Shown here one piece after another: positions 1-64,000 of a stretch of 64,000 bases of DNA (positions are counted from its first letter, which is position 1; the number at the start of each line of letters is the position of its first letter). Made by a program: the position numbers and the translations under genes. The notes below the pieces were generated by a model. The model saw nothing but the letters and a program-made list of their open reading frames with translations. It did not search any database and was not told the origin of the DNA. The stretch is from Escherichia phage PP01. The stretch is taken from sequence record NC_054930.1; one strand, 5' to 3'.

Positions 1-113
1 TATTTTCAAAAGAGCTTCAGGATATGAGCGACGACTACGCGCCAGTTATATTTGTGGATTCGGTTCATTCTGCTGAGTATGTTCCAGTATCTCATGGTAT
101 GTCAATGGTATAA
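1..113 (+). CDS. 17: 3' end of upstream ORF (...DDYAPVIFVDSVHSAEYVPVSHGMSMV*); by synteny the C-terminus of large terminase gp17
   Basis: In-frame ORF running off the 5' edge, stop TAA 111-113; lies directly upstream of gene 18 as in T4. Confidence 0.5.
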   Translation, partial: FSKELQDMSDDYAPVIFVDSVHSAEYVPVSHGMSMV

Positions 114-116
114 ATA
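109..116 (+). promoter_or_regulatory. T4-type late promoter (TATAAATA) for gene 18
   Basis: Exact TATAAATA about 30 nt upstream of the gene 18 ATG. Confidence 0.7.
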
Positions 117-144
117 TATTAAAGCATATTAAAGAGGATTAAAA

Positions 145-2124
145 ATGACTTTATTATCTCCGGGCATTGAGCTCAAAGAAACTACGGTTCAAAGCACCGT
201 GGTTAATAACTCTACTGGTACAGCAGCTTTGGCCGGTAAATTCCAGTGGGGTCCTGCTTTTCAGATTAAACAGGTTACAAACGAAGTAGATTTAGTTAAT
301 ACTTTTGGTCAACCAACCGCTGAAACTGCTGACTATTTTATGTCTGCGATGAATTTCTTACAGTACGGAAATGACTTACGAGTAGTTCGTGCTGTTGATA
401 GAGATACCGCTAAAAACTCATCTCCGATTGCTGGTAATATTGAATACACAATTTCTACCCCAGGTAGTAACTACGCGGTTGGAGATAAAATCACGGTCAA
501 ATATGTTTCAGATGATATTGAAACTGAAGGTAAAATTACTGAAGTAGACGCAGATGGAAAAATTAAGAAAATTAATATTCCTACTGCAAAAATTATCGCT
601 AAAGCGAAAGAAGTAGGTGAATATCCAACACTAGGTTCTAACTGGACTGCGGAAATTTCTTCATCTTCCTCTGGTTTAGCTGCAGTAATAACTCTTGGAA
701 AAATTATTACTGATTCTGGTATTTTATTAGCTGAAATTGAAAATGCTGAAGCTGCTATGACAGCGGTTGACTTTCAAGCAAATCTCGAAAAATACGGAAT
801 TCCAGGAGTAGTAGCTCTTTATCCAGGCGAATTAGGCGATAAAATTGAAATTGAAATCGTATCTAAAGCTGACTATGCAAAAGGAGCTTCTGCATTACTC
901 CCAATTTATCCAGGTGGTGGTACTCGTGCATCTACTGCCAAAGCAGTGTTTGGATATGGACCACAAACTGATTCACAGTATGCTATTATAGTTCGTCGTA
1001 ATGATGCTATTGTTCAAAGCGTTGTTCTTTCAACTAAGCGCGGTGAAAAAGATATTTACGATAGTAACATCTATATCGATGACTTTTTCGCAAAAGGCGG
1101 CTCAGAATATATTTTTGCAACTGCACAAAACTGGCCAGAAGGCTTCTCTGGAATTTTAACTCTGTCTGGTGGATTATCATCAAATGCTGAAGTAACAGCA
1201 GGAGATTTGATGGAAGCTTGGGACTTCTTTGCTGACCGTGAATCTGTTGACGTTCAGCTGTTTATTGCGGGTTCTTGTGCCGGTGAATCTTTAGAAACAG
1301 CATCTACTGTTCAAAAACACGTCGTTTCAATTGGGGATGCTCGCCAAGATTGCTTAGTATTGTGCTCTCCTCCGCGTGAAACTGTAGTTGGAATTCCTGT
1401 AACTCGTGCTGTTGATAACTTAGTCAATTGGAGAACTGCAGCAGGTTCATACACTGATAATAACTTTAATATCAGTTCAACCTACGCAGCAATTGATGGT
1501 AACTACAAGTATCAGTATGACAAATATAATGATGTGAATCGTTGGGTTCCATTAGCAGCTGATATTGCTGGTTTATGTGCAAGAACTGATAACGTTTCTC
1601 AGACTTGGATGTCACCAGCTGGTTATAATCGTGGCCAAATTTTGAACGTTATTAAACTGGCTATTGAAACTCGCCAGGCTCAGCGCGACCGTTTATACCA
1701 AGAAGCTATCAACCCAGTAACTGGTACAGGTGGTGATGGTTACGTATTGTATGGTGATAAAACAGCTACTTCTGTTCCTTCTCCATTTGATCGTATTAAC
1801 GTTCGTCGTCTGTTTAATATGTTGAAAACGAACATCGGACGTAGTTCAAAATATCGTTTGTTCGAATTAAACAACGCGTTTACTCGTTCATCATTCCGCA
1901 CAGAAACTGCCCAGTACTTACAGGGAATTAAAGCTCTCGGTGGAATTTATGAATATCGTGTAGTTTGCGATACAACAAATAACACTCCGTCAGTAATTGA
2001 TAGAAATGAGTTTGTTGCAACATTCTACATCCAACCGGCTCGTAGTATAAATTATATCCAACTTAATTTCGTCGCAACTGCTACTGGTGCAGATTTTGAT
2101 GAGTTAACTGGTCTTGCAGGTTAA
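145..2124 (+). CDS. 18: Tail sheath protein gp18
   Basis: 659 aa; N-terminus MTLLSPGIELKETTVQ matches remembered T4 gp18; synteny. Confidence 0.97.
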   Translation: MTLLSPGIELKETTVQSTVVNNSTGTAALAGKFQWGPAFQIKQVTNEVDLVNTFGQPTAETADYFMSAMNFLQYGNDLRVVRAVDRDTAKNSSPIAGNIEYTISTPGSNYAVGDKITVKYVSDDIETEGKITEVDADGKIKKINIPTAKIIAKAKEVGEYPTLGSNWTAEISSSSSGLAAVITLGKIITDSGILLAEIENAEAAMTAVDFQANLEKYGIPGVVALYPGELGDKIEIEIVSKADYAKGASALLPIYPGGGTRASTAKAVFGYGPQTDSQYAIIVRRNDAIVQSVVLSTKRGEKDIYDSNIYIDDFFAKGGSEYIFATAQNWPEGFSGILTLSGGLSSNAEVTAGDLMEAWDFFADRESVDVQLFIAGSCAGESLETASTVQKHVVSIGDARQDCLVLCSPPRETVVGIPVTRAVDNLVNWRTAAGSYTDNNFNISSTYAAIDGNYKYQYDKYNDVNRWVPLAADIAGLCARTDNVSQTWMSPAGYNRGQILNVIKLAIETRQAQRDRLYQEAINPVTGTGGDGYVLYGDKTATSVPSPFDRINVRRLFNMLKTNIGRSSKYRLFELNNAFTRSSFRTETAQYLQGIKALGGIYEYRVVCDTTNNTPSVIDRNEFVATFYIQPARSINYIQLNFVATATGADFDELTGLAG

Positions 2125-2132
2125 TTGATAAG

Positions 2133-2146
2133 GGGCTTCGGCCCCT
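2133..2146 (+). terminator. GC hairpin GGGGC-UUCG-GCCCC after gene 18
   Basis: Perfect 5-bp GC stem with UUCG tetraloop seen in sequence. Confidence 0.5.
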
Positions 2147-2162
2147 ATTCTCGAGGAATCAA

Positions 2163-2768
2163 GTGATTATTTCTAAGTTTGTTACAATAAAACCAAGAAA
2201 TCATTCAAAAATGTGGTCGACAATTCTGGGATATAAAGTATCATATCATGATACAGTATCTGTTCCAATAGAATTAATGCCAAAGAATAGTAATAAAATA
2301 GTTGACGCTAAATGTGATTTGTGTGGTATTAAATTTAGTAGAAGCATTCAGCTTTTAAATAGAACACCAACGCATGCATGTAGAAAATGTAGCATTAAAC
2401 AAGTTGCTATTAAAAATTCGGAAGTTCAATCTGGAATAAGTAGACCATGGCAAAGAGGTGATAAACATCCTCGATGGACTGGTAAAAGAAAAGAGTTTGC
2501 ATTATATGCTAGTAGAGTTCATTCTATAACTAAGTCAGCTAAAATAAGAAAAATCTGGTCAAAATGGCCAAATGCTGATAAAATAGGAGTGTGTGGCGTA
2601 GAAGGTGCTTACCAACTCGATCATAAAGTATCTATCAAATATGGATTTGATAATTTAATTCCGCCGGAAATTATAGCAAGCGTAAAAAATTTAGAAATAA
2701 TCACTTGGGAATCTAACCGAGAAAAATCAAAAAGAAATAGCGTAGATCTTTGGGATTTACTAGAATGA
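2163..2768 (+). CDS. Free-standing HNH-family endonuclease (putative homing endonuclease) with N-terminal Cys4 zinc-finger-like motif
   Basis: 201 aa; CDLCG...CRKC cysteine pairs; C-terminal LDHKVSIKYGFDN...WESNREKS fits the H-N-H signature; GTG start 6 nt after GAGGA; inserted between genes 18 and 19. Confidence 0.75.
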   Translation: MIISKFVTIKPRNHSKMWSTILGYKVSYHDTVSVPIELMPKNSNKIVDAKCDLCGIKFSRSIQLLNRTPTHACRKCSIKQVAIKNSEVQSGISRPWQRGDKHPRWTGKRKEFALYASRVHSITKSAKIRKIWSKWPNADKIGVCGVEGAYQLDHKVSIKYGFDNLIPPEIIASVKNLEIITWESNREKSKRNSVDLWDLLE

Positions 2769-2774
2769 TTCTAA

Positions 2775-2793
2775 AGGCCTGTTTCGGCAGGCC
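2775..2793 (+). terminator. Hairpin GGCCUG-uuucgg-CAGGCC after the HNH ORF
   Basis: Inverted repeat seen in sequence. Confidence 0.4.
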
Positions 2794-2794
2794 A

Positions 2795-2802
2795 TATAAA
2801 TA
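2795..2802 (+). promoter_or_regulatory. Late promoter TATAAATA (distal, gene 19)
   Basis: Exact TATAAATA. Confidence 0.55.
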
Positions 2803-2853
2803 CACTATATCCTTAATTCTTTAATTCTATATGCCCTAGGTTAAACATAGGGA

Positions 2854-2861
2854 TATAAATA
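2854..2861 (+). promoter_or_regulatory. Late promoter TATAAATA (proximal, gene 19)
   Basis: Exact TATAAATA 15 nt upstream of the gene 19 ATG. Confidence 0.7.
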
Positions 2862-2875
2862 CTACAGAGGCTAAT

Positions 2876-3367
2876 ATGTTTGTAGATGATGTAACACGAG
2901 CGTTTGAATCTGGTGATTTTGCTCGACCTAACTTATTCCAAGTAGAAATTTCTTATCTTGGACAAAATTTTACGTTTCAATGTAAAGCCACTGCTTTACC
3001 AGCTGGTATTGTAGAAAAAATTCCAGTTGGATTTATGAACCGTAAAATTAACGTAGCAGGCGATCGTACATTCGATGACTGGACTGTTACAGTAATGAAC
3101 GATGAAGCTCATGATGCTCGCCAGAAGTTCGTTGATTGGCAAAGCATTGCTGCGGGGCAAGGAAACGAAATTACTGGTGGAAAACCTGCAGAGTATAAAA
3201 AGAGCGCTATCGTTCGTCAATATGCTCGTGACGCTAAAACAGTAACAAAAGAAATTGAAATTAAAGGTCTGTGGCCTACTAACGTGGGTGAACTTCAATT
3301 AGATTGGGATTCAAACAACGAAATCCAAACATTTGAAGTAACTCTTGCTCTCGATTATTGGGAATAA
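2876..3367 (+). CDS. 19: Tail tube protein gp19
   Basis: 163 aa; T4 gp19-like sequence and position. Confidence 0.95.
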   Translation: MFVDDVTRAFESGDFARPNLFQVEISYLGQNFTFQCKATALPAGIVEKIPVGFMNRKINVAGDRTFDDWTVTVMNDEAHDARQKFVDWQSIAAGQGNEITGGKPAEYKKSAIVRQYARDAKTVTKEIEIKGLWPTNVGELQLDWDSNNEIQTFEVTLALDYWE

Positions 3368-3374
3368 AATGAAT

Positions 3375-3388
3375 GGGGAGAAATCCCC
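3375..3388 (+). terminator. Hairpin GGGGA-GAAA-UCCCC after gene 19
   Basis: Inverted repeat with GNRA loop. Confidence 0.4.
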
Positions 3389-3399
3389 ATCCTGCTTAA

Positions 3400-5024
<1,625 letters not shown>

Positions 5025-5025
<1 letters not shown>

Positions 5026-5264
5026 TGGAAGGTTTAATTGAAGCTATTAAATCAAACGACCTCGTAGCCGCTCGTAAATTATTTGCTGAAGCCATGGCTG
5101 CAAGAACGATTGATTTAATTAAAGAAGAAAAAATCGCTATCGCTCGTAATTTCTTAATCGAAGGTGAAGAACCTGAAGACGAGGATGAAGATGATGACGA
5201 AGATAGCGATGATAAAGACGACAAAAAAGACAAAGACTCTGACGAAGACGAGGATGATGAATAA
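5025..5264 (+). CDS. 67: Prohead core protein gp67 (acidic C-terminus)
   Basis: 79 aa with D/E-rich tail; synteny. Confidence 0.9.
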
Positions 5265-5689
5265 TGCTTCTGATCCCTGAAACTCATGAATTAGTTCTCG
5301 AGAATGTCGAAGCACTTATTCCTGAAGCACAGGGTCGCTTTGACGAATTGTCTTCTGCTTTAAATAAAGACGATATAAATACAATTGTCGAGAATATGCT
5401 TGATGATGAAACTGATTTAGCGGTTGCATTAGCTTCTATTAATGAAAATATGCCGTTAAATGAATTCATCGTTAAACATGTTTCTGCCCGTGGTGAAATT
5501 ACTCGCACTAAAGATCGCAAAACCCGCGAACGAAATGCATTTCAAACCACTGGGTTGTCTAAAGCAAAACGTAGACAAATTGCTCGTAAAGCTACCAAAA
5601 CGAAGATTGCCAATCCAGCAGGTCAATCTCGTGCTCAGCGTAAGCGTAAAAAAGCTCTTAAACGCCGTAAAGCATTAGGATTAAGCTAA
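5264..5689 (+). CDS. 68: Prohead core protein gp68
   Basis: 141 aa; synteny; start overlaps gp67 stop. Confidence 0.9.
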
Positions 5690-6327
5690 TGAATGAACCC
5701 CAATTACTAATTGAAACTTGGGGTCAACCTGGCGAAATTATTGATGGCGTACCAATGCTTGAATCTCATGATGGAAAAGACTTAGGTTTAAAACCGGGTT
5801 TATACATCGAAGGAATATTCATGCAAGCGGAAGTCGTCAATAGAAATAAACGTCTTTATCCAAAACGTATATTAGAAAAAGCGGTAAAAGACTATATTAA
5901 TGAGCAAGTTTTAACTAAACAAGCTCTCGGAGAATTAAATCATCCTCCACGCGCTAATGTTGACCCGATGCAAGCCGCTATCATTATAGAAGATATGTGG
6001 TGGAAAGGAAATGACGTATACGGACGAGCTCGTGTTATTGAAGGTGACCATGGTCCTGGAGATAAATTAGCAGCTAATATTCGTGCCGGATGGATTCCAG
6101 GAGTTTCTTCTCGTGGATTAGGTTCATTGACTGACACAAATAAAGGTTATCGTATCGTAAACGAAGGATTCAAATTAACTGTAGGTGTTGATGCAGTATG
6201 GGGTCCAAGTGCTCCAGATGCATGGGTAACTCCTAAGGAAATTACCGAATCACAGACGGCGGAAGCCGATACAAGTGCCGATGACGCCTATATGGCTCTC
6301 GCAGAGGCCATGAAAAAAGCGTTATAA
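5689..6327 (+). CDS. 21: Prohead core scaffold protein and protease gp21
   Basis: 212 aa; synteny. Confidence 0.93.
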   Translation: MNEPQLLIETWGQPGEIIDGVPMLESHDGKDLGLKPGLYIEGIFMQAEVVNRNKRLYPKRILEKAVKDYINEQVLTKQALGELNHPPRANVDPMQAAIIIEDMWWKGNDVYGRARVIEGDHGPGDKLAANIRAGWIPGVSSRGLGSLTDTNKGYRIVNEGFKLTVGVDAVWGPSAPDAWVTPKEITESQTAEADTSADDAYMALAEAMKKAL

Positions 6328-6330
6328 ATA
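6323..6330 (+). promoter_or_regulatory. Late promoter TATAAATA for gene 22
   Basis: Exact TATAAATA about 28 nt upstream of ATG. Confidence 0.7.
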
Positions 6331-6357
6331 TTATTATCTAAACAACAGGACTACAAA

Positions 6358-7167
6358 ATGCTTAAAGAACAACTGATTGCCGAAGCACAGAAAATTGATG
6401 CTTCCGTTGCTCTTGATAGTATTTTCGAATCAGTTAATATTTCTCCGGAAGCAAAAGAAACTTTCGGCACTGTATTCGAAGCTACCGTCAAGCAGCACGC
6501 CGTTAAATTAGCTGAATCTCATATCGCTAAAATTGCTGAAAAAGCAGAAGAAGAAGTAGAAAAAAATAAAGAAGAAGCCGAAGAAAAAGCTGAGAAGAAA
6601 ATCGCTGAGCAAGCTTCTAAATTCATTGACCATCTTGCAAAAGAATGGCTCGCTGAAAATAAATTAGCAGTTGATAAAGGCATCAAAGCCGAACTGTTTG
6701 AATCCATGCTTGGTGGATTAAAAGAGCTCTTTGTTGAACACAACGTTGTTGTTCCAGAAGAATCAGTTGATGTTGTAGCTGAAATGGAAGAAGAGCTGCA
6801 AGAACATAAAGAAGAATCAGCTCGTCTGTTCGAAGAACTCAATATGCGCGACGCATATATCAATTATGTGCAGCGTGAAGTGGCATTGAGCGAAAGTACT
6901 AAAGATCTGACTGAGTCTCAAAAAGAAAAAGTCTCTGCTCTGGTCGAAGGTATGGATTATTCAGATGCATTCTCAAGTAAATTGAGTGCAATCGTAGAAA
7001 TGGTGAAGAAATCTAATAAAGATGAAAGCACTATTACTGAGGGTATAAATACTCCTGATACTGAAGCAGCCGGACTAAATTTCGTCACTGAAGCTGTAGA
7101 AGATAAAGCTGCACAGGGTGCAGAAGATATTGTAAGTGTATATGCGAAAGTCGCATCTCGTTTCTAA
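6358..7167 (+). CDS. 22: Major prohead scaffolding core protein gp22
   Basis: 269 aa, acidic coiled-coil-like; synteny. Confidence 0.93.
   Translation: MLKEQLIAEAQKIDASVALDSIFESVNISPEAKETFGTVFEATVKQHAVKLAESHIAKIAEKAEEEVEKNKEEAEEKAEKKIAEQASKFIDHLAKEWLAENKLAVDKGIKAELFESMLGGLKELFVEHNVVVPEESVDVVAEMEEELQEHKEESARLFEELNMRDAYINYVQREVALSESTKDLTESQKEKVSALVEGMDYSDAFSSKLSAIVEMVKKSNKDESTITEGINTPDTEAAGLNFVTEAVEDKAAQGAEDIVSVYAKVASRF
7044..7051 (+). promoter_or_regulatory. Late promoter TATAAATA inside the 3' end of gene 22 (gene 23 promoter)
   Basis: Exact TATAAATA about 135 nt upstream of the gene 23 ATG. Confidence 0.6.
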
Positions 7168-7185
7168 TTTTAAAGGTTAACACAA

Positions 7186-8751
7186 ATGACTATCAAAACT
7201 AAAGCTGAACTTTTGAACAAATGGAAGCCATTACTGGAAGGTGAAGGTTTACCGGAAATTGCTAATAGCAAACAAGCGATTATCGCTAAAATCTTTGAAA
7301 ACCAGGAAAAAGATTTCCAGACAGCTCCGGAATATAAAGACGAAAAAATTGCTCAGGCATTCGGTTCTTTCTTAACAGAAGCTGAAATCGGTGGTGACCA
7401 CGGTTACAATGCTACTAACATCGCTGCAGGTCAGACTTCTGGCGCAGTAACTCAGATTGGCCCAGCTGTTATGGGTATGGTACGTCGTGCTATTCCTAAC
7501 CTGATTGCTTTCGATATTTGCGGTGTTCAGCCGATGAACAGCCCGACTGGCCAGGTATTCGCACTGCGCGCAGTATATGGTAAAGATCCAATCGCTTCCG
7601 GTGCTAAAGAAGCATTCCACCCAATGTATGGTCCAGATGCAATGTTCTCTGGTCAGGGTGCTGCTAAGAAATTCCCAGCTCTGGCTGCTAGCACACAAAC
7701 CGTTGTAGGTGATATCTATACTCACTTCTTCCAGGAAACTGGTACCGTGTATCTGCAAGCTTCAGCTGTAGTAACAATCGATGCTGGTGCGACTGATGCT
7801 GCTAAATTAGATGCCGAAGTTAAGAAACAAATGGAAGCTGGTGTACTGGTAGAAATCGCTGAAGGTATGGCTACTTCTATCGCTGAACTTCAGGAAGGTT
7901 TCAACGGTTCTACCGATAACCCATGGAATGAAATGGGCTTCCGTATCGATAAACAAGTTATCGAAGCTAAATCTCGTCAGCTGAAAGCTGCTTACTCTAT
8001 CGAATTAGCACAAGACCTCCGCGCTGTTCACGGTATGGATGCTGATGCTGAACTGTCTGGTATTCTGGCTACAGAAATTATGCTGGAAATTAACCGTGAA
8101 GTTGTTGATTGGATTAACTACTCAGCTCAGGTTGGTAAATCTGGTATGACCCTGACTCCGGGTTCTAAAGCTGGTGTATTTGACTTCCAGGACCCAATCG
8201 ATATTCGTGGTGCTCGCTGGGCAGGTGAATCCTTTAAAGCTCTGTTGTTCCAGATTGACAAAGAAGCAGTTGAAATTGCTCGTCAGACTGGTCGCGGCGA
8301 AGGTAATTTCATTATCGCTTCCCGTAACGTAGTTAACGTTCTGGCTTCAGTTGATACTGGCATTTCTTATGCTGCACAGGGTCTGGCTACCGGCTTCAAC
8401 ACTGATACTACCAAGTCAGTATTTGCTGGTGTTCTGGGTGGTAAATACCGCGTATATATCGACCAATATGCTAAACAGGATTATTTCACTGTAGGTTATA
8501 AAGGTCCGAACGAAATGGATGCTGGTATTTACTATGCTCCATATGTAGCTCTGACTCCACTGCGTGGTTCTGATCCGAAGAACTTCCAACCGGTAATGGG
8601 ATTCAAAACTCGTTACGGTATCGGTATCAACCCATTTGCAGAATCCGCTGCTCAGGCTCCGGCTTCTCGCATCCAGAGCGGTATGCCTTCTATTCTGAAT
8701 AGCCTTGGTAAAAACGCTTACTTTAGACGTGTATATGTTAAAGGTATCTAA
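7186..8751 (+). CDS. 23: Major capsid protein gp23
   Basis: 521 aa; N-terminus MTIKTKAELLNKWKPLLEGEG. Confidence 0.98.
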   Translation: MTIKTKAELLNKWKPLLEGEGLPEIANSKQAIIAKIFENQEKDFQTAPEYKDEKIAQAFGSFLTEAEIGGDHGYNATNIAAGQTSGAVTQIGPAVMGMVRRAIPNLIAFDICGVQPMNSPTGQVFALRAVYGKDPIASGAKEAFHPMYGPDAMFSGQGAAKKFPALAASTQTVVGDIYTHFFQETGTVYLQASAVVTIDAGATDAAKLDAEVKKQMEAGVLVEIAEGMATSIAELQEGFNGSTDNPWNEMGFRIDKQVIEAKSRQLKAAYSIELAQDLRAVHGMDADAELSGILATEIMLEINREVVDWINYSAQVGKSGMTLTPGSKAGVFDFQDPIDIRGARWAGESFKALLFQIDKEAVEIARQTGRGEGNFIIASRNVVNVLASVDTGISYAAQGLATGFNTDTTKSVFAGVLGGKYRVYIDQYAKQDYFTVGYKGPNEMDAGIYYAPYVALTPLRGSDPKNFQPVMGFKTRYGIGINPFAESAAQAPASRIQSGMPSILNSLGKNAYFRRVYVKGI

Positions 8752-8777
8752 TCTCTAACGATAGAAACACAATTTTA

Positions 8778-8800
8778 GGGAACCTTCGGGTTCCCTTTTT
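8778..8800. terminator. Hairpin GGGAACC-UUCG-GGUUCCC followed by T5, between convergent genes 23 and segD
   Basis: 7-bp stem, UUCG loop, U-run. Confidence 0.7.
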
Positions 8801-9471
8801 CTATTTTATACGATAGCAATCAGGCATATCATCCGCATTTATCCAATTGCGAATAGTTTTAGGACTAACTTTAAAATGCTCCGCTGCGTAATCAGGATTA
8901 TCAAATTTAACGCCCTTTATACATATTGGAATAAATTTTTTAATACCACCAAGTTTTTCAGAAATAGCTTTACGGTGTGAAATCGATATAGGTTTATTTT
9001 TTCGTGGATGAACATGTGTTTTATAATATTCATTGCGCCCTTTAACTCGCTTCGCAATAGTTTCATCAGATTGCTTAACGCCTGTTTTTGCCTTTGATAT
9101 TTTTCGTTTAGCTTCCACAGTCATTCCTTCTTTTGTTCGTATTGATAACATATTACGATATGAAGGATCTTGCAAATGAACTATAACTGGATTTCCTCTG
9201 CCACCAATAGCAGCATTATAGGTATCAGTTCTCATAACGAATTCCTCATTGACTAGTAAAGCTTCCATTTTATACATCTCCTCAGATGAGGAGAAAGAAT
9301 AAAGAATTTCTTTTTAAAGTTATGAATACCATATTTTTTGATGGATTTTTTGATGTTTACGCCAGAACCCATATAACCATCGTTTTCGTCAAGAGTAGCA
9401 TGAGCTCCGATGTAAATTTTTCCATTGATGATATTAGTAATTTGATATATTAAATATTTCATTTTAAACAT
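8801..9471 (-). pseudogene. segD: GIY-YIG homing endonuclease segD, split by a -1 frameshift in an A5 tract (N-terminal ORF to 9253, C-terminal ORF 8801..9277)
   Basis: N-terminal part has [18 protein letters not shown]...YMGSG (GIY-YIG); restoring one A at about 9311-9316 fuses ...[30 protein letters not shown]... into a 223-aa protein, the remembered T4 SegD length. Confidence 0.75.
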
Positions 9472-9484
9472 CGCTCCGTTTGTA

Positions 9485-9522
9485 TATGAATATAATATCA
9501 TATTACTTTGGTCTTGTAAATA
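9485..9522 (-). promoter_or_regulatory. Early-type promoter for segD (TTTACA, 17 bp, TATTAT)
   Basis: Read on the minus strand upstream of the segD start. Confidence 0.45.
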
Positions 9523-9526
9523 ACTT

Positions 9527-9534
9527 TATAAATA
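9527..9534 (+). promoter_or_regulatory. Late promoter TATAAATA for gene 24
   Basis: Exact TATAAATA about 28 nt upstream of ATG. Confidence 0.7.
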
Positions 9535-9561
9535 GTATTATATTTCAACAAGGAAAATACA

Positions 9562-10845
9562 ATGGCTAAAATCAACGAACTTCTGCGCGAATCAACCACA
9601 ACGAATAGCAACTCAATCGGTCGCCCAAATCTCGTTGCTTTGACTCGCGCTACCACTAAATTAATATATTCTGACATTGTAGCAACGCAAAGAACTAATC
9701 AACCTGTTGCTGCTTTTTATGGTATCAAATACCTTAACCCAGACAACGAATTTACATTTAAAACTGGTGCTACTTACGCTGGCGAAGCCGGATATGTAGA
9801 CCGAGAACAAATCACAGAATTAACAGAAGAGTCTAAATTAACTCTCAATAAAGGCGATTTATTCAAATATAATAATATCGTTTATAAAGTATTAGAAGAT
9901 ACTCCATTTGCTGATATTGAAGAAAGCGACTTAGAGTTAGCTCTTCAGATTGCAATTGTTCTTTTAAAGGTTCGTCTATTTTCTGACGCAGCGTCAACAA
10001 GCAAATTTGAAAGCTCTGATAGTGAAATTGCGGATGCTAGATTCCAGATTAATAAATGGCAAACCGCGGTTAAATCTCGTAAACTTAAAACTGGCATCAC
10101 AGTTGAATTAGCGCAAGATTTAGAAGCAAATGGATTCGATGCTCCTAATTTCTTGGAAGATTTGCTTGCAACTGAAATGGCAGATGAAATCAATAAAGAT
10201 ATTCTGCAGTCTTTGATTACAGTGTCAAAACGCTATAAAGTTACAGGAATTACTGATAGTGGATTCATCGATTTGAGTTATGCATCTGCACCTGAAGCGG
10301 GTCGTTCATTATATCGAATGGTATGTGAAATGGTTTCGCATATCCAAAAAGAATCAACTTATACAGCAACGTTCTGTGTTGCTTCAGCTCGTGCCGCTGC
10401 GATTCTTGCTGCATCAGGTTGGTTAAAACATAAACCAGAAGATGATAAATATCTTTCACAAAATGCCTACGGGTTCTTAGCTAATGGTTTACCGCTTTAT
10501 TGCGATACTAACAGTCCATTAGATTATGTAATCGTTGGCGTAGTAGAAAATATCGGCGAAAAAGAAATTGTTGGATCAATTTTCTATGCTCCGTATACAG
10601 AAGGTCTCGACTTAGATGACCCTGAACATGTAGGTGCATTTAAAGTTGTTGTTGATCCAGAAAGCTTACAACCGTCTATCGGTTTATTAGTTAGATATGC
10701 TTTATCAGCAAATCCTTATACCGTAGCAAAAGATGAAAAAGAAGCAAGAATAATTGATGGTGGAGACATGGATAAAATGGCGGGTCGTTCAGATTTGTCT
10801 GTTTTATTAGGTGTTAAATTACCAAAAATTATTATTGATGAATAA
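9562..10845 (+). CDS. 24: Head vertex protein gp24
   Basis: 427 aa; gp23-like fold region; synteny. Confidence 0.95.
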   Translation: MAKINELLRESTTTNSNSIGRPNLVALTRATTKLIYSDIVATQRTNQPVAAFYGIKYLNPDNEFTFKTGATYAGEAGYVDREQITELTEESKLTLNKGDLFKYNNIVYKVLEDTPFADIEESDLELALQIAIVLLKVRLFSDAASTSKFESSDSEIADARFQINKWQTAVKSRKLKTGITVELAQDLEANGFDAPNFLEDLLATEMADEINKDILQSLITVSKRYKVTGITDSGFIDLSYASAPEAGRSLYRMVCEMVSHIQKESTYTATFCVASARAAAILAASGWLKHKPEDDKYLSQNAYGFLANGLPLYCDTNSPLDYVIVGVVENIGEKEIVGSIFYAPYTEGLDLDDPEHVGAFKVVVDPESLQPSIGLLVRYALSANPYTVAKDEKEARIIDGGDMDKMAGRSDLSVLLGVKLPKIIIDE

Positions 10846-10851
10846 AACAAA

Positions 10852-10871
10852 GGGACCGAAAGGTCCCTTTT
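10852..10871. terminator. Hairpin GGGACC-GAAA-GGUCCC followed by T5, between convergent genes 24 and rnlB
   Basis: Inverted repeat and U-run. Confidence 0.65.
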
Positions 10872-10874
10872 TAT

Positions 10875-11882
10875 TTAGCTCACCAACTCAATCCAAGCTG
10901 GACGAAGTACATCTTGTACCATTTTAACTAATTCCTTTTTAATCAAAGAAGGATTATCTGCTTGAGTTAGAGTAATACCTTCACGAGAAGTTTCTTCCAA
11001 AATATCTTGAACAGTTAGCCCCATCACCTTTCCAAAATCCTTTGGACCAATTTCGCCAATTTTAGAAATAACGTTATTTACGCGGTTTAGTGTAACGTAA
11101 CAAGCTAAAATTCCAACCAATTTGTTATCAGCTTCTGATAGTTCAACTTTAGCTTTAATAGGCTTATCAGACTTTTTCTTTTCACTAAATTTAGAGTTCT
11201 TGCATTTAATCGCTACACGAGCACCGTTTGGCAGCCATTTAGGGAAACAAGGCTTCAGAACATAACCTTCTGCAGTATTATCACCAATAACATTAGCATC
11301 AAATACACAATTATTTGCTTCGACAAGGTCTTCCGATGCCGTAACGTTATAAGCGGCTAAGACGGAATCAAGGTCGTTTGGAATCATGATAAGAGCATCA
11401 AATGTTCCACGTCCAAGCATTGGTGCCATTTTAAAACCAAACGTATTACAGAAATCTTGCATTTCGTAATCACTCATGTAATAAGTATCACCGCTTTCCG
11501 TGTTTATGATGATATCGAATACATAGAAATCTTTTTCACCGTAGTCAACACCTTTCTGAATTCCACCACCAGCGAATTCACCAAAGACTTGATATGTCAC
11601 CGGCACTGAAGTTGAAATACTGTCCATGACTTCTTGAACGCCTTTAATAGCTTTATCATACTTTTTGAGTACTATTTCATAGCCATAAAAATCTTCTGCT
11701 GGAAGAATAGGGCCAGTACGTTTAGCGCAAGTTACTTTATCACGCTCAATAATCAATGAGAAATTTGTACCATGAATCTTTTCACGAGCTACCCACTCCC
11801 CACCAGTCAATCCCAAGCTATAAAGTTTTTCAATAAATTTAGAGTTGTAATGATTTTCAAGACTGCTATACTTTTTAAACAT
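10875..11882 (-). CDS. rnlB: RNA ligase 2
   Basis: 335 aa; N-terminus [16 protein letters not shown]; nucleotidyltransferase motif I KIHGTN. Confidence 0.93.
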
Positions 11883-11891
11883 AATTAATCC

Positions 11892-12170
11892 TCAAAATGT
11901 AATTTCTAACCAATCACCATCACGCTGATCACTATTGACTTTAAAGCTGAATCCTTCTTTTCTCAGCCAATCACCAATTTCTTCAGTAATCAATTTATCA
12001 CGAGCAATACAATAATAATTAAAATGTGTTTTACCTTGTTCAGCTGCTTTATTAGCAAGTTCCGAAAAATCTTTAATAAAACATTCTAGCTTAAACTGTT
12101 TACTTTTGAATGCTTTTTCGCGTAATTGATTAGCAAAAGATTCATTTTCATAAAGATCATACTGTTCCAT
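11892..12170 (-). CDS. 24.2: Hypothetical protein (T4 24.2 position)
   Basis: 92 aa ORF; synteny. Confidence 0.7.
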   Translation of the reverse strand: MEQYDLYENESFANQLREKAFKSKQFKLECFIKDFSELANKAAEQGKTHFNYYCIARDKLITEEIGDWLRKEGFSFKVNSDQRDGDWLEITF

Positions 12171-12372
12171 TTTTCACCTTTTTATTGATATGTCTTTTTC
12201 TATAGACAACTTTTTCTCGAGTTTCAAATTTATTCTTAGCAGTCATAGCTCGAGCCCATAATACAGCCACTTCTTTTGCCTGTAAGTTCAATTCACGAGC
12301 AATTTCAATGAATGACTTTCCAGACTCATGGAGTGTAAACACCACAACCTCAGTTCTCATAATCAATCTCAT
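12157..12372 (-). CDS. 24.3: Hypothetical protein (T4 24.3 position)
   Basis: 71 aa ORF; synteny. Confidence 0.65.
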   Translation of the reverse strand: MRLIMRTEVVVFTLHESGKSFIEIARELNLQAKEVAVLWARAMTAKNKFETREKVVYRKRHINKKVKNGTV

Positions 12373-12442
12373 GTTATCGAGTTGATGCCATTATATACAC
12401 CGTTTTCTGATTGTGTTTTATGTGCTTTCAAAATGAAGAAAG

Positions 12443-12456
12443 GGGCCGAAGCCCCT
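12443..12456 (-). terminator. Hairpin GGGGC-UUCG-GCCCC (minus-strand reading) just after the hoc stop
   Basis: Inverted repeat seen. Confidence 0.5.
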
Positions 12457-12460
12457 GAGA

Positions 12461-13879
12461 TTATGGATAGGTATAGATGATACCAGTTTCTAAAGCAGTT
12501 TTATGAATGATGTATCCATTGCGCGATTCTTGAACATCAACTTCTGGATAGTCTTTCATCATCTTCTGAAGAGTGTAACGATGCAAGTAGTATTTACTAT
12601 CTGGATCTTCAGTTTTCCAATCTTTACCTTCTTCAGTCATTTTTTGGATTTCATCCATAACCCACCAACCGCACCAGATATAAGCTGAGCTACGATGTGG
12701 AAGAGGATGAACATAAGGTAATTCACCTTCTGGTTCCGGAGCAACTTTATCAGTCACTTGAACTTGACCTGTGGCTTTAACTGTTTTACTATCATAGTCA
12801 GTTGCTGTAACGACAGCAGTAACTTCAATAGTTTGACTTCCAATAGATGATGTATCAACGGTGTATACATTAGTTGACCCTTCTACAGGAGAAGAATCTT
12901 TCTTCCATGAATACGTAATTTGTGCTTCTTCCGGAGCATCCGTAACGTTAGCAGTAAATGTAGCCGAAGCATCTTGCTGAACATTAATAGAAGGAGGAGT
13001 CAATGTAACCTGTGGATTCATTGTCTTCTTATTAACTGTCAATGATACTTCATTGGAAGTAACTTCCTTTTCATTATAATTTTCTGCAGTTACTTGGGCT
13101 ACGCATTTAATTCTTTTTACTCCACTTGTAGTTGGAGTATAGTTAAATGTAGAGTTAGTTTCTCCACCAACTTGTGAATCATCTACATACCACTGATACG
13201 TGGCAGACGCTCCATCGGGTTGAGAAGCTAAGGCAGCAGTAAATTGAACCGGAGTTCCAATTACTCCAGCAGCAGGACTAGCAGGAGTTACTGCCAAGGT
13301 AGTTGTCTGCGTCTTTTTATTAACCGTCAATGATACTTCATTAGAAGTAACGCTCAATGCATCATAATCTGTCGCAGTTACTTGAGCTACACACTTGATT
13401 TTTTTAACTCCGCTTGTGGAAGGAGTGTAATTGAATGTAGCGTCAGTTGCTTCGTCTACAGGAGAACCGTCAACATACCATTGATACGTAGCAGATGCGC
13501 CCGATGGCTGTGAAGCTAAGGCAGCAGTAAATTCAACGGCTGTTCCGATTACTCCTTCTGGAGGACTATTAGGAGTTACAGCTAAGGTAGTTGTCTGTGT
13601 CTTATTTTGAACTGTGATAGTTGTACTAATTTCAGCTGTTTCAGCTTCAGCTTCTGGAACTGTATTTGTTGCAACCACTTTAATAGTCTTTTGACCAGCA
13701 GGTCCTTTTAATACATAATTAAAGGTTGCTTCAGCTCCATCCTGTGGAACATTATCTACGCTCCAAGCATAGGTAATAGTTCCACCTCCAGTTTCACCAC
13801 TGGGTGTAGCAGTAAACTGCTTGGTTTCATCAATAACCCCTGTTGGTGTTTTAGGAGTTATATCAACTGTAAAAGCCAT
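12461..13879 (-). CDS. hoc: Highly immunogenic outer capsid protein Hoc, with four Ig-like modules plus the capsid-binding C-terminus
   Basis: 472 aa; N- and C-termini as remembered for T4 Hoc (376 aa); contains an extra ~96-aa Ig-like repeat. Confidence 0.93.
   Translation of the reverse strand: MAFTVDITPKTPTGVIDETKQFTATPSGETGGGTITYAWSVDNVPQDGAEATFNYVLKGPAGQKTIKVVATNTVPEAEAETAEISTTITVQNKTQTTTLAVTPNSPPEGVIGTAVEFTAALASQPSGASATYQWYVDGSPVDEATDATFNYTPSTSGVKKIKCVAQVTATDYDALSVTSNEVSLTVNKKTQTTTLAVTPASPAAGVIGTPVQFTAALASQPDGASATYQWYVDDSQVGGETNSTFNYTPTTSGVKRIKCVAQVTAENYNEKEVTSNEVSLTVNKKTMNPQVTLTPPSINVQQDASATFTANVTDAPEEAQITYSWKKDSSPVEGSTNVYTVDTSSIGSQTIEVTAVVTATDYDSKTVKATGQVQVTDKVAPEPEGELPYVHPLPHRSSAYIWCGWWVMDEIQKMTEEGKDWKTEDPDSKYYLHRYTLQKMMKDYPEVDVQESRNGYIIHKTALETGIIYTYP
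13034..13606 (-). repeat. Tandem in-frame duplication (2 x ~288 bp) encoding two near-identical Ig-like modules within hoc
   Basis: Protein residues 92-186 and 187-282 align closely (NKTQTTTLAVTP...SNEVSLTV twice); the DNA similarity is also visible. Confidence 0.85.
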
Positions 13880-13888
13880 AAGTTATCC

Positions 13889-14569
13889 TTATTTTAATGT
13901 TACGAAAGAAGAATTGCGTGTTTCACGAATTAGAACTGATCCGTCACGATTAATGTAGTAAATTAAGCTAAACAAAGTTTGATGCGCAGATGCATGTTCA
14001 AAACTAGTTGGGTGAGATTTCCAATTCGGAGTTTCAGCAATCCACTGGTAAATCCACCAAGGAACAGTGCAGAATCCTGGATTTTTTCCAATCAACTGAA
14101 GATTCGGACTAAAGTTTTCCGGAAGAGTGAATACAGACGGCTTTTCAGATTCAATAATCTCAGCTACAGCCTGTTCGAATTTTTCTTCAACAAAAGGAGT
14201 ATCTTCAATCAAAACATCGGTATTTTCGGGAATTTTATCCGTTTCTACTACTTCAATTTTAATGTCAGATTTAACCGGAGAATCAATCAGAAGTGCTGCT
14301 TCTGGATTGACCTCTTCATCGTCATATTTTAACCCCTCTGCAGCATCAGCAGCATCGATTAAGTCTTTAATAGATAACCCATCAGTCTCTGGCATAGGTT
14401 CATTAGCGAGCTTCTGGAGGGCTTCTTCAATATCAATAACGATATTATCAAAAGATTTATTCTTTTTGACCTTTATACCAAACTGTTCAGCATATTCAGC
14501 TAATTTAGCCTTAGCTTCTTTATTATCATCAAGAGCCTTCAGCTCTGCAATATAATCTTTATCTATCAT
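13889..14569 (-). CDS. inh: Inh, inhibitor of the prohead protease
   Basis: 226 aa; synteny between hoc and uvsW. Confidence 0.85.
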   Translation of the reverse strand: MIDKDYIAELKALDDNKEAKAKLAEYAEQFGIKVKKNKSFDNIVIDIEEALQKLANEPMPETDGLSIKDLIDAADAAEGLKYDDEEVNPEAALLIDSPVKSDIKIEVVETDKIPENTDVLIEDTPFVEEKFEQAVAEIIESEKPSVFTLPENFSPNLQLIGKNPGFCTVPWWIYQWIAETPNWKSHPTSFEHASAHQTLFSLIYYINRDGSVLIRETRNSSFVTLK

Positions 14570-14582
14570 AATATTTCCTCAG

Positions 14583-14590
14583 TATAAATA
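14583..14590 (+). promoter_or_regulatory. Late promoter TATAAATA for uvsW
   Basis: Exact TATAAATA about 29 nt upstream of ATG 14620. Confidence 0.65.
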
Positions 14591-14619
14591 TAGATATATT
14601 TATTACATGGTATTTAGAC

Positions 14620-16131
14620 ATGACTGACATTAAAGTACATTTTTACGATTTTAGTCACGTGAGAATTGATTGTGAAGAAAGTACATTTCATGAACTCCGT
14701 GATTTCTTTAGCTTTGAAGCTGATGGGTATCGTTTTAATCCGAAATACAAATATGGTCACTGGGATGGACGAATCCGTCTTTTAGATTATAATCGCCTTC
14801 TTCCATTCGGTTTAGTTGGGCAAATTAAAAAGTTCTGTGATAACTTTGGCTATAAAGCCTGGATTGACCCGCAAATTAATGAAAAAGAAGAATTATCAAG
14901 AAAAGATTTTGATGAATGGATTTCTAAATTAGAAATCTATTCAGGAAATAAAAGAATTGAACCACACTGGTATCAAAAAGATGCAGTGTTCGAAGGATTA
15001 GTTAATCGTCGTAGAATTCTTAATCTTCCAACATCCGCAGGTAAATCTTTAATTCAAGCTTTGCTTGCACGTTATTATTTGGAAAATTATGAAGGTAAAA
15101 TTCTTATCATTGTTCCAACAACTGCTTTAACAACTCAGATGGCTGATGACTTTGTTGACTATCGTTTATTCAGTCATGCAATGATAAAGAAAATCGGTGG
15201 TGGAGCATCAAAAGATGATAAATATAAAAATGATGCACCAGTCGTTGTGGGTACATGGCAAACTGTAGTAAAACAACCAAAAGAATGGTTTTCCCAATTT
15301 GGTATGATGATGAATGATGAATGCCATCTTGCTACAGGAAAAAGTATTTCATCTATCATATCGGGTTTAAATAACTGCATGTTCAAATTCGGTTTGTCTG
15401 GTTCATTACGTGATGGAAAAGCCAATATCATGCAGTATGTTGGAATGTTTGGTGAAATATTTAAGCCAGTAACGACTTCTAAATTAATGGAAGATGGGCA
15501 AGTAACTGAGCTAAAAATTAATAGTATTTTTCTTCGCTATCCTGATGAGTTCACTACTAAATTAAAGGGAAAAACTTACCAAGAAGAAATAAAAATTATT
15601 ACTGGACTCAGTAAAAGAAATAAATGGATTGCTAAATTAGCTATTAAACTTGCACAAAAAGATGAAAACGCTTTTGTCATGTTTAAGCATGTATCACATG
15701 GTAAAGCTATTTTCGATTTAATTAAAAATGAATACGATAAAGTTTATTACGTATCAGGGGAAGTTGATACCGAAACACGCAACGTAATGAAAACCTTAGC
15801 TGAAAACGGTAAAGGAATAATTATAGTAGCTAGTTATGGTGTATTTTCTACTGGTATTTCAGTTAAAAATCTGCATCACGTTATTTTAGCGCACGGTGTT
15901 AAATCTAAAATTATTGTATTGCAAACAATAGGTCGCGTATTACGTAAGCATGGTTCTAAAACAATCGCAACGGTCTGGGACCTCATAGATGATTGTGGTG
16001 TTAAGCCAAAATCTGCTAATACGAAAAAGAAATATGTTCATTTGAACTATCTTTTAAAACACGGCATTGATCGTATTCAGCGCTACGCAGATGAAAAATT
16101 TAATTACGTAATGAAAACAGTTAATTTATAA
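14620..16131 (+). CDS. uvsW: UvsW SF2 DNA helicase (recombination and repair)
   Basis: 503 aa; Walker A PTSAGKS and DECH box; synteny. Confidence 0.95.
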   Translation: MTDIKVHFYDFSHVRIDCEESTFHELRDFFSFEADGYRFNPKYKYGHWDGRIRLLDYNRLLPFGLVGQIKKFCDNFGYKAWIDPQINEKEELSRKDFDEWISKLEIYSGNKRIEPHWYQKDAVFEGLVNRRRILNLPTSAGKSLIQALLARYYLENYEGKILIIVPTTALTTQMADDFVDYRLFSHAMIKKIGGGASKDDKYKNDAPVVVGTWQTVVKQPKEWFSQFGMMMNDECHLATGKSISSIISGLNNCMFKFGLSGSLRDGKANIMQYVGMFGEIFKPVTTSKLMEDGQVTELKINSIFLRYPDEFTTKLKGKTYQEEIKIITGLSKRNKWIAKLAIKLAQKDENAFVMFKHVSHGKAIFDLIKNEYDKVYYVSGEVDTETRNVMKTLAENGKGIIIVASYGVFSTGISVKNLHHVILAHGVKSKIIVLQTIGRVLRKHGSKTIATVWDLIDDCGVKPKSANTKKKYVHLNYLLKHGIDRIQRYADEKFNYVMKTVNL

Positions 16132-16144
16132 GGGCTTCGGCCCT
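16131..16144 (+). terminator. Hairpin AGGGC-UUCG-GCCCU after uvsW
   Basis: Inverted repeat. Confidence 0.4.
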
Positions 16145-16387
16145 TTGGAGAAAAAGATGTTACTAGAATTTAAACAATTTCTTTATGAAGCTTCTATTGA
16201 TGAATTTATGGGTAAAATTGCCTCTTGTCAAACATTAGAAGGTTTAGAAGAACTTGAAGCTTATTATAAGAAAAGAGTCAAAGAAACTGAATTAAAAGAT
16301 ACTGATGACATCTCTGTGAGAGATGCTTTGGCAGGAAAAAGAGCTGAATTAGAAGATTCAGATGATGAAGTAGAAGAAAGCTTTTAA
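16145..16387 (+). CDS. uvsW.1: UvsW.1 small acidic protein
   Basis: 80 aa ORF directly downstream of uvsW. Confidence 0.75.
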   Translation: MEKKMLLEFKQFLYEASIDEFMGKIASCQTLEGLEELEAYYKKRVKETELKDTDDISVRDALAGKRAELEDSDDEVEESF

Positions 16388-16442
16388 ATTAAAAAAGGCC
16401 CAACCAAAAAGGAAGGGCCAAAACTATAGACTAAAGGTCACA

Positions 16443-16610
16443 CTATAGCAAAAGTTGTGTTTCATTTAATTGTTCTTCCGAACTTTCTGAAACTGGTAGT
16501 TCTTTAATGTAATTATAGCAAGGCCCAGGATGTACAGGACCTTTGTCTGTTTCAACAACCAATGCAGAATCGATTGGAGTTTTACAGACAACACAAATCT
16601 TATCTGACAT
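16443..16610 (-). CDS. uvsY.-2: Small Cys-containing protein (T4 uvsY.-2 position), 55 aa; not in the ORF track
   Basis: Hand-translated ATG..TAG (MSDKICVVCKTPIDSALVVETDKGPVHPGPCYNYIK...); GAGGAG RBS and a TATAAATA upstream. Confidence 0.55.
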   Translation of the reverse strand: MSDKICVVCKTPIDSALVVETDKGPVHPGPCYNYIKELPVSESSEEQLNETQLLL

Positions 16611-16635
16611 GATTGTCTCCTCTGAATTATATATC

Positions 16636-16643
16636 TATTTATA
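16636..16643 (-). promoter_or_regulatory. Late promoter TATAAATA (minus strand) upstream of the 55-aa ORF
   Basis: Reverse complement is exact TATAAATA. Confidence 0.55.
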
Positions 16644-16733
16644 ACCCCATCTTAAAACGCATTTCTTGTACACGCTTTAAACATGCTTCCATTTCTGCTA
16701 AAAGTCTAAATACTTCTTTATAATTTGTCATAT

Positions 16734-16961
16734 TTACCCCATATCTCTCATATGCATATCAATGCCCATATCTTTAGAATAAAAATATTCATCAAGATAT
16801 CCGGCAAATTTTCCTTTAATATAAAGGACATCTTCACCACACGGGTGGTCGGCCAGGATACGAATATCCTGACGCTTGAGATTATACTTTTTCATTAAGA
16901 ATTGAATTTCCGTTTCAAATTCTTCTTCATAATTAAAAGCATCATCAATGCTATATCTCAT
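16734..16961 (-). CDS. uvsY.-1: Hypothetical protein (T4 uvsY.-1 position)
   Basis: 75 aa; start overlaps the uvsY stop. Confidence 0.75.
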   Translation of the reverse strand: MRYSIDDAFNYEEEFETEIQFLMKKYNLKRQDIRILADHPCGEDVLYIKGKFAGYLDEYFYSKDMGIDMHMRDMG

Positions 16962-17374
16962 TATTTTCCAGCCTCAAATGCTCGCATGTCTTGAATATGC
17001 TTAATAGCAAATCCACGTGATTTAATAGCATCAAGAGCTCCGCTACAGAAATCTAATAAAATCCCCCAATACTGTAACGAGGTATCAACCTTTAAAACAT
17101 CCTTATCAGCTGATAGAACTGTCTTCATTTCTGATTTCTCGTAACGATCCATACTAAATTCATCACCATCTCCTCGTCCCGAGTAGTAGTCTAATTTAGC
17201 TTTAAGAGCAACTTTTTTCTGTGCTTCAATTCTAAGCATTTCCTTTTTAATACTTGAATGCTTATTAAGCCATTTACTATATAACATCACATTATTAGCT
17301 GCTTCATATTGTAATTTAGTCGAATCTATAAACACATCTTTCTTCAATTCTTCTTGAAGATCTTCTAATTTCAT
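16961..17374 (-). CDS. uvsY: UvsY recombination mediator protein
   Basis: 137 aa; sequence as remembered for T4 UvsY. Confidence 0.93.
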   Translation of the reverse strand: MKLEDLQEELKKDVFIDSTKLQYEAANNVMLYSKWLNKHSSIKKEMLRIEAQKKVALKAKLDYYSGRGDGDEFSMDRYEKSEMKTVLSADKDVLKVDTSLQYWGILLDFCSGALDAIKSRGFAIKHIQDMRAFEAGK

Positions 17375-17440
17375 ACTGTTCTCTATTCAATTGTTATTGG
17401 ATGGACTTAGATTCATTATACCACGTTTATACGTGAAGCA

Positions 17441-17839
17441 TTATACTCTATTACTGGAAGCCAGTTGCAGTTTTATCTGCTCAATATCATCAGGGTTATC
17501 AATGACCGAAAAGCGTATTTCTACTATCAGAGTATAATCATCATAAACCGGTATTACATTAACTGCTAATTTATCAATACGTGGCTCATAGTTTCTTACT
17601 GCGCTTTCGATGTTACGCTCAACCGTATCAGCAGTAAGAGGAGTCATATTTTCAAAAAGCTGATCTGATAAATCACATCCAAATTCAGGGTCAAACGGTC
17701 TTGAACCTTTTCTTGTTGTAATAATTCCTAAAAGACTGTTTTTAATTGACCTTAATCCAAGCGATCTGGAAACGTCTTTGTTCCAATCCATTTTCATTTC
17801 CGGGTCAATGTCAGAATAAAGCTTATTAATATTTGCCAT
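17441..17839 (-). CDS. 25: Baseplate wedge protein gp25
   Basis: 132 aa; synteny. Confidence 0.93.
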   Translation of the reverse strand: MANINKLYSDIDPEMKMDWNKDVSRSLGLRSIKNSLLGIITTRKGSRPFDPEFGCDLSDQLFENMTPLTADTVERNIESAVRNYEPRIDKLAVNVIPVYDDYTLIVEIRFSVIDNPDDIEQIKLQLASSNRV

Positions 17840-18465
17840 TATAGTAACTCAAAGAACTCTTTGAGGCCTCTTATTACGTGAGCATGGGTTTTTCCACACT
17901 CTGGACACTTAATTGGAACAGCCAAATAAACGGTAGGTTTTAAAAGCATATCTTTTATAGCTACAATATCTGACTCTGTGATGATAGAATATAAATCTTC
18001 TAGTTCCTTTTCATTTAAGTCTTCAACTGGAATGCTTTCCCCGTTAGCATGAATCGTTTCTATGCATGATACTATCATGTGGGCTATATTTTTATCATCA
18101 AAAATTTTAGGGTATCGGAATTTAATTTTAATGTCACCCAGTGTATACCAGAGGTCTTCTGGTGCATCTATTTGTGTATGTAATAGATTTATATGGGTTG
18201 GTATTTCAGTTCCACAGGTGCACTTCCAGGAGTTTTCGTGATTAACTTCGCCGAGAGAATGTGCCCATAAATGAATCAACAATAGTTCTGATTCTTGGCG
18301 GTTTAAATCTTTTGCATTTGTGCAGTCTTTGATTAGCTTTTTAACAATTACTTCTACGGAACCATTATTTTTGGCAGTAATAAGTTCTAGATATTCTTTA
18401 AGCGTGAATGCGCGACAATTGATTATTTTAGAACCAACTCTCACATCAAATTTGTATTCATACAT
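17839..18465 (-). CDS. 26: Baseplate hub protein gp26
   Basis: 208 aa; synteny. Confidence 0.9.
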
Positions 18466-18487
18466 ATTTTAGCTCCTTTATTTATCA

Positions 18488-18499
18488 TATTTATAAATA
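18488..18499. promoter_or_regulatory. Overlapping divergent late promoters: TATAAATA on the plus strand (18492-18499, gene 51) and on the minus strand (18488-18495, gene 26)
   Basis: Near-palindromic TTTATAAATA read on both strands between divergent genes 26 and 51. Confidence 0.65.
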
Positions 18500-18516
18500 G
18501 AATAAAAGGAGCATCT

Positions 18517-19266
18517 ATGGCAAACATTATTCGTTGTAAATTACCAGATGGTGTTCATCGTTTTAAACCATTTACGGTAGAAGATTATCGAGATTTTTTG
18601 TTAGTTCGAAACGATATAGAACATCGGTCACCACAAGAACAAAAAGAAATAATTACTGATTTAATTGATGATTATTTTGGAGACTATCCGAAGACTTGGC
18701 AACCATTTATATTTTTGCAGGTATTTGTAGGGTCAATAGGTAAAACTAAAGTACCGGTCACATTTGTATGTCCAAAATGTAAAAAAGAAAAGACAGTTCC
18801 ATTTGAAATATATCAAAAAGAATTAAAGGAACCTGTTTTTGATGTAGCTAATGTTAAAATTAAATTAAAGTTTCCTTCTGAGTTTTATGAAAATAAAGCA
18901 AAGATGATTACTGAAAATATTCATTCCGTCCAAGTAGATGAAATTTGGTATGATTGGAAGGAAATTAGCGAGTCCAGTCAAATAGAACTAGTTGACGCCA
19001 TCGAGATAGAAACATTAGAAAAAATTCTCGATGCAATGAATCCTATTAATTTAACTCTACATATGTCATGCTGTAATAAGTACATTAAAAAATACACTGA
19101 TATAGTAGACGTGTTTAAGCTATTAGTTAACCCAGATGAGATATTTACTTTTTATCAAATTAATCACACACTCGTAAAAAGTAATTATAGCTTAAATTCA
19201 ATAATGAAAATGATTCCTGCCGAGCGCGGATTCGTATTAAAACTGATTGAGAAGGATAAACAATAA
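18517..19266 (+). CDS. 51: Baseplate hub assembly protein gp51
   Basis: 249 aa; synteny. Confidence 0.9.
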
Positions 19267-20441
19267 TGAGTATGTTGCAACGCCCCGGATATCCAAATCT
19301 CAGCGTTAAATTATTTGATAGCTACGACGCTTGGAGTAATAATAGATTTGTTGAATTAGCTGCTACTATTACCACATTAACTATGCGGGATTCTCTTTAT
19401 GGCCGAAATGAAGGAATGCTGCAGTTTTATGATTCTAAAAACATCCATACAAAAATGGATGGAAATGAAATAATTCAGATTTCTGTAGCTAATGCAAACG
19501 ATATTAATAATGTTAAAACAAGAGTTTATGGATGTAAGCATTTTTCCGTGTCAGTAGATTCAAAGGGTGATAACATCATTGCTATTGAATTGGGAACTAT
19601 TCATTCTATAGAAAATCTTAAATTTGGTAGACCGTTTTTCCCTGATGCAGGTGAATCTATAAAGGAAATGCTTGGCGTCATTTATCAAGATCGCACATTA
19701 TTAACTCCAGCAATAAATGCTATAAATGCTTATGTTCCTGATATTCCGTGGACTAGCACATTTGAAAACTATTTGTCATATGTCAGAGAAGTTGCTCTAG
19801 CTGTAGGAAGTGACAAATTTGTATTTGTATGGCAAGACATCATGGGAGTTAACATGATGGACTATGATATGATGATAAATCAAGAACCGTATCCAATGAT
19901 TGTCGGTGAGCCATCTTTAATAGGTCAATTCATCCAAGAATTAAAATATCCATTGGCATATGATTTCGTTTGGTTGACTAAATCGAATCCTCACAAACGT
20001 GACCCAATGAAAAATGCTACTATCTATGCGCATTCATTTTTAGATTCTTCAATACCAATGATTACTACAGGAAAGGGTGAAAACTCTATTGTAGTGTCAA
20101 GGTCAGGTGCTTATTCTGAAATGACTTATAGGAATGGATATGAAGAAGCTATTCGTCTTCAAACTATGGCACAATATGACGGCTATGCTAAATGTTCTAC
20201 TGTCGGTAATTTTAACTTGACTCCTGGTGTTAAAATTATTTTTAATGATAGTAAAAACCAATTTAAAACAGAATTTTACGTTGATGAAGTTATTCATGAA
20301 TTATCCAATAATAATTCAGTAACTCATCTATATATGTTCACTAATGCAACGAAACTGGAAACAATAGACCCAGTTAAGGTTAAAAATGAATTTAAATCTG
20401 ATACTACCACTGAAGAAAGTAGTTCTTCCAATAAGCAATAA
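19266..20441 (+). CDS. 27: Baseplate hub protein gp27
   Basis: 391 aa; synteny. Confidence 0.93.
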
Positions 20442-20919
20442 AGAAGTTTCTATTCCTAAAATGGGTCTTAAACACTATAACATTTTAAAAGATGTTAAAG
20501 GACCTGATGAAAATTTAAAACTTCTTATTGATTCTATTTGTCCGAATTTATCACCGGCAGAAGTTGATTTCGTTTCTATTCATTTATTGGAATTTAATGG
20601 AAAGATTAAATCTCGTAAAGAAATAGATGGCTATACTTATGACATTAATGATGTTTATGTGTGCCAAAGATTAGAATTTCAATACCAAGGAAATACATTT
20701 TATTTTAGACCTCCTGGAAAATTTGAACAATTTTTAACGGTGAGCGATATGTTATCCAAGTGCTTGCTTAAGGTCAATAATGAAGTTAAAGAAATTAATT
20801 TTCTTGAGATGCCAGCATTCGTTTTAAAATGGGCAAATGACATTTTTACAACTTTAGCAATTCCTGGCCCTAATGGTCCAATAACCGGAATTGGCAATAT
20901 TATTGGATTATTTGAATGA
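20386..20919 (+). CDS. 28: Baseplate hub distal protein gp28
   Basis: 177 aa; overlaps the gp27 3' end as in T4. Confidence 0.88.
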
Positions 20920-22688
20920 AAAAGCCACAAGAAATGCAAACGATGCGTAGAAAAGTTATTTCAGATAATAAACCAACACAGGAAGCGGCTAAATCCGCTT
21001 CCAATACTTTATCTGGACTTAACGATATATCTACGAAATTGGATGATGCTCAAGCTGCTTCTGAATTAATTGCTCAAACTGTCGAAGAAAAATCGAATGA
21101 AATAATTGGAGCAATTGACAATGTAGAAAGCGCAGTGAGTGATACTACTGCTGGTTCTGAGTTAATTGCTGAAACTGTTGAAATTGGCAACAATATTAAT
21201 AAAGAAATCGGTGAATCGCTCGGGAGTAAATTAGATAAATTAACGAGTTTATTAGAGCAAAAAATTCAGACAGCTGGAATTCAACAAACAGGAACCAGTT
21301 TAGCCACTGTTGAAAGCGCTATTCCTGTTAAAGTTGTTGAGGATGATACAGCTGAATCTGTGGGTCCTTTATTACCGGCTCCTGAAGCAGTTAATAATGA
21401 TCCTGACGCTGATTTTTTCCCTACCCCTCAGCCAGTTGAACCTAAACAAGAATCACCAGAAGAAAAACAGAAAAAAGACGCATTTAACTTAAAATTATCT
21501 CAAGCTTTAGATAAATTAACAAAGACTGTTGATTTTGGATTTAAGAAATCCATTTCAATTACTGATAAAATATCAAGCATGTTATTTAAGTATACCGTCA
21601 GTGCTGCTATTGAAGCCGCTAAAATGACTGCAATGATATTGGCTGTTGTTGTTGGAATAGACCTGTTGATGGTTCATTTCAAATATTGGTCAGATAAATT
21701 TTCGCAGGCTTGGGATTTGTTTAGTACAGACTTTACTAAATTCTCTAGCGAAACCGGAACATGGGGTCCTTTATTACAGAGCATCTTTAGTTCTATTGAT
21801 GAAATTAAAAAATTCTGGGAAGCGGGAGATTGGGGCGGTTTGACAGTAGCTATTGTAGAAGGACTTGGAAAGGTTCTTTATAATTTAGGTGAACTTATTC
21901 AACTTGGAATGGCTAAATTATCTGCTGCAATTCTTCGAGTCATTCCTGGAATGAAGGATACTGCTGATGAAGTAGAAGGAAGAGCACTAGAAAATTTCCA
22001 AAATTCTACTGGAGCATCTCTCAATAAAGAAGACCAGGAAAAAGTTGCAAATTATCAAGATAAACGAATGAATGGAGACCTCGGTCCAATAGCAGAAGGA
22101 CTAGATAAAATTGCGAACTGGAAAACTCGTGCATCTAACTGGATTCGTGGTGTTGATAATAAAGAAGCACTAACTACCGACGAAGAACGTGCAGCGGAAG
22201 AAGAAAAATTAAAGCAACTTTCGCCGGAAGAAAGAAAAAATGCTTTAATGAAGGCTAATGAAGCTCGTGCCGCGATGATTCGCTTTGAAAAATATGCTGA
22301 TTCAGCTGATATGAGTAAAGACTCAACGGTTAAATCAGTTGAAGCTGCCTATGAAGACCTTAAAAAACGGATGGATGACCCGGATTTAAATAATTCACCG
22401 GCAGTTAAAAAAGAACTTGCTGCTAGATTTTCTAAAATTGATGCTACTTATCAAGAACTCAAGAAAAATCAGCCTAATGCCAAACCTGAAACTTCTGCTA
22501 AATCGCCAGAAGCAAAACAAGTCCAGGTTATTGAAAAGAACAAAGCACAACAAGCTCCTGTTCAACAAGCATCTCCTTCAATCAATAATACTAATAATGT
22601 TATTAAGAAAAATACTGTCGTTCATAATATGACACCCGTAACGAGCACGACTGCTCCTGGTGTATTTGATGCGACTGGAGTTAATTAA
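20916..22688 (+). CDS. 29: Tail tube length determinant (tape measure-like) gp29
   Basis: 590 aa; synteny. Confidence 0.93.
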   Translation: MKKPQEMQTMRRKVISDNKPTQEAAKSASNTLSGLNDISTKLDDAQAASELIAQTVEEKSNEIIGAIDNVESAVSDTTAGSELIAETVEIGNNINKEIGESLGSKLDKLTSLLEQKIQTAGIQQTGTSLATVESAIPVKVVEDDTAESVGPLLPAPEAVNNDPDADFFPTPQPVEPKQESPEEKQKKDAFNLKLSQALDKLTKTVDFGFKKSISITDKISSMLFKYTVSAAIEAAKMTAMILAVVVGIDLLMVHFKYWSDKFSQAWDLFSTDFTKFSSETGTWGPLLQSIFSSIDEIKKFWEAGDWGGLTVAIVEGLGKVLYNLGELIQLGMAKLSAAILRVIPGMKDTADEVEGRALENFQNSTGASLNKEDQEKVANYQDKRMNGDLGPIAEGLDKIANWKTRASNWIRGVDNKEALTTDEERAAEEEKLKQLSPEERKNALMKANEARAAMIRFEKYADSADMSKDSTVKSVEAAYEDLKKRMDDPDLNNSPAVKKELAARFSKIDATYQELKKNQPNAKPETSAKSPEAKQVQVIEKNKAQQAPVQQASPSINNTNNVIKKNTVVHNMTPVTSTTAPGVFDATGVN

Positions 22689-22696
22689 GGAATAAT

Positions 22697-23791
22697 ATGG
22701 CAATTGTTAAAGAAATAACTGCTGATTTAATTAAAAAGTCCGGTGAGAAAATTTCAGCCGGACAGAGTACTAAATCAGAAGTAGGAACTAAAACATACAC
22801 AGCCCAGTTTCCAACTGGGCGTGCTAGTGGTAATGACACTACAGGGGACTTCCAGGTAACAGATCTATATAAGAATGGATTATTATTTACTGCATACAAT
22901 ATGTCATCTAGGGATTCTGGAAGTCTTAGATCGATGAGATCTAACTACTCTTCTTCATCTTCGAGTATTTTACGTACAGCCAGAAACACTATCAGTAATA
23001 CAGTATCAAAACTGTCAAATGGATTAATATCAGATAATAATTCAGGAACAATAAGTAAAGCCCCTGTTGCAAATATTCTTTTACCAAGATCTAAATCTGA
23101 TGTTGATACATCATCACATAGATTTAATGATGTTCAAGAAAGTCTTATCAGCAGAGGCGGAGGTACTGCTACTGGTGTGCTAAGTAATATTGCTTCAACT
23201 GCAGTATTTGGAGCACTGGAAAGTATAACACAAGGTATAATGGCTGATAATAATGAACAGATTTATACGACAGCCAGAAGTATGTATGGCGGCGCTGAGA
23301 ATAGAACTAAAGTGTTTACATGGGATTTGACTCCACGTTCAACAGAAGATTTAATGGCTATTATTAATATCTATCAATATTTTAACTATTTTTCTTATGG
23401 TGAAACGGGTAAATCTCAATACGCTGCTGAAATAAAGGGGTATTTAGATGATTGGTATCGTTCTACGTTAATTGAACCTTTATCTCCGGAAGACGCAGCT
23501 AAAAATAAAACACTATTTGAGAAAATGACATCGAGTTTAACTAACGTCCTAGTAGTTTCAAACCCGACAATTTGGATGGTGAAAAACTTTGGTGCAACAT
23601 CTAAGTTTGATGGAAAAACGGAAATATTTGGCCCATGCCAAATACAGAGCATCAGATTTGATAAAACACCTAATGGTAACTTTAACGGATTAGCTATTGC
23701 TCCAAACCTCCCTAGTACATTTACTCTTGAGATTACTATGAGAGAAATTATCACGTTAAACCGTGCTTCTTTATATGCGGGGACTTTTTAA
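22697..23791 (+). CDS. 48: Baseplate-tail tube junction protein gp48
   Basis: 364 aa; synteny. Confidence 0.93.
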   Translation: MAIVKEITADLIKKSGEKISAGQSTKSEVGTKTYTAQFPTGRASGNDTTGDFQVTDLYKNGLLFTAYNMSSRDSGSLRSMRSNYSSSSSSILRTARNTISNTVSKLSNGLISDNNSGTISKAPVANILLPRSKSDVDTSSHRFNDVQESLISRGGGTATGVLSNIASTAVFGALESITQGIMADNNEQIYTTARSMYGGAENRTKVFTWDLTPRSTEDLMAIINIYQYFNYFSYGETGKSQYAAEIKGYLDDWYRSTLIEPLSPEDAAKNKTLFEKMTSSLTNVLVVSNPTIWMVKNFGATSKFDGKTEIFGPCQIQSIRFDKTPNGNFNGLAIAPNLPSTFTLEITMREIITLNRASLYAGTF

Positions 23792-24756
23792 TGTATTCTT
23801 TAGAGGAATTTAATAATCAAGCAATAAACGCAGATTTCCAACGTAATAATATGTTTAGCTGCGTTTTTGCGACAACTCCATCAACTAAAAGCTCTTCGTT
23901 GATAAGTTCAATTAGCAACTTTTCTTATAATAACTTGGGTCTAAATTCAGATTGGTTAGGATTGACTCAAGGCGATATTAATCAGGGAATTACCACGCTA
24001 ATTACAGCTGGCACACAAAAACTGATAAGAAAATCAGGGGTTAGTAAATATCTTATTGGTGCCATGAGTCAACGTACAGTTCAAAGTTTATTAGGCTCAT
24101 TTACAGTTGGTACATATTTAATTGACTTCTTTAACATGGCATATAACTCATCTGGATTGATGATATACTCCGTAAAAATGCCAGAGAATAGATTATCCTA
24201 TGAAACTGACTGGAACTATAATTCTCCTAATATTCGTATAACTGGGAGAGAATTAGACCCTTTGGTTATTTCATTTAGGATGGATTCAGAAGCATGTAAC
24301 TATCGTGCAATGCAAGACTGGGTTAACGCTGTTCAAGACCCAGTAACTGGACTGCGTGCTTTGCCACAAGATGTCGAGGCAGACATTCAAGTTAATCTTC
24401 ATGCTCGTAATGGATTACCTCATACTGCTGTGATGTTCACCGGATGCATTCCAGTGTCAGTGAGCGCTCCTGAGTTATCATATGATGGAGATAATCAAAT
24501 AACTACATTTGATGTTACTTTTGCGTATAGAGTCATGCAGGCTGGAGCAGTTGATAGACAAGCTGCGCTTGAATGGCTTGAATCTGCTGCTATAAATGGC
24601 ATTCAAAGCGTTCTCGGAAATAGTGGAGGTGTTACTGGACTATCTAATTCGCTTTCACGACTTAGTAGATTAGGAGGAACTGCAGGAAGCATTTCAAACA
24701 TTAATACTATGACGGGAATTGTCAACTCGCAAAGTAAAATATTAGGAGCAATATAA
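23791..24756 (+). CDS. 54: Baseplate-tail tube initiator gp54
   Basis: 321 aa; synteny. Confidence 0.93.
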   Translation: MYSLEEFNNQAINADFQRNNMFSCVFATTPSTKSSSLISSISNFSYNNLGLNSDWLGLTQGDINQGITTLITAGTQKLIRKSGVSKYLIGAMSQRTVQSLLGSFTVGTYLIDFFNMAYNSSGLMIYSVKMPENRLSYETDWNYNSPNIRITGRELDPLVISFRMDSEACNYRAMQDWVNAVQDPVTGLRALPQDVEADIQVNLHARNGLPHTAVMFTGCIPVSVSAPELSYDGDNQITTFDVTFAYRVMQAGAVDRQAALEWLESAAINGIQSVLGNSGGVTGLSNSLSRLSRLGGTAGSISNINTMTGIVNSQSKILGAI

Positions 24757-24760
24757 CAAT

Positions 24761-24778
24761 GGGGACCTTTCGGTCCCC
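24761..24778. terminator. Hairpin GGGGACC-uuuc-GGUCCCC followed by a U-run, between convergent genes 54 and alt.-3
   Basis: 7-bp inverted repeat. Confidence 0.65.
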
Positions 24779-24784
24779 GTGTTT

Positions 24785-25075
24785 TTATTTACGGAATGAA
24801 ATAAAAGCAGCAACTGAAGCAACTAAACTGTCTTCAATATAAACTTCAATTTTTACCGGAGCTTCTGACTCAAATTTACCTGTTACTACACCTTGGAAAA
24901 TGCTTTCAGTCTGCTCTGGCTTTGAAAAATTTTCAGAAGGAAAAATTCCGAACTTTTTATCTGTTCCAAAAATTTTGATAAATTCATCATAAACTGCTTC
25001 ATTAAAAGCGTTATCAGCAGGAATAACGCCTTCAACTACGAGTTCTTGACCTAAAAAGCGCAAAGAAGATTTCAT
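24785..25075 (-). CDS. alt.-3: Hypothetical protein (T4 alt.-3 position)
   Basis: 96 aa; preceded by an early promoter and a GAGGA RBS. Confidence 0.75.
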   Translation of the reverse strand: MKSSLRFLGQELVVEGVIPADNAFNEAVYDEFIKIFGTDKKFGIFPSENFSKPEQTESIFQGVVTGKFESEAPVKIEVYIEDSLVASVAAFISFRK

Positions 25076-25082
25076 TTTGTGT

Positions 25083-25136
25083 TCCTCATGTTATGTCAGT
25101 AAGATTATTATAACACAACACGAGGGACTTGTAAAC
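25083..25136 (-). promoter_or_regulatory. T4-type early promoter plus leader (-35 GTTTACA, 17-bp spacer, -10 TATAAT, SD GAGGA); copy A of a 54-bp exact repeat
   Basis: Minus-strand reading GTTTACAAGTCCCTCGTGTTGTGTTATAATAATCTTACTGACATAACATGAGGA; identical to 40667-40720. Confidence 0.8.
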
Positions 25137-27193
25137 TACATTTTGAACTTTTTAGACATTCCGTTGATGTTAACCAAAGAAGCCAAGATTTGAGAAACTT
25201 CATTTTCCTCTTCTTTTGATTCTTCTACAAGGAATTGATTAAATCCAGCCATTGGACGAACTTCACCAGTTTCCATTAGATGGTCGCCATCATATACCGA
25301 TTCTTTTAATTGTTCAGAAGGAGGAACGATTGTGCCTTCGATTAAATACTTATTATAAGCAGTTTCTTTCATCATGTACGTACTCACTTTATTAATCTTC
25401 AGCAAAATTCCACGCGGTAAAATAACTTCAGCTTCTGACGGAAATCCTGATAAATGCCCTGGAACGATAACTTTGATTCGCTCAGCTCCTTTAATTACCA
25501 TACCCACGCTAGTTTCAGCATCTTCATTCGCATAAGCAGAATGACTGCCCATATGCATTAAATCTTCAGCATCAACGGAACCTTCTCCTTCACCAGAAAA
25601 TACTGCACCGGAATCATCTAGAGCCATATAGTTTTTACCATACTCACCGAAGATATTTGGTTTAAGCGATGTGGATACGAAGTTCTTGAAATAGAACATT
25701 TTATTTTCAATATTATGACGTAAAGTTTTAAAGGTAACTTCTTGTCCACGGTAAAGTGTAGTTCCTGGAGGAAGAACTGATCCTTTGGCAAAGGCAGAAT
25801 CCATTGTCTCGATGTGTTTAATAGCTCGTTCCATGTATTCTTCACGTGTAGAATCCGGTTTACCTAAAAGGAACGAGTTCATTTCAACATATGAATCTGC
25901 ACAATAATCTTCAATTACATCAGACTCAGCCTGAGTTAATCCTTTTGGAGTTACTTCAGTACTTGCATATTCATACGCTTGAGAAGCAGACTCATTAATC
26001 AATTTATAAACGCCATTCATGACAAATTGAATAATAGCTACCTTTTCATCTGGCGTGGCTTTAGAACCTTTAACTAAATCATTGACGATTTTCTTAATAA
26101 CATCAAAGCTATTAGAAATATTAATGTCAGCAAGATCGCTTAAAATTTTATCAGTTTTATAATCAAAAAATTCTTTATTCTTTAAATATTCTTGAGAACC
26201 TTGATATGTTATATCGCTCTGTAACTTGATAGATGGATCACGTAAACGTGCATGAGCCAATGCAATATGATTTCGGAAGCTTTCTAGTTCATAATCACTA
26301 GATTTAAAACGAGAAGCACTTCTCATACCACCGATAGCTCCTTTGCTGAAGTTTGAACCAACCTGAATAACGCCGGAGTTCATTGGTCCTTCTGCTTTAT
26401 ATACCGGAACTTTAGATTCAAACTCTTGGTATTTCTTAGCAGCGAAGCTATCACCCTGAAGTGAAGCATCGACGGTAGAGTATTGAGCTTGTGCTGCTAA
26501 TCGACGACTAATTTTAGTTTTCTGAATAACAGCTTGATCCGTGCGCTTATCATTTTCTAAAGCAATAGAAGCGGCAACAGCGACAGCTTTAGGAACAGCA
26601 TTACCTGTTTTAACATCTACATAAACATCACCAACCTTTGATTCAACTTTTGTGAATAACTCAGTTGAAATAGGAGGTACACCTGGAATGTCTTCTAAAT
26701 TGGCATTTTTACGGTAAACCATAATATATGCATATTTCTTATCATAGTCCCAGATTTCCTTTAAAAGAACATATCGACCTGCTCCTTTAGTACGTACTAA
26801 ACGGTCGGCAATAACTTGCATTTGACGAGCTGCGCCATTTGTTTTACTCTTTAGTACGCGGAATAAGCATGCGTCAATTTTGTACTGTTTCATTGTCTGA
26901 AGAGCAGTATCAAAAACCGCATTAATGACACCAATTGGATTTCCACCCAAGTTTTTAAGTTTAACTAATGATAGTTTCTCATTAACACCTATCATTACGA
27001 TATGCATCATTTTATCGCCTGGCTTAACGTTTTTATTCGTATCACCGCCAGAGGTGTATGTACAAAATCTAAATCCAGGAAGCACGCTTTCTTCGCCTGC
27101 TTGAATAGCAAAAATTTGAGGTATTTTATGCTTAGGATTTAAGTTAACAACCGGCGCCGAAGCGCCGTCAAATAATTCTGTAATAAGTTCCAT
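25136..27193 (-). CDS. Alt-family ADP-ribosyltransferase, paralog 1 (685 aa)
   Basis: N-terminus MELITELFD; ART signature YRGQ ... FVSTSL ... SEAEVILPRG (Arg, S-T-S, E-x-E); paralogous to the adjacent ORF. Confidence 0.88.
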   Translation of the reverse strand: MELITELFDGASAPVVNLNPKHKIPQIFAIQAGEESVLPGFRFCTYTSGGDTNKNVKPGDKMMHIVMIGVNEKLSLVKLKNLGGNPIGVINAVFDTALQTMKQYKIDACLFRVLKSKTNGAARQMQVIADRLVRTKGAGRYVLLKEIWDYDKKYAYIMVYRKNANLEDIPGVPPISTELFTKVESKVGDVYVDVKTGNAVPKAVAVAASIALENDKRTDQAVIQKTKISRRLAAQAQYSTVDASLQGDSFAAKKYQEFESKVPVYKAEGPMNSGVIQVGSNFSKGAIGGMRSASRFKSSDYELESFRNHIALAHARLRDPSIKLQSDITYQGSQEYLKNKEFFDYKTDKILSDLADINISNSFDVIKKIVNDLVKGSKATPDEKVAIIQFVMNGVYKLINESASQAYEYASTEVTPKGLTQAESDVIEDYCADSYVEMNSFLLGKPDSTREEYMERAIKHIETMDSAFAKGSVLPPGTTLYRGQEVTFKTLRHNIENKMFYFKNFVSTSLKPNIFGEYGKNYMALDDSGAVFSGEGEGSVDAEDLMHMGSHSAYANEDAETSVGMVIKGAERIKVIVPGHLSGFPSEAEVILPRGILLKINKVSTYMMKETAYNKYLIEGTIVPPSEQLKESVYDGDHLMETGEVRPMAGFNQFLVEESKEEENEVSQILASLVNINGMSKKFKM

Positions 27194-27196
27194 GAT

Positions 27197-29290
27197 TTAT
27201 CCTTGAACGAACTTGTAAGGCATGTTTGTAATATCTATGCAAGACGCAATAATTCCAAGAGATGATTCTACTTTCTGTTTAATATTTGATGAAACAAATG
27301 ATGCAAAGTCAACTCTGTCTTCTATTTCAATATCATCTGTCATTGCAACTACTTCGCCGGTTTCCATTAGACGGTCACCGTCATAAATTACTGATTCGGT
27401 GAGTTCTTCCGTAGTCATAACTTCAGCTTGAATGAGTTTTGTATTATTAGATGTTGTTCCGTCATTATTAGAAGCATCAGTTATTTTATTAACTTTGACC
27501 ATCAATCCGCGTGGTAGAATAACTTCAGCTTCTGTTGCTATTCCGAGACTTCCTGGATATACAACATTAACTTTATGAGCTCCATCAATTGCCCATCCTA
27601 TTTGAACTTTAACGTATTCAGGATTTTCTTTATACGCTCTTATTTCGTTTGGATTGATAGTTATTCCTTCTTCATTTTTATCAACTGTTAATTCATTACG
27701 AGCTTCTGGTTCTAAAAGACCTATACCAGCATGTGTAATTCCAAAACGTCCAAAAATGATAGGAGTTAAAGAAGTAGATACAAAATTTCTGAAATAGAAC
27801 ACTTTATTTTTAACTAGTGCTTCGTATATAGGAGCAGTCATGCTTTGAGCACGATAAACTGTAATGCCTTCTGGTATACGGTCACCATTTTCAAAAGCTG
27901 AATCTAAATTATTTATCGCAGATTCAATTTCTTTTTCACTCATTACATCATATCGTTCTGGATTGTAGCGGCCTAAAAGAAGATTATTGATGTCAGTATA
28001 TCCTGATCCACAATACTCTCTAATGCCGCGCTTTTGCGATGGAGTATATTTAGAACCATCACGTGCAATGGTAATATCAATCATTGGACCTGCACCAATT
28101 CCAGAAAAGCTATAAATCATTCGTTTGAGGAATTTAGTTTTTGCTGCGTTCCAGGAATTTTTAGTTATTTCTTCCCAGACTTCATCTGGCTGCCCTTTAC
28201 GAGTTTTATTATGTTTATCAAGCCAATTATCTTTATATTCTTCAAAGAATTGATTAACAGCTGCTGCGTATTTCTCTAAACATTTTATTGAAGTAGTTGG
28301 TTCATTTTTAATCGCATTAAGAATTACATCTTTAATTTTTTCAGAAACTTCATTAACCTCACTTTTTGAAAAGAATTTATAATCATAGTGAAGTTCATCT
28401 GCAGTTCCTTCAGCAATAATTTTTGCTGCCTTAGTTTTAGAAGCTAATGAATTAATTCCAAGTTTCATTTCTTCTGCTTCAGGAATTAAAGGAGCTGTAG
28501 CAGGTTTATTGAAATTAGCTGCGGTAGATTCATACTTCTGGAATAATTCACTTTCAAATCTAGAAGATTCTAATGATTGACTTTGCGCAATTGCTCTACG
28601 GGAAATTTTAACTTTAACGATTACAGCTTGGTCAGAACGTTTATCATTTTCTTGTGCAATAGAAGCAGCAATTGCCTCATTTTTAGTTACTTGAGCTCCA
28701 GTATCTTTATTAATATAAACATCGCCGACTTTCGATTCAACTTTAGTAAAGAGCTCGGTACTAATTTCCGGAACTCCTGGAATGTCTTCTAGTGATACAT
28801 TTTTGCGATGTATAAGAATATATGCATACTTTTTATCATAATCCCAGAGTTCCTTAAGAAGGACGTATCTGCCACCTGAACGACTACGGATAAGTCTATC
28901 AGCAATAACTTGAATTTGTCGAGCTTGACCAGCAGTTTTAGACTTAAGAATACGAAGCATGCAGGCATCAATTTTATACTGACGCATTGTTTGCATTGCA
29001 ATAGTAAAAACTGAATTGATATAATTAATTGGGCTTGGACCGAGACCTTTTAATTTAGCAATTGAACCTTTAGCAGTTAATGTAAAAGGAACAATATGCA
29101 TCATTTTATCGCCCATTTTTAAATCGCGATTAGTATCACCTCCAGATGTATAGGTACATAAACGAAAGCCTGGTTGTTCAATTGCGTCATCAACGTGAAC
29201 TGAAAAAATTTGTGGTATTTTCTTCTTTGGATTTAAGTTTGTAATCGGAAGAGTAGTATCTTCGTCAAATAATTCTGTAATAAGTTCCAT
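27197..29290 (-). CDS. alt: Alt-family ADP-ribosyltransferase, paralog 2 (697 aa from the second ATG), RNA polymerase ADP-ribosylase-like
   Basis: N-terminus MELITELFDEDTTLPITNLNPKKK; ART signature YRAQ ... FVSTSL ... TEAEVILPRG; GAGG RBS 6 nt before the second ATG. Confidence 0.88.
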   Translation of the reverse strand: MELITELFDEDTTLPITNLNPKKKIPQIFSVHVDDAIEQPGFRLCTYTSGGDTNRDLKMGDKMMHIVPFTLTAKGSIAKLKGLGPSPINYINSVFTIAMQTMRQYKIDACMLRILKSKTAGQARQIQVIADRLIRSRSGGRYVLLKELWDYDKKYAYILIHRKNVSLEDIPGVPEISTELFTKVESKVGDVYINKDTGAQVTKNEAIAASIAQENDKRSDQAVIVKVKISRRAIAQSQSLESSRFESELFQKYESTAANFNKPATAPLIPEAEEMKLGINSLASKTKAAKIIAEGTADELHYDYKFFSKSEVNEVSEKIKDVILNAIKNEPTTSIKCLEKYAAAVNQFFEEYKDNWLDKHNKTRKGQPDEVWEEITKNSWNAAKTKFLKRMIYSFSGIGAGPMIDITIARDGSKYTPSQKRGIREYCGSGYTDINNLLLGRYNPERYDVMSEKEIESAINNLDSAFENGDRIPEGITVYRAQSMTAPIYEALVKNKVFYFRNFVSTSLTPIIFGRFGITHAGIGLLEPEARNELTVDKNEEGITINPNEIRAYKENPEYVKVQIGWAIDGAHKVNVVYPGSLGIATEAEVILPRGLMVKVNKITDASNNDGTTSNNTKLIQAEVMTTEELTESVIYDGDRLMETGEVVAMTDDIEIEDRVDFASFVSSNIKQKVESSLGIIASCIDITNMPYKFVQG

Positions 29291-29324
29291 CATATCCTCT
29301 CTAGTGTTTATTCTATTTATAAAA

Positions 29325-29348
29325 TTAAAGGCCCGAAGGCCTTTAATA
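29325..29348 (-). terminator. Hairpin AAGGCC-UUCG-GGCCUU (minus-strand reading) between the 62-aa ORF and alt
   Basis: Inverted repeat seen. Confidence 0.4.
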
Positions 29349-29531
29349 ATCTAGTGGTAAGAGAGTACGGTATATTTCAAACTTTGGCCCTTTTTCATAG
29401 GCATCAAATGTTTCTGTAAATTTATTATAAGCATACGCATCTACAAATTCGAGAATGACTTGCGATACCGAAGTAGAAACATCTCCACCTTCTTTTTGAG
29501 CTATAACAATTGTTTCTAAGTAAGCTTTCAT
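29343..29531 (-). CDS. Hypothetical 62-aa protein, translationally coupled to DNA ligase (ATGA overlap)
   Basis: ATG at 29531-29529 overlaps the ligase TGA stop. Confidence 0.5.
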   Translation of the reverse strand: MKAYLETIVIAQKEGGDVSTSVSQVILEFVDAYAYNKFTETFDAYEKGPKFEIYRTLLPLDY

Positions 29532-30988
29532 AGACCAGTTACCTCATGAAAATCACCAAATACATCCTCGAATGTATTAGCTTTAGTTTTATCTTCACGT
29601 AAACGAATCGCAATCGGAAGAAATAATTTAACGTAATCAGTGCGGCCATCAGATTTTAACCAACCATTGCATTCGCACTCTAGAATTTTTCCAATATAAT
29701 AATTTTGGTTTTCCATAATGCGAGTACGGTCAAGTTCATGTGATTTTACACCGGCTTTATCTTTTAAGCCTGAACCTGCATTTACTTTAATTTTTCCACA
29801 CTCTGATTCAAGAATAAATCCACCCGCTTTAGTAGGGTCTTTACGGTGAGGATAAATTCCTACAATTTTTAAATCAACATCAATTACTTCTTTAAATTTA
29901 TAGAGATTTTTTGAACGAGCATTTTCCCACAATCCATCGGTATTTTTGAGAATAATACCTTCAAGACCTTGGTCAATATATTTTTTATAAATTACCTTAG
30001 CTTCATCTAGGTTATTTACTACCTGGTTTTCAATTAAAATTACTTTATCATATCCTGATGCCATTTGTTCTAGTTTAGAAAAACGTACATCATATTTTAA
30101 ACGAAACGCCGGAAGACCGTATATTTCTACCAACGGAACATAATCCCAGACCTGAAACTTCATGCATTTGGCTTCTTTTTCTGAAATAGTTCCCTTTAAA
30201 GATTTATTGGCGATTCCATTAGAAGCAGTACGAGATTCAGCTACTTCGGCAAACTCTTTAGCTTTACTGATTTCAGGAGCATCAAAAAGAAAATCTAGGC
30301 CTTCTGGTTCCTTTTCAACTTGCTCATGGTATACCAATTCGCCATCAATTAACACACCTTCTGGATGAATCTGGCGGGCTTCAGCAGTCATTTTGATTAA
30401 CTCTTCCTTAAGAAGATCTAATCCTAAATATTCATTACCAGCTCGCGATAAAAGACGAACATCATCTAATTCATCGCCTCGGACTTCAGCAAAACACCGA
30501 GCTCCATCAGCTTTTAACTGTGCAAAAGCTGGAAACTTGATATTCTTACTAATGCCTTTTTCATCATAAGAACTTGCAAGCATTTGAGGTTGTTCAGGAA
30601 TTAAACCTGGCCAAACTTTGTTTGCAATAGATACTGAAGCACCGCATTCAAGGTCTCGCATCATAACTCGACGCAAAACTTCAACATCATCCTTTTTACC
30701 ATCGGTGATATATCCAGTTAATTCCTCAATTGCTGCATTGCCAGTTAATTTCCGAGTAGCTAACGTGAATTCAATGAAGTCAAGCATATCGGTAATAGTC
30801 AACATTCCAAAACTCTGGGTAGCAATACCAGGTTTAGGCCATTTCTTGATATAATATTGTAACCCACGAGAATAAGTCAGACGATATACTCGTTTAAGCA
30901 ATTCATTATCTTTATTCTTTTCAAGAATTGCTTGCTTCTGTTTAGTTGATCCAATAGATGCTATTTCATTCAGAATTTTAAGAATCAT
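29528..30988 (-). CDS. 30: ATP-dependent DNA ligase gp30
   Basis: 486 aa; adenylation motif KADGAR; N-terminus MILKILNEIASIGSTKQKQ. Confidence 0.97.
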   Translation of the reverse strand: MILKILNEIASIGSTKQKQAILEKNKDNELLKRVYRLTYSRGLQYYIKKWPKPGIATQSFGMLTITDMLDFIEFTLATRKLTGNAAIEELTGYITDGKKDDVEVLRRVMMRDLECGASVSIANKVWPGLIPEQPQMLASSYDEKGISKNIKFPAFAQLKADGARCFAEVRGDELDDVRLLSRAGNEYLGLDLLKEELIKMTAEARQIHPEGVLIDGELVYHEQVEKEPEGLDFLFDAPEISKAKEFAEVAESRTASNGIANKSLKGTISEKEAKCMKFQVWDYVPLVEIYGLPAFRLKYDVRFSKLEQMASGYDKVILIENQVVNNLDEAKVIYKKYIDQGLEGIILKNTDGLWENARSKNLYKFKEVIDVDLKIVGIYPHRKDPTKAGGFILESECGKIKVNAGSGLKDKAGVKSHELDRTRIMENQNYYIGKILECECNGWLKSDGRTDYVKLFLPIAIRLREDKTKANTFEDVFGDFHEVTGL

Positions 30989-31254
30989 TGCTCATCCTTC
31001 AAGGTTTGGTTTACAGCTCTATTATAAATCAATTCATCATTAAGCTCAGGCAAAGACTTATGATATGTAGTTCTAACTTTATTTCCTTGCATCCAGTGCT
31101 TGACGTAAATGAAACCTTGCTCTACACATTTTTTAAAAATTCGTTCGTCTTTTTGAGCTCGGAATTCTGGATTGCATCTAAAAAATTGATTTACGTGACC
31201 GTAATCACGTGTAGTATTACCTTCATTTTCATAAATAGTGTGAACGACAAACAT
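30985..31254 (-). CDS. 30.1: Hypothetical protein (T4 30.1 position)
   Basis: 89 aa; synteny. Confidence 0.7.
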   Translation of the reverse strand: MFVVHTIYENEGNTTRDYGHVNQFFRCNPEFRAQKDERIFKKCVEQGFIYVKHWMQGNKVRTTYHKSLPELNDELIYNRAVNQTLKDEQ

Positions 31255-32093
31255 TAGAATGCTCCTTGAAAAATATTATCACCACTAGTAGGTCTATTAT
31301 ACAAATACTCTATGCCACCAGGTTTAATATAGTTCCATGTCTGAAACGGATGTGTCTGATATGGATGATATGGATGATTATAAGGATTAAATCCAGGCGT
31401 TCTCCAGGTAGTGTTCCAAGGAAAAGAATCGTTTTTAACCATCTTCTCAATTACATCTTTTATAGCTTTTTCACTATCAAAACTTTCTTTATTTTCCTTT
31501 GGTGAAAAAAGCTTATTTTCTACATCATTCCATGTATAAACTCGCTGCGCAGTTTTTGGAATATTGTCACGCTCTCCTCGAGCCATCCAATAAACTGGAA
31601 CATTTAATATTTCACTCGCATGATCGCAGTGATGAGCGAGATCGTCAATATAACAAATTACGTTATATTTCTCTTTTGCCTTTTTGAACAGCTCTTCTTT
31701 TGAAGAATCATGACCACACATCATTACTTCTGAGAAGGCACCGGGAAAAAGAGCATTCAAATTAAATTGACGATTCAACAGAGCGTCAATAGAATCACCC
31801 AATGCTGTAACAGCTACAAAATTATAATCTTCCTTTAATTTGTTAATTACACACAGGGCATCTTTATACGGAGACAAGTAACGAATAAAATCTGAACGAT
31901 TGTATTTTTCAATTAACTTGACGCCAAGTTCTTCGTCACAATTAAAGAGTTTACCTGGAGAAATAAATTTCTCATCTTGGATCATTTTTAAAATATGTTC
32001 TAATGGAAGATTATATTTCTGAGCAAAATAAGGAAGGCCTGATTGCCAGCTTAAACATACTCCATCAATATCAGTCAAAATAGTTGGCTTCAT
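31254..32093 (-). CDS. 30.2: HAD-superfamily hydrolase-like protein (T4 30.2 position)
   Basis: 279 aa; N-terminal DIDGV (DxDG[T/V]) motif. Confidence 0.75.
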   Translation of the reverse strand: MKPTILTDIDGVCLSWQSGLPYFAQKYNLPLEHILKMIQDEKFISPGKLFNCDEELGVKLIEKYNRSDFIRYLSPYKDALCVINKLKEDYNFVAVTALGDSIDALLNRQFNLNALFPGAFSEVMMCGHDSSKEELFKKAKEKYNVICYIDDLAHHCDHASEILNVPVYWMARGERDNIPKTAQRVYTWNDVENKLFSPKENKESFDSEKAIKDVIEKMVKNDSFPWNTTWRTPGFNPYNHPYHPYQTHPFQTWNYIKPGGIEYLYNRPTSGDNIFQGAF

Positions 32094-32548
32094 AGAGAGT
32101 CTCTTAATAGATTTAACACATCAATAAATTCAGCTTCGGTTAGTATTGTATCATCTTTTGTTAGACCACTAGCCATGCTGTGCTTCAAAACTTTTCCTTT
32201 CGAGGCTTGTAATGCATCACGAAAGCCCCTGTTTTGGATCGCTGCTTCAAAATATGCATTTGTGTATAATTCTTTCCACGCTGGAGAGTATCTTGAAAAC
32301 GGAACTCCAAGCCAGAACAACGTGCCACGGTCCTGAGCTCTAGCATAAGCTCGTCCAGCTTTTTGCGCGTCCAACCCAGACATCCCAAATATACGACGTT
32401 GTTGTTCAACATTTTTCACCTTACATCCCTGGAGAAATCCTTCGAGACCTCCAAATTGGATACCATTCATAACGAAAGGCCATTGGGCGAAATTGCTTAA
32501 TGCACATGATGGCCATCTAAAATTGCTTCTAATCTCTAACTCAGACAT
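32090..32548 (-). CDS. 30.3: NADAR/YbiA-family protein (T4 30.3 position)
   Basis: 152 aa; LSNFAQWPF motif resembling FSNFAxWP of E. coli YbiA. Confidence 0.8.
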   Translation of the reverse strand: MSELEIRSNFRWPSCALSNFAQWPFVMNGIQFGGLEGFLQGCKVKNVEQQRRIFGMSGLDAQKAGRAYARAQDRGTLFWLGVPFSRYSPAWKELYTNAYFEAAIQNRGFRDALQASKGKVLKHSMASGLTKDDTILTEAEFIDVLNLLRDSL

Positions 32549-32756
32549 CTTTAATACTTATAATTTCAATATCAGCCCAATGACCGTAACCTGGTAGACG
32601 GTCCTCAATGGATAATCCGCCATCATATTTAAGCATTTTAATTGTCATAATATATGGCTCTAAATGGTCTTCTGTGAGAGGAGAAACGTCAGTCACACGA
32701 TAAGTAACTTCAACCATTTCCGTACCTAATAATTTCTGAATTAATTTCTTAAACAT
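32541..32756 (-). CDS. Hypothetical protein (T4 30.3' position)
   Basis: 71 aa ORF. Confidence 0.6.
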   Translation of the reverse strand: MFKKLIQKLLGTEMVEVTYRVTDVSPLTEDHLEPYIMTIKMLKYDGGLSIEDRLPGYGHWADIEIISIKDV

Positions 32757-32760
32757 TTTA

Positions 32761-33048
32761 TTAGAACCTCATCTGAAAACCATGCGATTTAACATTACCG
32801 CCGCCAATATCAGAAATGTTAATTTCACGCGCAATTGAAGGGTCAATATCAATTTCACGATTGAGTTTAGTAATAGCTAAAGTATCACGGCCATTTACAG
32901 TACGGAACTCTAAAGGGCAGACTACATTAACGTAGTTTTTAATCGATTCACTGGTAGGTTGCAAATGAGCAGGAAGGTCTTTAGGCGCCTTAGAGAAAAC
33001 TACTTCACAGAAATTTTTGCGGGTATCAAAATAAGTAGTCATAAACAT
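32761..33048 (-). CDS. Hypothetical protein (T4 30.4 position)
   Basis: 95 aa ORF. Confidence 0.6.
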   Translation of the reverse strand: MFMTTYFDTRKNFCEVVFSKAPKDLPAHLQPTSESIKNYVNVVCPLEFRTVNGRDTLAITKLNREIDIDPSIAREINISDIGGGNVKSHGFQMRF

Positions 33049-33065
33049 AGTATTTTCCTCAGTAA

Positions 33066-33079
33066 GGGGCCGAAGCCCC
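33066..33079 (-). terminator. Hairpin GGGGC-UUCG-GCCCC (minus-strand reading) after the 125-aa ORF
   Basis: Inverted repeat. Confidence 0.45.
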
Positions 33080-33089
33080 TCATTTTATT

Positions 33090-33467
33090 TTAAATGTCAA
33101 ATTCGTTAAGAACTACATCAAAGATTGCTTCAAGATGCTCAGGTTTAGCTCTGTTACTCAGAATATGACGAATCCAAGTTTTAACCAGAAGCTTGCGATT
33201 AACGCCATTCCAACAAGGATGAGTACCTAAATCACGTTGACGGAAATCATCATCTAATGCGATTTTAAAGGAAGAACCTTCTTTCGTGATTGAAACCGTG
33301 ATGCCATTTTCAAATCGCATATAAACGTAGTTAGGAGTCATATACTGTTCAATTTCGCATACTGATCCATTTTGATGTTTCCAAAGGCAAATAGTATCAA
33401 TAGAACCTGCAATACCGTTAGAAACATATTTACGTTCAAAGTTGATGTAGTTCATTTTATTCTCCAA
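33090..33467 (-). CDS. Hypothetical protein (T4 30.5 position)
   Basis: 125 aa; an early-type promoter (GTTTACT..TATTAT) lies upstream at about 33480-33525. Confidence 0.65.
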   Translation of the reverse strand: MENKMNYINFERKYVSNGIAGSIDTICLWKHQNGSVCEIEQYMTPNYVYMRFENGITVSITKEGSSFKIALDDDFRQRDLGTHPCWNGVNRKLLVKTWIRHILSNRAKPEHLEAIFDVVLNEFDI

Positions 33468-33522
33468 GATGTTTAATTGCGGTACAGGTATATAATATCA
33501 TATCCTGTACCAAAGTAAACAA

Positions 33523-33855
33523 TTATTTTACTAATTTCCAATGCTTCATGTCAAGTTTGCCAACTTTTTTCATCTTCTCAATTAAGCGTTCGGCACGTTG
33601 GCGAGCTGTAACATAATACCATTCACCTAATTCATTTTGTTCAATTTTTCCAACGATTACTGTATTCAATTCATAAATCCAACCAGTAAAGAAATTATGA
33701 ACTTGAATTGTAAAGGTGAAATCTGTTCCCATACCTTCTGTTGTTTCTACTTCAACAATATCACCTTCAACTGCCATTAAGAACCACATAGTTTCATCAT
33801 ATTTACCATTGAAGCATTTAGTTTTAACCGCAGCGTTCAGATTAATCGTTTTCAT
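33523..33855 (-). CDS. Hypothetical protein (T4 30.6 position)
   Basis: 110 aa; an early-type promoter (GTTTACA, 17 bp, TAGTAT) lies upstream at about 33870-33915. Confidence 0.65.
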   Translation of the reverse strand: MKTINLNAAVKTKCFNGKYDETMWFLMAVEGDIVEVETTEGMGTDFTFTIQVHNFFTGWIYELNTVIVGKIEQNELGEWYYVTARQRAERLIEKMKKVGKLDMKHWKLVK

Positions 33856-33943
33856 TTTATTCTCCTTTGTTTGTGTAAGATAATACTATCACAAAGGAAC
33901 CATACTGTAAACAACTTTGTGCAATCTTTGGAAAATAAAAAAG

Positions 33944-33961
33944 GACTCCCGAAGGAGTCCT
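33944..33961 (-). terminator. Hairpin GGACUCC-UUCG-GGAGUCC (minus-strand reading)
   Basis: 7-bp inverted repeat. Confidence 0.45.
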
Positions 33962-33965
33962 CAAC

Positions 33966-34184
33966 TTATGCTTTCTGCTTACCAAAACGAGAAGCATCAT
34001 CTCGAAGAACCGCACGTGCTCGACGCATGATCTTCTCAACAGTTTGATTGATACGAGAGTTCGACGCACGCTTGTAACCAGCGCGTTTAGAATCACCAAC
34101 TTTCTTTTCAACTGCTTTCTTTGCTTTAGCTTGTTTTGCCATTGTAAATTCTCTTTTAAATGAAAATGCAGGACTTATTGGCAT
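33966..34184 (-). CDS. Small basic protein (Lys/Arg-rich), possibly T4 30.7-like; start may be the internal ATG at 34142
   Basis: 72-aa ORF; the overlapping ORF 33857-34111 is judged spurious. Confidence 0.5.
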   Translation of the reverse strand: MPISPAFSFKREFTMAKQAKAKKAVEKKVGDSKRAGYKRASNSRINQTVEKIMRRARAVLRDDASRFGKQKA

Positions 34185-34336
34185 TGCCTGCGCAAGCCCT
34201 CAAGGGGAACATAGGTTTTGTATATTTACCGACAGGATAACCATAAACCTCGTCAACATTCAAGAGGTACACCGTAAAACAAAGTTCGACGGCTCCTCGA
34301 TTTTAGCTCACACTAAGGCAGTGAATCTCCAATAAA

Positions 34337-34585
34337 TTACTTCAGTGTTACCACAAAGTGACGAACTGCTTTTCGTGCAGCAGAAGCCAGAGGCTTAGCA
34401 TACTTAAGTTCATCTTTTTCCTGGAGCTCAGCAGCTAATGCGGTTTGAGCAGGATTCAGATGTTTGAAATAACGCAGGATTTCAAGAGCTTCGGCTTCAA
34501 CATCAATAGATGCGCCATAGTTTTCGTGACCATTATTCCATGCGTTTCGTTGCAGTTCAAGAGCGTGTTGTAATTGTTTAATCAT
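34337..34585 (-). CDS. rIII: rIII lysis-inhibition accessory protein
   Basis: 82 aa; synteny upstream of gene 31. Confidence 0.8.
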   Translation of the reverse strand: MIKQLQHALELQRNAWNNGHENYGASIDVEAEALEILRYFKHLNPAQTALAAELQEKDELKYAKPLASAARKAVRHFVVTLK

Positions 34586-34724
34586 TTAAAAATTCTCGTT
34601 AGAGATTAAAACTCGGTAGTCACGTTCTTCTGAATTTCATCTTCTTTCGACAGATCTCTCAGTTGTAGACTACCACGTAGAATTGTTCGGTTAACTTATT
34701 ATTCCGACACCCAATTCATATTAT

Positions 34725-34732
34725 TATTTATA
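34725..34732 (-). promoter_or_regulatory. Late promoter TATAAATA (minus strand) between gene 31 and rIII
   Basis: Reverse complement is exact TATAAATA. Confidence 0.5.
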
Positions 34733-35068
34733 TCACTTATAAAGACACGGAATAGCTTTATAGTGACAAGTAACGAATTTTTGTTTAATTTCTTTTGGCT
34801 GCTTAAGACCCAGAGCTACAAAAGGATGCGGAACGTTTCGAATTTGACCAACTGGAAGAGAAGTCAAATCACCAACTTCGCAGAAACCTTCAGGAACATC
34901 AGGACCAACAGAGTGAACTACACACAGTTCAGGAACTTCACCTTGAACACGTTTACCGATAATGAGTCCTGATTCTGTAACTTCTTCATCACCAGCTTGC
35001 GCAGGTTCAGAAACTAAAATAACATATTCACCGACAGCACGAATTGGTAGCTGTTGTACTTCAGACAT
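34733..35068 (-). CDS. 31: Co-chaperonin gp31 (GroES-like, for gp23 folding)
   Basis: 111 aa; N-terminus [21 protein letters not shown]. Confidence 0.95.
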
Positions 35069-35124
35069 CGTTTTTCCTTTTTGTTAACAGATGAATTAAT
35101 AATAACAAATAATTCTTAAAGCAT

Positions 35125-35433
35125 TTATTTACCAATAAATTGAAGCAAATGCTCAACTTTCATGCCATTAACGGAAATCAATTTGTCAATAGAAAAACCT
35201 CGCCATGCACCAAGCTCAACATCAAATACTGGAACCATATCAGTAGATTCTTTCCGAGTTGATTCAGTCAATTTACCGGTTTGCATGGTTGGCATAAAGT
35301 CAGCATCACGAGTACCTTTCATAGTACGAATAGTACCGTCAGACTTTTCAAAAACCACGTTTGAAATACCCATAGACAATTTAGTTTTCAAAATTTCACG
35401 AATTGCTACTTTTTGTTCAGTCGTCAGTTTCAT
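35125..35433 (-). CDS. Hypothetical protein (T4 31.1 position)
   Basis: 102 aa ORF. Confidence 0.65.
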   Translation of the reverse strand: MKLTTEQKVAIREILKTKLSMGISNVVFEKSDGTIRTMKGTRDADFMPTMQTGKLTESTRKESTDMVPVFDVELGAWRGFSIDKLISVNGMKVEHLLQFIGK

Positions 35434-35670
35434 TTATTTACCTATCACAGTTTTAATATGGGTTGTTCCACGTTCTTTAAGAGTGGAAAGCAATTTTTGG
35501 CATTTTTCTAAATCAGATTTCCAACTATACGGTCTATCAATACAAACCCAGTCTGACTTATAATACTGTTTCCATTTAGAGAAAAAATACTTCTTATACT
35601 CTACAGCAAATGAAATGTTCTCGTTGGAATAAGAACTAATTGCTGTGAGTTGTACCAAACGAAATTTCAT
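35434..35670 (-). CDS. Hypothetical protein (T4 31.2 position)
   Basis: 78 aa ORF. Confidence 0.6.
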   Translation of the reverse strand: MKFRLVQLTAISSYSNENISFAVEYKKYFFSKWKQYYKSDWVCIDRPYSWKSDLEKCQKLLSTLKERGTTHIKTVIGK

Positions 35671-36251
35671 TATTCACCACAGAATTCGTTGATATTTTCC
35701 CAGTTTAACTTATTCAAGTTTTTCTTAGGAACATTAAACACTTCAATACCTGCATTTCGCAGAATATCATCCCAGCCAGGTTTATTTTTATCGTATGTTT
35801 CGCAATAAACCAACTTTTTAATTCCAGATTGAGCTATCGCTTTTGCACAATCTGGGCAAGGAGAAAGTGTTACATACATAGTAGCACCTTCAATTGAAGA
35901 ACCATTTCGTGCAGCAAACAAAATTGCATTTAGTTCAGCATGAATTTCATTTTTAGGCGACCATTCAGAATGAGCGCTGCGGTGTTCTTTCGCCAAGACA
36001 AAACGATCAGTTGAACCAAACGATACACATTCGGGCTTATGACCTTGAATGATAGTATGTTTAGGTTTATTCAACAACCAACCTTGCTCGGCAGCATAAT
36101 CACAGCAATTCACACCGCCTGCAGGCGAACCATTATATCCGGTAGAAATAATACGTCCATTCTTTTCAATTACTGCTCCTACCTTCCAGGAGCAACATTT
36201 TGATTCTTGTGATACTAAATATGCAATTTGAAGTACTGTACTCGCTTTCAT
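35670..36251 (-). CDS. cd: dCMP deaminase
   Basis: 193 aa; zinc-binding HAE and PCPDC motifs. Confidence 0.95.
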   Translation of the reverse strand: MKASTVLQIAYLVSQESKCCSWKVGAVIEKNGRIISTGYNGSPAGGVNCCDYAAEQGWLLNKPKHTIIQGHKPECVSFGSTDRFVLAKEHRSAHSEWSPKNEIHAELNAILFAARNGSSIEGATMYVTLSPCPDCAKAIAQSGIKKLVYCETYDKNKPGWDDILRNAGIEVFNVPKKNLNKLNWENINEFCGE

Positions 36252-36586
36252 TTCATAATCACCAGATAAGCAGATTTAGCAGTTTCAACACGATAAATTT
36301 CGTGACGAAGTTTAGTTATACTTTTAATAACAGAACTAATTATATTCTGCCCATCTTTAAAGCGGTTTTTCTTATCAATAAAAATTGCACCAGCCATCTT
36401 TTTGTGAAGCTCAACTGGATACTTCGTCACAATAATAGCATCATACACAGAAGGATGAATACTGTTCACCAGAGTATCGTTCATTAAAGTTATTCTAATG
36501 AACTGAGCTGTTTCAGAATCAAGCGCTCTATGATCGCCAGTATCATTTTCAAGACAATTATCAATTATATCAGTTAAATTCATCAT
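36248..36586 (-). CDS. Hypothetical protein (cd.1 position)
   Basis: 112 aa ORF, tightly packed. Confidence 0.6.
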   Translation of the reverse strand: MMNLTDIIDNCLENDTGDHRALDSETAQFIRITLMNDTLVNSIHPSVYDAIIVTKYPVELHKKMAGAIFIDKKNRFKDGQNIISSVIKSITKLRHEIYRVETAKSAYLVIMK

Positions 36587-36819
36587 AGTACGCCATACAC
36601 CCTTTGTGCTTCAACTAATCCATCAAAATCCAATTTGAGATGTGTTATTTGGTCACCATCACCTGGATTCACAATTACTAATACTGAACGAGGAGTTTCG
36701 GTAATAACACGAACCGACGTTTCAGGAAATCGTTCAGAAACCTTATTTACCAATTCCTGAGCAAATAGTTTAACTTTTTCTTGGAATTCTTTAACAGTAA
36801 TTGGATTTTCACTTAGCAT
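36583..36819 (-). CDS. Hypothetical protein (cd.2 position)
   Basis: 78 aa ORF. Confidence 0.6.
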   Translation of the reverse strand: MLSENPITVKEFQEKVKLFAQELVNKVSERFPETSVRVITETPRSVLVIVNPGDGDQITHLKLDFDGLVEAQRVYGVL

Positions 36820-37340
36820 GTTGATCCAAGCTCCTTACTTTCAACGTTTTTAACTAATTTGACAGAAACTAATTCAGCATCTTGAGTAATCATTACCGGA
36901 CCTTCTTCATACTCTTCAAGATATTCTAGAGCTTTCTTTTTAGCTTCTTCCTTCGTATCAGTTTGAGCATAGATATAGAACATACAACCAGTAATACCTA
37001 CTACTTTCCACTTAATTTCTTTATCAGCTTTAATTTCAAATTTACTGGCAGAATCATCTTTTTGAACTTCTTCGAAAAAAGAATATTCTAACATATAAGC
37101 AATTGAAAATAACGGACTAACTTTATAGGATTCGCCCATTACATCAACAGCTTTATACCAACAGTCATCAATTTCGCGTTTAATGCTAATAACATTTTTC
37201 GCAGGATCTATTTTTACTTTAAATGAATTTTCCCCAATAAACTGGGCAATTCGTTTATTAGCCCCACAAGTTTCATTAAAAATATCTTTATATCCAGCTT
37301 TAAAGCGATAAACCTTATCTTCTTCAAACCATTCGCTCAT
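36813..37340 (-). CDS. Hypothetical protein (cd.3 position)
   Basis: 175 aa ORF. Confidence 0.65.
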   Translation of the reverse strand: MSEWFEEDKVYRFKAGYKDIFNETCGANKRIAQFIGENSFKVKIDPAKNVISIKREIDDCWYKAVDVMGESYKVSPLFSIAYMLEYSFFEEVQKDDSASKFEIKADKEIKWKVVGITGCMFYIYAQTDTKEEAKKKALEYLEEYEEGPVMITQDAELVSVKLVKNVESKELGSTC

Positions 37341-37402
37341 TTCAATTTCCTCATTTGTTTTGGTAGAGCTATAATATCACAACTCTACCGTAAAGTAAAC
37401 TG

Positions 37403-37678
37403 TTAAATTGCTTTGAATTCTGATGTCTGCGATTCAAAGCGAATATCGCCCTTGATAACTAACTCAGCATCAAGACCGAATACGACAATGATATGCGCGG
37501 AACCTGGATACAGCGTAATGGCGATAGAATCCACCTGGTCTGGAAGCAAAGTGTTCAATACATGAGTCACTTGAGCGTGGATTCGAAGTTCAGCTGCATT
37601 ATCAAGCTTTTCAAACATGTTATTAACGATAATTTGACTAAACACTACTTCTACGATTTTAGAATAAGTCGGAAACAT
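37403..37678 (-). CDS. Hypothetical protein (cd.4 position)
   Basis: 91 aa ORF. Confidence 0.6.
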   Translation of the reverse strand: MFPTYSKIVEVVFSQIIVNNMFEKLDNAAELRIHAQVTHVLNTLLPDQVDSIAITLYPGSAHIIVVFGLDAELVIKGDIRFESQTSEFKAI

Positions 37679-37680
37679 AT

Positions 37681-37881
37681 TTACCTCACATAATTTTCTT
37701 CAAGCCAATCAATAACATCCAACGCATTATCAAAAGTTGAACCATCTACTTTGTCTTCTGTTTCATAATCAAGAACATCTAAACCTACTCTTCCATCAAC
37801 AATAGGCCATAAACAAAATAGATATTTCTTTTCTTTTTCAATTTTATCACAAAGTCGATAAATCTTTTCTATGTTATTCAT
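37681..37881 (-). CDS. Hypothetical protein (cd.5 position)
   Basis: 66 aa ORF. Confidence 0.55.
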   Translation of the reverse strand: MNNIEKIYRLCDKIEKEKKYLFCLWPIVDGRVGLDVLDYETEDKVDGSTFDNALDVIDWLEENYVR

Positions 37882-38070
37882 AAGTTTTCCATGGTAAAGG
37901 CAGTTTAGTTTTCTTTACTGTTAGTTCAACATCAGGATTCTTTTCTCTTAATTTAAGACATTCCTCCCAAGCCCTAATTTCACTAGTGAATACGCAAAAT
38001 TGCCCATTACTAGTACCAACTAAATCGCTATTTACAATAACAATAGCCCAAGTTTCATGATGCCAAGCCA

Positions 38071-38071
<1 letters not shown>
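37874..38071 (-). CDS. Hypothetical protein, coupled to the pseT stop (TAATG)
   Basis: 65 aa ORF. Confidence 0.55.
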
Positions 38072-39289
<1,218 letters not shown>

Positions 39290-39293
<4 letters not shown>

Positions 39294-39520
39294 TTATTTT
39301 TCTCAACCAATGATTGAATATAATCATGCAGGTCTTTAGATGCTTTGCCCCACTTATTTTGATATTCATTTTTGAGATTAGCACGTGATTGAGCTAATAA
39401 AACATCATTAGTTGGAGGTAAAGATTCTAATCGTTGAATCTGGCGTCCATAAATCATTGCAGCCATCTCAGATTCATAAATCAATCCTTTGAGATGTTCA
39501 AATTGATGCCATGAAATCAT
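39290..39520 (-). CDS. Hypothetical protein (pseT-region)
   Basis: 76 aa ORF. Confidence 0.55.
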
Positions 39521-39816
39521 TTACATTTATCCTCTTTTAGCTCTTGACGATAATAACATATCATAGTTTTTTGGTCATGTACATATCGTTTTACATCATT
39601 AAGCCAAATACGAAATTCCTGAGAATCTTCGAATGGCATACCGACCCAAGCTTTACCATCAATAACTTTAACTTGCCAAGATAGTTTAGCTTCGTCATAT
39701 GACTTTATTTGCACAGGCCAATTAGGATGAACTGTTTCTTTCTTTACTTCTAGAGGCTTTGTCGAACAACCAACTAGAAGACCAATAGATAATATTACTG
39801 CTGATAGTTTAATCAT
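39517..39816 (-). CDS. Outer-membrane spanin (o-spanin, Rz1 equivalent), lipoprotein
   Basis: 99 aa; signal peptide with lipobox LLVGC-S; ATGA overlap with the upstream i-spanin. Confidence 0.8.
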   Translation of the reverse strand: MIKLSAVILSIGLLVGCSTKPLEVKKETVHPNWPVQIKSYDEAKLSWQVKVIDGKAWVGMPFEDSQEFRIWLNDVKRYVHDQKTMICYYRQELKEDKCK

Positions 39817-40166
39817 TTAGAAAGGTCCTGGATGTCTTCTGCGAACTTGTTGAAGGAGTTGTTGATTTGTTTTTCAACCAATCCTGGCTTATGAGCCACC
39901 ACATCCGCCTTCTTTGCATCTTTGCGCAGTTTTTCATTTTCACGCTCAATAGCAGCAATTGCCTCACGATTTTTATTATTCATCGCATCAATATAATTAT
40001 ATTGAATTTTTAAATCATTCAATGCTAAAGCGTTTTCATTGGCCGTTTTTGTAATTTCAGTAACCGATGTTTCTAATCTTTCTACCTTATTTTTTAAAAT
40101 AATAGATGTTCCGCCAAATGCTATTACAAGTAATAGCAATCCAGCTGTAAAATTACTTACATGCAT
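39813..40166 (-). CDS. Inner-membrane spanin (i-spanin, Rz equivalent)
   Basis: 117 aa; N-terminal transmembrane segment FTAGLLLLVIAFGGTSIIL followed by a coiled-coil-like region. Confidence 0.8.
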   Translation of the reverse strand: MHVSNFTAGLLLLVIAFGGTSIILKNKVERLETSVTEITKTANENALALNDLKIQYNYIDAMNNKNREAIAAIERENEKLRKDAKKADVVAHKPGLVEKQINNSFNKFAEDIQDLSK

Positions 40167-40663
40167 AAAGTTTTAATAACCTCTACAATATCGTCTTGAG
40201 AAAGACCGTTAATTAAAATATGATGTTCAGCTGGAGATTTAGAAATTTTAAAGCATGCCTCAACATCTTCTGCCATATCTGATGCGCTACGATTTGGATT
40301 ACTAATTCCAAGACGATGTTTTCCCGTCAAAGGATTAACGATGATGTAGCATTTACAGCTATTAATGTGAACATTAGGTTGAGTCTGATTAATGAATACT
40401 TCACAATCGTATTTCGCAAGCTGATTTTCTAAAAAGACTTTCATCTCCTCGACCGCATCAGGAAGCATATCACGAGCTTGCTCAAGACGACGATTTCGAT
40501 ATTCTTTGATGGTCGTTTTCCGCTTAACTTGCTTAGCTAAATCTTTCTTAAGATCGGTGATATATCCAACTCGACGATTTCCTTTGAATACAGAAATCCC
40601 ATCTGTAGTATCACCGTATGCTTCAACGACCATCTCAGTAGTAATAAACTGCAAATCCATCAT
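40157..40663 (-). CDS. alc: Alc, inhibitor of host transcription
   Basis: About 167 aa; synteny; preceded by an early promoter. Confidence 0.85.
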   Translation of the reverse strand: MMDLQFITTEMVVEAYGDTTDGISVFKGNRRVGYITDLKKDLAKQVKRKTTIKEYRNRRLEQARDMLPDAVEEMKVFLENQLAKYDCEVFINQTQPNVHINSCKCYIIVNPLTGKHRLGISNPNRSASDMAEDVEACFKISKSPAEHHILINGLSQDDIVEVIKTLCM

Positions 40664-40666
40664 AAA

Positions 40667-40720
40667 GTCCTCATGTTATGTCAGTAAGATTATTATAACA
40701 CAACACGAGGGACTTGTAAA
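40667..40720 (-). promoter_or_regulatory. T4-type early promoter plus leader, copy B of the 54-bp exact repeat (upstream of alc)
   Basis: Identical 54 bp to 25083-25136: -35 GTTTACA, 17 bp, -10 TATAAT, SD GAGGA. Confidence 0.8.
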
Positions 40721-40724
40721 CAGC

Positions 40725-42312
<1,588 letters not shown>

Positions 42313-42320
42313 AATAAAAT

Positions 42321-42334
42321 GGGCCTTGCGGCCC
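42321..42334 (-). terminator. Hairpin GGGCC-GCAA-GGCCC (minus-strand reading) after nrdB
   Basis: Inverted repeat. Confidence 0.4.
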
Positions 42335-42339
42335 ACTCC

Positions 42340-43509
42340 TTAAAAATATTTTTTAAAACTCATCATAACTTTATCATCAACATCATTATCAATCTGTGCT
42401 ACAAGGTAAGATGACAGTTCTACTTCTTGCGGCGCGGATTGAACATTATCAGAATTAAGATATTCACGAATCCAAGGATATGGATGTTTAACCGGAGCAT
42501 CGGTAATTGGGCATGGAAGACCGCACTGTTTCATACGAGATACAGTTAAGTAATCAATAAAGCTCCACATGCTATTTGTATTTAATCCAGGAACATCACC
42601 ATCTTTAAATAAATGAACTGCCCAATCTTTTTCTTGACGGTTAACTTCCATGAAAATATCAACTGCTTCTTGTTCACACTCTTGAGCAATTTTAACCCAT
42701 TCATCACCGTCAGTGCCAAGTTGAAGTTGACGAATAATATATTGAGTGCCTTTAAGATGAAGTTGCTCATCGCGCGCAATGAACTTCATAATCTTAGCAT
42801 TACCTTCCATGATTTCCATGTTCTTATGGAAGTTAAAGGTACATGCGAAAGATACATAAAAACGAATAGCTTCCAATGCATTGATTACATGAAGGCAAAG
42901 ATAAAGAGATTTCATTAGTGCTCGTTTAGTACATTCAACAACTTTGCCTAACTCTTCTTTACGAAATCCTTCTGATAAAATTCCTTCATAATCTTCAACC
43001 GCATTCTGATATTCACGAGTCTTAACTAGAACATCATCATAATAGCGACCAATGGACTCGGCACGTTTCATAATAGCTTTATCTAATACAATCTCATCAA
43101 ATACCTTTGATGGATCAGTATAAAGATTTCGCATGATATGAGTATATGAACGGCTGTGAATAGTTTCACTAAAAGTCCATGTAGCAACCCATGTATCAAG
43201 ACTTGGGTCTGAAATTAATGACATAAGTACAGCAGACGGTGCACGACCCTGAATGCTATCCAAAAGTGATTGATACTTCAGGTTATTAGTAAAAATATCT
43301 TGCTGATACTGAGGAAGCTTGTTAAATTGTGCAGCATCCATCATCAAGTTTACTTCTTCAGGACGCCAGAAAAATGACAACTGCTTTTCAGTTAAATCTT
43401 CAAAAACTTTATGACGTTGAATATCATAACGCGCAATACCAAGACCTGAACCGAAGAACATAGGTTCTTTTAAAACATCAACTGGATTTGTATTAAAAAC
43501 TGTGCTCAT
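42340..43509 (-). CDS. nrdB: Ribonucleotide reductase small subunit, uninterrupted (no intron)
   Basis: 389-aa continuous ORF. Confidence 0.95.
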   Translation of the reverse strand: MSTVFNTNPVDVLKEPMFFGSGLGIARYDIQRHKVFEDLTEKQLSFFWRPEEVNLMMDAAQFNKLPQYQQDIFTNNLKYQSLLDSIQGRAPSAVLMSLISDPSLDTWVATWTFSETIHSRSYTHIMRNLYTDPSKVFDEIVLDKAIMKRAESIGRYYDDVLVKTREYQNAVEDYEGILSEGFRKEELGKVVECTKRALMKSLYLCLHVINALEAIRFYVSFACTFNFHKNMEIMEGNAKIMKFIARDEQLHLKGTQYIIRQLQLGTDGDEWVKIAQECEQEAVDIFMEVNRQEKDWAVHLFKDGDVPGLNTNSMWSFIDYLTVSRMKQCGLPCPITDAPVKHPYPWIREYLNSDNVQSAPQEVELSSYLVAQIDNDVDDKVMMSFKKYF

Positions 43510-43560
43510 AAATTTTCCGCTTAGTTAATAGATAGTGACTCGTCCGTGAGTCAAATTATA

Positions 43561-45825
43561 TCATAATTTACAGGATGAACAATCTTCAGCTTTTGGAGTT
43601 TCTATTTCATAATCATCAGTACCAGAACCATCACGGGTATTATGATAATAGAAATTTTTTCCGCCAAAATACCAAAAATACAAAAGGTCATCAATCATTA
43701 CAGACATTGGAACCTTTCCTTTTGGAAAAATCTGCGGGTCATAATATGTATTCGCTGAAGCTGATTGACATACCCATTTCAGCATAATAGCTACCTGCGT
43801 AAGATAAGGTTTATTACCTTTCTTAGCTAATTTCCATGTATAATCATAGAGGTCTATGTTATGTTCAATATTGGGCACGACTTGATTAAAGGAACCCTCT
43901 TTTGATTCTTTAACCGAGACTGGTCCACGTGGAGGCTCGATACCATTTGTACTGTTAGAAACTTGGGAAGATGACTCACATGGCATAAGTGCTGATAATG
44001 TGCTATTACGGATGCCAAAGAGCTTAAGGTCTTCCCGCAGCGCCGACCAGTCACAAACGTATTTTGGAGCTGCGATTTGATCAATCTTTTTATTGTACCA
44101 GTCGATAGGTAATTCGTCTCGAGACCAACGAGTGTCTGAATAATATTCGCAAGGTCCTTTTTCTTTGGCGAGCTTAATGGATGCTTTAATGAGTCCATAC
44201 TGTAGTCTCTCAAATAGTTCATGTGTTAAATCGTTAGCATCTTCATAAGAAGCAAAGTTACTTGCCAGCCAAGCTGCATAGTTAGTAACACCTACACCAA
44301 GATTTCGACGCTTTTTAGCTTTTTCTGCTTCAGGAACTGGATATCCTTGGTAATCCAAAAGATTATCAAGAGCACGAACTTGGACTTCTGCCAATTCATT
44401 AATTTTATCTTGGTCTTGCCAATCGAAGTTATCCAACACAAATGCAGATAACGTACACAATCCAATTTCAGCATCAGGACTATTCACATCATTTGTTGGA
44501 ATAGCAATTTCACAGCACAAGTTACTCTGACGAATAGGTGCCTTTTCACGAATAAACGGAGTATAGTTATTCGTATTATCAATGAACTGTACATAAATCC
44601 TTGCTGTTCCTGAGCGTTCAGTCATGAGCAATTCAAATAATTCACGAGCTTTAATACGCTTTTTACGAATATTAGGATCTTTTTCTGCTGCTTCGTATAA
44701 TTCACGGAAACGGTCTTGGTCTTTAAAATAAGAATAATAAAGCTCGCCACCCATTTCATGCGGACTGAACAAAGTAATGTAGTCGTTCTTTCCAAACCGT
44801 TCCATCATCAAATCATTCAGCTGGACGCCATAATCCATATGACGGATACGGTTTTCTTCTACACCTTTGTTATTTTTCAAAACGAGAAGATTTTCAACTT
44901 CCAAATGCCAAATAGGATAATAAGCAGTAGCAGCGCCGCCACGAATTCCGCCCTGTGAACATGATTTAACAGCAGTCTGAAAATGTTTCCAAAAAGGAAT
45001 AACCCCAGTATGACGCACTTCACCTGTGCCAATCTTAGAACCTTCGGCACGAATCATACCAACGTTAATGCCGATTCCAGCTCGTTTAGAAATATACTCA
45101 ACAATTGAAGCAGAAGCCTTATTGATAGACTTCAGCGAATCACCTGCCTCAATAACAACGCATGAACTAAATTGCCGAGTCGGAGTACGACATCCAGCCA
45201 TAATAGGAGTTGGCAATGAAATCTGTCGAGTAGATACTGCTTCATAAAAACGGATAACGTGTTTTAATCTATCAACAGGTTCATCTTGATGCAATGCCAT
45301 TCCAATAGTCATAAATGCAAACTGTGGAGTTTCATAAATTTGACCAGTGGTTTTATCTTTAACGAGATATTTTTCTTTTAATTGCATCGCCCCGGAATAA
45401 GTAAATTCCATATCCCGCTCATGCTTAATTTTTGATTCTAAAAATGTAATTTCTTCTGCTGAATATTTTGACAACAATTCAGGGTCATATTTACCTTCAT
45501 TTACGCAGTAAGAAATATGGTCAATAAATGAACGTGGTTCATACTGCCCATAAACATGCTTACGAAGAGCGAACATTAAACAGCGCGCAGCTACGTATTG
45601 ATAATCAGGCTCTTCAACTGAAATAGAATTCGCAGCAGCCTTAATGACAATAGTCTGAATGTCATCAGTTGTCATTCCATCACGGAGATATGATTTAATA
45701 TTTTCATATAATTCATAAGGATCTACAGATGTTCCTTCAGCTGCCCAAGATAAAACTTTAATAATTTTTTGCGGGTCAAAGCTTTGAGAAACACCACTAC
45801 TTTTGATAACATTAATTAATTGCAT
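43561..45825 (-). CDS. nrdA: Ribonucleotide reductase large subunit
   Basis: 754 aa; synteny. Confidence 0.96.
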   Translation of the reverse strand: MQLINVIKSSGVSQSFDPQKIIKVLSWAAEGTSVDPYELYENIKSYLRDGMTTDDIQTIVIKAAANSISVEEPDYQYVAARCLMFALRKHVYGQYEPRSFIDHISYCVNEGKYDPELLSKYSAEEITFLESKIKHERDMEFTYSGAMQLKEKYLVKDKTTGQIYETPQFAFMTIGMALHQDEPVDRLKHVIRFYEAVSTRQISLPTPIMAGCRTPTRQFSSCVVIEAGDSLKSINKASASIVEYISKRAGIGINVGMIRAEGSKIGTGEVRHTGVIPFWKHFQTAVKSCSQGGIRGGAATAYYPIWHLEVENLLVLKNNKGVEENRIRHMDYGVQLNDLMMERFGKNDYITLFSPHEMGGELYYSYFKDQDRFRELYEAAEKDPNIRKKRIKARELFELLMTERSGTARIYVQFIDNTNNYTPFIREKAPIRQSNLCCEIAIPTNDVNSPDAEIGLCTLSAFVLDNFDWQDQDKINELAEVQVRALDNLLDYQGYPVPEAEKAKKRRNLGVGVTNYAAWLASNFASYEDANDLTHELFERLQYGLIKASIKLAKEKGPCEYYSDTRWSRDELPIDWYNKKIDQIAAPKYVCDWSALREDLKLFGIRNSTLSALMPCESSSQVSNSTNGIEPPRGPVSVKESKEGSFNQVVPNIEHNIDLYDYTWKLAKKGNKPYLTQVAIMLKWVCQSASANTYYDPQIFPKGKVPMSVMIDDLLYFWYFGGKNFYYHNTRDGSGTDDYEIETPKAEDCSSCKL

Positions 45826-46142
45826 AAGTCCTCAACTTGAAAATCGTCTTTAAACAATCGGTTAACTATATGAGCTATTATATCACCATGACACGGCTTT
45901 GGTTTACATGTGCATCCTAGCCTCATTCCACGTAAAGGCTCTAAATGTGCTTTAGTTATTTCTCCGGATTTAATTCGACGTATAAAATCTTTTTTAAATA
46001 ATTCAATGGCAGCCTCCCGGCTGCCAGCATCTTTACCGACGTAATTTCCCCAAAATGTACCGCGGTGAATATTAACATCAAAGTCGGATTTATATTTATT
46101 CACTACCCGGCATAGACGGCCCGCGCGGTGATAATTCAGCAT
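45816..46142 (-). CDS. Small protein with C-x-C...P-C-H-G-D motif (nrdA.1 position)
   Basis: 108 aa; ...[18 protein letters not shown]... Confidence 0.65.
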
Positions 46143-46371
46143 ATTGTTTTTCCGTCAAAACAGTAATATCGTAGTAACAGTCAGAAGAAGTTTTAACTGT
46201 GGAAATTTTATTATCAAAATACTCACGGGTCATTTTATGAGTATAATATTTTTTACCATAAATGATAATAGGCTGATTTGGTCCTGGAACTTCTAACTCA
46301 CTTGGGTTAGGAAGTGTAAAAAGAACGGCACCAGAAGTATCTTTAAATCGTAAAATCATATATCCTCTCAA
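46096..46371 (-). CDS. Hypothetical protein (nrdA.2 position)
   Basis: 91 aa ORF; start uncertain. Confidence 0.55.
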
Positions 46372-46382
46372 TTAAATTAAAA

Positions 46383-47243
46383 TTATACCGCCATCTTTCC
46401 TTTAATTGGCGGGTGAGATACATAGTTGTTAAGAACGAAATCTTTAGGTCTAAGTTTAAGAACATATTTTAATTGTTCTTTAGTAGAAAGATATCGGAAT
46501 TTATAAGGTAGACCACTTATTACCAGCTCACAAAGCTCTTTAGGTTCACGCCTCAAAATTTCTTTACACTGTTCTACGTGATTCATATAGATATGAGTAT
46601 TACCACCAGAAAATATCAAATCTCCTGGAATAAGATTACACATCTTAGCTACAATATGAACTAACGTAGCATATGATGCAATATTAAATGGAAGACCGAG
46701 AAAAACATCTACCGAACGTTGATACCACTGCAAATCCAAATAGCCATTACGCACATTAAACTGATAGAACATATGACAAGGCGGTAATGCCATATATTTA
46801 AGTTCAGCTGGATTCCATGCTGAAACAATTTGACGCCTATCATTTGGCAGTTTTTTAATACGATCAACAACTTCTATAATTTGGTCTACACCACCAAAAT
46901 CACGCCACTGTTTTCCATAAATTGGACCAAGTTCACCGCTATGATACCCTAAATCTTTTGCCTGATTTTCGTAATTTTCATCCCAAACTGTTTTGCCTTG
47001 AATTAATGAATCGTGCTGAATTAATCGTAAATCATTGACATTTGTGCTTCCTGATAAAAACCAAAGCAGCTCAGCAATGCAAGCTTTCCAGGCGAGCTTC
47101 TTAGTTGTTACCGCAGGAAAACCTTTAGTTAAATCCCAGCGTAATTTAGTACCAAACAAAGCAATTGTTCCTGTGCCTGTTCGGTCATCGGTTTCATAGC
47201 CATTTTCAAAAATGTCTTTAATTAAATCTTGGTATTGTTTCAT
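46383..47243 (-). CDS. td: Thymidylate synthase, uninterrupted (no group I intron)
   Basis: 286-aa continuous ORF; N-terminus MKQYQDLIKDIFENGY; active-site PCH. Confidence 0.97.
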   Translation of the reverse strand: MKQYQDLIKDIFENGYETDDRTGTGTIALFGTKLRWDLTKGFPAVTTKKLAWKACIAELLWFLSGSTNVNDLRLIQHDSLIQGKTVWDENYENQAKDLGYHSGELGPIYGKQWRDFGGVDQIIEVVDRIKKLPNDRRQIVSAWNPAELKYMALPPCHMFYQFNVRNGYLDLQWYQRSVDVFLGLPFNIASYATLVHIVAKMCNLIPGDLIFSGGNTHIYMNHVEQCKEILRREPKELCELVISGLPYKFRYLSTKEQLKYVLKLRPKDFVLNNYVSHPPIKGKMAV

Positions 47244-47288
47244 TTAGTACCTTATATAAATTATAATACATTTTATGAAGCTAAATAA

Positions 47289-47636
47289 TCAATACGGTTT
47301 AGCATCAAATTTTCTCTCAATTTCAGGCGTGAAGTATAATTCTTTGCCACGTTTGGAAAAGCGACCAATAATATGATAATTATTCTCATCAAACGTAATA
47401 TTGCCAATATCCATGGCTTTCAACCAAATATCGATATTTCTATCCAGTTTTATATCAAAATTCCAATACGGAGAACTATTACCGAAAATACTGCAAGCGG
47501 ATTCAGTGAAACAACTACTATAAATCTTGTCTTTAGGAACTACTAATTGATAGACGCCTTTAATAAACTGAGGACCCTGCCATTTAGGTTGTTTCGCGTC
47601 TTTTTCTAATAGAATAGGGTAATAATTAAAATTCAT
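47289..47636 (-). CDS. Hypothetical protein inserted between frd and td (115 aa from ATG; 119 aa from the upstream GTG at 47648)
   Basis: ORF filling a roughly 410-bp frd-td spacer; no recognisable motif. Confidence 0.55.
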   Translation of the reverse strand: MNFNYYPILLEKDAKQPKWQGPQFIKGVYQLVVPKDKIYSSCFTESACSIFGNSSPYWNFDIKLDRNIDIWLKAMDIGNITFDENNYHIIGRFSKRGKELYFTPEIERKFDAKPY

Positions 47637-47656
47637 ATTTTCCGCCACGCATTATT

Positions 47657-48483
<827 letters not shown>

Positions 48484-48493
48484 ATTATTTTCC

Positions 48494-48736
48494 TTAAACA
48501 GACTTTTTCACAATTTTCCAATCAGCTTTAAACTGCTCGACGTCAGAATGGTAAATCCAGAATCCTGCGCTTTCTCCATCCTCATAAAGAGGACATCCAT
48601 CGCATTCATCTTCCCATCCCATATCACGTAAAAGATGTTCAGCTTTTTCAACAAGTTCAGAATCTTTACCGATGATATTAAAATACCATTTACCTCTAAC
48701 TTCTGAATCTTTGATGCTTTGGCGTTGTAATCTCAT
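48494..48736 (-). CDS. Hypothetical protein (frd.2 position)
   Basis: 80 aa ORF. Confidence 0.6.
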   Translation of the reverse strand: MRLQRQSIKDSEVRGKWYFNIIGKDSELVEKAEHLLRDMGWEDECDGCPLYEDGESAGFWIYHSDVEQFKADWKIVKKSV

Positions 48737-48790
48737 TTTATTCTCCTTAATTGATAGGGTAATAGTATCACGCTACTACCCTTCTGTAAA

Positions 48791-49171
48791 CTACTTTTTG
48801 AAAGTTTTTCGCAAAAGTTCAATGATTTCATCTACATTGTTTTCGTCAACAATGCAGTGAATTTTTGTTACGCCAGAAACCGGGTCTTTGACTTCATCTT
48901 TTTCAGAAGTCGGTTCTTTATACTCACGAAAACAATGAAATTCGTCTTCGCAAATTTCTAAAAGTCTATCTTTGAGGTAAAAATGTTTTCCATTTGCGCA
49001 TTCAATGTGTTTTACTGCTTTATATCCATTAGCGACGGAAACTTCTTTAACTTCAAACCATCCGCCATTCTCTCGAATGGCTTTAACTATTGATGAATTA
49101 GAACGTGGGCTATAATTAATAAATGTATCAATAAGTCTTGGAACAAGTTCATACTTTTTACCGGTATACAT
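48791..49171 (-). CDS. Hypothetical protein (frd.3 position)
   Basis: 126 aa ORF. Confidence 0.6.
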   Translation of the reverse strand: MYTGKKYELVPRLIDTFINYSPRSNSSIVKAIRENGGWFEVKEVSVANGYKAVKHIECANGKHFYLKDRLLEICEDEFHCFREYKEPTSEKDEVKDPVSGVTKIHCIVDENNVDEIIELLRKTFKK

Positions 49172-49215
49172 TACGGTTTCCTCATTTTAACGGGGCTGTA
49201 ATAGCCCCTTGATAA

Positions 49216-49443
49216 TTATTGTTCAATCAGTCCCATGTAAAATTCTGCGTCTTCAGAATCCATGCCATCACAATATTCATTAGCCATAAAGAGGGTGAGG
49301 TCTTCAAGAGGACCTTTAATAACGATTTGAATACTCCAAAACTTAGAATCTTGCACGCTTGTGATACTAAGTTCAGGATAACGATTACGAATAATCTCTT
49401 CAATATATTCAAAATCAACGATGTCAATATCAACTTTAGCCAT
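49216..49443 (-). CDS. Hypothetical 75-aa protein; the start is reassigned to ATG 49443 because an early-type promoter lies inside the longer ORF
   Basis: AAAGAGGAAAATAAT-ATG RBS; GTTTACA, 17 bp, TACTAT at about 49465-49512 on the minus strand. Confidence 0.5.
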
Positions 49444-49540
49444 ATTATTTTCCTCTTTAATCATCAGCAGTATTGCCGATAGTTGTATAGTACCATGGAA
49501 GGACAAGGATGTAAACAGTTTTGTGAAAAATTTTTAAATT

Positions 49541-49562
49541 AAAAAAGGGGACCCTAGAGGTC
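49541..49562 (-). terminator. Hairpin GGGGACC-5 nt loop-GGUCCCC after gene 32
   Basis: 7-bp inverted repeat. Confidence 0.55.
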
Positions 49563-49587
49563 CCCAATTAATTAGTAATATAATCTA

Positions 49588-50496
49588 TTAAAGGTCATTC
49601 AAAAGGTCATCCAGGTCCGTGTCATCAGCACTAGATGAACTGCTAGAGCTTGAGCTCATAAAATCATCTTCAGTTTTTGTATTGAAGTCATCAACATTGA
49701 ATGCATCCAAATCATCAGCAACTTTATCAGCTTTCTTAGCAGCAGTTGCAGCGGCACCGCCCATCACAGCAGTTCCCATAACTTGACCGAATTTAGTATT
49801 CAGTTCTTCAAACGATTTGAATTTATCTTTAGAAGTCATTTCAGAAAGGTCAACCATTTGTTCGAACAGTTCTTTCTGGAAAGATTCATCGTCAATGTTT
49901 GGAATCGCAGATTGATTCAGGAATTTAGATTCATCGTAGTTACTAAATCCGGAAACTTGTTTAACTTTCAGTACAAAGTTAGCACCTTCCCACGGGCAAG
50001 TTACATCAACCGGAGTTTCACCCATTTCGACATCAACCGCAATCATTGCATTGATTTTATCCCAGATTTTCTTACCGAAACGGTATTTAAATACTTTACC
50101 TTCGTTTTCTGGAGCAGCTGGGTCTTTTACTACAAGAATGTTAGCCCAGTAAGAAGTTTTACGTTTAACAAGACCGTACTCTTTATTGTCAGTGTTGTAC
50201 AGATCATTTTTACTGATGTACTGACATACTGGGCAAGAATCGTAATCACCGTGGGTAGATGAACAGTTTTCAATATACCATTTACCATTTTTCTTGAAAC
50301 CGTGATTTACAAGAATTGCGAATGGTGCTTGTTCATCATTTTTAGACGGAAGAAAACGAATTACTGCTTGACCGTTACCCGCATTGTCGAGTTTCAGTTT
50401 CCACTCGCCTTTATCTTCAGAAGAAAAACCACCTTTATTTCCAGCCAGTTTAGCCATTTGTGCAGCGAGTTCAGCAGTAGATTTACGTTTAAACAT
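49588..50496 (-). CDS. 32: Single-stranded DNA-binding protein gp32
   Basis: 302 aa; N-terminus [17 protein letters not shown]; acidic C-terminus with a poly-Ser run. Confidence 0.97.
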
Positions 50497-50565
50497 TTTT
50501 ATTTCCTTTTTAATTTAATTAACAGTTGGTGCTATGACGATGTATGACCTCATAGCTGGTCAGTG
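50497..50565 (-). promoter_or_regulatory. Gene 32 autoregulatory translational operator (5' leader with pseudoknot plus A/U-rich gp32 binding region)
   Basis: Minus-strand reading GCUAUGAGGUCAUACAUCGUCAUAGCAC...UUAAUUAAAUUAAAAAGGAAAUAAAA-AUG matches the remembered T4 operator. Confidence 0.7.
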
Positions 50566-50595
50566 AGATAATTATAATTTATTTATAATAAGCAA

Positions 50596-51249
50596 TTAAT
50601 ACTTACAAGATTTCACAGTTTCAATAAAAACTTTTTTAGCTTCCTGTGAATCGATATTTAAAATTTTTCTATAAGCTTTTAACTTTATAGAATAATTGTT
50701 CCAAACTAAATTATCAGTTTGTTCATCATGTTTATCAATTATATTTAAAAATGAATCAAGCAAGATAAACGTTTCAAACGAAATTATGTTCGACTGAAGC
50801 AGTTTAAAAATATAACTTGATTGAACCTTTGGATTATATTCAAAGATTTCTTTAAAAGCAGAAACTTCAACTTTTTTACTAAAATAATAAATGTTGCGAA
50901 TATCTTCTTCAAACTTAAATTTAATTTGCTTTAAGCGTCCGATATATTCACGATAAAACACAAGTGCATCAGCGTCAGAGATGTCACCAATCCAAGCATC
51001 TTGGTTAGCAACAAGATTGCTTATAAAGATTAAAGCAAGTTCCTTTAATTTATATTTTTCTGATAACTTCTGGAAAAAATACTTATCCCTTCGCTTTTGA
51101 TAAGCGGCATCAGACACCCGCATGCACCAATTATACTTAATTACATCATACTTTCCATTCATATGTTGTTTTATCATTAAGTATAATTTATAAACTGATT
51201 TACCATCAATATATCTTTCACCACCAGCAGGCATGCGGAGTTTAATCAT
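50596..51249 (-). CDS. 59: Helicase loader gp59
   Basis: 217 aa; synteny. Confidence 0.93.
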   Translation of the reverse strand: MIKLRMPAGGERYIDGKSVYKLYLMIKQHMNGKYDVIKYNWCMRVSDAAYQKRRDKYFFQKLSEKYKLKELALIFISNLVANQDAWIGDISDADALVFYREYIGRLKQIKFKFEEDIRNIYYFSKKVEVSAFKEIFEYNPKVQSSYIFKLLQSNIISFETFILLDSFLNIIDKHDEQTDNLVWNNYSIKLKAYRKILNIDSQEAKKVFIETVKSCKY

Positions 51250-51259
51250 AGTAGAAAAT

Positions 51260-51583
51260 CTAATGTATTAGTTTTTCACAACGAACAACAGAAGGACGTA
51301 AAAGATTTTCGTCAATGGCTTCTGACTGAATTTTTTCAATTATACCCGAAGGAATAAATTTAGCAAATTGAGTTTCAGGAATAGAATTTTCTTCTAAGAA
51401 TGCTGTTGTAGCTTCAAGATAACTCATTCCAAACTCTTCTACCATTTTTTCAATAATAAATCCATTTTCTTGGCGGTCAAGAAGCTTTGCTATTTCATCC
51501 TTTTCTTTCTTAATTGAAAGTTCTTTTTCTGAAAGACCGGTCTCATCGACCGGACGAATATCATTTAGAGAAAACTGTGTCAT
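51260..51583 (-). CDS. 33: Late transcription co-activator gp33
   Basis: 107 aa from ATG 51583 (the ORF-track start 51592 is TTG); synteny. Confidence 0.8.
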   Translation of the reverse strand: MTQFSLNDIRPVDETGLSEKELSIKKEKDEIAKLLDRQENGFIIEKMVEEFGMSYLEATTAFLEENSIPETQFAKFIPSGIIEKIQSEAIDENLLRPSVVRCEKLIH

Positions 51584-51830
51584 AAAGTTCAACTACCTCT
51601 TCAGTTTCAGCTTCAAACACATCACGGTTATCTTTATGATACAAAGCTAATAGACGATTAAACATCTTACCATCAACGCCAAGTTCATCTTTGGCACGAA
51701 TTCGAATATCTTTAATCAGTTCATTATAACCGGAAATTTTCAGTTTATGATCAGATGCTTCTTTAATAAATTTAGCCAAGTCTTCGCCATGGATAGCTTC
51801 ATCAAATTCAACCATTTCTTTTTTAGCCAT
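51561..51830 (-). CDS. dsbA: Double-stranded DNA-binding protein DsbA
   Basis: 89 aa; synteny. Confidence 0.85.
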   Translation of the reverse strand: MAKKEMVEFDEAIHGEDLAKFIKEASDHKLKISGYNELIKDIRIRAKDELGVDGKMFNRLLALYHKDNRDVFEAETEEVVELYDTVFSK

Positions 51831-51838
51831 TATTCACC

Positions 51839-52756
51839 TCAAAATTCATTAATGCTATTAGTTAATTTAGAAAGACCCGCTTTTACAAAATATGAATAAA
51901 TTTTGCCACGCGGTGGTAATTTATATGAATTATAGTAATTCACAATGTTTGAAGCAATATTATCAGGAATATAATCAAAATCAATTAGAACTAAATTTTC
52001 TTTATAACGATTATATTCAGATTCTGTGAGAAGCACCTTAGCTTGCTCACGGTCATTAGCAATAGCTTCAACGATTGAAGTTTTCATTGAAGGAGTTCGT
52101 TCACCTTCAACTCTGGTAAACCAAAAGTCAGATCGTACTTTAACTGAAGCAACGTTATCCTTTTTGTCGCCTTTAAGGATTTTAGTCATACAGTCAATTT
52201 CAGCAGAACCACTTTTAATTTTAACCCATTTCTTATGCATCGGAGACCATTGCTTAACATTTGGGTATTTGTGAAGTTGAGTAAAGTCACCATCCGATGA
52301 AATGATTAAAATCTTATGTCCTTCTAAAGAGAACTTTTTAACAAGAACAGCAATGTGGTCATCTGCTTCATACTTATCAATATCCATAACAATGTATGGC
52401 ATATAAGCTTTCAATTCATCTATAACTTTATGACTGGATTCAAAATAACCTTCCCAGTCCCAAGTAGATTCTTCTCGTGCTTTTCCACGGTTTTTCTTAT
52501 AATAATAAGCGAAATCACGACGCCAGTATCCAGATTTCGCGTTATCAATACACAGTACAATTTTAGTGTATCCAAGCGTTTTTGCTTTTTTGACATTAAA
52601 CTTAATTGAGTTCAATATCAAATGACGAACCATTGATAAATTAATTTTTTCTTTATCTGGGAAGTTTACAAGAGCAGTTGAAAGCGCAATTTGACTAAAG
52701 TCAATAAAGCAAATTCCTTCTTTATAGTCTTCATCTAGCATCATTTCTAAATCCAT
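51839..52756 (-). CDS. rnh: RNase H (5'-3' exonuclease, FEN family)
   Basis: 305 aa from ATG 52756 (the ORF-track start is TTG); preceded by an early promoter GTTTACT, 17 bp, TATAAT at about 52775-52815. Confidence 0.93.
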   Translation of the reverse strand: MDLEMMLDEDYKEGICFIDFSQIALSTALVNFPDKEKINLSMVRHLILNSIKFNVKKAKTLGYTKIVLCIDNAKSGYWRRDFAYYYKKNRGKAREESTWDWEGYFESSHKVIDELKAYMPYIVMDIDKYEADDHIAVLVKKFSLEGHKILIISSDGDFTQLHKYPNVKQWSPMHKKWVKIKSGSAEIDCMTKILKGDKKDNVASVKVRSDFWFTRVEGERTPSMKTSIVEAIANDREQAKVLLTESEYNRYKENLVLIDFDYIPDNIASNIVNYYNSYKLPPRGKIYSYFVKAGLSKLTNSINEF

Positions 52757-52818
52757 ATGAACCTCGTTCAATTAGTGAGATTTCTATTATATACCATCCA
52801 AATCTTAAAGTAAACAAG

Positions 52819-52826
52819 TATAAATA
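52819..52826 (+). promoter_or_regulatory. Late promoter TATAAATA for gene 34
   Basis: Exact TATAAATA about 34 nt upstream of ATG. Confidence 0.7.
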
Positions 52827-52860
52827 CTTATTATTGAAAACACAATAGGAGCCCGGGAGA

Positions 52861-55800
52861 ATGGCCGAGATTAAAAGAAAGTTCAGAGCAGAAGATGGTC
52901 TGGACGCAGGTGGTGATAAAATAATCAACGTAGCTTTAGCTGATCGTGCCGTAGGAACTGACGGCGTTAACGTTGATTACTTAATTCAAGAAAACACAGT
53001 TCAACAATATGATCCAACTCGTGGATATTTAAAAGATTTTGTAATCATTTATGATAACCGCTTTTGGGCTGCTATAAATGATATTCCAAAACCAGCAGGA
53101 GCTTTTAATAGCGTACGATGGAGAGCGTTACGTACTCATGCAAACTGGACAGCTGTTTCATCAGGACCTTATCAATTAAAATCAGGCGAATCAATTTCAG
53201 TTGATACTGCAGCTGGTAATGACATTACATTTACTTTACCATCTACCCCAATTGACGGTGATACTATCGTTCTCCAAGATATTGGAGGAAAACCTGGAGT
53301 TAATCAAGTTTTAATTACAGCTCCGGTACAAAGCATTGTAAATTTTAGAGGTCAGCAAGTACGATCAGTACTAATGACTCATCCAAAATCACAGATAGTT
53401 TTAATTTTTAGTAATCGTCTGTGGCAAATGTATGTCGCTGATTATAGTAGAGAAGCTGTAGTTGTAACGCCTGCGAGTCTCTATCAGGCGCAATCAAACG
53501 ATTTTATCGTACGTAGATTTACTTCTGCTTCAGCAATTAATATTAAACTTCCAAGATTTGCTAATCATGGCGATATTATTAATTTCGTTGATTTGGATAA
53601 ATTAAATCCTCTTTATCACACAATTGTTACTACATATGATGAAACAACTTCAGTACAAGAAGTTGGAACTCATTCCATTGAAGGCCGTACATCGATTGAC
53701 GGTTTCTTGATGTTTGATGATAATGAGAAATTGTGGAGATTGTTTGACGGGGATAGTAAAGCACGTTTACGCATTATAACAACTAATTCTAATATTCGTC
53801 CAAATGAAGAAGTCATGGTATTTGGCGCGAATAATGGAACAACCCAAACAATTGAACTTCAGCTTCCGACTGATATTTCTGTTGGTGATACTGTCAAAAT
53901 TTCCATGAATTACATGAGAAAAGGACAAACAGTTAAAATCAAAGCTGCAGGTGAAGATAAAATTGCTTCTTCAGTTCAATTGTTGCAATTCCCAAAACGC
54001 TCAGAATATCCGCCTGAAGCTGAATGGGTAACAGTTCAAGAATTAGTTTTTAACGGTGAAACTAATTATGTTCCAGTTTTGGAGCTTGCTTATATAGAAG
54101 ATTCTGATGGAAAATACTGGGTTGTACAACAAAACGTTCCAACTGTAGAAAGAGTAGATTCTTTAAATGATTCTACTAGAGCAAGATTAGGCGTAATTGC
54201 TTTAGCTACACAAGCTCAAGCTAATGCTGATTTAGAAAATTCTCCACAAAAAGAATTGGCAATTACTCCAGAAACGTTAGCTAACCGTACTGCTACTGAA
54301 ACTCGCAGAGGTATCGCAAGAATAGCAACAACTGCTCAAGTTAACCAGGATACTACATTCTCTTTTGCTGATGATATTATCATCACTCCTAAAAAGCTGA
54401 ATGAAAGAACAGCTACTGAAACTCGCAGAGGTGTTGCTGAAATTGCTACGCAGCAAGAAACTAATGCAGGAACCGATGATACTACAATCATCACTCCTAA
54501 AAAGCTTCAAGCTCGTCAAGGTTCTGAATCATTATCTGGTATTGTAACCTTTGTATCTACTGCAGGTGCTACTCCAGCTTCTAGCCGTGAATTAAATGGT
54601 ACGAATGTTTATAATAAAAACACTGATAATTTAGTTGTTTCACCTAAAGCTTTGGATCAGTATAAAGCTACTCCAACACAACAAGGTGCGGTAATTTTAG
54701 CAGTTGAAAGTGAAGTAATTGCTGGACAAAGTCAGGAAGGATGGGCAAATGCTGTTGTAACGCCAGAAACGTTACATAAAAAGACATCAACTGATGGAAG
54801 AATTGGTTTAATTGAAATTGCTACGCAAAGTGAAGTTAATACAGGAACTGATTATACTCGTGCAGTCACTCCTAAAACTTTAAATGACCGTAGAGCAACT
54901 GAAAGTTTAAGTGGTATAGCTGAAATTGCTACACAAGTTGAATTCGACGCAGGCGTCGACGATACTCGTATCTCTACGCCATTAAAAATTAAAACCAGAT
55001 TTAATAGTACTGATCGTACTTCTGTTGTTGCTCTATCTGGATTAGTTGAATCAGGAACTCTCTGGGACCATTATACCCTTAATATTCTTGAAGCAAATGA
55101 GACACAGCGTGGTACACTTCGTGTGGCTACACAAGTTGAAGCTGCTGCAGGAACATTGGATAATGTTCTAATAACTCCTAAAAAGCTTTTAGGTACTAAA
55201 TCTACTGAAGCACAGGAAGGTGTTATTAAAGTTGCAACTCAGTCTGAAACTGTGGCTGGAACGTCAGCAAATACTGCTGTATCTCCAAAAAATTTAAAAT
55301 GGATTGTGCAGAGTGAACCAACTTGGGCAGCAACTACTCTGATAAGAGGGTTTGTTAAAACTTCATCTGGTTCAATTACATTCGTTGGTAATGATACCGT
55401 TGGTTCAACGCAGTCATTAGAATTATACGAGAAAAATAGTTATGCAGTATCGCCATACGAATTAAACCGTGTATTAGCAAATTATTTGCCGTTAAAAGCA
55501 AAAGCTGTAGATAGTAATTTACTGGATGGTCTAGATTCATCTCAGTTCATTCGTAGGGATATTGCACAAACGGTTAATGGTTCACTAACCTTAACACAAC
55601 AAACGAATCTGAGTGCCCCTCTTGTATCATCTAGTACTGCTACATTCGGTGGATCAGTTTCAGCAAATAGTACATTAACTATTTCTAATACTGGAACGGC
55701 AACTCGTCTGATTTTTGAGAAAGGACCTCAAACTGGAACAAACCCGGCTCAAACGATGACAGTCAGAGTGTGGGGAAATCAATTTAGCGGGGAATCAGAC

Positions 55801-56730
55801 ACAACACGTTCTACCGTATTTGAAGTTAGTGATGAAACGTCTAGTCATTTTTATTCTCAGCGTAATAAAGCTGGAAATATAACATTTAATATCAACGGTA
55901 CAGTAACACCGATAAATGTTAATGCTTCAGGAACATTGAATGCAAATGGTGTAGCAACATTTGGTAATTCAGTCACTGCAACTGGTGAAATTATTTCTCG
56001 AAGCGCAAATGCTTTCCGTGCTATTAACGGAAATTATGGTTTCATTGTTCGCAATGATGGATCAGTAACGAATTTTATGCTTACTGCATCGGGTGATCAG
56101 ACTGGTGGATTTAATGGATTACGTCCTTTAGCTATTAATAATGCATCTGGCCAAGTAACGATTGGTGAAAGCTTAATCATTGCCAAAGGTGCTACTATAA
56201 ATTCAGGCGGTTTGACTGTTAACTCGAGAATTCGTTCTCAGGGCACTAAAACATCTGATTTATACACCCGCGCTCCAACATCTGATACTGTAGGATTCTG
56301 GTCAATTGATATTAACGATTCAGCCACTTATAACCAGTTCCCGGGTTATTTTAAAATGGTTGAAAAAACTAATGAAGTGACTGGGCTTCCATACTTAGAA
56401 CGTGGCGAAGAAGTTAAATCTCCTGGTACATTGACTCAGTTTGGTAACACACTTGATTCGCTTTACCAAGATTGGATTACTTATCCAACGACCCCAGAAG
56501 CACGTACCACTCGCTGGACGCGTACATGGCAGAAAACTAAAAATTCTTGGTCAAGTTTTGTTCAGGTATTTGATGGAGGTAACCCTCCTCAACCTTCGGA
56601 TATAGGAGCAATCCCATCTGATAATGGAATAATAGGTAATCTTACTATTCGTGATTTCTTACGAATTGGTAATGTTCGCATTATTCCTGACCCAGTGAAT
56701 AAAACTGTTAAATTTGAATGGGTTGAATAA
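52861..56730 (+). CDS. 34: Long tail fibre proximal subunit gp34
   Basis: 1289 aa; internal repeat motifs; synteny. Confidence 0.96.
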   Translation: MAEIKRKFRAEDGLDAGGDKIINVALADRAVGTDGVNVDYLIQENTVQQYDPTRGYLKDFVIIYDNRFWAAINDIPKPAGAFNSVRWRALRTHANWTAVSSGPYQLKSGESISVDTAAGNDITFTLPSTPIDGDTIVLQDIGGKPGVNQVLITAPVQSIVNFRGQQVRSVLMTHPKSQIVLIFSNRLWQMYVADYSREAVVVTPASLYQAQSNDFIVRRFTSASAINIKLPRFANHGDIINFVDLDKLNPLYHTIVTTYDETTSVQEVGTHSIEGRTSIDGFLMFDDNEKLWRLFDGDSKARLRIITTNSNIRPNEEVMVFGANNGTTQTIELQLPTDISVGDTVKISMNYMRKGQTVKIKAAGEDKIASSVQLLQFPKRSEYPPEAEWVTVQELVFNGETNYVPVLELAYIEDSDGKYWVVQQNVPTVERVDSLNDSTRARLGVIALATQAQANADLENSPQKELAITPETLANRTATETRRGIARIATTAQVNQDTTFSFADDIIITPKKLNERTATETRRGVAEIATQQETNAGTDDTTIITPKKLQARQGSESLSGIVTFVSTAGATPASSRELNGTNVYNKNTDNLVVSPKALDQYKATPTQQGAVILAVESEVIAGQSQEGWANAVVTPETLHKKTSTDGRIGLIEIATQSEVNTGTDYTRAVTPKTLNDRRATESLSGIAEIATQVEFDAGVDDTRISTPLKIKTRFNSTDRTSVVALSGLVESGTLWDHYTLNILEANETQRGTLRVATQVEAAAGTLDNVLITPKKLLGTKSTEAQEGVIKVATQSETVAGTSANTAVSPKNLKWIVQSEPTWAATTLIRGFVKTSSGSITFVGNDTVGSTQSLELYEKNSYAVSPYELNRVLANYLPLKAKAVDSNLLDGLDSSQFIRRDIAQTVNGSLTLTQQTNLSAPLVSSSTATFGGSVSANSTLTISNTGTATRLIFEKGPQTGTNPAQTMTVRVWGNQFSGESDTTRSTVFEVSDETSSHFYSQRNKAGNITFNINGTVTPINVNASGTLNANGVATFGNSVTATGEIISRSANAFRAINGNYGFIVRNDGSVTNFMLTASGDQTGGFNGLRPLAINNASGQVTIGESLIIAKGATINSGGLTVNSRIRSQGTKTSDLYTRAPTSDTVGFWSIDINDSATYNQFPGYFKMVEKTNEVTGLPYLERGEEVKSPGTLTQFGNTLDSLYQDWITYPTTPEARTTRWTRTWQKTKNSWSSFVQVFDGGNPPQPSDIGAIPSDNGIIGNLTIRDFLRIGNVRIIPDPVNKTVKFEWVE

Positions 56731-56738
56731 GAGGTATT

Positions 56739-57854
56739 ATGGAAAAATTTATGGCAGAGTTTGGACAAGGATATGTCCAAACGCCATTTTTATCGGAAAG
56801 CAATTCAGTAAGATACAAAATAAGCATAGCGGGTTCTTGCCCGCTTTCTACAGCAGGACCATACGTTAAATTTCAGGATAATCCTGTAGGAAGTCAAACA
56901 TTTAGCGCAGGCCTTCATTTAAGAGTTTTTGACCCTTCCACGGGAGCATTAGTTGATAGTAAGTCATATGCTTTTTCGACTTCAAATGATACAACATCTG
57001 CCGCTTTTGTTAGCTTCATGAATTCTTTGACGAATAATCGAATTGTTGCTATATTAACTAACGGAAAGGTTAATTTTCCTCCTGAAGTAGTATCTTGGTT
57101 AAGAACCGCAGGAACGTCTGCTTTTCCATCTGATTCTATATTGTCAAGATTTGACGTATCATATGCTGCTTTTTACACTTCTTCTAAAAGAGCTATCGCA
57201 TTAGAGCATGTTAAACTGAGTAATAGAAAAAGCACAGATGATTATCAAACTATTTTAGATGTTGTATTTGACAGTTTAGAAGATGTTGGAGCTACCGGGT
57301 TTCCAAGAAGAACGTATGAAAGTGTTGAGCAATTCATGTCAGCGGTTGGTGGAACTAATAACGAAATTGCACGTTTACCAACTTCATCCGCGATAAGTAA
57401 ACTCTCTGATTATAATTTAATTCCTGGCGATGTTCTTTATCTTAAAGCGCAGTTATATGCTGATGCAGATTTACTTGCGCTTGGAACTACAAATATATCT
57501 ATCCGTTTTTATGATGAATTGAATGGATATATTTCTTCAACACACGCTGAGTTTACTGGACAAGCTGGGTCATGGGAATTAAAGGAAGATTATGTAGTTA
57601 TTCCAGAAAATGCAGTAGGATTTACGATATATGCACAAAGAACTGCTCAAGCTGGTCAAGGTGGCATGAGGAATTTAAGCTTTTCGGAAGTGTCAAGAAA
57701 TGGAAGTATTTCGAAACCTGCTGAATTTGGCGTCAATGGTATTCGAGTTAATTATGTCTGTGAATCTGCTTCACCTCCAGATATAATGGTACTTCCTACA
57801 CAAGCATCGTCTAAAACTGGTAAAGTGTTTGGACAAGAATTTAGAGAAGTTTAA
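56739..57854 (+). CDS. 35: Long tail fibre hinge protein gp35
   Basis: 371 aa; synteny. Confidence 0.92.
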   Translation: MEKFMAEFGQGYVQTPFLSESNSVRYKISIAGSCPLSTAGPYVKFQDNPVGSQTFSAGLHLRVFDPSTGALVDSKSYAFSTSNDTTSAAFVSFMNSLTNNRIVAILTNGKVNFPPEVVSWLRTAGTSAFPSDSILSRFDVSYAAFYTSSKRAIALEHVKLSNRKSTDDYQTILDVVFDSLEDVGATGFPRRTYESVEQFMSAVGGTNNEIARLPTSSAISKLSDYNLIPGDVLYLKAQLYADADLLALGTTNISIRFYDELNGYISSTHAEFTGQAGSWELKEDYVVIPENAVGFTIYAQRTAQAGQGGMRNLSFSEVSRNGSISKPAEFGVNGIRVNYVCESASPPDIMVLPTQASSKTGKVFGQEFREV

Positions 57855-57860
57855 ATTGAG

Positions 57861-57880
57861 GGAGCCTTCGGGTTCCCTTT
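57861..57880 (+). terminator. Hairpin GGAGCC-UUCG-GGUUCC followed by a U-run after gene 35
   Basis: Inverted repeat with U-run. Confidence 0.55.
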
Positions 57881-57885
57881 TTCTT

Positions 57886-57893
57886 TATAAATA
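57886..57893 (+). promoter_or_regulatory. Late promoter TATAAATA for genes 36-37
   Basis: Exact TATAAATA about 23 nt upstream of ATG. Confidence 0.7.
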
Positions 57894-57916
57894 CTATTAA
57901 AATAAAGGGGCATACA

Positions 57917-58573
57917 ATGGCTGATTTAAAAGTAGGTTCAACAACTGGAGGCTCTGTCATTTGGCATCAAGGAAATTTTCCATTGAATCCAGCCGGTGAC
58001 GATGTACTCTATAAATCATATAAAATATATTCAGAATATAATAAGCCACAAGCTGTTGATAACGATTTCGTTTCTAAAGCTAATGGTGGTACTTATTTAA
58101 ATAAAGTAATTTTTAATAAAGGAATGACTGTTCCTGGCGCAGGGTCAGGCGATAACGGTATTTTTGCTGGTCCTGGTGATAGTGCCACGTATGATACTAC
58201 AAATATGGATATTGTTTCGTGGTATGGTATTGGTTTTAAATCATCACAGGGTTCAGCGGGTAGAACTGTAGTAATTAACACGCGAAATGGAGATATTAGC
58301 TCAAAGGGTGTAATTGAAGCATCACAAATACGCGCAACTTCATTATCTCCAGTAAATAATTATGACCTTACACGGAAAGATTATGTTGATGGAGCAATAA
58401 ATATTGTTACAGCAAACGCAAACTCTAGGGTATTACGCTCTGGAGACACTATGACAGGAAATTTAACTGCGCCAAACCTTTTTTCACAGAATCCTGCATC
58501 TCAACCCTCACATGTTCCACGATTTGATCAAATTGTTATTAAGGATTCTGTTCAAGATTTCGGCTATTATTAA
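57917..58573 (+). CDS. 36: Long tail fibre distal small subunit gp36
   Basis: 218 aa; synteny. Confidence 0.92.
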   Translation: MADLKVGSTTGGSVIWHQGNFPLNPAGDDVLYKSYKIYSEYNKPQAVDNDFVSKANGGTYLNKVIFNKGMTVPGAGSGDNGIFAGPGDSATYDTTNMDIVSWYGIGFKSSQGSAGRTVVINTRNGDISSKGVIEASQIRATSLSPVNNYDLTRKDYVDGAINIVTANANSRVLRSGDTMTGNLTAPNLFSQNPASQPSHVPRFDQIVIKDSVQDFGYY

Positions 58574-58581
58574 GAGGACTT

Positions 58582-62722
<4,141 letters not shown>

Positions 62723-62752
62723 TTTGAATAAATATCCTTAAAAGGAGGGTCT

Positions 62753-63409
62753 ATGGCAGCACCTAGAATATCATTTTCGCCCTCTGATATTCTGTTGGGT
62801 GTTCTAGATCGCTTGTTCAAAGATAACGCTACCGGGAAGGTTCTTGCTTCCCGGGTAGCTGTCGTAATTCTTTTGTTTATAATGGCGATTGTTTGGTATA
62901 GGGGAGATAGTTTCTTTGAGTACTATAAGCAATCAAAGTATGAAACATACAGTGAAATTATTGAAAAGGAAAGAAATGCACGCTTTGAATCTGTCGCCCT
63001 GGAACAACTCCAGATAGTTCATATATCATCTGAGGCAGACTTTAGTGCGGTATATTCTTTCCGCCCTAAAAACTTAAACTATTTTGTTGATATTATAGCA
63101 TATGAAGGAAAATTACCTTCAACAATAAGCGAAAAATCACTTGGAGGATATCCTGTTGATAAAACTATGGATGAATATACAGTTCATTTAAATGGACGTC
63201 ATTATTATTCCGACTCAAAATTTGCTTTTTTACCAACTAAAAAGCCTACTCCCGAAATAAACTACATGTACAGTTGTCCATATTTCAATTTGGATAATAT
63301 CTATGCTGGAACAATAACTATGTACTGGTATAGAAATGATCATATAAGTAATGACCGCCTTGAATCAATATGTGCTCAGGCGGCCAGAATATTAGGAAGG
63401 GCTAAATAA
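62753..63409 (+). CDS. t: Holin T
   Basis: 218 aa; single N-terminal transmembrane segment VAVVILLFIMAIVWY and a large periplasmic domain. Confidence 0.95.
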   Translation: MAAPRISFSPSDILLGVLDRLFKDNATGKVLASRVAVVILLFIMAIVWYRGDSFFEYYKQSKYETYSEIIEKERNARFESVALEQLQIVHISSEADFSAVYSFRPKNLNYFVDIIAYEGKLPSTISEKSLGGYPVDKTMDEYTVHLNGRHYYSDSKFAFLPTKKPTPEINYMYSCPYFNLDNIYAGTITMYWYRNDHISNDRLESICAQAARILGRAK

Positions 63410-63682
63410 TTATTTGTTCGTATACATCTCTAGATATCGATATACACCCTCAAAACCCTCGTTGAATTCGTCGATGAGGGTTTTCTTATCTTCTTGAGTT
63501 AATTCAGAAACAATTTTACGGAATGAATTCTGATTTAATTTTCTACCTTCATGCGTTACTCCAATCTCATTCAGAAATGCAATAAAATTAGCACGATTTT
63601 CAACAATATCTTCTCTGGAAAATTTAATCAAAATAGACGCAACAGTAATAATTTCACGAACTGTATCAATATTTTTATTCAT
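63410..63682 (-). CDS. asiA: Anti-sigma-70 factor AsiA
   Basis: 90 aa; N-terminus MNKNIDTVREIITVASILIKF. Confidence 0.95.
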   Translation of the reverse strand: MNKNIDTVREIITVASILIKFSREDIVENRANFIAFLNEIGVTHEGRKLNQNSFRKIVSELTQEDKKTLIDEFNEGFEGVYRYLEMYTNK

Positions 63683-63694
63683 TAACTATACCAC

Positions 63695-63847
63695 TCAATT
63701 AGTTGACTTTATTATAGTATCATCAGACGCTTGATTTGTAAACTGGTCTGTGTTATTTTCTTCAAAAATTTTTTCTACGAATTCCTTGAACGACTTACGT
63801 TCCTGAGCTACATTATGCTCGATTACCTTTTCAAGATTATGACTCAT
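63695..63847 (-). CDS. Hypothetical 50-aa protein; not in the ORF track
   Basis: Hand-translated ATG..TGA (MSHNLEKVIEHNVAQERKSFKEF...); start overlaps the upstream stop (ATGA). Confidence 0.35.
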   Translation of the reverse strand: MSHNLEKVIEHNVAQERKSFKEFVEKIFEENNTDQFTNQASDDTIIKSTN

Positions 63848-64000
63848 TCGAAATAATCTTCAATTTCATAATCATGGACATAAATCATTATAGTTTTTAA
63901 TACATCATCAATACTTTTTCCTGGAGCTGGAATTACGTAAAAATACCCTGCTTTTGAGAGGTCTTTATAAGTTCCAATCAAGAAATCATTATTCTCAAGA
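63844..64000 (-). CDS. 3' end of an ORF running off the window (...IMIYVHDYEIEDYFE*); possibly arn-region
   Basis: Open minus-strand frame to the window edge. Confidence 0.35.
   Translation of the reverse strand, partial: LENNDFLIGTYKDLSKAGYFYVIPAPGKSIDDVLKTIMIYVHDYEIEDYFE

Follow-up and report, generated by a model that had tools for sequence, protein, structure and literature searches.

A putative HNH-type homing endonuclease gene inserted between the tail sheath and tail tube genes of T-even phages

The gene 18-gene 19 junction

The DNA considered here, referred to below as the window, is a 64,000-nucleotide stretch of the genome of Escherichia phage PP01 (NC_054930.1), and coordinates count from its first letter. 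It is a Tequatrovirus segment; over positions 1800-3200 it is 99% identical to phage ECML-134 and 98% identical to T6. Gene 18 (tail sheath) lies at 145..2124 and gene 19 (tail tube) at 2876..3367, with gene 20 next downstream. In T4, genes 18 and 19 are adjacent, as the original prediction had it, with a spacing of just 116 bp that is free of ORFs. In the window, the gap holds a single ORF, at 2163..2768 (+ strand, as for all features located below), coding for 201 amino acids. Its GTG start, which the original prediction also had right, along with the length of the product, is preceded at a distance of 5 nt by a Shine-Dalgarno sequence, GAGGA, that can be read from the sequence at 2153..2157; the string GAGGAA(T/A)CAAGTG is kept in all eight gene copies that were fetched. 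We refer to the gene as ORF19.1-like, after its T6 counterpart, and regard it as a putative homing endonuclease gene. A side observation on the same window is that segD is frameshifted there.

Alignment of the junction with T4 and RB9 places the boundaries of the inserted cassette exactly: the 643 bp at 2125..2767 stand in place of the 8-nt T4 sequence TACGGTGC, between the stop codon of gene 18 and a hairpin that is native to T4. From 2768 to gene 19 (2768-2875) the window and T4 are 100% identical, and no target-site duplication is found at the cassette boundaries. The claim that the ORF is inserted relative to T4 is thereby borne out, with precise end points and a presence/absence polymorphism; the span originally assigned to it, 2125-2875, was too generous, since the inserted segment stops at 2767.

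Directly 3' of the gene 18 stop codon, the cassette carries a hairpin of its own (2131..2146) with a C(UUCG)G tetraloop and a predicted folding energy of -13.0 kcal/mol (z -2.95). Because it has no U-run, this hairpin probably terminates transcription leakily or stabilises the 3' end of the RNA; it takes the place of the native hairpin that follows gene 18 in T4. It is found in every insert-bearing Tequatrovirus copy examined, and the Karamvirus and Gelderlandvirus copies of the gene have analogous hairpins; marine copies occupy the same gap and are hairpin-free. The native gene 18 hairpin (2776..2793; UUCG tetraloop, -12.8 kcal/mol, z -3.87) is identical in T4, T2 and other insert-free genomes. 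It now lies 3' of the inserted ORF, outside the mobile segment. Two hairpins do bracket the ORF, as was noticed at the outset, but they do not represent the layout of the element, because the downstream one is T4's own.

Two native T4 late-promoter motifs for gene 19, TATAAATA, are located by motif search at 2795-2802 and 2854-2861, identical to those in T4. With both late promoters untouched, gene 19 expression stays independent of the insert. Upstream of the ORF, TATAAATA occurs just once, ahead of gene 18 at 109..116; a motif search of the window finds none between 117 and 2794, and a promoter scan shows no enrichment of sigma-70-like sites. With no late promoter dedicated to it, the ORF presumably depends for its expression on late transcripts that read through from gene 18. 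RNA folding predicts a structure that would partly sequester the Shine-Dalgarno sequence, but its z score of only -1.15 is not significant, and an Rfam search gives no match.

A divergent HNH-like domain joined to a Cys4 domain

The C-terminal part of the protein has an HNH-like core (2610..2726) that reads Y150-Q-L-D153-H154 ... G161 ... N176-L ... W182 ... N185-R-x-K188. In 43 homologues C54, Y115, G145, Q151, D153, H154, S157, G161, N176, L177, W182, N185, R186 and K188 are invariant; D153, H154, G161, N176 and N185 are still invariant in a more diverse set of 144 domain homologues. Across the three alignments that were made (43, 34 and 144 sequences), D153, H154, N176 and N185 never vary, and K188, invariant among the 43 close homologues, is kept in at least 90% of the sequences in the other two. 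The spacing DH-x6-G ... N-L-x7-N-x2-K equals that of the canonical HNH motif, DHxxPxxxGG ... NLxxLCxxCHxxK, and within it the N-x8-N-x2-K of N176, N185 and K188 equals the interval in NLxxLCxxCHxxK. Relative to the canonical HNH, Asn takes the place of the last His and the core cysteines are missing, which makes this an H-N-N variant, as in Cas9. The predicted fold is beta-beta-alpha: two strands, then a helix bearing a metal ligand. The signature by which the domain was originally picked out, LDHK...GFDN...WESNRE, holds for its D-H, its final N and the D-H...N...N pattern, all invariant; its middle N was misplaced, the conserved Asn being N176 in KNLEII, while N164 of GFDN varies.

No curated HNH profile of Pfam, NCBIfam or PADLOC matches the window protein or its 42 closest homologues at threshold, and the protein's own PHROG family, PHROG 5104, is of unknown function. 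A profile made from the C-terminal 78 residues nevertheless retrieves 4,034 cluster representatives (clusters at the 50% identity level) at E<=1e-3, and 1,044 at E<=1e-10. The 144-sequence set consists of the best 143 of these domain representatives (E<=1e-19) together with the window protein. Within it, the Pfam family HNH_4 (PF13395) is matched by 15 sequences at E<=1, with a best E of 3.5e-4 and every score below the gathering score; the chance expectation for any single family is about 0.006 matches by our estimate (144 proteins / 24,736 models), and no other catalytic family is found among the frequent Pfam matches. Domain-only sequences that retain the canonical Pro (YQLDHIIPI) reach 19.9 bits on HNH_4, for which the cut-off is 22, and also match PF01844 weakly (E 0.05-0.09). 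These weak matches to HNH_4 and PF01844 fall on the YQLDH segment, where they would be expected. Elsewhere the domain is fused to NUMOD3 (20 of the 144), to HTH_23, HTH_28, HTH_7 and HTH_38, to sigma-70 region 4, to zinc ribbons and to DUF7487. Such fusions follow the "beads on a string" plan of phage homing endonucleases, in which a nuclease domain is combined with modular DNA-binding domains: Cys4 in the window protein; NUMOD3, HTH and zinc ribbon in its relatives.

Searches further afield add little. An hhalign comparison with the colicin E9 DNase (its sequence checked as identical to 1bxi_B) aligns in the expected register at a non-significant E of 0.44; the domain profile and T6 MobE give no meaningful hhalign alignment; Foldseek finds no significant match in the PDB. 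The full-length profile, run against PDB sequences, matches only zinc fingers and the mitoribosomal protein mS66, which we regard as noise. Matches of the domain profile to leucine-rich repeats among PDB sequences were discarded as spurious: the segment IPPEIIGxIxNLxIIxWxxN mimics a single LRR unit, and scores are summed over the repeats of the target. The original prediction proposed a profile search and named the lack of an HNH match as a finding against it; for the window protein, that lack is formally what the search shows. The identification of an HNH-type nuclease finds no direct backing there and is carried instead by the invariant catalytic pattern, the sub-threshold HNH_4 and HNH matches in homologues and the NUMOD3 and HTH fusions. 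These features make the product very probably a divergent nuclease of the HNH superfamily. It is a threshold-level member of no curated family.

The N-terminal part (residues 1 to ~90) is a putative DNA-binding domain. It contains a treble-clef-like Cys4 zinc finger (2313..2390; C51/C54/C73/C76, CxxC-x18-CxxC), noticed already in the original prediction and found to be conserved in the 43 homologues, where C54 is invariant and C51, C73 and C76 are each kept in at least 90%. The AF2 model of this region has a beta-hairpin followed by a helix, that is, a zinc knuckle plus helix. Weak matches to DUF4379, which is a treble-clef family, occur in 15 of the 43 homologues, and phrog_12131, annotated "homing endonuclease", matches residues 2-87 (E 4e-4).

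Distribution, alleles and mobility

Used as a query, the insert junction is covered to at least 80% in 116 phage records, and the empty T4 junction, likewise to at least 80%, in 382. The ORF is accordingly missing from about three quarters of the close relatives, T4 and T2 included; its occurrence at this site in all T-even relatives as a conserved non-nuclease gene, which had been named in advance as a finding that would speak against the original prediction, is not what is seen. It is an optional gene at a fixed intergenic site in otherwise collinear Tequatrovirus genomes.

The gene comes in two alleles. Type A, found in about 70 records, is that of the window and of T6; type B is that of RB9, RB3 and Sf22 and codes for 205 amino acids from the same GTG start. 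The two have their first ~6 and last ~70 codons in common, are essentially unrelated in the zinc-finger region, and are 50% identical overall, and they sit in backbones whose gp18 and gp19 are 99-100% identical. Beyond these, tblastn finds the family in 237 phage records (full length in 231), from phages of Escherichia, Klebsiella, Acinetobacter, Serratia and Enterobacter and the phiM12-type phages of Sinorhizobium. In the IMG/VR collection, the gp18-gp19 gap houses 27 of 33 full-length relatives, including those in phages whose gp18 has just 38-50% identity to that of the window; of the others, two are located at the end of a contig and one occupies this gap in inverted orientation. Relatives that have the C-terminal domain alone are mostly located elsewhere, and to judge from these placements it is the N-terminal domain that tracks the insertion site.

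The history of the gene is not that of its surroundings. Over 890 nt of gene 18, the window is nearest to e11/2 (14 differences) and T4 (18 differences), both of which are gene-free, while the other type-A carriers differ from it at 23-30 positions; gene 18 distances do not group phages by presence of the ORF19.1-like gene, whose distribution is incongruent with the backbone. The mosaicism of alleles and the inverted metagenomic copy argue for horizontal exchange. Synonymous differences predominate in pairwise comparisons of type-A copies (synonymous:nonsynonymous codon differences 6:1, 7:1, 16:2, 9:2, 12:3 and 15:3), and the eight fetched copies are all of full length with Shine-Dalgarno sequence and GTG start in place. 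These codon ratios show purifying selection and a maintained function.

A footprint at the end of gene 18

The 3' end of gene 18 contains a stretch (2035..2076; codons for PARSINYI(Q/T)LNFV) that is a candidate target, immunity or co-conversion patch. In T4-type DNA, the candidate cleavage site would lie within or near 5'-ATTAACTACATTACCTTAAAC-3'. The window differs from T4 at 14 positions within 33 nt (2041-2073) and at none in the preceding 200 nt. Ten of the 11 changed codons are synonymous; the other is a change of T to Q. Comparable dips are seen when a gene-bearing genome is compared with a gene-free one, one pair for each of three genera. In Tequatrovirus (window versus T4), gene 18 is 92-100% identical in 90-nt windows and 82% in its last 90 nt. 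In Gelderlandvirus (STP4-a versus Melville), it is mostly 96-100% identical, with two windows at 90-92%, and falls to 75% in the last 87 nt; gene 19 is 99-100% identical. In Karamvirus (EnA02 versus EnC15), it is mostly 97-100% identical with some windows at 88-94%, and the last 93 nt, at 81%, are the lowest stretch; gene 19 is 88-100% identical. Across the three genera, sharp divergence of gene 18 is limited to its final 30-100 nt; nearly all of the substitutions there are silent and lie in codons of an invariant peptide, PARSINYI(T)LNF. The string ATA AAT TAT AT is common to type A and type B carriers in five genera and is not present in T4, Melville or EnC15.

A footprint of this kind would be produced by co-conversion with a travelling endonuclease gene, or by the selection of cleavage-resistant targets, and we regard it as the most suggestive of the observations on mobility. 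The notion that the patch is a strict immunity signature has been dropped: each patch haplotype is found in gene-bearing as well as gene-free phages. The phages e11/2, RB14, SG1 and SP21535 are gene-free and have the window-type patch, and the T4-type patch accompanies the gene in only about four of 116 carriers (YwIITB1, sb1, sb2 and sb3). The patch is kept as a statistical, comparative footprint only. An equally good candidate for the recognition site is the empty junction. TAA-TACGGTGC-ATTC is kept in all seven insert-free genomes inspected, with one hairpin-stem substitution in BCH953P4; the insertion disrupts it.

How the gene may spread

The explanation that we favour, at a probability of roughly 0.7, is that the ORF is a free-standing, two-domain homing endonuclease gene that targets the end of gene 18 or the 18/19 junction and is spread by repair; its cleavage activity and homing are what we infer. 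Action of the endonuclease on a neighbouring essential gene would fit the mosaicism of alleles, the purifying selection and the synonymous divergence of the gene 18 end in three genera. A little enzyme would be made in the late phase of infection, by leaky read-through past the UUCG hairpin and translation from a weak GTG start. Its Cys4 zinc-finger domain would bind the conserved end of gene 18, or the empty 18/19 junction, of a gene-free co-infecting genome, and the divergent H-N-N domain (like that of Cas9 and HNH_4) would nick or cut that genome. In the T4-type recombination-dependent repair that follows, the cut genome would receive a copy of the 643-bp cassette along with a short piece of the gene 18 end of the donor. 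The make-up of the cassette should be neutral to the tail genes, bringing a UUCG hairpin of its own for gene 18 and leaving the native hairpin and both late promoters for gene 19, and its own expression would be kept low by the GTG start, the want of a promoter of its own and reliance on late read-through from gene 18. Since the best structural matches are nickases, the enzyme may nick its target rather than make a double-strand break.

Some of the same observations might be accommodated by a useful accessory nuclease, serving marker exclusion by attack on the tail-gene region of co-infecting relatives, or DNA processing near the terminase-portal module, that is inherited mainly vertically and has repeatedly been lost. 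Deep positional conservation and purifying selection fit such a gene. About three quarters of Tequatroviruses, T4 and T2 among them, are gene-free and fully viable, however; alleles of 50% identity share identical backbones, and a copy from a metagenome has the reverse orientation in the gp18-gp19 gap. The synonymous divergence beside the site is what homing predicts, and an accessory gene explains the alleles and the local footprint no better than homing does. We consider an accessory function of this kind unlikely, noting that it overlaps with the favoured explanation because marker exclusion itself follows from homing-type cleavage.

It is less credible still that the ORF is passive cargo, coding for a zinc-finger protein that binds DNA or RNA and has no nuclease activity, and moved by stem-loop recombination of the PeSL type. 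In its favour, T4-type genomes are known to be shuffled with the help of stem-loop cassettes (PMC2839356), the ORF does lie between two similar GC-rich UUCG hairpins, and no HNH model is matched at threshold. Because the insertion boundaries lie outside the hairpins, the two junctions (TAA|TTGATAA-hairpin and TAA|TACGGTGCATTCTAAA-hairpin) have no shared sequence that could recombine; moreover, the ORF has no early promoter, and the marine copies, hairpin-free, are yet in the same gap. The invariance of D-H/N/N in a domain of ~4,000 clusters, and its fusions to NUMOD3 and HTH modules, argue for catalysis. There is, lastly, a very slim chance that the gene is a decayed and inactive homing endonuclease remnant that hitch-hikes by linkage to essential tail genes. 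The ratios of synonymous to nonsynonymous differences, which reflect ongoing purifying selection, speak against decay, as do the eight inspected copies, all of them intact, with the Shine-Dalgarno sequence and GTG start kept and the catalytic residues invariant. On the other side, the few genomes that combine the gene with a T4-type, presumably sensitive, patch would be tolerable if the enzyme were inactive, and segD of the window is frameshifted.

Homing would also allow a broader proposition, which we advance tentatively and consider rather doubtful: that the ORF19.1 clade is an ancient, site-faithful homing lineage that has occupied the sheath/tube junction across the T4-like superfamily (enterobacterial, marine and rhizobial phages) and targets the stretch coding for PARSINYI(T)LNF, with a catalytic module that belongs to a large H-N-N subfamily (~4,000 clusters) outside Pfam. 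In a stronger version of this proposition, the lineage may persist as an inter-phage weapon that excludes competitors' tail-gene alleles, and would not be purely selfish.

Prior record and significance

Database entries label the family mostly "hypothetical protein", with a few as "HNH endonuclease", "homing endonuclease" or "type II restriction endonuclease", and the copy in the RB9 record is unannotated. A literature search found no functional or experimental study of the ORF19.1 family: matches for "ORF19.1" were to Candida genes only and those for "gp19.1" to papers on SPP1-type siphophages only. A review of T4 mobile elements lists no homing endonuclease gene at the 18/19 junction (PMC2988022). 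The gene, known as an ORF since 1994, appears to be uncharacterised.

A homing function would put a label on a gene that is "hypothetical" in most of ~240 T4-like records, including classical T6 and many therapeutic-candidate phages, and would define a divergent HNH module that is missed by current profile libraries and is widespread in phage metagenomes. If the cross-genus site specificity holds, these phages would offer a natural series for following the co-evolution of a homing endonuclease and its conserved structural-gene target; the protein is also a possible source of a compact zinc-finger-HNH nickase or nuclease scaffold. The classical T6 x T4 or T6 x T2 system is open to a cheap and concrete experiment. 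The general understanding of homing endonucleases is left unchanged.

Comparison with known systems

The nearest known counterpart is T6 ORF19.1, which is the same gene (99% identical protein) at the same position and with the same GTG start, noted by its depositors in 1994. The T6 record assigns no function, and at the level of sequence nothing distinguishes its gene from that of the window. The two phages do differ in their other insertions: the window is without T6's segE, mobE, td intron/I-TevI and uvsW insert, and is closest to ECML-134.

Among structures, the best matches are small phage nicking HNH proteins: Geobacter Gme HNH (4h9d), phage GVE2 HNH (5h0o) and T5 SciA (9qgx). The terminase-associated HNH proteins (HK97 gp74/GVE2 type) are the closest of these structurally, but were rejected as a model, the gene being absent from T4, T2 and ~382 related records and so not universal. 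A PeSL-type mobile regulatory cassette was also set aside: promoters are not enriched, and the junctions lie outside the hairpins with no sequence in common. The best-matching catalytic profile for the domain homologues is Pfam HNH_4 (PF13395), the Cas9-type H-N-N family. The corresponding residues of the Cas9 HNH domain are D839-H840...N854...N863-R-G-K-S, which the D-H...N-x8-N-R-x-K-S of the domain resembles. Unlike HNH_4, the window domain family scores below the gathering score and has an extra two-helix insert between the strands; unlike the Cas9-type domain, it is not RNA-guided and is fused to protein DNA-binding modules.

SegF and SegG are free-standing T4 homing endonucleases of the GIY-YIG kind, responsible for localised marker exclusion of T2 genes 56 and 32. 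The likeness to them is one of predicted biology: cleavage in a conserved gene, some tens to hundreds of bp away from the inserted gene, co-conversion of flanking markers, and silent changes in the resistant allele (PMC2988022). The window protein would belong to a different nuclease superfamily, and its role in exclusion is a prediction.

The T4 MobA-E genes are like the gene of the window in being free-standing, placed between conserved genes and optional among T-even phages, in having a neighbouring conserved gene as the presumed target and, very probably, in belonging to the HNH superfamily (PMC2988022). MobE has been characterised and targets nrdB, and nicking is ascribed to the T4 Mob enzymes (PMC13096335). 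In comparison with these, the window protein has no detectable sequence relationship (T6 MobE being the one compared, by hhalign), has a Cys4 treble clef, is H-N-N instead of H-N-H, and carries a 21-residue insert between the H and the first N. Hef of phage U5 (for "homing endonuclease-like function") is a T-even free-standing homing endonuclease that was likewise without a known motif when it was described (PMC2988022). The ORF19.1-like gene is most likely best filed with these, as a putative free-standing HNH-type homing endonuclease gene of T-even phages: an ordinary kind of selfish phage gene whose product comes from a divergent nuclease subfamily outside Pfam and is unusually faithful to the sheath/tube junction across the T4-like superfamily.

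Homing-endonuclease-like genes in the window and in T6

ORF19.1, the putative homing endonuclease ORF in the gap between genes 18 and 19, is the sole intact homing-endonuclease-like gene seen within the 64-kb window. Several T6 features are absent from the window: segE, the mobE gene that separates nrdA from nrdB, and the group I intron of td together with I-TevI; the T6ORF179 insertion, which splits uvsW in T6, is also missing, and the gap between genes 32 and 59 is too small to accommodate segG. It is on these grounds that ORF19.1 is left as the only intact gene of its kind seen here. The sites at which these T6 genes or insertions are missing lie at window positions 14606-14626, 16116, 43509-43565 and 46691-46702.

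The GIY-YIG homing endonuclease gene segD is represented between genes 23 and 24 (8801-9471, minus strand), frameshifted relative to the 223-aa SegD of T6: approximately the first 55 codons lie in one frame and the remainder in another, with the change occurring at a run of A near 9300-9310 ('FKKE' becoming 'FKKK'). The longest ORF at this locus is only 158 aa, and the window segD is either a pseudogene or the product of a sequencing error.

Three segments of the window find no T6 match by megablast: ~315 bp near the cd.3/pseT region (37720-38035), ~170 bp near 30.3/30.4 (32585-32755) and ~100 bp near uvsW.1/uvsY.-2 (16643-16745).

Start codon and annotation of ORF19.1

In T6 (ORF19.1 copy at 1826-2470 of locus L001) and RB9, the 5' arm of the hairpin upstream of the ORF holds an in-frame ATG (ATGGGGC), which yields gene calls of 212-216 aa. 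The window has TAAGGGGC at this position, and GTG is therefore the only usable start there. The type B allele is intact in the RB9 18-19 gap (KM606998; 1506-2156 of locus L003), where the GenBank record leaves it unannotated.

Residues 165-186 of ORF19.1 (nt about 2655-2720), IPPEIIASVKNLEIITWESNR, resemble one unit of a leucine-rich repeat (LRR). It is through this resemblance that the H-N-N domain profile matches Leptospira LRR proteins (E 4e-4), a mimicry that constitutes a pitfall for automated annotation.

The window's Tequatrovirus locus is also carried, at 92-99% identity in the phage collection, by OR584013, PV654520 and MG010123. These records bear the names 'Pseudomonas phage PsgM02F', 'Pseudomonas phage vB_PSGBLB0006' and 'Staphylococcus phage SAJK-IND'; they probably represent mislabelled hosts or contaminant assemblies.

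Metagenomic relatives and the type C allele

In a metagenomic T4-like contig (L029, IMGVR_UViG_3300009563_000455), the gp18-gp19 gap holds a family member, at 2887-3474, on the strand opposite to both of these genes. IMG/VR proteins at four other loci (L070, L072, L076 and L083) are about 545-580 aa long, with the H-N-N domain in mid-protein; they share a conserved C-terminal extension, '...YFYV.DG...HR..FRK......WDCG...'.

Besides types A and B there is a third class of allele, type C, which is 227 aa long and ~34% identical; it is found in L017, L019 and L021, which are vB_EcoM_005, CHI14 and X20-like phages. Its ORF ends 3 nt upstream of the gp19 start codon, and the L017 copy has its own TATAAATA upstream. 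The linked gp18 codons are 'ATA AAT TAT' in L019 and 'ATT AAC TAC' in L017 and L021; because of the latter linkage, the specificity of type C may differ.

Follow-up and report, generated by a model that had tools for sequence, protein, structure and literature searches.

The segD locus, as it stands in the 64,000-nucleotide stretch of DNA that was analysed (the 'window'), raises a straightforward question: is a homing endonuclease gene that reads in two different frames in the process of decay, or was a single base lost from the sequence rather than from the phage? The window is a piece of a Tequatrovirus (T4-like) genome that extends from gene 18 to arn, and the closest deposited genomes are approximately 96-97% identical to it over 25 kb. 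Within it, segD, a gene of the T4 type for a free-standing GIY-YIG homing endonuclease, occupies positions 8801..9471 of the minus strand (671 nucleotides here, versus 672 in its relatives) and adjoins gene 23, encoding the major capsid protein (7186-8751, plus strand), and gene 24, encoding the vertex protein (9562-10845, plus strand). This placement between the two genes, on the strand opposite to both, agrees with a review of T4 mobile elements that likewise places segD antisense to these two neighbours (PMC2988022).

An earlier sequence-only reading of the window had called the gene segD, and that identification holds. At the DNA level the locus is 98-99.8% identical to that of T4, RB18, T6 and approximately 50 other records (99.1-99.8% for T4), and the addition of one A to the interrupted run gives a 223-residue product that is identical, over its full length, to the SegD proteins of RB18 and of T4 (AAD42657.2; AF158101.6 106561-107232), the latter encoded at the same locus. 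The T4 and RB18 genes are both annotated as 672 nucleotides, or 223 residues, which is the length that the earlier reading had given for T4 SegD, and their ATG start codon matches position 9471 of the window. In a tblastn search of the window, RB18 SegD was split over two high-scoring segment pairs (frames -2 and -1), and identity in the larger one is 100%, a similarity that is far beyond chance. Judged by its sequence, position and orientation, the gene is T4 segD and represents no new kind of element. The difference from T4 lies at codons 53-54, where T4 carries six consecutive As, and an intact gene, while the window carries five and a broken frame; the possibility that T4 segD is itself split in the same manner was checked, and it is not.

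As previously proposed, the N- and C-terminal parts of the gene were found in different frames, as two minus-strand open reading frames at 9253..9501 (82 residues, when counted from the most upstream ATG) and at 8801..9277 (158 residues). The break corresponds to the run TTTAAAAAGAAA at 9311..9315 of the minus strand (five Ts on the plus strand), after codon 54, where the minus strand of the window reads AACTTTAAAAAGAAATT; the run had been placed at about 9311-9316, which is the right site, and its exact span is 9311-9315. In an alignment of nine sequences (the window with RB18, T4, T6, FL33, BCH953P2, PYPS2T and two T4 mutant clones), the column at the break holds A6 in all eight of the relatives, which bears out the claim of a single-base loss within an A run. 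Besides that missing A, the window and RB18 differ over 801 aligned nucleotides by only one synonymous T>C change. No exact copy of the segD sequence of the window occurs among 51 full-length records: most of these are longer by one base, and the shorter ones have other deletions.

As written, therefore, the gene lacks an uninterrupted open reading frame that would carry the GIY and YIG motifs together with the Glu and Asn residues and the DNA-binding domain, since the frame is broken between them. The N-terminal fragment (9253..9471, minus strand) comprises 72 residues, of which 54 are native, and carry the GIY and YIG motifs, and 18 are out of frame, before a TAG codon. Its open frame reaches upstream to the ATG at 9501, at which the sequence-only reading had begun the protein; that codon is merely the most upstream ATG of the frame, and the start is instead the annotated ATG at 9471 (MFKMKYL), or possibly the one at 9462 (MKYL). 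The C-terminal open reading frame (8801..9277, minus strand) corresponds to SegD residues 66-223 and contains a NUMOD3-like stretch, a C-terminal helix-turn-helix, and the residues E76 and N86. A second in-frame ATG lies within it at 9268, nine nucleotides after a GAGGAG sequence. That sequence is Shine-Dalgarno-like, precedes the internal ATGs, and doubles as the 3' arm of an inverted repeat, CTCCTCATCTGAGGAG (9278..9293, minus strand; identified in the sequence and by RNA folding), which is also present in intact relatives.

The earlier division of the gene into a GIY-YIG part and a C-terminal part was correct as to there being two pieces and incorrect as to their boundary, which does not separate the catalytic part from the DNA-binding part. 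In intact SegD the GIY-YIG domain spans approximately residues 5-84 (Pfam matches cover 5-76 and 33-84), and to judge from these profile matches it is the catalytic domain that the frameshift interrupts. Since the break lies inside that domain and precedes the E76 and N86 equivalents of the catalytic residues, neither piece could be a nuclease. An intact relative scores 27.8 bits against PF19835 (cut-off 25) and 19.2 bits against PF01541 (cut-off 22.6), while the N-terminal fragment of the window alone scores 24.6 bits, just under the cut-off; both fragments strongly match PHROG 314, 'homing endonuclease'. A search of SegD against the sequences of the PDB gave no match.

A further point of reference is I-TevI, the GIY-YIG homing endonuclease of the T4 td intron, with which SegD shares its domain order and aligns from end to end by BLASTP (E = 4e-08). 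In that alignment I-TevI residues E75 and N90, which we take from the I-TevI literature to be catalytic, correspond to SegD E76 and N86. The two proteins nonetheless differ in that they are only 25% identical, and in that I-TevI is encoded by an intron while SegD is free-standing.

The sequence-only reading had left the choice between decay of a homing endonuclease gene and a sequencing error undecided; the evidence favours error over decay, given a like loss in gene 33 and 49 of 49 natural segD copies in frame. The explanation that we prefer, with a probability of roughly 70%, is that the segD split is a homopolymer under-call in the sequence or its assembly and not a mutation of the phage. 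Under this explanation segD would be an ordinary copy of the intact T4 type, the shortfall in its A6 run would be an under-called homopolymer, and the As missing from segD and from gene 33 would share one technical cause. The phage itself would then make a normal 223-residue SegD, in which a GIY-YIG nuclease domain at the N-terminus is followed by a DNA-binding part consisting of NUMOD3 and helix-turn-helix elements at the C-terminus.

Gene 33 (51260-51583, minus strand), which encodes a late-transcription co-activator, serves as an internal control for this explanation, because it contains a second loss from A6 to A5 that is unique to the window (51272..51276, minus strand). Its minus strand reads GTGAAAAACTAAT in the window versus GTGAAAAAACTAAT in RB18, T4 and 4E10, and the end of the protein is changed from RCEKTNTLDFLL to RCEKLIH, each followed by the stop codon, such that the alignment with RB18 gp33 ends eight residues early and the clamp-binding tail TNTLDFLL gives way to LIH before the chain ends. 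From the matches to 497 Tequatrovirus records, 60 rows were sampled evenly; every one of them has A6 in gene 33, one base more than the window, and the best match differs from the window by that one gap alone. The C-terminal tail of gp33 constitutes the epitope that binds the gp45 sliding clamp, and is essential (PMC2988020). A phage that was propagated should therefore not carry this lesion, which implies that at least one homopolymer under-call of this type exists within the window; the A5 run of gene 33 is almost certainly a sequence error. The same type of error is thus found elsewhere in the record, at a position where the phage would not survive a genuine mutation, and the segD indel likewise lies in a homopolymer and is confined, among close relatives, to the window.

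How often such errors occur across the window was examined with translated coding sequences from two relatives, 94 from RB18 and 86 from 4E10, that were searched against it. Counterparts were found for 85 of the 94 RB18 sequences, among which only segD lay in two frames and only gp33 was short, and for 82 of those from 4E10, among which only gp33 was flagged; segD and gene 33 are accordingly the only frameshifted genes among the RB18 and 4E10 counterparts in 64 kb. A base-level comparison of the window with RB18, T4 and 4E10 gave a similar picture: each reference contains approximately 65-72 A/T runs of six or more, approximately 57-62 of which have the same length in the window, and the only run contractions unique to the window are the two coding ones, in segD and gene 33. 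Other isolated one-nucleotide indels were considered as further errors and rejected. The length differences at a run of four Ts (18467-18470) and at an A5 run (49526-49530) are common to other phages, while the one at 39297-39301 lies in a gene that is of full length and identical to that of RB18; the differences at 33459 and 12459 fall between genes. Because these differences are natural or intergenic, the two coding contractions stand out as a pair. A generally error-ridden assembly was also ruled out, only two coding sequences being broken. Given that at least one of approximately 70 long A/T runs was mis-called, and that intact segD contains five A6 runs in the alignment, the chance of an error falling in segD amounts to a few percent, which is comparable to or above the rate of natural segD frameshifts (none in 49), and the segD lesion has precisely the signature of that error.

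That latter rate was obtained from a protein search for SegD, which returned 51 close copies; all 49 of those from natural isolates keep one frame throughout, and the T4 SegD protein is encoded without any change in 30 records. The only copies that are split belong to two mutant clones of laboratory T4, T4_7t1 and T4_583L (OL964745.1 and MZ375356.1), and result from a deletion of two nucleotides that they share. These clones resemble the window in that their segD lies in two frames and is annotated as two open reading frames or as a truncated one, and differ from it in that their lesion is a two-nucleotide (TA) deletion located approximately 130 nucleotides further downstream and outside any homopolymer. 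Two other alterations of segD were observed in the course of these comparisons. The PYPS2T group (MH809535.1) carries an in-frame deletion of 12 nucleotides between two CATCAAAAAAT repeats, and a 1-kb Logan contig (SRR25448477) shows a clustered change in segD, with the loss of one nucleotide 12 nucleotides downstream of the site in the window; this frameshift is possibly itself noise.

An under-call is favoured, in addition to the loss of the same type in the essential gene 33 and the 49 of 49 natural copies that are in frame, by the absence of any other lesion in segD, the repaired product of which is identical to T4 SegD. Between positions 8560 and 9743 the missing base is all that separates the window from the intact allele in DRR277896 (Logan assembly), so that where a pseudogene would show several lesions or relaxed constraint, the locus shows one lesion and no other difference from that allele. 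It is favoured as well by the failure to find the A5 allele anywhere else, in IMG/VR, JGI metagenomes, GTDB genomes or protein clusters. A 31-mer spanning the A5 run had no exact match in IMG/VR, JGI metagenomes or GTDB genomes; an exact-pattern scan for the A6 allele found it in one JGI metagenome contig and in neither IMG/VR nor GTDB genomes. The 158-, 69- and 72-residue fragments and the truncated gp33 had no exact match in an index of called genes, and comparison of the 72-residue fragment with 5.8 billion protein clusters yielded no identical allele, only the different frameshift of the 1-kb Logan contig.

Several considerations weigh on the other side of the balance. Errors are rare in this sequence, such that the prior probability per site is only a few percent. 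In gene 23, the lineage of the window carries synonymous changes that are peculiar to it, which indicates that it has had time to mutate. Runs of six As are, reportedly since the work of Streisinger, classic hot spots of spontaneous frameshift in T4. Finally, segD is dispensable and selfish, and a null mutation in it would be tolerated.

These considerations lead to the strongest competing explanation, which has an appreciable probability, though a clearly lower one than an under-call: that the split is a genuine null mutation of very recent origin, produced by replication slippage in the A6 run, and represents the first step in the decay of a homing endonuclease gene. The 72-residue stub, which lacks the catalytic Glu and Asn, would then be made in place of any nuclease, and a C-terminal DNA-binding fragment of 155-158 residues might be expressed from the internal GAGGAG sequence and ATG. 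The variable presence of segD fits such a loss, in that the phages shown with an identical gp24 or RnlB protein (ten for each) all lack segD, and the gene is therefore dispensable; so does the existence of other disrupted alleles (the two-nucleotide deletion of the two T4 laboratory clones, the 12-nucleotide in-frame deletion of the PYPS2T group and the frameshift of the Logan contig), as does the intactness of the genes of the window other than segD and gene 33. Frameshifted homing endonuclease genes are, moreover, common in other phages (PMC10448857), which a real segD null would match. According to the title of a study by Sokolov et al. 2018 (Virology 515:215), as cited in PMC10448857, SegD does not drive the homing of its own gene, in which case the loss of segD would be unsurprising. 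Against a real mutation stand the like lesion in the essential gene 33, which is not plausibly real, the complete absence of frameshifts among the 49 natural segD copies, the lack of a second lesion or of excess substitution in the gene, and the occurrence of the A5 allele nowhere else in the collections searched.

A third explanation, which we regard as very improbable, also holds the A5 allele to be real, and proposes that it is partly rescued by a compensatory -1 shift of the ribosome, in which tRNA-Lys would slip from AAG to the overlapping AAA, with GAA read next, and a low level of SegD containing the sequence NFKKEIL would be produced. The frame arithmetic, as checked on the sequence, does allow this, because the loss of the base leaves AAA_AAG as codons of the zero frame. 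The minimal site of -1 ribosomal shifting in E. coli is A_AAG, and dnaX has the longer form A_AAA_AAG (PMC5009743); the segD run matches the former, and a -1 slip there would regenerate the native protein. A stable hairpin is also predicted by RNA folding downstream of the shift site. If the allele were real, the A_AAG created by the deletion could thus allow a trace of authentic SegD to be made, and the earlier remark that A5 is too short for efficient slippage, which stands for RNA polymerase, does not extend to the ribosome, for which AAA_AAG contains this minimal site.

Several observations nevertheless speak against this explanation. When compared with the heptamer X_XXY_YYZ, only the A-site tetramer A_AAG of the segD sequence U_AAA_AAG fits, and the U that precedes the A run would prevent full re-pairing of the P-site tRNA. 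Stimulators of shifting are usually spaced 5-9 nucleotides from the shift site; the CTCCTCATCTGAGGAG hairpin begins 16 nucleotides past the AAG, beyond that spacing, and is present in intact alleles as well, and no Shine-Dalgarno-like stimulator was seen in the sequence upstream of the site. The two-frame arrangement is conserved in no relative, all of the natural ones being single-frame. The locus differs from dnaX in its lack of a full heptamer, of properly spaced stimulators (none were seen) and of conservation, and nothing indicates that -1 recoding is in use at segD. In gene 33 a -1 slip in the A run would likewise restore EKTNTLDFLL, but the phage would probably not grow on gp33 at a level of a few percent. 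The weakest reading of all, and a scarcely credible one, takes both A5 alleles to be real and the phage to depend on low-level -1 slippage (at U_AAA_AAG in segD and GAA_AAA_C in gene 33) for SegD and for the essential gp33; it would represent a natural instance in which a T-even phage compensates for indels by recoding.

The consequences differ according to which of these explanations is correct. An artefact would be of use mainly as a flag of sequence quality, and would call for both segD and gene 33 to be either corrected or marked in the annotation as sequencing-derived frameshifts; if the split is real, it would offer an early snapshot of the inactivation of a homing endonuclease gene. The split itself matters little biologically. 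The more general lesson is that, before a gene is taken for a pseudogene, the essential genes in its record should be inspected for a like signature of error.

The element in which segD resides is a cassette of approximately 790 base pairs (8763..9549), present here and in the phages that possess segD, in place of which the segD-less relatives have approximately 60 nucleotides between the two flanking genes. The sites that serve as markers linked to the cassette extend from 8755 to 9559 and end at the stop codon of gene 23 and the start codon of gene 24, which indicates that the element moved with almost no flanking coding sequence. No tract of co-conversion was found around segD, since no linked marker lies outside 8755-9559 and the coding sequence on either side is mosaic. 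Within the cassette, a G+C-rich hairpin terminator (8777..8796, plus strand), as read from the sequence, would be common to gene 23 on the plus strand and segD on the minus strand. A match to a sigma-70-like promoter (TTTACA, a spacing of 17 nucleotides and TG-TATTAT; 10 of 12 positions), identified by consensus only, lies at 9492..9520 of the minus strand, approximately 20 nucleotides upstream of the segD start. In a 2010 review, segD was described as having no promoter of its own identified and a ribosome-binding site only two nucleotides from its AUG (PMC2988022). A T4 late-promoter motif, TATAAATA (9527-9534, plus strand), is located 28 nucleotides upstream of the gene 24 ATG and inside the cassette, which thus seems to carry the late promoter of gene 24; such a candidate promoter would favour retention of the cassette.

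Additional observations concern other mobile elements of the window. A 201-residue open reading frame between genes 18 and 19 (2163-2768, plus strand), which is missing from RB18, belongs by similarity with phrog_5104, a family of unknown function (E = 6e-83), shows a weak match to a homing endonuclease PHROG (E = 4e-04), and has no Pfam match; it may be another free-standing mobile gene. Several mobile elements of T4 are missing from the window (13889-16131, 42340-47243 and 49588-51249): inh adjoins uvsW, without segE; genes 32 and 59 adjoin one another, without segG; and nrdB and td are unbroken, with nrdB abutting nrdA, such that no introns, I-TevI, I-TevIII or mobE are present. Beyond gene 24, the region 10875-13879 is a local mosaic, in that the gp23 and gp24 proteins are 100% identical to those of RB18, RnlB is 83% identical and Hoc 78% identical, with Hoc comprising 472 residues in the window versus 376 in RB18; the RnlB and Hoc types found in the window are common to phages that lack segD.

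Follow-up and report, generated by a model that had tools for sequence, protein, structure and literature searches.

The hoc gene of Escherichia phage PP01 is intact and, from its sequence and a structure prediction, encodes a Hoc protein with four Ig-like domains on a conserved capsid-binding domain. Its domain 2 very probably exists as two old tandem paralogues of 96 residues each, both maintained by purifying selection, with in-register recombination as the likely agent of their origin and reshuffling. We analyzed a stretch of 64,000 nucleotides of the phage genome (NC_054930.1), hereafter the window, in which the hoc open reading frame (ORF) occupies positions 12461–13879 on the minus strand and comprises 472 codons.

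Domain 2 of Hoc is present as two divergent tandem copies

The hoc product matches T4 Hoc chains such as 5vf3_Z with an E-value of 1.2e-221 (phmmer). In a pairwise alignment, the two proteins are separated by one clean gap of 96 residues, outside which they are 92% identical. The original prediction had set a Hoc of 472 residues against one of 376 residues in T4, and both lengths are borne out by the ORF and by the T4 record NC_000866. It had also described two DNA repeats of about 288 bp. A repeat search indeed recovered a direct, tandem 288-nt repeat (13023–13310 and 13311–13598, 78% identical), and Tandem Repeats Finder delimited a repeat at 13023–13603 with a period of 288, 2.0 copies, 0% indels and a score of 719. 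The alignment gap and the 288-nt repeat thus establish both the extra length and the tandem duplication as real. In the protein, the tandem units correspond to residues 92–187 (module copy 1; 13319–13606, minus strand) and 188–283 (module copy 2; 13031–13318, minus strand), 96 residues each. The interval 13034–13606, to which the duplication was initially assigned, is exactly that of residues 92–282. The period is a multiple of three, the copies are free of indels and the units match domain boundaries, as is characteristic of an in-frame tandem domain duplication. Alignment with T4 hoc shows one domain-2 module in T4 and two in PP01.

The two copies had been taken as near-identical, which they are not. 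They share 74 of 96 amino acids (77%) and 224 of 288 nucleotides (78%). Identity reaches 86% at codon positions 1 and 2 and falls to 60% at position 3, with dN of 0.149, dS of 0.79 and a dN/dS ratio of 0.19. The similarity is nonetheless far above chance (z = 56 against shuffles). The longest exact in-register run between the copies is 22 nt, followed by runs of 17 and 14 nt; with 78% nucleotide identity, the long perfect homology of a recent, unstable repeat is missing. For comparison, dS between the orthologous flanks of PP01 and T4 is 0.21–0.43, below the 0.79 found between the module copies. The high dS, the low third-position identity and the low dN/dS ratio point to an old duplication under purifying selection, and the module pair can be read from these values as old paralogues, both of which have been kept.

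Domain organization and predicted structure

The AlphaFold2 (AF2) model of the hoc product consists of four all-beta domains, mostly with pLDDT values of 85–95, followed by a poorly modelled alpha/beta C-terminal domain. The input alignment was shallow (45 homologues, mostly above 86% identity), which accounts for the low confidence of the C-terminal domain. The predicted domain boundaries (1–91, 92–187, 188–283 and 284–378) fall on the boundaries of the repeat units. Domain 1 (residues 1–91; 13607–13879, minus strand) is all-beta with block pLDDT values of 83–93. The corresponding values are 86–95 for module copy 1, 92–96 for module copy 2 and 80–93 for domain 3 (residues 284–378; 12746–13030, minus strand), which is orthologous to domain 3 of T4. 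Pfam recognizes a PKD domain at residues 197–267, within module copy 2 (41 bits, gathering cutoff 23.5), and I-set and Ig_3 matches at residues 289–374 of domain 3, under their cutoffs. Against the PDB, Foldseek ranked solved strings of four Ig domains highest, namely Dscam1 Ig1-4, Sidekick Ig1-4 and ICAM-5 D1-D4. Hence, Pfam, AF2 and Foldseek all indicate the N-terminal linear string of Ig-like domains typical of a T4-like Hoc. Together with the alignment, they uphold the proposal of an Ig-like module that is extra with respect to T4, in frame, in tandem and paralogous to its neighbor.

The similarity extends beyond the two module copies. Domain 1 is 41% identical to module copy 1 (z = 15), the modules are 40% identical to domain 3 (z = 14–15) and domains 1 and 3 are 27% identical, the whole set of comparisons among domain 1, modules and domain 3 spanning z = 8–15. 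At these levels, all four Ig-like units are evidently homologous to each other, and the whole string would result from serial duplication at different ages.

The C-terminal domain (residues 379–472; 12464–12745, minus strand) is assigned to capsid binding from its homology to T4 Hoc, whose residues 281–376 it matches with a single substitution, E424 for D (dN 0.004). The role of this domain in capsid binding has been described (PMC10385173). Because the binding domains are nearly identical, PP01 Hoc would be expected to sit as one copy in the middle of every gp23 hexamer and to be dispensable for growth.

Genomic context of hoc

Over its first 25 kb, the window is 96–97% identical to Tequatrovirus genomes, for example those of vB_EcoM_SCS4, Yersinia phage PST and T6, and no record matches it exactly. 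The ORF order rnlB - 24.2 - 24.3 homologue - hoc - inh - uvsW is that annotated in T4, segE excepted, so that hoc lies at its T4-like position with inh on one side and the 24.3 homologue on the other. On the minus strand, inh leads directly into hoc. A Shine-Dalgarno-like AAGGA (13886–13890, minus strand) precedes the hoc ATG by 6 nt and overlaps the inh stop codon. Five nucleotides past the hoc stop codon, a G+C-rich hairpin followed by a T-run (12441–12456, minus strand) resembles an intrinsic terminator, and terminators are annotated at the equivalent position in MK327928, NC_055723 and KT184309. The late-promoter motif TATAAATA does not occur on the minus strand from hoc to position 14700, and a scan for sigma-70-type promoters gave background level only.

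Three differences from T4 were seen nearby. The gap between inh and uvsW is about 50 nt (14570–14619), a place taken in T4 by the homing endonuclease gene segE; segE is therefore absent from PP01. Between two ORFs of 521 and 427 residues, placed like T4 genes 23 and 24, lies an ORF of 158 residues (8801–9277, minus strand). The T4 counterpart at this position is segD, a GIY-YIG endonuclease of 223 residues. The sole Pfam match of the 158-residue product is a weak HTH_17 (E = 0.0016, under cutoff), and the ORF may be a remnant of a mobile endonuclease, either truncated or different. Finally, the 24.3 homologue (12157–12372, minus strand) encodes 71 residues with a full-length DUF2774 match (107 bits), whereas 24.3 is given 56 residues (171 nt) in the T4 record. 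The difference may reflect start annotation or a real difference at the N-terminus.

Hoc length alleles among related phages

A megablast search with PP01 hoc returned 677 phage records, from which a systematic sample of 60 was taken down the ranking. A single piece spanning about 1419 nt was found in 19 of these 60, and about 35 gave a span of about 1131 nt in two pieces, as expected if one module matches both copies of the query. By extrapolation from the 19 records, the two-copy form represents about 30% to a third of the matching records, that is, around 200. Its records come from hosts that include E. coli, Shigella, Yersinia, Salmonella and Serratia, on several continents, and the same architecture is present in metagenome contigs. 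Of the 120 best-ranked protein clusters, 80 have 376 residues, 29 have 472, one has 468 and nine have 567–570. Eight of these nine long clusters contain three copies of the PP01-type domain-2 module; the ninth (P0043, 567 residues) has one such module and, after it, two that are much more divergent. Three-copy hoc genes (1707–1713 nt; 568–570 residues) occur in at least 14 phage records.

Two-copy hoc is thus one of three length alleles (376, 472 and 568–570 residues, with 1, 2 and 3 copies) in Tequatrovirus and its neighbors, and the number of modules is polymorphic at the genus level in otherwise orthologous genes. In GenBank record MN850651 (phage moskry), a repeat_region is already annotated over the module repeat.

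Two further observations concern phage T4_ev151 and the classic phages T6 and T2. Record LR597660 (Escherichia phage T4_ev151, hit H125) has a three-copy hoc of 1707 nt, compared with the single copy of T4; the name, which marks it as a T4 derivative, may be misleading, or the gene may derive from another phage through recombination. In T6 (L071, AP018814) and T2 (PV648363), the annotation splits hoc into two or three CDSs. In T6 the gene measures 1132 nt; it is off frame by one base and has many stops past the shift. Either sequencing errors or genuine inactivation in laboratory stocks would explain these split genes.

Three lineages of domain-2 modules

Modules were extracted as DNA from 12 two-copy genes, 18 one-copy genes and one three-copy gene; a metagenome scan had yielded eight close hoc loci, to which 18 phage records were added. 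They were painted at 18 nucleotide sites diagnostic of copy 1 or copy 2; painting was done on DNA because, at the protein level, just three columns are diagnostic for single-copy modules. Across the 12 two-copy genes, mean nucleotide identity is 87% between first copies (alpha type), 91% between second copies (beta type) and 77% between first and second copies. In all 12, which are independent, alpha precedes beta and the two copies of the same gene are 74–81% identical. Module copy 1 of PP01 is of alpha type at 18 of 18 diagnostic sites. A third type, gamma, is found at copy 3 in the three-copy gene, at copy 2 in pSs-1 and as the sole module in fFiEco06.

The 18 single-copy genes are distributed over all these types. 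Six are alpha throughout and one is gamma. Five are beta past the first diagnostic site or sites, four of them switching after the junction site and L069 one diagnostic site later. In two, alpha gives way to beta near nt 213–222, and four, T4 included, are alpha-beta-alpha mosaics. In T4, the painting gives alpha at nt 1–25, beta at 36–221 and alpha at 233–288, and the module as a whole has 90% nucleotide identity to PP01 copy 2 and 82% to copy 1.

In the module alignment, variation is clustered in a few groups of columns on an invariant framework. The hypervariable columns are 13, 16, 23, 25, 35, 47–56, 63–69 and 79–85. Such a pattern would fit variable binding surfaces.

Origin of the module copies and direction of change

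The mosaic patterns suggest that in-register unequal recombination would underlie both the origin of the hoc modules and their later changes. A linker motif, TV-(N/Q)-(K/N)-K-T (elsewhere given as TV-N/Q-K-K/T-T), is found at the domain 1/module, module/module and module/domain 3 boundaries. The original join may have occurred at this short motif, which would offer the microhomology for adding or removing exactly one domain. Later exchanges would then proceed through the conserved framework stretches within the modules, the exact runs of 22, 17 and 14 nt, and generate mosaics. The expected outcome is gain, loss or mosaic reshuffling of modules, with reading frame and domain boundaries kept.

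One Tequatrovirus Hoc of 282 residues (L039, 601–1446) has module 2 fused in register to domain 3 at a shared VTATDYD in the protein sequence, so that in-register exchange between Ig units does occur in nature. This Hoc keeps two Ig-like domains, and may be of the same kind as the published PNJ-9 variant.

The direction of change is harder to assign. Gain in PP01 and loss in T4 are equally compatible with the data because the single T4 module is a mosaic of both types, and the painting of single-copy modules as a whole fits two opposite histories. The first, to which we give a little less than an even chance, is that a multi-copy array (alpha-beta, perhaps alpha-beta-gamma) is ancestral and that T4 and the other single-copy genes derive from it by in-register deletion or gene conversion. 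Indeed, alpha and beta modules differ by 23% of nucleotides, which exceeds the mean allelic divergence of domain 1 (11%), domain 3 (8%) and the C-terminal domain (4%). Single-copy modules nest inside the alpha, beta or gamma types and never outside. Seven of the 18 single-copy genes show the single alpha-then-beta switch expected of a deletion, with varied breakpoints, and the T4 painting likewise combines segments of the two types. Module order is constant in the arrays, and the copy-number states are interspersed on each of the clusterings made from domain 1, domain 3 and the C-terminal domain; this interspersion fits recurrent change or recombination alike. On the other hand, the six genes that are all alpha and the five that are beta save for the junction codon or codons are equally what would be expected of free-standing alleles. 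The four alpha-beta-alpha genes, T4 among them, require two exchanges instead of one. The root lacks a resolving outgroup, and heavy recombination weakens any polarity based on trees.

The second history, plausible although we would not call it probable, starts from alpha, beta and also gamma as divergent alleles of a single-copy domain 2; an unequal crossover between two different alleles, at the linker, would have assembled the array on one occasion, and the array would then have spread. There are single-copy genes of near-pure alpha, of near-pure beta and of near-pure gamma type, the required linker microhomology is present, and hoc moves between phages, with Tequatrovirus-type hoc found in Mosigvirus records. 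However, the allelic divergence of the module would then have to be 2–6 times deeper than that of the adjoining segments. The constant alpha-before-beta order suits a single origin under either history and does not discriminate between them.

A broader reading, which we regard as rather unlikely, takes hoc as a cassette-like locus with three ancient lineages in fixed order, in which T4 would be a secondary deletion mosaic and the coexistence of forms with three, four and five Ig-like domains would be selected for length or valency. If it were true, selection would act on fibre length or valency, for example through adherence to different mucosal surfaces.

Very little remains of the idea of a recent, PP01-specific duplication, in which near-identical repeats would be unstable and copy number would vary within the stock. 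The repeats are direct and in tandem, in a phage with very active recombination, and the original expectation of variable copy number stands insofar as related phages carry 1, 2 or 3 copies. Yet a recent duplicate would be nearly identical, and the part of the claim that concerned a recent, near-identical repeat fails with 78% nucleotide identity, a dS of 0.79 and a maximum perfect in-register run of 22 nt. Moreover, all 12 independent two-copy genes examined, from varied hosts and continents, have this alpha-beta pair, with a within-gene identity of 74–81% throughout and never above. An assembly artefact, although mis-assembly can falsely expand tandem repeats, has a negligible probability, as units that diverge by 22% are unambiguous to short reads, the reading frame is intact and the identical architecture recurs in about 200 independent records of phage genomes as well as in contigs from metagenomes.

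Overall, the four-Ig Hoc built on two old domain-2 paralogues is real and was already deposited, in one record with the repeat annotated; it is neither recent, nor near-identical in its copies, nor specific to PP01, nor an artefact. That the number of Ig domains varies in Hoc is already published. In the literature that was searched, no explicit account of the domain-2 duplication was found. What is mildly new is the view, at population level, of three lineages of modules in a constant order, along with the possibility that T4 Hoc is the derived form.

Fibre length and possible consequences for adherence

Work on phage therapy, mucus adherence and Hoc display usually takes the 376-residue Hoc of T4 as its reference. 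In about a third of the sequenced relatives, the Hoc fibre is one domain longer than this reference, and in some it has two extra domains. As an allele of a decoration protein that is not essential, the four-Ig Hoc is common, and its practical relevance is modest. The T4 fibre is 180 Angstrom long (PMC10385173). By analogy, that of PP01 would be longer by about one Ig domain, or about a quarter, and the extra module would add one more variable surface. Relevance of the longer fibre to mucus adherence is a reasonable inference.

Published contacts with mucin can be placed on the PP01 protein. E29 and G33 of domain 1 are reported as the MUC2-binding pocket of PNJ-6 Hoc (PMC11150434), and an S-L-T motif of domain 2 is reported as a MUC2 contact of PNJ-9 Hoc (PMC11853027). 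From its translation, PP01 Hoc retains E29 and G33 in domain 1, and it has S-L-T twice, at residues 183–185 and 279–281; the additional domain thus brings a second copy of a motif that, in one phage, reportedly contacts mucin. Nevertheless, the extra domain 2 need not affect binding, because the published sites differ, being in domain 1 for PNJ-6, in domain 2 for PNJ-9 and, reportedly, in domain 3 for evolved T4. The natural alleles with three, four and five Ig-like domains and near-identical capsid-binding domains would provide a ready series for relating fibre length and valency to adherence.

Comparison with known Hoc proteins

T4 Hoc (NP_049793, 376 residues; PDB 5VF3 and related; model of Fokine et al. 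2023, PMC10385173) is encoded at the same gene position, between inh and 24.3. Domains 1 and 3 are about 90% identical in nucleotides between T4 and PP01, and the capsid-binding domains are one residue apart. T4 Hoc has a single domain-2 module, itself a mosaic with a beta core and alpha ends, whereas PP01 has two modules.

Closer counterparts are the Tequatrovirus Hoc proteins of 472 residues, found in Escherichia phage 132 (MZ417521), vB_EcoM_SP1, G2133, BF15, HP3, Yersinia phage fPS-90, Shigella phage pSs-1 and Serratia phage PhiZZ30, among others. They have the same four-Ig architecture and alpha-beta order as PP01 and are at most 97.2% identical to it in nucleotides over the whole gene. 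Only allelic substitutions separate them from PP01, concentrated where the module surface is variable, and none of the records is identical to the window. In the Hoc proteins of 568–570 residues, for example those of Escherichia phages UGKSEcP1/2, YUEEL01, EC101 and KMB26 and Shigella phages ESh16/26/34/36, the first two copies belong to the alpha and beta types as in PP01, and an extra third module of gamma type brings the number of Ig-like domains to five.

Outside this group, two Mosigvirus records, L064 (MN850651, moskry) and L073 (KT184309, ATK47), carry a Tequatrovirus-type hoc with about 87–90% nucleotide identity to that of PP01, two-copy in one and single-copy in the other. This suggests that hoc has been exchanged between genera. 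A metagenomic Hoc of 565 residues (L033, 601–2295) joins an RB69/JS98-like Ig string to a Tequatrovirus-type C-terminal domain that looks almost identical to that of PP01, and its gene appears to be chimeric.

More widely, Hoc-like proteins have 1 to 10 Ig domains, the Hoc of Muldoon having 10 (PMC10385173), and the T4-like phage PNJ-9 has a Hoc variant without one domain (PMC11853027). Among the RB69/JS98-like proteins (L006-L033) of related genera, L006, L007 and L031 have two copies of domain 3, unlike PP01, where it is domain 2 that is present twice; L033 has two copies each of domain 2 and domain 3, and L012 is without domain 2. In PNJ-9, in Muldoon and in these RB69/JS98-like proteins, as in PP01, the capsid-binding domain is conserved and the Ig string changes by whole domains.

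Follow-up and report, generated by a model that had tools for sequence, protein, structure and literature searches.

If a bacteriophage carries two copies of a gene whose product may be delivered into the host along with its DNA, is the second copy a spare, a relic, or an enzyme with work of its own? The question is raised by a 64,000-nt stretch of the genome of Escherichia phage PP01 (NC_054930.1; hereafter the window), in which two Alt-type ADP-ribosyltransferase (ART) genes lie side by side. Most of what is known of Alt biochemistry comes from T4, where the second copy is broken. About 40 copies of T4 Alt occupy each capsid and are injected with the DNA, and the enzyme ADP-ribosylates the alpha subunit of host RNA polymerase at Arg265. 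A second Alt enzyme, probably also injected, would merit experiments, with regard both to host takeover and to strains used in phage therapy. We call the upstream gene AltA and the downstream gene AltB (Table 1).

Table 1. Features of the tandem alt locus, in window coordinates, listed in the direction of transcription of the pair.
Feature	Position	Strand	Basis or remark
alt.1 homolog, 62 aa, upstream neighbour	29343..29531	-	ORF and Pfam (Phage_blade, PF24647)
Terminator-like GC-rich hairpin aaaggccttcgggccttt then T-run, between alt.1 homolog and late promoter	29327..29344	-	conserved in T4
T4-type late promoter TATAAATA, 24 nt upstream of AltA ATG	29314..29321	-	same element upstream of T4 alt
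AltA, upstream Alt-type ADP-ribosyltransferase gene	27197..29290	-	ORF list; 697 aa, stop in coordinates
AltA putative N-terminal propeptide MELITE, gp21 site I-T-E, cut after E6	29273..29290	-	motif; T4 Alt site published
AltA catalytic Arg motif YRAQ, aa 479-482	27845..27856	-	aligns with VYR of CDTa
AltA FVSTSL (S-T-S), aa 503-508	27767..27784	-	sequence motif
AltA EAEVILPRG (E-x-E), aa 587-595	27506..27532	-	aligns with EYEVLL of CDTa
AltA putative C-terminal gp21 motif E-L-T-E/S	27392..27406	-	motif; equivalent to T4 LTE-619
AltB, downstream Alt-type ADP-ribosyltransferase gene	25136..27193	-	ORF list; 685 aa
AltB putative N-terminal propeptide MELITE, gp21 site I-T-E	27176..27193	-	motif; E6 invariant
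5' copy of 9-bp deletion repeat, CTAAAGAGT here	26846..26854	-	8/9 match; CTAAAAAGT in T2 and vB_EcoM_C2-3
AltB catalytic Arg motif YRGQ, aa 481-484	25742..25753	-	motif and alignment; R482 invariant
AltB FVSTSL, aa 505-510	25664..25681	-	motif and alignment; S507 and S509 invariant
AltB EAEVILPRG, E587-x-E589	25409..25435	-	motif and alignment; both E invariant
AltB putative C-terminal gp21-type motif Q-L-K-E/S (E631)	25298..25312	-	motif; E631 invariant
3' repeat copy CTAAAAAGT, AltB codon 680	25147..25155	-	sequence comparison with T4
Sigma-70-like promoter ahead of alt.-3 homolog	25135..25107		
alt.-3 homolog, 96 aa, downstream neighbour	24785..25075	-	ORF and Pfam (DUF5498)
Bidirectional terminator after alt.-3 homolog	24759-24780		

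An earlier note had taken the two adjacent ORFs for paralogs that both begin MELITELFD and that diverge mainly in their middle regions, and each of these points holds. BLASTP aligns the proteins over their full length at 41% identity (E = 4e-161), the common N-terminus can be read in both translations, and the divergence was correctly placed because regional identity is lowest in the middle (15% over residues 236–410, vs. 68% over N-terminal residues 1–235, 33% in the ART domain and 44% in the C-terminal tail). A second divergent patch falls within the ART domain, from the STS motif to E-x-E, where identity is almost nil. Both genes are under strong purifying selection, with dN/dS of 0.024–0.052 for AltA (relative to T2 and NBG2) and 0.027–0.048 for AltB (about 0.04 over the whole gene); Shigella phage sb4 was left out of this set because its alt region falls into many short ORFs and looks like an error-rich assembly. 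From its first in-frame ATG, the AltA frame spans 27197–29293 (698 aa), but we rejected that start in favor of the ATG at 29290, which is better spaced from the GAGG Shine-Dalgarno sequence and is the start used in RefSeq and for T4 alt. No further ART paralogs and no ModA/ModB homologs were found within the window.

Both copies also retain the complete ART signature, as had been claimed: The motifs YR[AG]Q, FVSTSL and [ST]EAEVILPRG occur in each, and across an alignment of 20 A- and B-type sequences the arginine, both serines and both glutamates (R482, S507, S509, E587 and E589 in AltB) are invariant, such that neither copy lacks catalytic residues. In comparison with CDTa, CPILE-a and a C3-like toxin, the arginine and E-x-E fall on the YR and E/Q-x-E positions. 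Pfam ADPrib_exo_Tox (PF03496) matches AltA at E = 1.8e-37 (129 bits) and AltB at E = 2.5e-20 (73 bits), PHROG 802 (‘Alt-like RNA polymerase ADP-ribosyltransferase’) covers both ORFs end to end (E = 2.7e-255 and 8.4e-272), and Alt homologs bear the precomputed domain PF26846. PDB searches returned no solved Alt structure, nor any match to AltB as a single sequence, and AltB was placed structurally by profile search and Foldseek: The ART domain of its AF2 model matches Vis, C3, CDTa and VIP2 (probability 1.0), and matches to the whole model were dominated by this same domain. By the R-S-ExE domain, the N-terminal domain, the gp21 motifs and the locus, both proteins are assigned to the Alt family.

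The suggestion that I-T-E (residues 4–6) is a site for the gp21 prohead protease matches published work on T4 Alt, which is cut at ITE-6 and LTE-619 (PMC5694885). A second site is kept in both PP01 proteins (LTE in AltA, LKE in AltB), and E6 and E631 are invariant across the 20 aligned sequences of both types. In the AF2 model of AltB, the predicted disordered ends (1–11 and 629–685) coincide with both propeptides, and pLDDT is below 50 for residues 629–656 in the tail past E631. Packaging and injection of AltB are most likely. The six-residue propeptide MELITE may itself be the capsid-targeting signal, a job that the N-domain or the C-terminal propeptide could also do. In the literature searched, we found no virion proteomics of any two-Alt phage, no report of AltB virion presence, cleavage or enzymatic activity, and no AltB biochemistry or targets; nothing turned up on the Alt and internal proteins of T2/T6, and the Alt papers that we found deal with T4, in which AltB is not intact.

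The arrangement of signals around the pair points to co-transcription of AltA and AltB as late genes. The sole late promoter, TATAAATA, stands ahead of AltA, and a separate promoter for AltB was rejected, since no TATAAATA precedes that gene and just 3 nt separate it from AltA. Sigma-70-like matches inside the alt genes were no commoner than in shuffled sequence. A conserved terminator upstream of alt has been noted previously (Nolan 2006). The order of the locus, DNA ligase/alt.1 – Alt pair – alt.-3/gene 54, agrees with that of T4.

How, then, does the two-gene state relate to that of T4? The T4 record contains one full-length alt and not two equivalent genes, together with the short ORFs alt.-1 and alt.-2, as the earlier note had it, and its RefSeq annotation describes these ORFs as ‘an old duplication of the first part of gene alt’. 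That description, along with the 68% identity between the N-terminal domains of AltA and AltB, would suit a history in which the PP01 pair arose by recent, lineage-specific duplication and alt.-1/alt.-2 by an independent partial duplication of the alt 5' end. However, the T4 remnant is closer to the 5' end of AltB (94.3% nucleotide identity) than to T4 alt (65.3%), and the PHROGs built on alt.-1 and alt.-2 score 2e-40 and 3e-38 against AltB vs. 1e-21 and 2.5e-19 against AltA. Moreover, the 3' end of the remnant carries the last 14 nt of AltB and its stop codon in a shifted reading frame, and a 9-bp repeat marks the join. This repeat, CTAAAAAGT, is still present twice in the intact AltB of T2 and vB_EcoM_C2-3 (at nt 340 and nt 2039), reproducing the T4 junction, and T4 lacks the intervening 1,699 bp. 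A T4-type phage with an intact AltB also exists: vB_EcoM_C2-3 combines a T4-type Alt (98.5% amino acid identity) with AltB, i.e., the pre-deletion state, and B-type orthologs are present in Dhakavirus and Moonvirus.

From these comparisons, alt.-1/alt.-2 are the 5' end of AltB, which remained after the 9-bp repeats had recombined to delete 1,699 bp and a single nucleotide had shifted the frame, and the duplication history is refuted by the identity of the remnant, the trees (see below) and the repeat junction. The proposal that the two-gene state is ancestral to that of T4 is borne out by the same identities and junction, and T4 is the odd one out among the T-even phages because a deletion of about 1.7 kb destroyed its second copy. 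This exact mechanism, a by-product of the analysis, corrects the ‘partial duplication’ note of the T4 record; Nolan 2006 was the only literature that we found on alt.-1/alt.-2.

The tandem pair is not new, since hundreds of genomes have it annotated and it has already appeared in print. Tandem alt duplications, including a full-length one in 44RR, were noted in 2006 (Nolan 2006), and this very pair appears in a 2026 paper, the Tequatrovirus genes being described as paralogs with 43% identity (PMC13600099). RefSeq names both genes Alt-like, and the pairs of other Tequatrovirus phages (T2, PV648363; vB_EcoM_NBG2, NC_054925; Shfl2; HY01; 6phi13/SHFML-11; and others), both of whose genes are annotated ‘Alt-like RNA polymerase ADP-ribosyltransferase’, are the same genes (97–98% nucleotide identity over 4.9 kb) with no material difference from those of PP01. 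AltB at 90% or higher amino acid identity occurs in about 400 deposited phage records, 91 of 496 matching records have a contiguous T4-type junction, and about four-fifths of deposited T4-group genomes have an intact second enzyme, T2 counting in both the first and the last of these sets. As judged from these sequences, Tequatrovirus ancestrally had the tandem pair, and most of its members still do.

Pairs also occupy the same genomic position elsewhere in the Straboviridae, in Dhakavirus (IME341/JS10), Moonvirus (CF1), Biquartavirus (L9-6/44RR) and Krischvirus, although the second copy is split into two ORFs in CF1 and is a 274-aa ART-only ORF in Krischvirus. In trees of the middle and ART domains (14 sequences, neighbor-joining only), AltB clusters with the B-type second copies of Dhakavirus and Moonvirus, and the A-type copies fall together with AltA, T4 Alt and Mosigvirus Alt, with 100% bootstrap support for the core clades; the two types are thus older than the genus Tequatrovirus. 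Trees and regional identities also show that the N-terminal domain tracks phage genus (42–45% identity to that of PP01 in other Straboviridae genera), whereas in the middle and catalytic modules similarity follows paralog type. The ART domain of AltA is 84–96% identical in nucleotides to a Dhakavirus copy, vs. 50–66% for the N-domain, and the ART domain of the first Dhakavirus copy is 95% identical to that of AltA. A further by-product is evidence for the exchange of middle and catalytic modules between phage genera. That N-domains cluster by genus may be due to gene conversion or to their co-adaptation with the core of each phage.

Given an old and intact pair, AltB might still be a redundant second dose, packaged and injected to act on the targets of AltA (RNA polymerase alpha and other host proteins), and its loss would have cost T4 nothing. 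The likeness of catalytic residues, cleavage motifs and N-domain in the two proteins speaks for this, as does the viability of T4 and about 90 other deposited genomes that have lost AltB; T4 alt itself is reported to be non-essential (PMC9026906). Yet across genera the A and B types persist as distinct orthologous lines under strong purifying selection, which plain redundancy would not predict, and the low identity of the middle and ART domains, above all in the STS-to-ExE loop, also counts against it; we consider it unlikely. Far less probable is that AltB has no catalytic activity and is retained as an internal head protein for a structural or decoy role. Its Pfam score is below that of AltA and its single-sequence PDB search came back empty, but its R, STS and ExE residues are all invariant, its predicted ART fold confidently matches active toxins, and its low dN/dS extends across the whole gene.

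The explanation that we favor, and consider quite likely as a whole, is that AltA and AltB are an ancestral pair of functional, co-transcribed late genes for injected, arginine-specific Alt mono-ADP-ribosyltransferases, from which the T4 state is derived; we infer activity, packaging and injection of AltB, and distinct targets. Each protein would begin with a propeptide of six residues that ends at the gp21 site I-T-E, followed by a genus-specific N-terminal domain of about 230 aa, kept between the paralogs, that most likely places the protein in the prohead scaffolding core; next would come a helical middle region and an R-S-ExE ART domain, in both of which the paralogs have diverged strongly, and last a C-terminal tail removed at the second L-x-E site. 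Both proteins would most likely be built into the prohead, trimmed by gp21 and injected with the DNA, whereupon they would ADP-ribosylate host proteins. In related toxins, the loop between STS and E-x-E (the ARTT/PN loops) helps to choose the substrate. Because the paralogs diverge most in this loop and in the middle region, their target sets probably differ, although full overlap is also possible. More speculatively, the Alt locus may be a polymorphic-effector cassette, in which a genus-specific N-terminal ‘delivery’ domain, matched to the prohead core of its own phage, is joined to middle and ART ‘warhead’ modules that persist as A and B lineages and are swapped between genera; AltB would then modify some part of the host, perhaps of its defence or translation machinery, that T4 Alt leaves untouched. 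We offer this tentatively, as plausible but falling somewhat short of probable.

Among known systems to compare with the pair is T4 Alt (gpAlt, NP_049811), a packaged NAD:arginine mono-ADP-ribosyltransferase encoded at the same locus, between gene 30/alt.1 and alt.-3/gene 54, and having in common with AltA and AltB the late promoter, MELITE, the L-x-E gp21 motifs and the R-S-ExE residues. Its N-domain is 99% identical to that of AltA and 68% identical to that of AltB (about 50–82% in sliding windows). Overall identity between AltA and T4 Alt is 72%, and the two differ in their alleles of the middle (34%) and ART (64%) modules; AltB is a separate paralog (middle 15%, ART 33%), of which T4 retains just the broken remnant. 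T4 ModA and ModB are R-S-E clade ARTs of the same phage family (PMC5512222), but unlike Alt they are about 200 aa long, early, not packaged, encoded elsewhere and without the N-terminal Alt domain. The bacterial toxins C3, VIP2, CDTa, iota and Vis have the ART fold and catalytic motif positions in common with Alt, at just 16–20% identity, and rely on secretion or a binary-toxin pore rather than on delivery from a phage head.

The window is part of the genome of a T4-group (Tequatrovirus-like) phage, and the gene order around its alt locus is identical to that of T4, with genes 54 and 48 following on the plus strand beyond the alt.-3 homolog. An earlier note, made from the sequence alone, had read the upstream and downstream Alt-type ADP-ribosyltransferase (ART) genes, AltA and AltB, as adjacent paralogs. 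Their products align over the full length with 41% identity (E = 4e-161), which bears this out, and the coordinates, lengths, N-terminal sequence and motifs given for them were all correct; its interpretation is supported as well. Both proteins score well above threshold for the Pfam family ADPrib_exo_Tox and match PHROG 802 ('Alt-like RNA polymerase ADP-ribosyltransferase') along their whole length; the family is known, and the pair is an unremarkable, already annotated case of it. We found no further ART-like sequence in the window, including homologs of ModA and ModB.

Features of the alt locus in the window
Feature	Position	Strand	Basis or remark
DNA ligase (gene 30)	29528-30988	-	ORF and Pfam
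alt.1 homolog, 62 aa	29343-29531	-	Pfam Phage blade protein PF24647, E = 1.9e-29
T4 late promoter TATAAATA	29321..29314	-	24 nt ahead of AltA ATG
AltA, 697 aa	27197-29290	-	ORF and Pfam
AltB, 685 aa	25136-27193	-	ORF and Pfam
Sigma-70-type promoter	25107-25135	-	near-consensus, TTTACA-17-TATAAT with TG, 11/12 matches
alt.-3 homolog, 96 aa	24785-25075	-	DUF5498
Bidirectional GC-rich terminator hairpin	24759-24780		between alt.-3 homolog and gene 54

The tandem Alt arrangement, confirmed here, is already known and not new: in many RefSeq genomes both genes bear the name 'Alt-like RNA polymerase ADP-ribosyltransferase', and the classic phage T2 carries both. In 2006, Nolan et al. counted T4 alt.-1/alt.-2, together with a full-length copy in phage 44RR, among paralogous duplications of alt (PMC1524935), and a 2026 paper described two paralogous Alt-like proteins (43.3% identity) in a Tequatrovirus, suggesting an expanded target range (PMC13600099). 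For the exact mechanism of the T4 deletion, and for the discordance between the N-terminal domain and the catalytic module, we found no published account, and we regard both as incremental additions.

T4 itself has a single full-length alt followed by the short open reading frames alt.-1 and alt.-2, as the earlier note had stated. A note in the T4 GenBank record explains these two as an ancient duplication of the beginning of alt, a view that is contradicted by comparison with AltB: over the first ~350 nt of AltB, the alt.-1/alt.-2 DNA shares 94.3% identity with that gene versus 65.3% with T4 alt, and the PHROGs built on alt.-1 and alt.-2 match AltB at 2e-40 and 3e-38 versus AltA at 1e-21 and 2.5e-19. 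Relative to AltB, T4 has lost one nucleotide in an A-run (AATAAAAAC to AATAAAAC), and therefore alt.-1 stops and alt.-2 restarts. Window positions ~25156-26845 are missing from T4, and because the T4 junction, GTACTAAAAAGTTCAAAATGTAG, fuses AltB codon ~114 to codon 680, alt.-2 ends in the out-of-frame AltB tail (its last 14 nt and stop codon, read in another frame) and continues into the intergenic spacer. In the AltB genes of T2 and vB_EcoM_C2-3, the 9-mer CTAAAAAGT is present in exactly two copies, at nt 340 and nt 2039, and deleting the 1,699 bp between them, which is not a multiple of three, recreates the T4 sequence. The single-alt state of T4 is thus derived, and the earlier suggestion that a two-gene state is ancestral to it is upheld by both the AltB-like remnant and the recreated junction. 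The 5' repeat site of AltB in the window has 8/9 matches to the 9-mer. The locus of vB_EcoM_C2-3 (L012 2784-6899, OK076929), in which a T4-type Alt (98.5% aa) stands beside an intact AltB with both repeats, in effect represents what T4 was before the deletion.

At least 80% of the full 4.9-kb region is covered in 336 phage records (identity up to 98.1%), and AltB is found at no less than 90% amino acid identity in 400, phage T2 among them; only 91 of 496 matching records have the T4-type deletion junction as one contiguous stretch. Dhakavirus, Moonvirus, Biquartavirus and Krischvirus have tandem Alt genes too, and the one Mosigvirus and one Klebsiella phage genome examined carry a single copy. 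In Citrobacter phage CF1 (L005 4001-6123) the B-type second copy is broken into two overlapping open reading frames, and in Krischvirus Delraymugoa (L006 6053-6877) a 274-aa ART-only open reading frame follows the full-length Alt; these second copies are other decay or variant states. Shigella phage sb4 (L011, PQ666542), in which the alt (alt_1 to alt_4), ligase and gene 48 regions are all fragmented into many short open reading frames, looks like a frameshift-error-rich assembly rather than biology.

Neighbour-joining trees (200 bootstraps) were built domain by domain from the Alt proteins of the window, T4 (L001), Dhakavirus IME341 (L004), CF1 (L005) and loci L007-L010. In the trees of the middle region and ART domain, proteins sort by paralog type irrespective of genus: a first clade (100%; 49-83% with the Moonvirus second copy) holds AltB, T2 AltB and the Dhakavirus second copy, and a second (100%) holds AltA, T2 AltA, the Dhakavirus first copy, T4 Alt and Mosigvirus Alt. 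Such a grouping makes the A/B duplication older than these genera. In contrast, the tree of the N-terminal domain (235 aa) groups by genus, with all Tequatrovirus copies together (83%) and Dhakavirus with Mosigvirus (100%), which suggests that this domain has been homogenised within genomes, by gene conversion between tandem copies, or has co-evolved with the prohead core of each phage.

An exchange of modules is suggested by AltA, which is a mosaic rather than a plain counterpart of T4 Alt. Compared with T4 Alt (L001 5455-7503), AltA is 93-99% identical in nucleotides over codons 1-240 and the 3' end but 41-72% between them, and in amino acids 99% in the N-terminal domain but 64% in the ART domain; against the first Alt of Dhakavirus IME341 (L004 1913-3997) the relation is reversed (ART domain 95% aa, 84-96% nt; N-terminal domain 45% aa). 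Such a pattern suggests that genera have recently exchanged the catalytic module. Because more records have the T4-type middle and ART module (174) than have the deletion (91), Alt alleles and the state of AltB assort at least partly independently. To judge from these comparisons, the locus seems to combine a conserved delivery module with exchangeable catalytic modules.

Neither gene of the pair is a dead or decaying copy, a possibility excluded by the selection acting on both: dN/dS values (Nei-Gojobori, among the window, T2 and vB_EcoM_NBG2) of 0.027-0.048 for AltB and 0.024-0.052 for AltA indicate strong purifying selection. As had been claimed, both carry a complete ART signature, in that the catalytic arginine of YRGQ (R482, AltB numbering), the S-T-S serines (S507 and S509) and the E-x-E glutamates (E587 and E589) are invariant in a 20-sequence alignment that includes both types. 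In sequence and profile searches of solved structures, the family's YR and E-x-E line up with the corresponding catalytic positions of CDTa, CPILE-a and a C3-like enzyme, and the ART domain in the AltB AlphaFold2 model (mean pLDDT 72) is matched by Foldseek to Vis, C3, CDTa, VIP2 and Certhrax with probability 1.0. PF26846.1 and PF03496 are precomputed on all full-length Alt homologs (among homologs P0001-P0120); the former, which presumably covers the Alt N-terminal region, had no match to AltA or AltB in the Pfam-A copy used.

The paralogs differ mainly in the helical middle region (AltB 236-410), as first noticed, where identity is 15% versus 68% in the N-terminal domain (1-235), 33% in the ART domain (411-625) and 44% in the C-terminal tail. 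Within the ART domain, the 76-78 residues from FVSTSL to E-x-E are essentially unrelated, and in related toxins the loops just ahead of E-x-E contribute to substrate choice; it is therefore reasonable to suppose that AltA and AltB may have different targets, as the earlier note suggested.

The prohead protease gp21 cuts T4 Alt after ITE-6, as shown by mass spectrometry, and, unexpectedly, also after LTE-619, removing 63 C-terminal residues (PMC5694885). AltA and AltB both begin with MELITE, in agreement with the proposal that I-T-E is a gp21 site, and the motif equivalent to LTE-619 is ELTE|S in AltA and QLKE|S in AltB; E6 and E631 do not vary across the family alignment. Both proteins thus have the sequence features that accompany prohead incorporation and processing. 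The two propeptides coincide with the stretches of low confidence at the ends of the AltB model, 1-11 and 629-685. AltB is probably packaged, and the six-residue propeptide may itself be the targeting signal.

The late promoter sits just past a GC-rich hairpin with a T-run, an arrangement that matches the one upstream of alt in T4. AltB starts 3 nt beyond the AltA stop and no late promoter of its own was found for it, and the simplest reading of the two genes is a single late transcription unit. The sigma-70-type promoter that precedes the alt.-3 homolog directly adjoins the AltB stop, and at the other end of the locus the 5' end of the alt.1 homolog and the end of the DNA ligase gene share 4 nt.

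Follow-up and report, generated by a model that had tools for sequence, protein, structure and literature searches.

Two distant early promoter cassettes of a Tequatrovirus are identical over 54 nucleotides, probably through recurrent gene conversion

The Tequatrovirus DNA analysed here, a stretch of 64,000 nucleotides (the window), carries two identical copies of a 54-nt cassette that joins an early promoter to a short leader and a Shine-Dalgarno (SD) sequence. One copy would start a one-gene alt.-3 unit, the other the alc-pseT.3-pseT.2 transcript. We consider it probable that recurrent ectopic gene conversion between two ancient cassettes has homogenised these copies. Conversion is inferred because, within Tequatrovirus, the two sites show no fixed differences and share polymorphisms with the same alleles, and because a tract of converted sequence can be read in phage VR5. 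The components and the process are well known. For the pair itself we found no earlier description, and no mapped T4 start sites, in the literature searched, which did not include the main T4 genome paper (Miller et al. 2003).

The two copies have the same orientation, lie 15585 nt apart from start to start (Table 1) and agree at 54 of 54 positions. Since the adjoining bases differ on both sides (T at 25082 versus G at 40667, and T at 25137 versus A at 40722), 54 nt is the full extent of the repeat. The exact, same-orientation 54-bp repeat reported in an earlier note on this DNA is thereby confirmed, except that its second copy, placed there at 40667-40720, is shifted by one base and runs from 40668 to 40721. 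A search for further copies across the window, with up to three mismatches allowed, returned only these two matches to the 54-mer, and none in 100 dinucleotide-preserving shuffles. The pair is also the sole long exact repeat among the repeat families listed for the window. Among 14 early-promoter-like sites compared in the window, any other pair had at most 33 of 54 positions in common. Hence, the identity of the two copies goes beyond promoter consensus, as the same note had argued. Hundreds of genomes sequenced independently, T4, T2 and T6 among them, have the same pair; together with the empty shuffles, this refutes a chance resemblance or an assembly artefact, to which we assign practically no probability.

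Table 1. Positions of the two cassettes and of the neighbouring features in the window.
Feature	Position	Strand	Details
Copy 1, 54-nt cassette	25083..25136	-	-35 TTTACA 25135-25130; -10 TATAAT 25112-25107; SD GAGGA 25087-25083; predicted +1 near 25100
Copy 2, 54-nt cassette	40668..40721	-	-35 40720-40715; -10 40697-40692; SD 40672-40668; predicted +1 near 40685
alt.-3 homologue	24785..25075	-	96 aa; DUF5498 / phrog_1739; function unknown; sole gene of the copy-1 transcription unit
G+C-rich hairpin terminator	24759..24780	both	between gene 54 (+) and alt.-3 (-)
alc	40157..40663	-	inhibitor of host transcription; first gene downstream of copy 2
Second full-length Alt-like ADP-ribosyltransferase paralogue	25136..27193	-	upstream of copy 1
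rnlA (RNA ligase 1)	40725..41885	-	TAA stop 3 nt upstream of copy 2; A/T-rich 3' end at the UP-element position

Read on the minus strand, both copies present, in this order, GTTTACA, a 17-bp spacer, TG-n-TATAAT, about 6 nt to the predicted +1, a leader of about 18 nt and GAGGA, which matches the T4 early promoter, leader and GAGGA ribosome-binding site proposed earlier for that strand. Each scores 11 of 12 consensus matches (TTTACA / 17 / TATAAT) and has an extended -10, with TG ahead of the TATAAT hexamer. By inspection, the DNA upstream is A/T-rich, with CTAAAAAGTTCAAAATGTA at copy 1 and, farther upstream, AAAAATTATAAAAAATTTATC at copy 2. These stretches at the UP position fall within the 3' ends of the upstream genes, outside the repeat, and the two sites differ in them. 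At copy 1, the TAG stop of the second Alt paralogue overlaps the first base of the cassette, and the A-rich last 20 nt or so of that gene lie at the UP-element position. From GAGGA to ATG there are 7 nt at the alt.-3 homologue and 4 or 7 nt for the two candidate ATGs of alc, of which the T4 annotation uses the second (window 40660); HY01 lacks the first. A structured RNA element in the leader was considered and rejected, as the folds of both copies were no better than those of shuffled sequence and no Rfam family matched the leaders.

Time-resolved omics of T4 (PMC9697503 supplement) class both alt.-3 and alc as early, for RNA as well as protein, whereas alt.-1/alt.-2, immediately upstream of alt.-3, are 'middle'. 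This difference in timing, an indirect line of evidence, is what an independent early promoter predicts. From motifs and spacing we infer that each copy is a sigma-70-type T4 early promoter with a short unstructured leader and a Shine-Dalgarno sequence, at which transcription would start at the predicted +1. We further observed that the AUG within CAUGAGGA opens a mini-ORF of 4-5 codons (MRNTK or MRTL, then a stop; window 25073-25090 and 40658-40675, minus strand). This mini-ORF ends in a UGA that shares bases with the main start codon (AUGA), a layout also present at alt.-3 of RB69, VR5 and Melville. The mini-ORF is probably a by-product of the fixed SD-to-AUG spacing and of A-initial second codons.

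The window is 97-98.6% identical to many Tequatrovirus isolates and is not T4 itself. As stated in the earlier note, the copies precede alt.-3 and alc: the open reading frames behind them belong to the DUF5498/Alt.-3 family and to Alc (Table 1). The alt.-3 homologue, for which no relative with a solved structure was found, forms a one-gene unit because the hairpin terminator closes it. Spanin genes pseT.3 and pseT.2 come after alc, and copy 2 is predicted to head their common transcript. The N-termini of Alt.-3 and Alc look alike over 12 residues (LRFLGQELVVEG versus LQFITTEMVVEA). Homology reaching into the coding regions was rejected on a BLASTP E value of 0.077, a probability of 0.1% in a profile-profile comparison of five-genus alignments, and the DNA downstream of the repeat, which is not significantly similar by local alignment against shuffles (p = 0.13). 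The upstream flanks are not similar either (p = 0.55).

Copy 1 adjoins a full-length second Alt paralogue in this phage, versus an alt.-1/alt.-2 remnant in T4. Two Alt-like ADP-ribosyltransferases stand in tandem here (25136-27193 and 27197-29293, minus strand; 685 and 698 aa, both PF03496), and DNA repeats occur within them at a spacing of about 2.1 kb. What T4 retains as alt.-1/alt.-2 is left over from the paralogue nearest the promoter; since the junction of the T4 deletion falls about 20 nt ahead of the -35, the A-rich stretch CTAAAAAGTTCAAAATGTAG was kept. The truncation differs in phage sutha, and three paralogues are present in WG01. The annotated alt.-2 ORF of T4 overlaps the alt.-3 promoter, because it crosses the -35 and the spacer and its stop is the TAG within the -10 TATAGT (123065-123067).

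Nearly all of the 498 matching phage records have both sites (995 places), and scans of IMG/VR and metagenomes contributed only a few extra copies. In T4 the pair lies at 123040-123093 and 136283-136336, and its copies differ at one position. The relatives compared were RB69 and JK45 (RB69-like; JK45 is filed under Tequatrovirus), VR5 and WG01 (Dhakavirus), Marfa (Marfavirus) and Melville (Gelderlandvirus), all of which have early promoters at both syntenic positions. Genera with early promoters at both positions are Marfavirus, Gelderlandvirus, Mosigvirus, Dhakavirus and Tequatrovirus; in these five, the two sites are syntenic and flanked by the conserved genes alt / alt.-3 / 54 and rnlA / alc. 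Given this spread over five genera, we take the promoters to be old rather than recently inserted, and those at the alt.-3 and alc positions appear to be ancient in Tevenvirinae.

The likeness of the two cassettes within a genome is graded across these phages, with 54/54 identical positions in this phage, 46/53 in VR5, 40/52 in RB69, 34/53 in Marfa and 30/54 in Melville. The values for Marfa and Melville are at the level found between any two early promoters. RB69, JK45 and Marfa have an alt.-3-type leader AUGAGGA versus an alc-type ACGAGGA, and the alc leader of Melville reads ACGGAG. We dropped an attempt to type the Tequatrovirus cassette as alc- or alt.-3-type by way of the other genera, as the sequences are too short and consensus-laden, with AUGAGGA/ACGAGGA as the sole hint.

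The age of the promoters bears on a different history, in which a mobile, PeSL-type promoter cassette would recently have been duplicated or inserted at one site or the other. Recombining repeats of an early promoter plus SD are documented in T4-type phages (PMC2839356, PMC4122927). However, an early promoter is already present at both sites in five genera, neither site is distinguished by extra DNA, and the stem-loop that defines such cassettes is absent. No terminator-like site was found upstream of either copy, where 80 nt fold as shuffles do (z = -0.41 and 0.11); all that is found there is a weak 5-bp hairpin ahead of copy 2, with no U tract. That a cassette can be duplicated locally is illustrated by phage vB_EcoM-G28 (NC_054916.1 137844-138248), in which a 351-bp tandem duplication spans the 3' end of rnlA, the cassette and about the first 50 alc codons, and yields a third identical cassette plus a truncated alc' ORF. 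We rejected this third copy as proof of cassette mobility, because it arises from the tandem duplication, whose junction (...AAGCGG joined to GTGTTGC...) lies outside the cassette. Overall, we judge a recent mobile insertion highly unlikely.

Within Tequatrovirus, 24 copies from the alt.-3 site and 23 from the alc site were compared, with both sites represented in 20 genomes; because these genomes are phylogenetically related and were partly picked from BLAST lists, the statistics are approximate. No position among these copies carried a fixed difference between the sites. Of 11 distinct polymorphic positions, nine varied among the alt.-3 copies and eight among the alc copies. Six of them (15, 16, 29, 32, 33 and 34) were polymorphic at both sites, with the same allele pair at each; the overlap in position alone has a hypergeometric P of 8e-5 (six coincident among nine and eight). 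Paralogues differed by 1.8 within genomes and 2.14 between genomes, a borderline result (permutation p about 0.05), and this divergence was no larger than the orthologue diversity of 2.3 and 1.9. Five of the 20 genomes (this window, G28, RB51, Sf22 and one IMG/VR contig) had identical pairs, each with its own combination of variants. The -10 haplotypes AAT-AAT and AGT-AGT were found at both loci, and REP3 is swapped relative to HY01. The 54 bp from the -35 to the Shine-Dalgarno sequence would thus be one allele pool for two loci in this genus.

In Dhakavirus, a case that appears to be independent of Tequatrovirus has left its boundaries visible. WG01 and VR5 have the same alt.-3 upstream region. 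Upstream of alc, VR5 agrees with WG01 from rnlA through the -10, then carries the alt.-3 leader (ACCTTACACAAACATGAGGAGAACATTATGAA) for about 32 nt; the tract runs through ATGAA, and alc sequence resumes within the second codon. WG01 keeps the original alc leader. An alt.-3 leader at alc was seen only in the two VR5 records among Dhakavirus, and the other records of the genus (Bp7, WG01, MX01, JS10 and others) are 81-85% identical across the region. As read from these alignments, VR5 carries a discrete conversion tract with alt.-3 as donor and alc as recipient. Of the two origins offered in the earlier note, cassette duplication or gene conversion, the shared polymorphisms and the VR5 tract favour conversion, whereas the presence of promoters at both sites in five genera speaks against a recent duplication. 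As a separate observation, another T4 intergenic region (KJ477684.1 70271-70341) matches the alc promoter and leader of VR5 at about 80% over 73 nt; this match suggests that looser promoter-leader families may exist at other early loci.

The same patterns could in principle result from selection without any exchange, if parallel mutation were combined with a common constraint, for instance a requirement for equal output or a shared factor recognising the spacer or leader. Consistent with a constraint, AACAUGAGGA recurs just ahead of the start codon at alt.-3 in several genera. Moreover, two of the positions that vary at both sites, 29 and 32, belong to the -10 region (TATAAT versus TATAGT); either state makes a good promoter, and these variants could partly reflect recurrent functional toggling or mutational hot spots. 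Yet a constraint on 54 bp that vary at 11 distinct positions is not strict, and six coincident positions with identical alleles are unlikely to arise by chance, given the P value above. Parallel mutation also fits poorly with VR5, where a block of about 32 nt was replaced and donor and recipient are clear. Finally, the promoters of Marfa and Melville are alike only as any two early promoters are, so equal sequence is not required. We therefore regard selection without exchange as unlikely.

Under recurrent gene conversion, non-reciprocal homologous recombination, by a presumed recombination pathway, would repeatedly copy one site over the other, and the latest event in this phage would have left both copies identical. 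The lower homology limit for efficient recombination in T4 was reportedly put at about 50 bp by Singer et al. in 1982, so that 54 bp is near this limit, which counts against the conversion reading. Crossovers between the copies would give a 15.6-kb deletion or duplication, and these products would be lost, presumably because they are lethal.

Neither of the predicted crossover junctions, rnlA-cassette-alt.-3 and alt2-cassette-alc, was present in any of the 498 phage records. Between the copies lie genes 30 (DNA ligase) and 31 (co-chaperonin), which are essential in T4, so deletion of the interval would not yield viable phage. The headful terminal redundancy of T4 is a few kb, which a 15.6-kb duplication would exceed. 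These points weigh against the view that the pair is mainly a recombination substrate through which the alt-30-31-cd-pseT segment is deleted, duplicated or released as 15.6-kb circles. Such a role would suit repeats that are direct and exact, and PeSL pairs do give mini-circles in RB49 and phi1; even so, we find it most improbable here. The possibility raised in the earlier note, that the pair mediates deletion of the alt-30-cd-pseT segment, is likewise unsupported by the records and by the essential genes inside the interval. Crossovers may form in infected cells yet go uninherited, which would also explain the stability of the repeat pair.

A further proposal concerns the reason for homogenisation rather than its means. 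The cassettes might be kept the same since an identical immediate-early dosage and timing of Alt.-3 and Alc benefits the phage, with conversion as the means and selection favouring the converted genomes. We hold this to be a rather improbable addition. If it were true, Alt.-3 (DUF5498) would work with Alc or with the neighbouring Alt ADP-ribosyltransferases in the takeover of host transcription, or a common factor would read the leader.

Several other repeats and matches were noted in the window. Two tandem 288-nt units with 78% identity at 13023-13598 are presumably repeated domains within a gene. Several families of imperfect direct repeats of 30-68 nt at 54262-55187 encode the recurring peptide motif ITPETLANRTATETRRGIA (as read from the first copy) and were taken as tail-fibre-type repeats. 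Near-identical G+C-rich hairpins followed by T runs occur as pairs at 8771-8802 and 57853-57884 (GGGAACCTTCGGGTTCCC) and at 12437-12464 and 33061-33088 (GGGGCCGAAGCCCC); they look like terminators reused at distant sites. A sub-threshold Rfam match to the Rhizobiales sRNA Atu_C8 at 33927-34010 on the minus strand (31.4 bits versus a gathering score of 50, E = 0.0066) is probably due to chance.

If conversion is the correct reading, the pair is a natural example of regulatory DNA of a lytic phage that evolves in concert across 15.6 kb, a fairly ordinary case of its kind, and in one genus donor, recipient and tract can be read directly from the sequence. T4-type promoter cassettes are viewed as recombination substrates in the indel shuffling of plastic regions; the pair would widen this view to homogenisation that acts across an essential one. 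The pair could also serve as a simple test system for ectopic conversion in T4 at the minimum homology length, and flags the uncharacterised early gene alt.-3 as having expression signals in common with alc. On the practical side, PCR or recombineering aimed at one of the promoters will hit both.

T4 early promoters consist of UP, -35, TGn and -10 elements, as reviewed by Hinton 2010 (PMC2988021). The cassettes agree with them in GTTTACA, the 17-bp spacer, TGn with TATAAT or TATAGT, and downstream genes that are early in T4; the A/T-rich stretches seen upstream by inspection may correspond to the UP element. Ordinary T4 early promoters, however, share the consensus only (at most 33 of 54 positions here), whereas this pair is identical in spacer, discriminator, leader and SD as well.

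PeSLs (Arbiol et al. 2010, PMC2839356; Comeau et al. 2014, PMC4122927) are repeated units that combine an A/T-rich region and a stem-loop terminator with an early promoter and its Shine-Dalgarno sequence; they sit in hyperplastic regions, recombine, make mini-circles and shuffle ORFans. Like them, the pair is a repeated early promoter with SD and start codon and a recombination substrate between distant sites, and the PST/T4 promoter consensus TTTACW-N17-TAYWAT fits it. Unlike them, it has no stem-loop terminator upstream of the promoter. It also stands at conserved positions, where it flanks no ORFans or indels and brackets 15.6 kb with essential genes, and its visible outcome is homogenisation, not insertion or deletion. 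The pair is not classed as a PeSL because two defining features, the stem-loop and the hyperplastic location, are lacking.

The Hp17 gene amplifications in T4, said to have been described by Wu, Wu and Black in 1991 as rearrangements through short homology, resemble the present case in that the direct repeats used by T4 recombination are tens of bases long. They are crossovers that lead to amplifications and deletions, whereas this pair shows no crossover product in 498 genomes. Concerted evolution of dispersed repeats by gene conversion is familiar from bacteria, in tufA/tufB and in rRNA operons. The pair resembles these in its shared polymorphisms, the lack of fixed differences and the discrete conversion tracts. 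It differs from them in being a 54-bp non-coding regulatory unit in a lytic phage, with unrelated flanks and near-minimum homology.

Follow-up and report, generated by a model that had tools for sequence, protein, structure and literature searches.

A highly probable orthologue of the T4 anti-DarT gene adfN (30.3), encoding a phage-type NADAR protein, in Escherichia phage PP01

The DNA analysed here, referred to as the window, is a stretch of 64,000 nucleotides from Escherichia phage PP01 (NC_054930.1). At positions 32090..32548, on the minus strand, it carries the coding sequence of gene 30.3 (adfN), which begins with ATG, specifies 152 amino acids followed by a TGA stop and encodes an extension-free NADAR domain of the phage type. 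A sequence-only reading of the window had already drawn attention to this 152-residue frame because of the motif LSNFAQWPF, and the list of open reading frames bears this out, with the motif at residues 17-25 of the minus-strand ORF. The encoded protein matches the Pfam family PF08010 (Phage_30_3, 'Bacteriophage protein GP30.3') with 230.1 bits (E=9e-69) over profile positions 1-138 of 138, the gathering cut-off being 36 bits. In addition, third codon positions hold 21 of the 30 nucleotide differences between the window gene and the T4 gene. Because of both the strength of the PF08010 match and this third-position excess, the frame can be taken as a real gene rather than a chance ORF.

Several features within the gene bear on its function, all of them on the minus strand. 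The codons for LSNFAQWPF, the N-terminal NADAR motif recognized in the family alignment and in the alignment with YbiA, lie at 32474..32500. Reading the codons from the sequence places the catalytic glutamate E36 (GAA) at 32441..32443 and K43 (AAG), a catalytic or ADP-ribose-contacting lysine, at 32420..32422. H123 (CAC), the last-strand histidine by which the phage NADAR subfamily is recognized, is encoded at 32180..32182. The C-terminal helix (residues 138-152, with a helix predicted for 138-151) is encoded at 32093..32137 and is intact in the window allele. The gene is tightly packed between its neighbours. According to the ORF coordinates, it shares its first 8 bases with the end of 30.4 (32541..32548), and its TGA stop shares the sequence ATGA with the ATG start of 30.2 (32090..32093); both overlaps are annotated likewise in T4. 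We infer that the ATGA overlap may couple translation of 30.2 to that of adfN. As to naming, about 730 phage records carry adfN, nearly all of them as 'hypothetical protein', and the NADAR label appears in just one record among the matches listed.

The sequence-only reading had placed the ORF in the 30.x cluster, close to ADP-ribosyltransferase genes, and the gene order agrees on both counts. On one side of adfN are 30.2 (31254-32093, minus strand, 279 aa), 30.1 (30985-31254, DUF3045) and the DNA ligase gene (29528-30988, PF01068). On the other side are 30.4 (32541-32756, minus strand, 71 aa), 30.6 (32761-33048, minus strand), 30.7 (33090-33467, PF06919) and 30.8 (33523-33855, PF06019), followed by rIII (34337-34585) and gene 31 (34733-35068, Cpn10). 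Two full-length Alt-like ADP-ribosyltransferase genes (PF03496) stand in tandem on the minus strand at 25136-27193 and 27197-29293, about 2.8 kb from adfN, with ligase, 30.1 and 30.2 in between. The order rIII, 30.8, 30.7, 30.6, 30.4, 30.3, 30.2, 30.1, ligase, alt is the same in the window and in the T4 annotation, and the 2.3 kb around adfN is 95-97% identical to many Tequatrovirus genomes.

The surroundings also show some local differences from T4. The 698-aa Alt-like protein has 70% identity to T4 Alt, being near-identical over approximately the first 250 residues and the C-terminal ~100 residues and diverged in the middle, where the catalytic domain resides. The 685-aa Alt-like protein has just 42% identity to T4 Alt and likewise 42% to its tandem neighbour. 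T4 carries no more than the short remnants alt.-1 and alt.-2 at the second Alt-like position, and phage pSe_SNUABM_01 also has one full alt gene. Identity between the window 30.4 product and T4 gp30.4 is only 49%, and the T4 gene 30.5 is absent from the window, so that 30.4 is directly followed by 30.6 (32541-33048); pSe_SNUABM_01 is annotated with the same layout.

A consensus scan revealed a possible sigma-70-type early promoter upstream of 30.7 (33525..33554, minus strand; TTGACA, an 18-base spacer and TAAAAT, 11 of 12 matches). As a lead, this candidate could drive 30.7-30.6-30.4-adfN-30.2-30.1-ligase, bearing in mind that the number of promoter-like sites found in the region by the consensus scan is not above the shuffled expectation. 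A strong terminator-like hairpin, a consensus match with 9 pairs followed by a T-run, is present upstream of 30.8 (33941-33962, minus strand), and the two elements together could bound the adfN transcription unit. Within 30.3 itself, T4 annotation includes an internal frame, 30.3', which is open in the window at 32185-32412 on the minus strand. This frame shows 79% identity to T4, compared with 95% in the main frame, and its JS10 counterpart contains an in-frame stop. We therefore think that 30.3' is probably not a conserved coding sequence, and in any case it has no bearing on the adfN finding.

The assignment of the window protein to the NADAR/YbiA family, made in the sequence-only reading from the motif, turned out to be right at the level of the superfamily and not at the level of a direct match to the NADAR profile. 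That reading had proposed a search against the NADAR profile as the check and the lack of a match as grounds for rejection. The direct Pfam scan of the window protein yielded no match to NADAR (PF08719) at E<=1, a single-sequence phmmer search of gp30.3 against PDB returned noise only, and NCBIfam and PADLOC scans gave no matches. The picture is different at the level of the family. A database search identified 98 homologues, every one of them with PF08010; several of these, from JGI, bear the name 'YbiA (DUF1768 family)'. When the 53 full-length members making up our family alignment were considered individually, 25 matched PF08719 (best E=1.5e-7). The family profile has a sole match in PDB, E. 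coli YbiA (2b3w, E=0.0017), which covers the motif region; in this profile alignment the LSNFAQWPF stretch pairs with FSNFAAWP of YbiA (LSNFA with FSNFA), and the downstream E and K also line up. Residues L17, S18, N19, F20 and F25 are invariant in the 53-member alignment. Of the two conserved catalytic residues in the region of the first core helix, Glu (E36, T4 numbering) is found in all 53 members and Lys (K43) in 51 of them; H123 occurs in all 53, and the window protein has kept all three.

Structure prediction leads to the same superfamily. The AlphaFold2 model built on the 53-sequence alignment (mean pLDDT 91.6, pTM 0.86) matches only NADAR structures, the top three in a Foldseek search against PDB being YbiA (2b3w), Phytophthora NADAR (8bau) and Geobacter lovleyi NADAR (8bat). 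The best of these, YbiA, was matched with E=1e-4 and a TM score of 0.70. In the model, H123 ends the predicted strand 120-123, which is the last beta-strand. The residue in this strand is reported to be His in phage NADARs, Glu in YbiA-type and Asp in DarG1-type proteins (PMC11543638, PMC11125620). Taken together, the family-level sequence matches and the predicted fold confirm that the window protein belongs to the NADAR superfamily (YbiA fold), the sequence link being transitive; its place is in the superfamily and in PF08010, not in PF08719. Since both the homologues and the fold link PF08010 with PF08719, the negative PF08719 scan does not refute the NADAR reading, and rejection on that ground would be wrong. 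It reflects the splitting of the superfamily in Pfam, not missing homology. The methodological lesson is that a direct test against the 'NADAR profile' produces a false negative, Pfam modelling the phage subfamily separately.

The closest characterized relative is T4 gp30.3, to which the window protein is 95% identical over all 152 residues with no gaps. The two share the same neighbours, the same overlapping start and stop codons, E36, K43, H123 and the C-terminal helix. They differ by seven substitutions, N28D, M56L, D60A, K63Q, A67S, R107K and M125I (window residue, position, T4 residue). Position 28 is the only one of these sites that is well conserved in the family: where the window has N, 48 of the 53 members have D and four others have R or E. 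The site falls in the beta-hairpin turn between strands 25-27 and 30-32 predicted in the AlphaFold model. Given this location and the variation seen among family members, we judge N28 unlikely to be an inactivating change.

The role of the T4 gene has been established in considerable detail. Johannesman et al. (Nat Commun 2025, PMC11825919) traced the DarTG1 resistance of T-even phages to gene 30.3, for which they introduced the name adfN (anti-DarT factor NADAR). The product is a DNA ADP-ribosylglycohydrolase with specificity for guanine, both necessary and sufficient for T-even phages to resist DarTG1 (PMC11825919; PMC11125620). T4 and T2 without adfN form no plaques on DarTG1 hosts, and the purified enzyme strips ADP-ribose from DarT1-modified DNA, whereas the E36A variant is inactive (PMC11825919). 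Phage RB69 is sensitive to DarTG1 and has its own copy, which has lost the last 15 residues through a frameshift; RB69 plaquing on DarTG1 hosts is restored by adfN in trans (PMC11825919). This rescue is weakened by E36A, by K43A and by C-terminal truncation of the T4 protein, E36A losing most of it, and the T4 protein truncated at the RB69 point has reduced activity (PMC11825919). Binding of AdfN to DarT1 was not seen in a two-hybrid assay, and the thymidine-modifying DarTG2 is unaffected by AdfN (PMC11825919). In agreement with the latter, T4 gp30.3 hydrolyses guanine-ADPr in vitro and not thymidine-ADPr (Toxins 2024, PMC11125620). The gene is dispensable in the absence of DarTG1, with no fitness defect there (PMC11825919; bioRxiv 10.1101/2025.11.20.689424); in HIDEN-SEQ transposon sequencing, 30.3/adfN insertions are tolerated on K-12 and lost only with DarTG1 (bioRxiv 10.1101/2025.11.20.689424).

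Based on these data, the window ORF is very probably the orthologue of T4 30.3/adfN, a NADAR glycohydrolase that reverses guanine ADP-ribosylation of phage DNA by DarT1. The counter-defence role against DarT-type toxins, raised as a possibility in the sequence-only reading, is thus supported by the published work on the 95%-identical T4 enzyme. The events would be as follows. Once a T4-like phage infects a DarTG1 cell, the DarT1 toxin would attach ADP-ribose to guanines of the phage DNA, which would block phage replication. The phage-made AdfN, a minimal NADAR-fold glycohydrolase consisting of the core only, would then cut the bond between ADP-ribose and guanine, returning the DNA to its unmodified state and allowing replication to go on. 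In other words, AdfN would act on the modified DNA and not by binding the toxin, and it would offer no protection against DarTG2, which modifies thymidine. The window allele keeps all the features known to matter, namely full length, the C-terminal helix, E36, K43 and H123. With 95% identity to the T4 protein and seven substitutions, including N28 in place of D28, we infer that it is likely to be active. Consequently, judging by its intact adfN (full length, E36, K43 and H123), the window phage would be predicted to plate on DarTG1 hosts. It should be pointed out that the function of this gene family is already known, as its fold, enzymology and anti-DarTG1 role were published in 2023-2025, and our identification is no new discovery; its practical value lies in annotation and prediction.

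Comparison with other NADARs helps to delimit what kind of enzyme this is. DarG1, represented by the Geobacter lovleyi NADAR (PDB 8bat) and the E. coli C7 NADAR, is an antitoxin linked to DarT1, whereas the window NADAR is an orphan with no adjacent DarT gene: its neighbours are 30.4 and 30.2, and PADLOC finds neither gp30.3 nor gp30.2. DarG1 has an N-terminal helix and beta-sheet extension that forms a DNA channel (PMC12945103), but the window protein comprises the core domain only, and the last-strand residue is Asp in the former and His in the latter. Moreover, in uninfected cells the T4 protein is unable to stand in for DarG1 (PMC11825919; PMC11125620). The relationship to E. coli YbiA (PDB 2b3w) is distant, about 16-20% identity, with Glu in the last strand as opposed to His in the window protein. 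YbiA is chromosomal, belongs to a LexA-controlled operon and has been connected with riboflavin intermediates and swarming motility, not with phage counter-defence (PMC11125620, PMC11543638). Further counterparts are AdfN(Bas32) and AdfN(Bas60) of T5-like and Vequintavirinae phages, which are likewise phage-encoded, anti-DarTG1 and specific for guanine-ADPr, yet represent other NADAR branches acquired independently (PMC11825919). Unlike the T4-type protein, these two are effective in uninfected cells and also help unrelated phages (PMC11825919).

There is a possibility that the range of AdfN is wider than DarT1 products and includes guanine-ADPr in RNA, or DNA marked by further guanine-directed ADP-ribosyltransferases (pierisin/ScARP-like or YarT-like toxins). 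The T4 NADAR does clear ScARP-made guanine-ADPr from DNA in vitro (PMC11125620), and it removes guanine-ADPr from RNA, although less efficiently than the E. coli C7 NADAR (PMC11833690; PMC12945103). However, these wider activities have been seen in vitro only, no further defence system is known to depend on AdfN, and a summary table in PMC12945103, which credits the NADAR and YbiA families with reversal of cytidine-ADPr, does not list it for the phage NADAR. We therefore consider a broader range unlikely, and equally so that DarTG1 is just one of several defences countered; either would add to the main explanation and be compatible with it.

A different question is whether AdfN works alone. 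The T4 protein fails to rescue uninfected E. coli from DarT1 (PMC11825919; PMC11125620), and T4-type AdfN barely rescues non-T-even phages such as T5 and Bas25 (PMC11825919). The authors of that study suggest that T4-type AdfN may need some T-even factor (PMC11825919). Thus, the one-enzyme picture is incomplete even for T4. It might be speculated that the missing factor is a phage-encoded partner and, specifically, gp30.2 (31254-32093). This would fit the overlap of the 30.2 start codon with the adfN stop (ATGA), and in tblastn searches 30.2 adjoins the NADAR gene at all the T-even-like loci covered (T4, pSe_SNUABM_01, JS10, L010 and L011), which include a metagenomic relative of 57-58% identity. 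On the other hand, tblastn did not find 30.2 at five distant phage loci with PF08010 members. Its absence there weakens the partner reading, as the adjacency may be mere inherited synteny; being confined to T-even-like loci, it has the pattern expected of plain synteny and provides no evidence for a linkage of 30.2 and adfN beyond that. All in all, a requirement for gp30.2 seems very unlikely. As for gp30.2 itself, the 279-aa protein has an N-terminal MKPTILTDIDGV stretch with a HAD-phosphatase-like DxD motif (DIDG) and a C-terminal tail rich in Pro, His, Tyr and Asn. Sequence searches against Pfam, NCBIfam, PADLOC and PDB returned nothing for it. Its PHROG matches are to PHROG 420 (unknown function) and, at a weak level, to a polynucleotide kinase PHROG, and some GenBank records label it 'phosphatase'. 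The JS10 protein is shorter, 212 aa.

The sequence-only reading had also raised the idea of a link to the phage's own Alt/Mod chemistry. The enzyme might, for example, reverse or edit marks made by Alt, ModA or ModB, in which case the proximity to alt would be a functional link. The two Alt-like genes about 2.8 kb away agree with this idea, as does a more distant T4-like contig that also has NADAR, 30.2, 30.1 and ligase followed by Alt. Nonetheless, the adjacency is ordinary T-even synteny with the ligase gene in between, and no Alt-like gene is found near the more distant phage PF08010 members. The chemistry does not fit either. Alt and Mod enzymes act on arginines in proteins, and, to our knowledge, all NADARs tested act on base-linked ADP-ribose. 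The guanine specificity of the T4 enzyme, its dispensability on E. coli K-12, where adfN becomes essential only with DarTG1, and the lack of protection against DarTG2 leave the proposed link to Alt/Mod chemistry without support, and we regard it as highly improbable. Finally, a YbiA-like metabolic N-glycosidase that clears, for example, reactive riboflavin-pathway intermediates and has no part in DNA repair or counter-defence is hardly credible: YbiA is the best Foldseek match and the sole PDB match of the family profile, and literature cited in PMC11543638 assigns it a riboflavin-intermediate role, but the Glu of the last strand that defines the YbiA subfamily is replaced by His, no metabolic phenotype has been reported, and the T4 orthologue counters DarTG1 directly and specifically and removes ADP-ribose from DNA (PMC11825919).

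Natural broken adfN alleles occur in T4-like phages and metagenomes (P0013, P0014, P0015, P0020 and P0034). In some, a deletion has fused N-terminal sequence of gp30.7 or gp30.8 with the C-terminal half of gp30.3, so that E36 and K43 are lost; another is truncated after residue 82, and in yet another a frameshift connects the 30.3' frame with the 30.3 frame. By analogy with RB69, carriers of such truncated or deleted alleles are predicted to be sensitive to DarTG1.

Distant PF08010 members with 35-43% identity are present in large uncultivated phage contigs (L002, from ena:ERZ27264626 k141_295037, L005, L007, L012 and L013). None of these five contigs has the T-even gene order, which indicates that the phage NADAR subfamily extends beyond Tevenvirinae. 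One distant member, P0025, is 201 aa long. The surroundings vary from contig to contig: genes for PRPP synthetase and a GGDEF protein are near the NADAR gene in L002, DNA ligase and a weak T5 dNMPase-like match in L005, an HD-domain protein in L012, and RNA ligases in L013.
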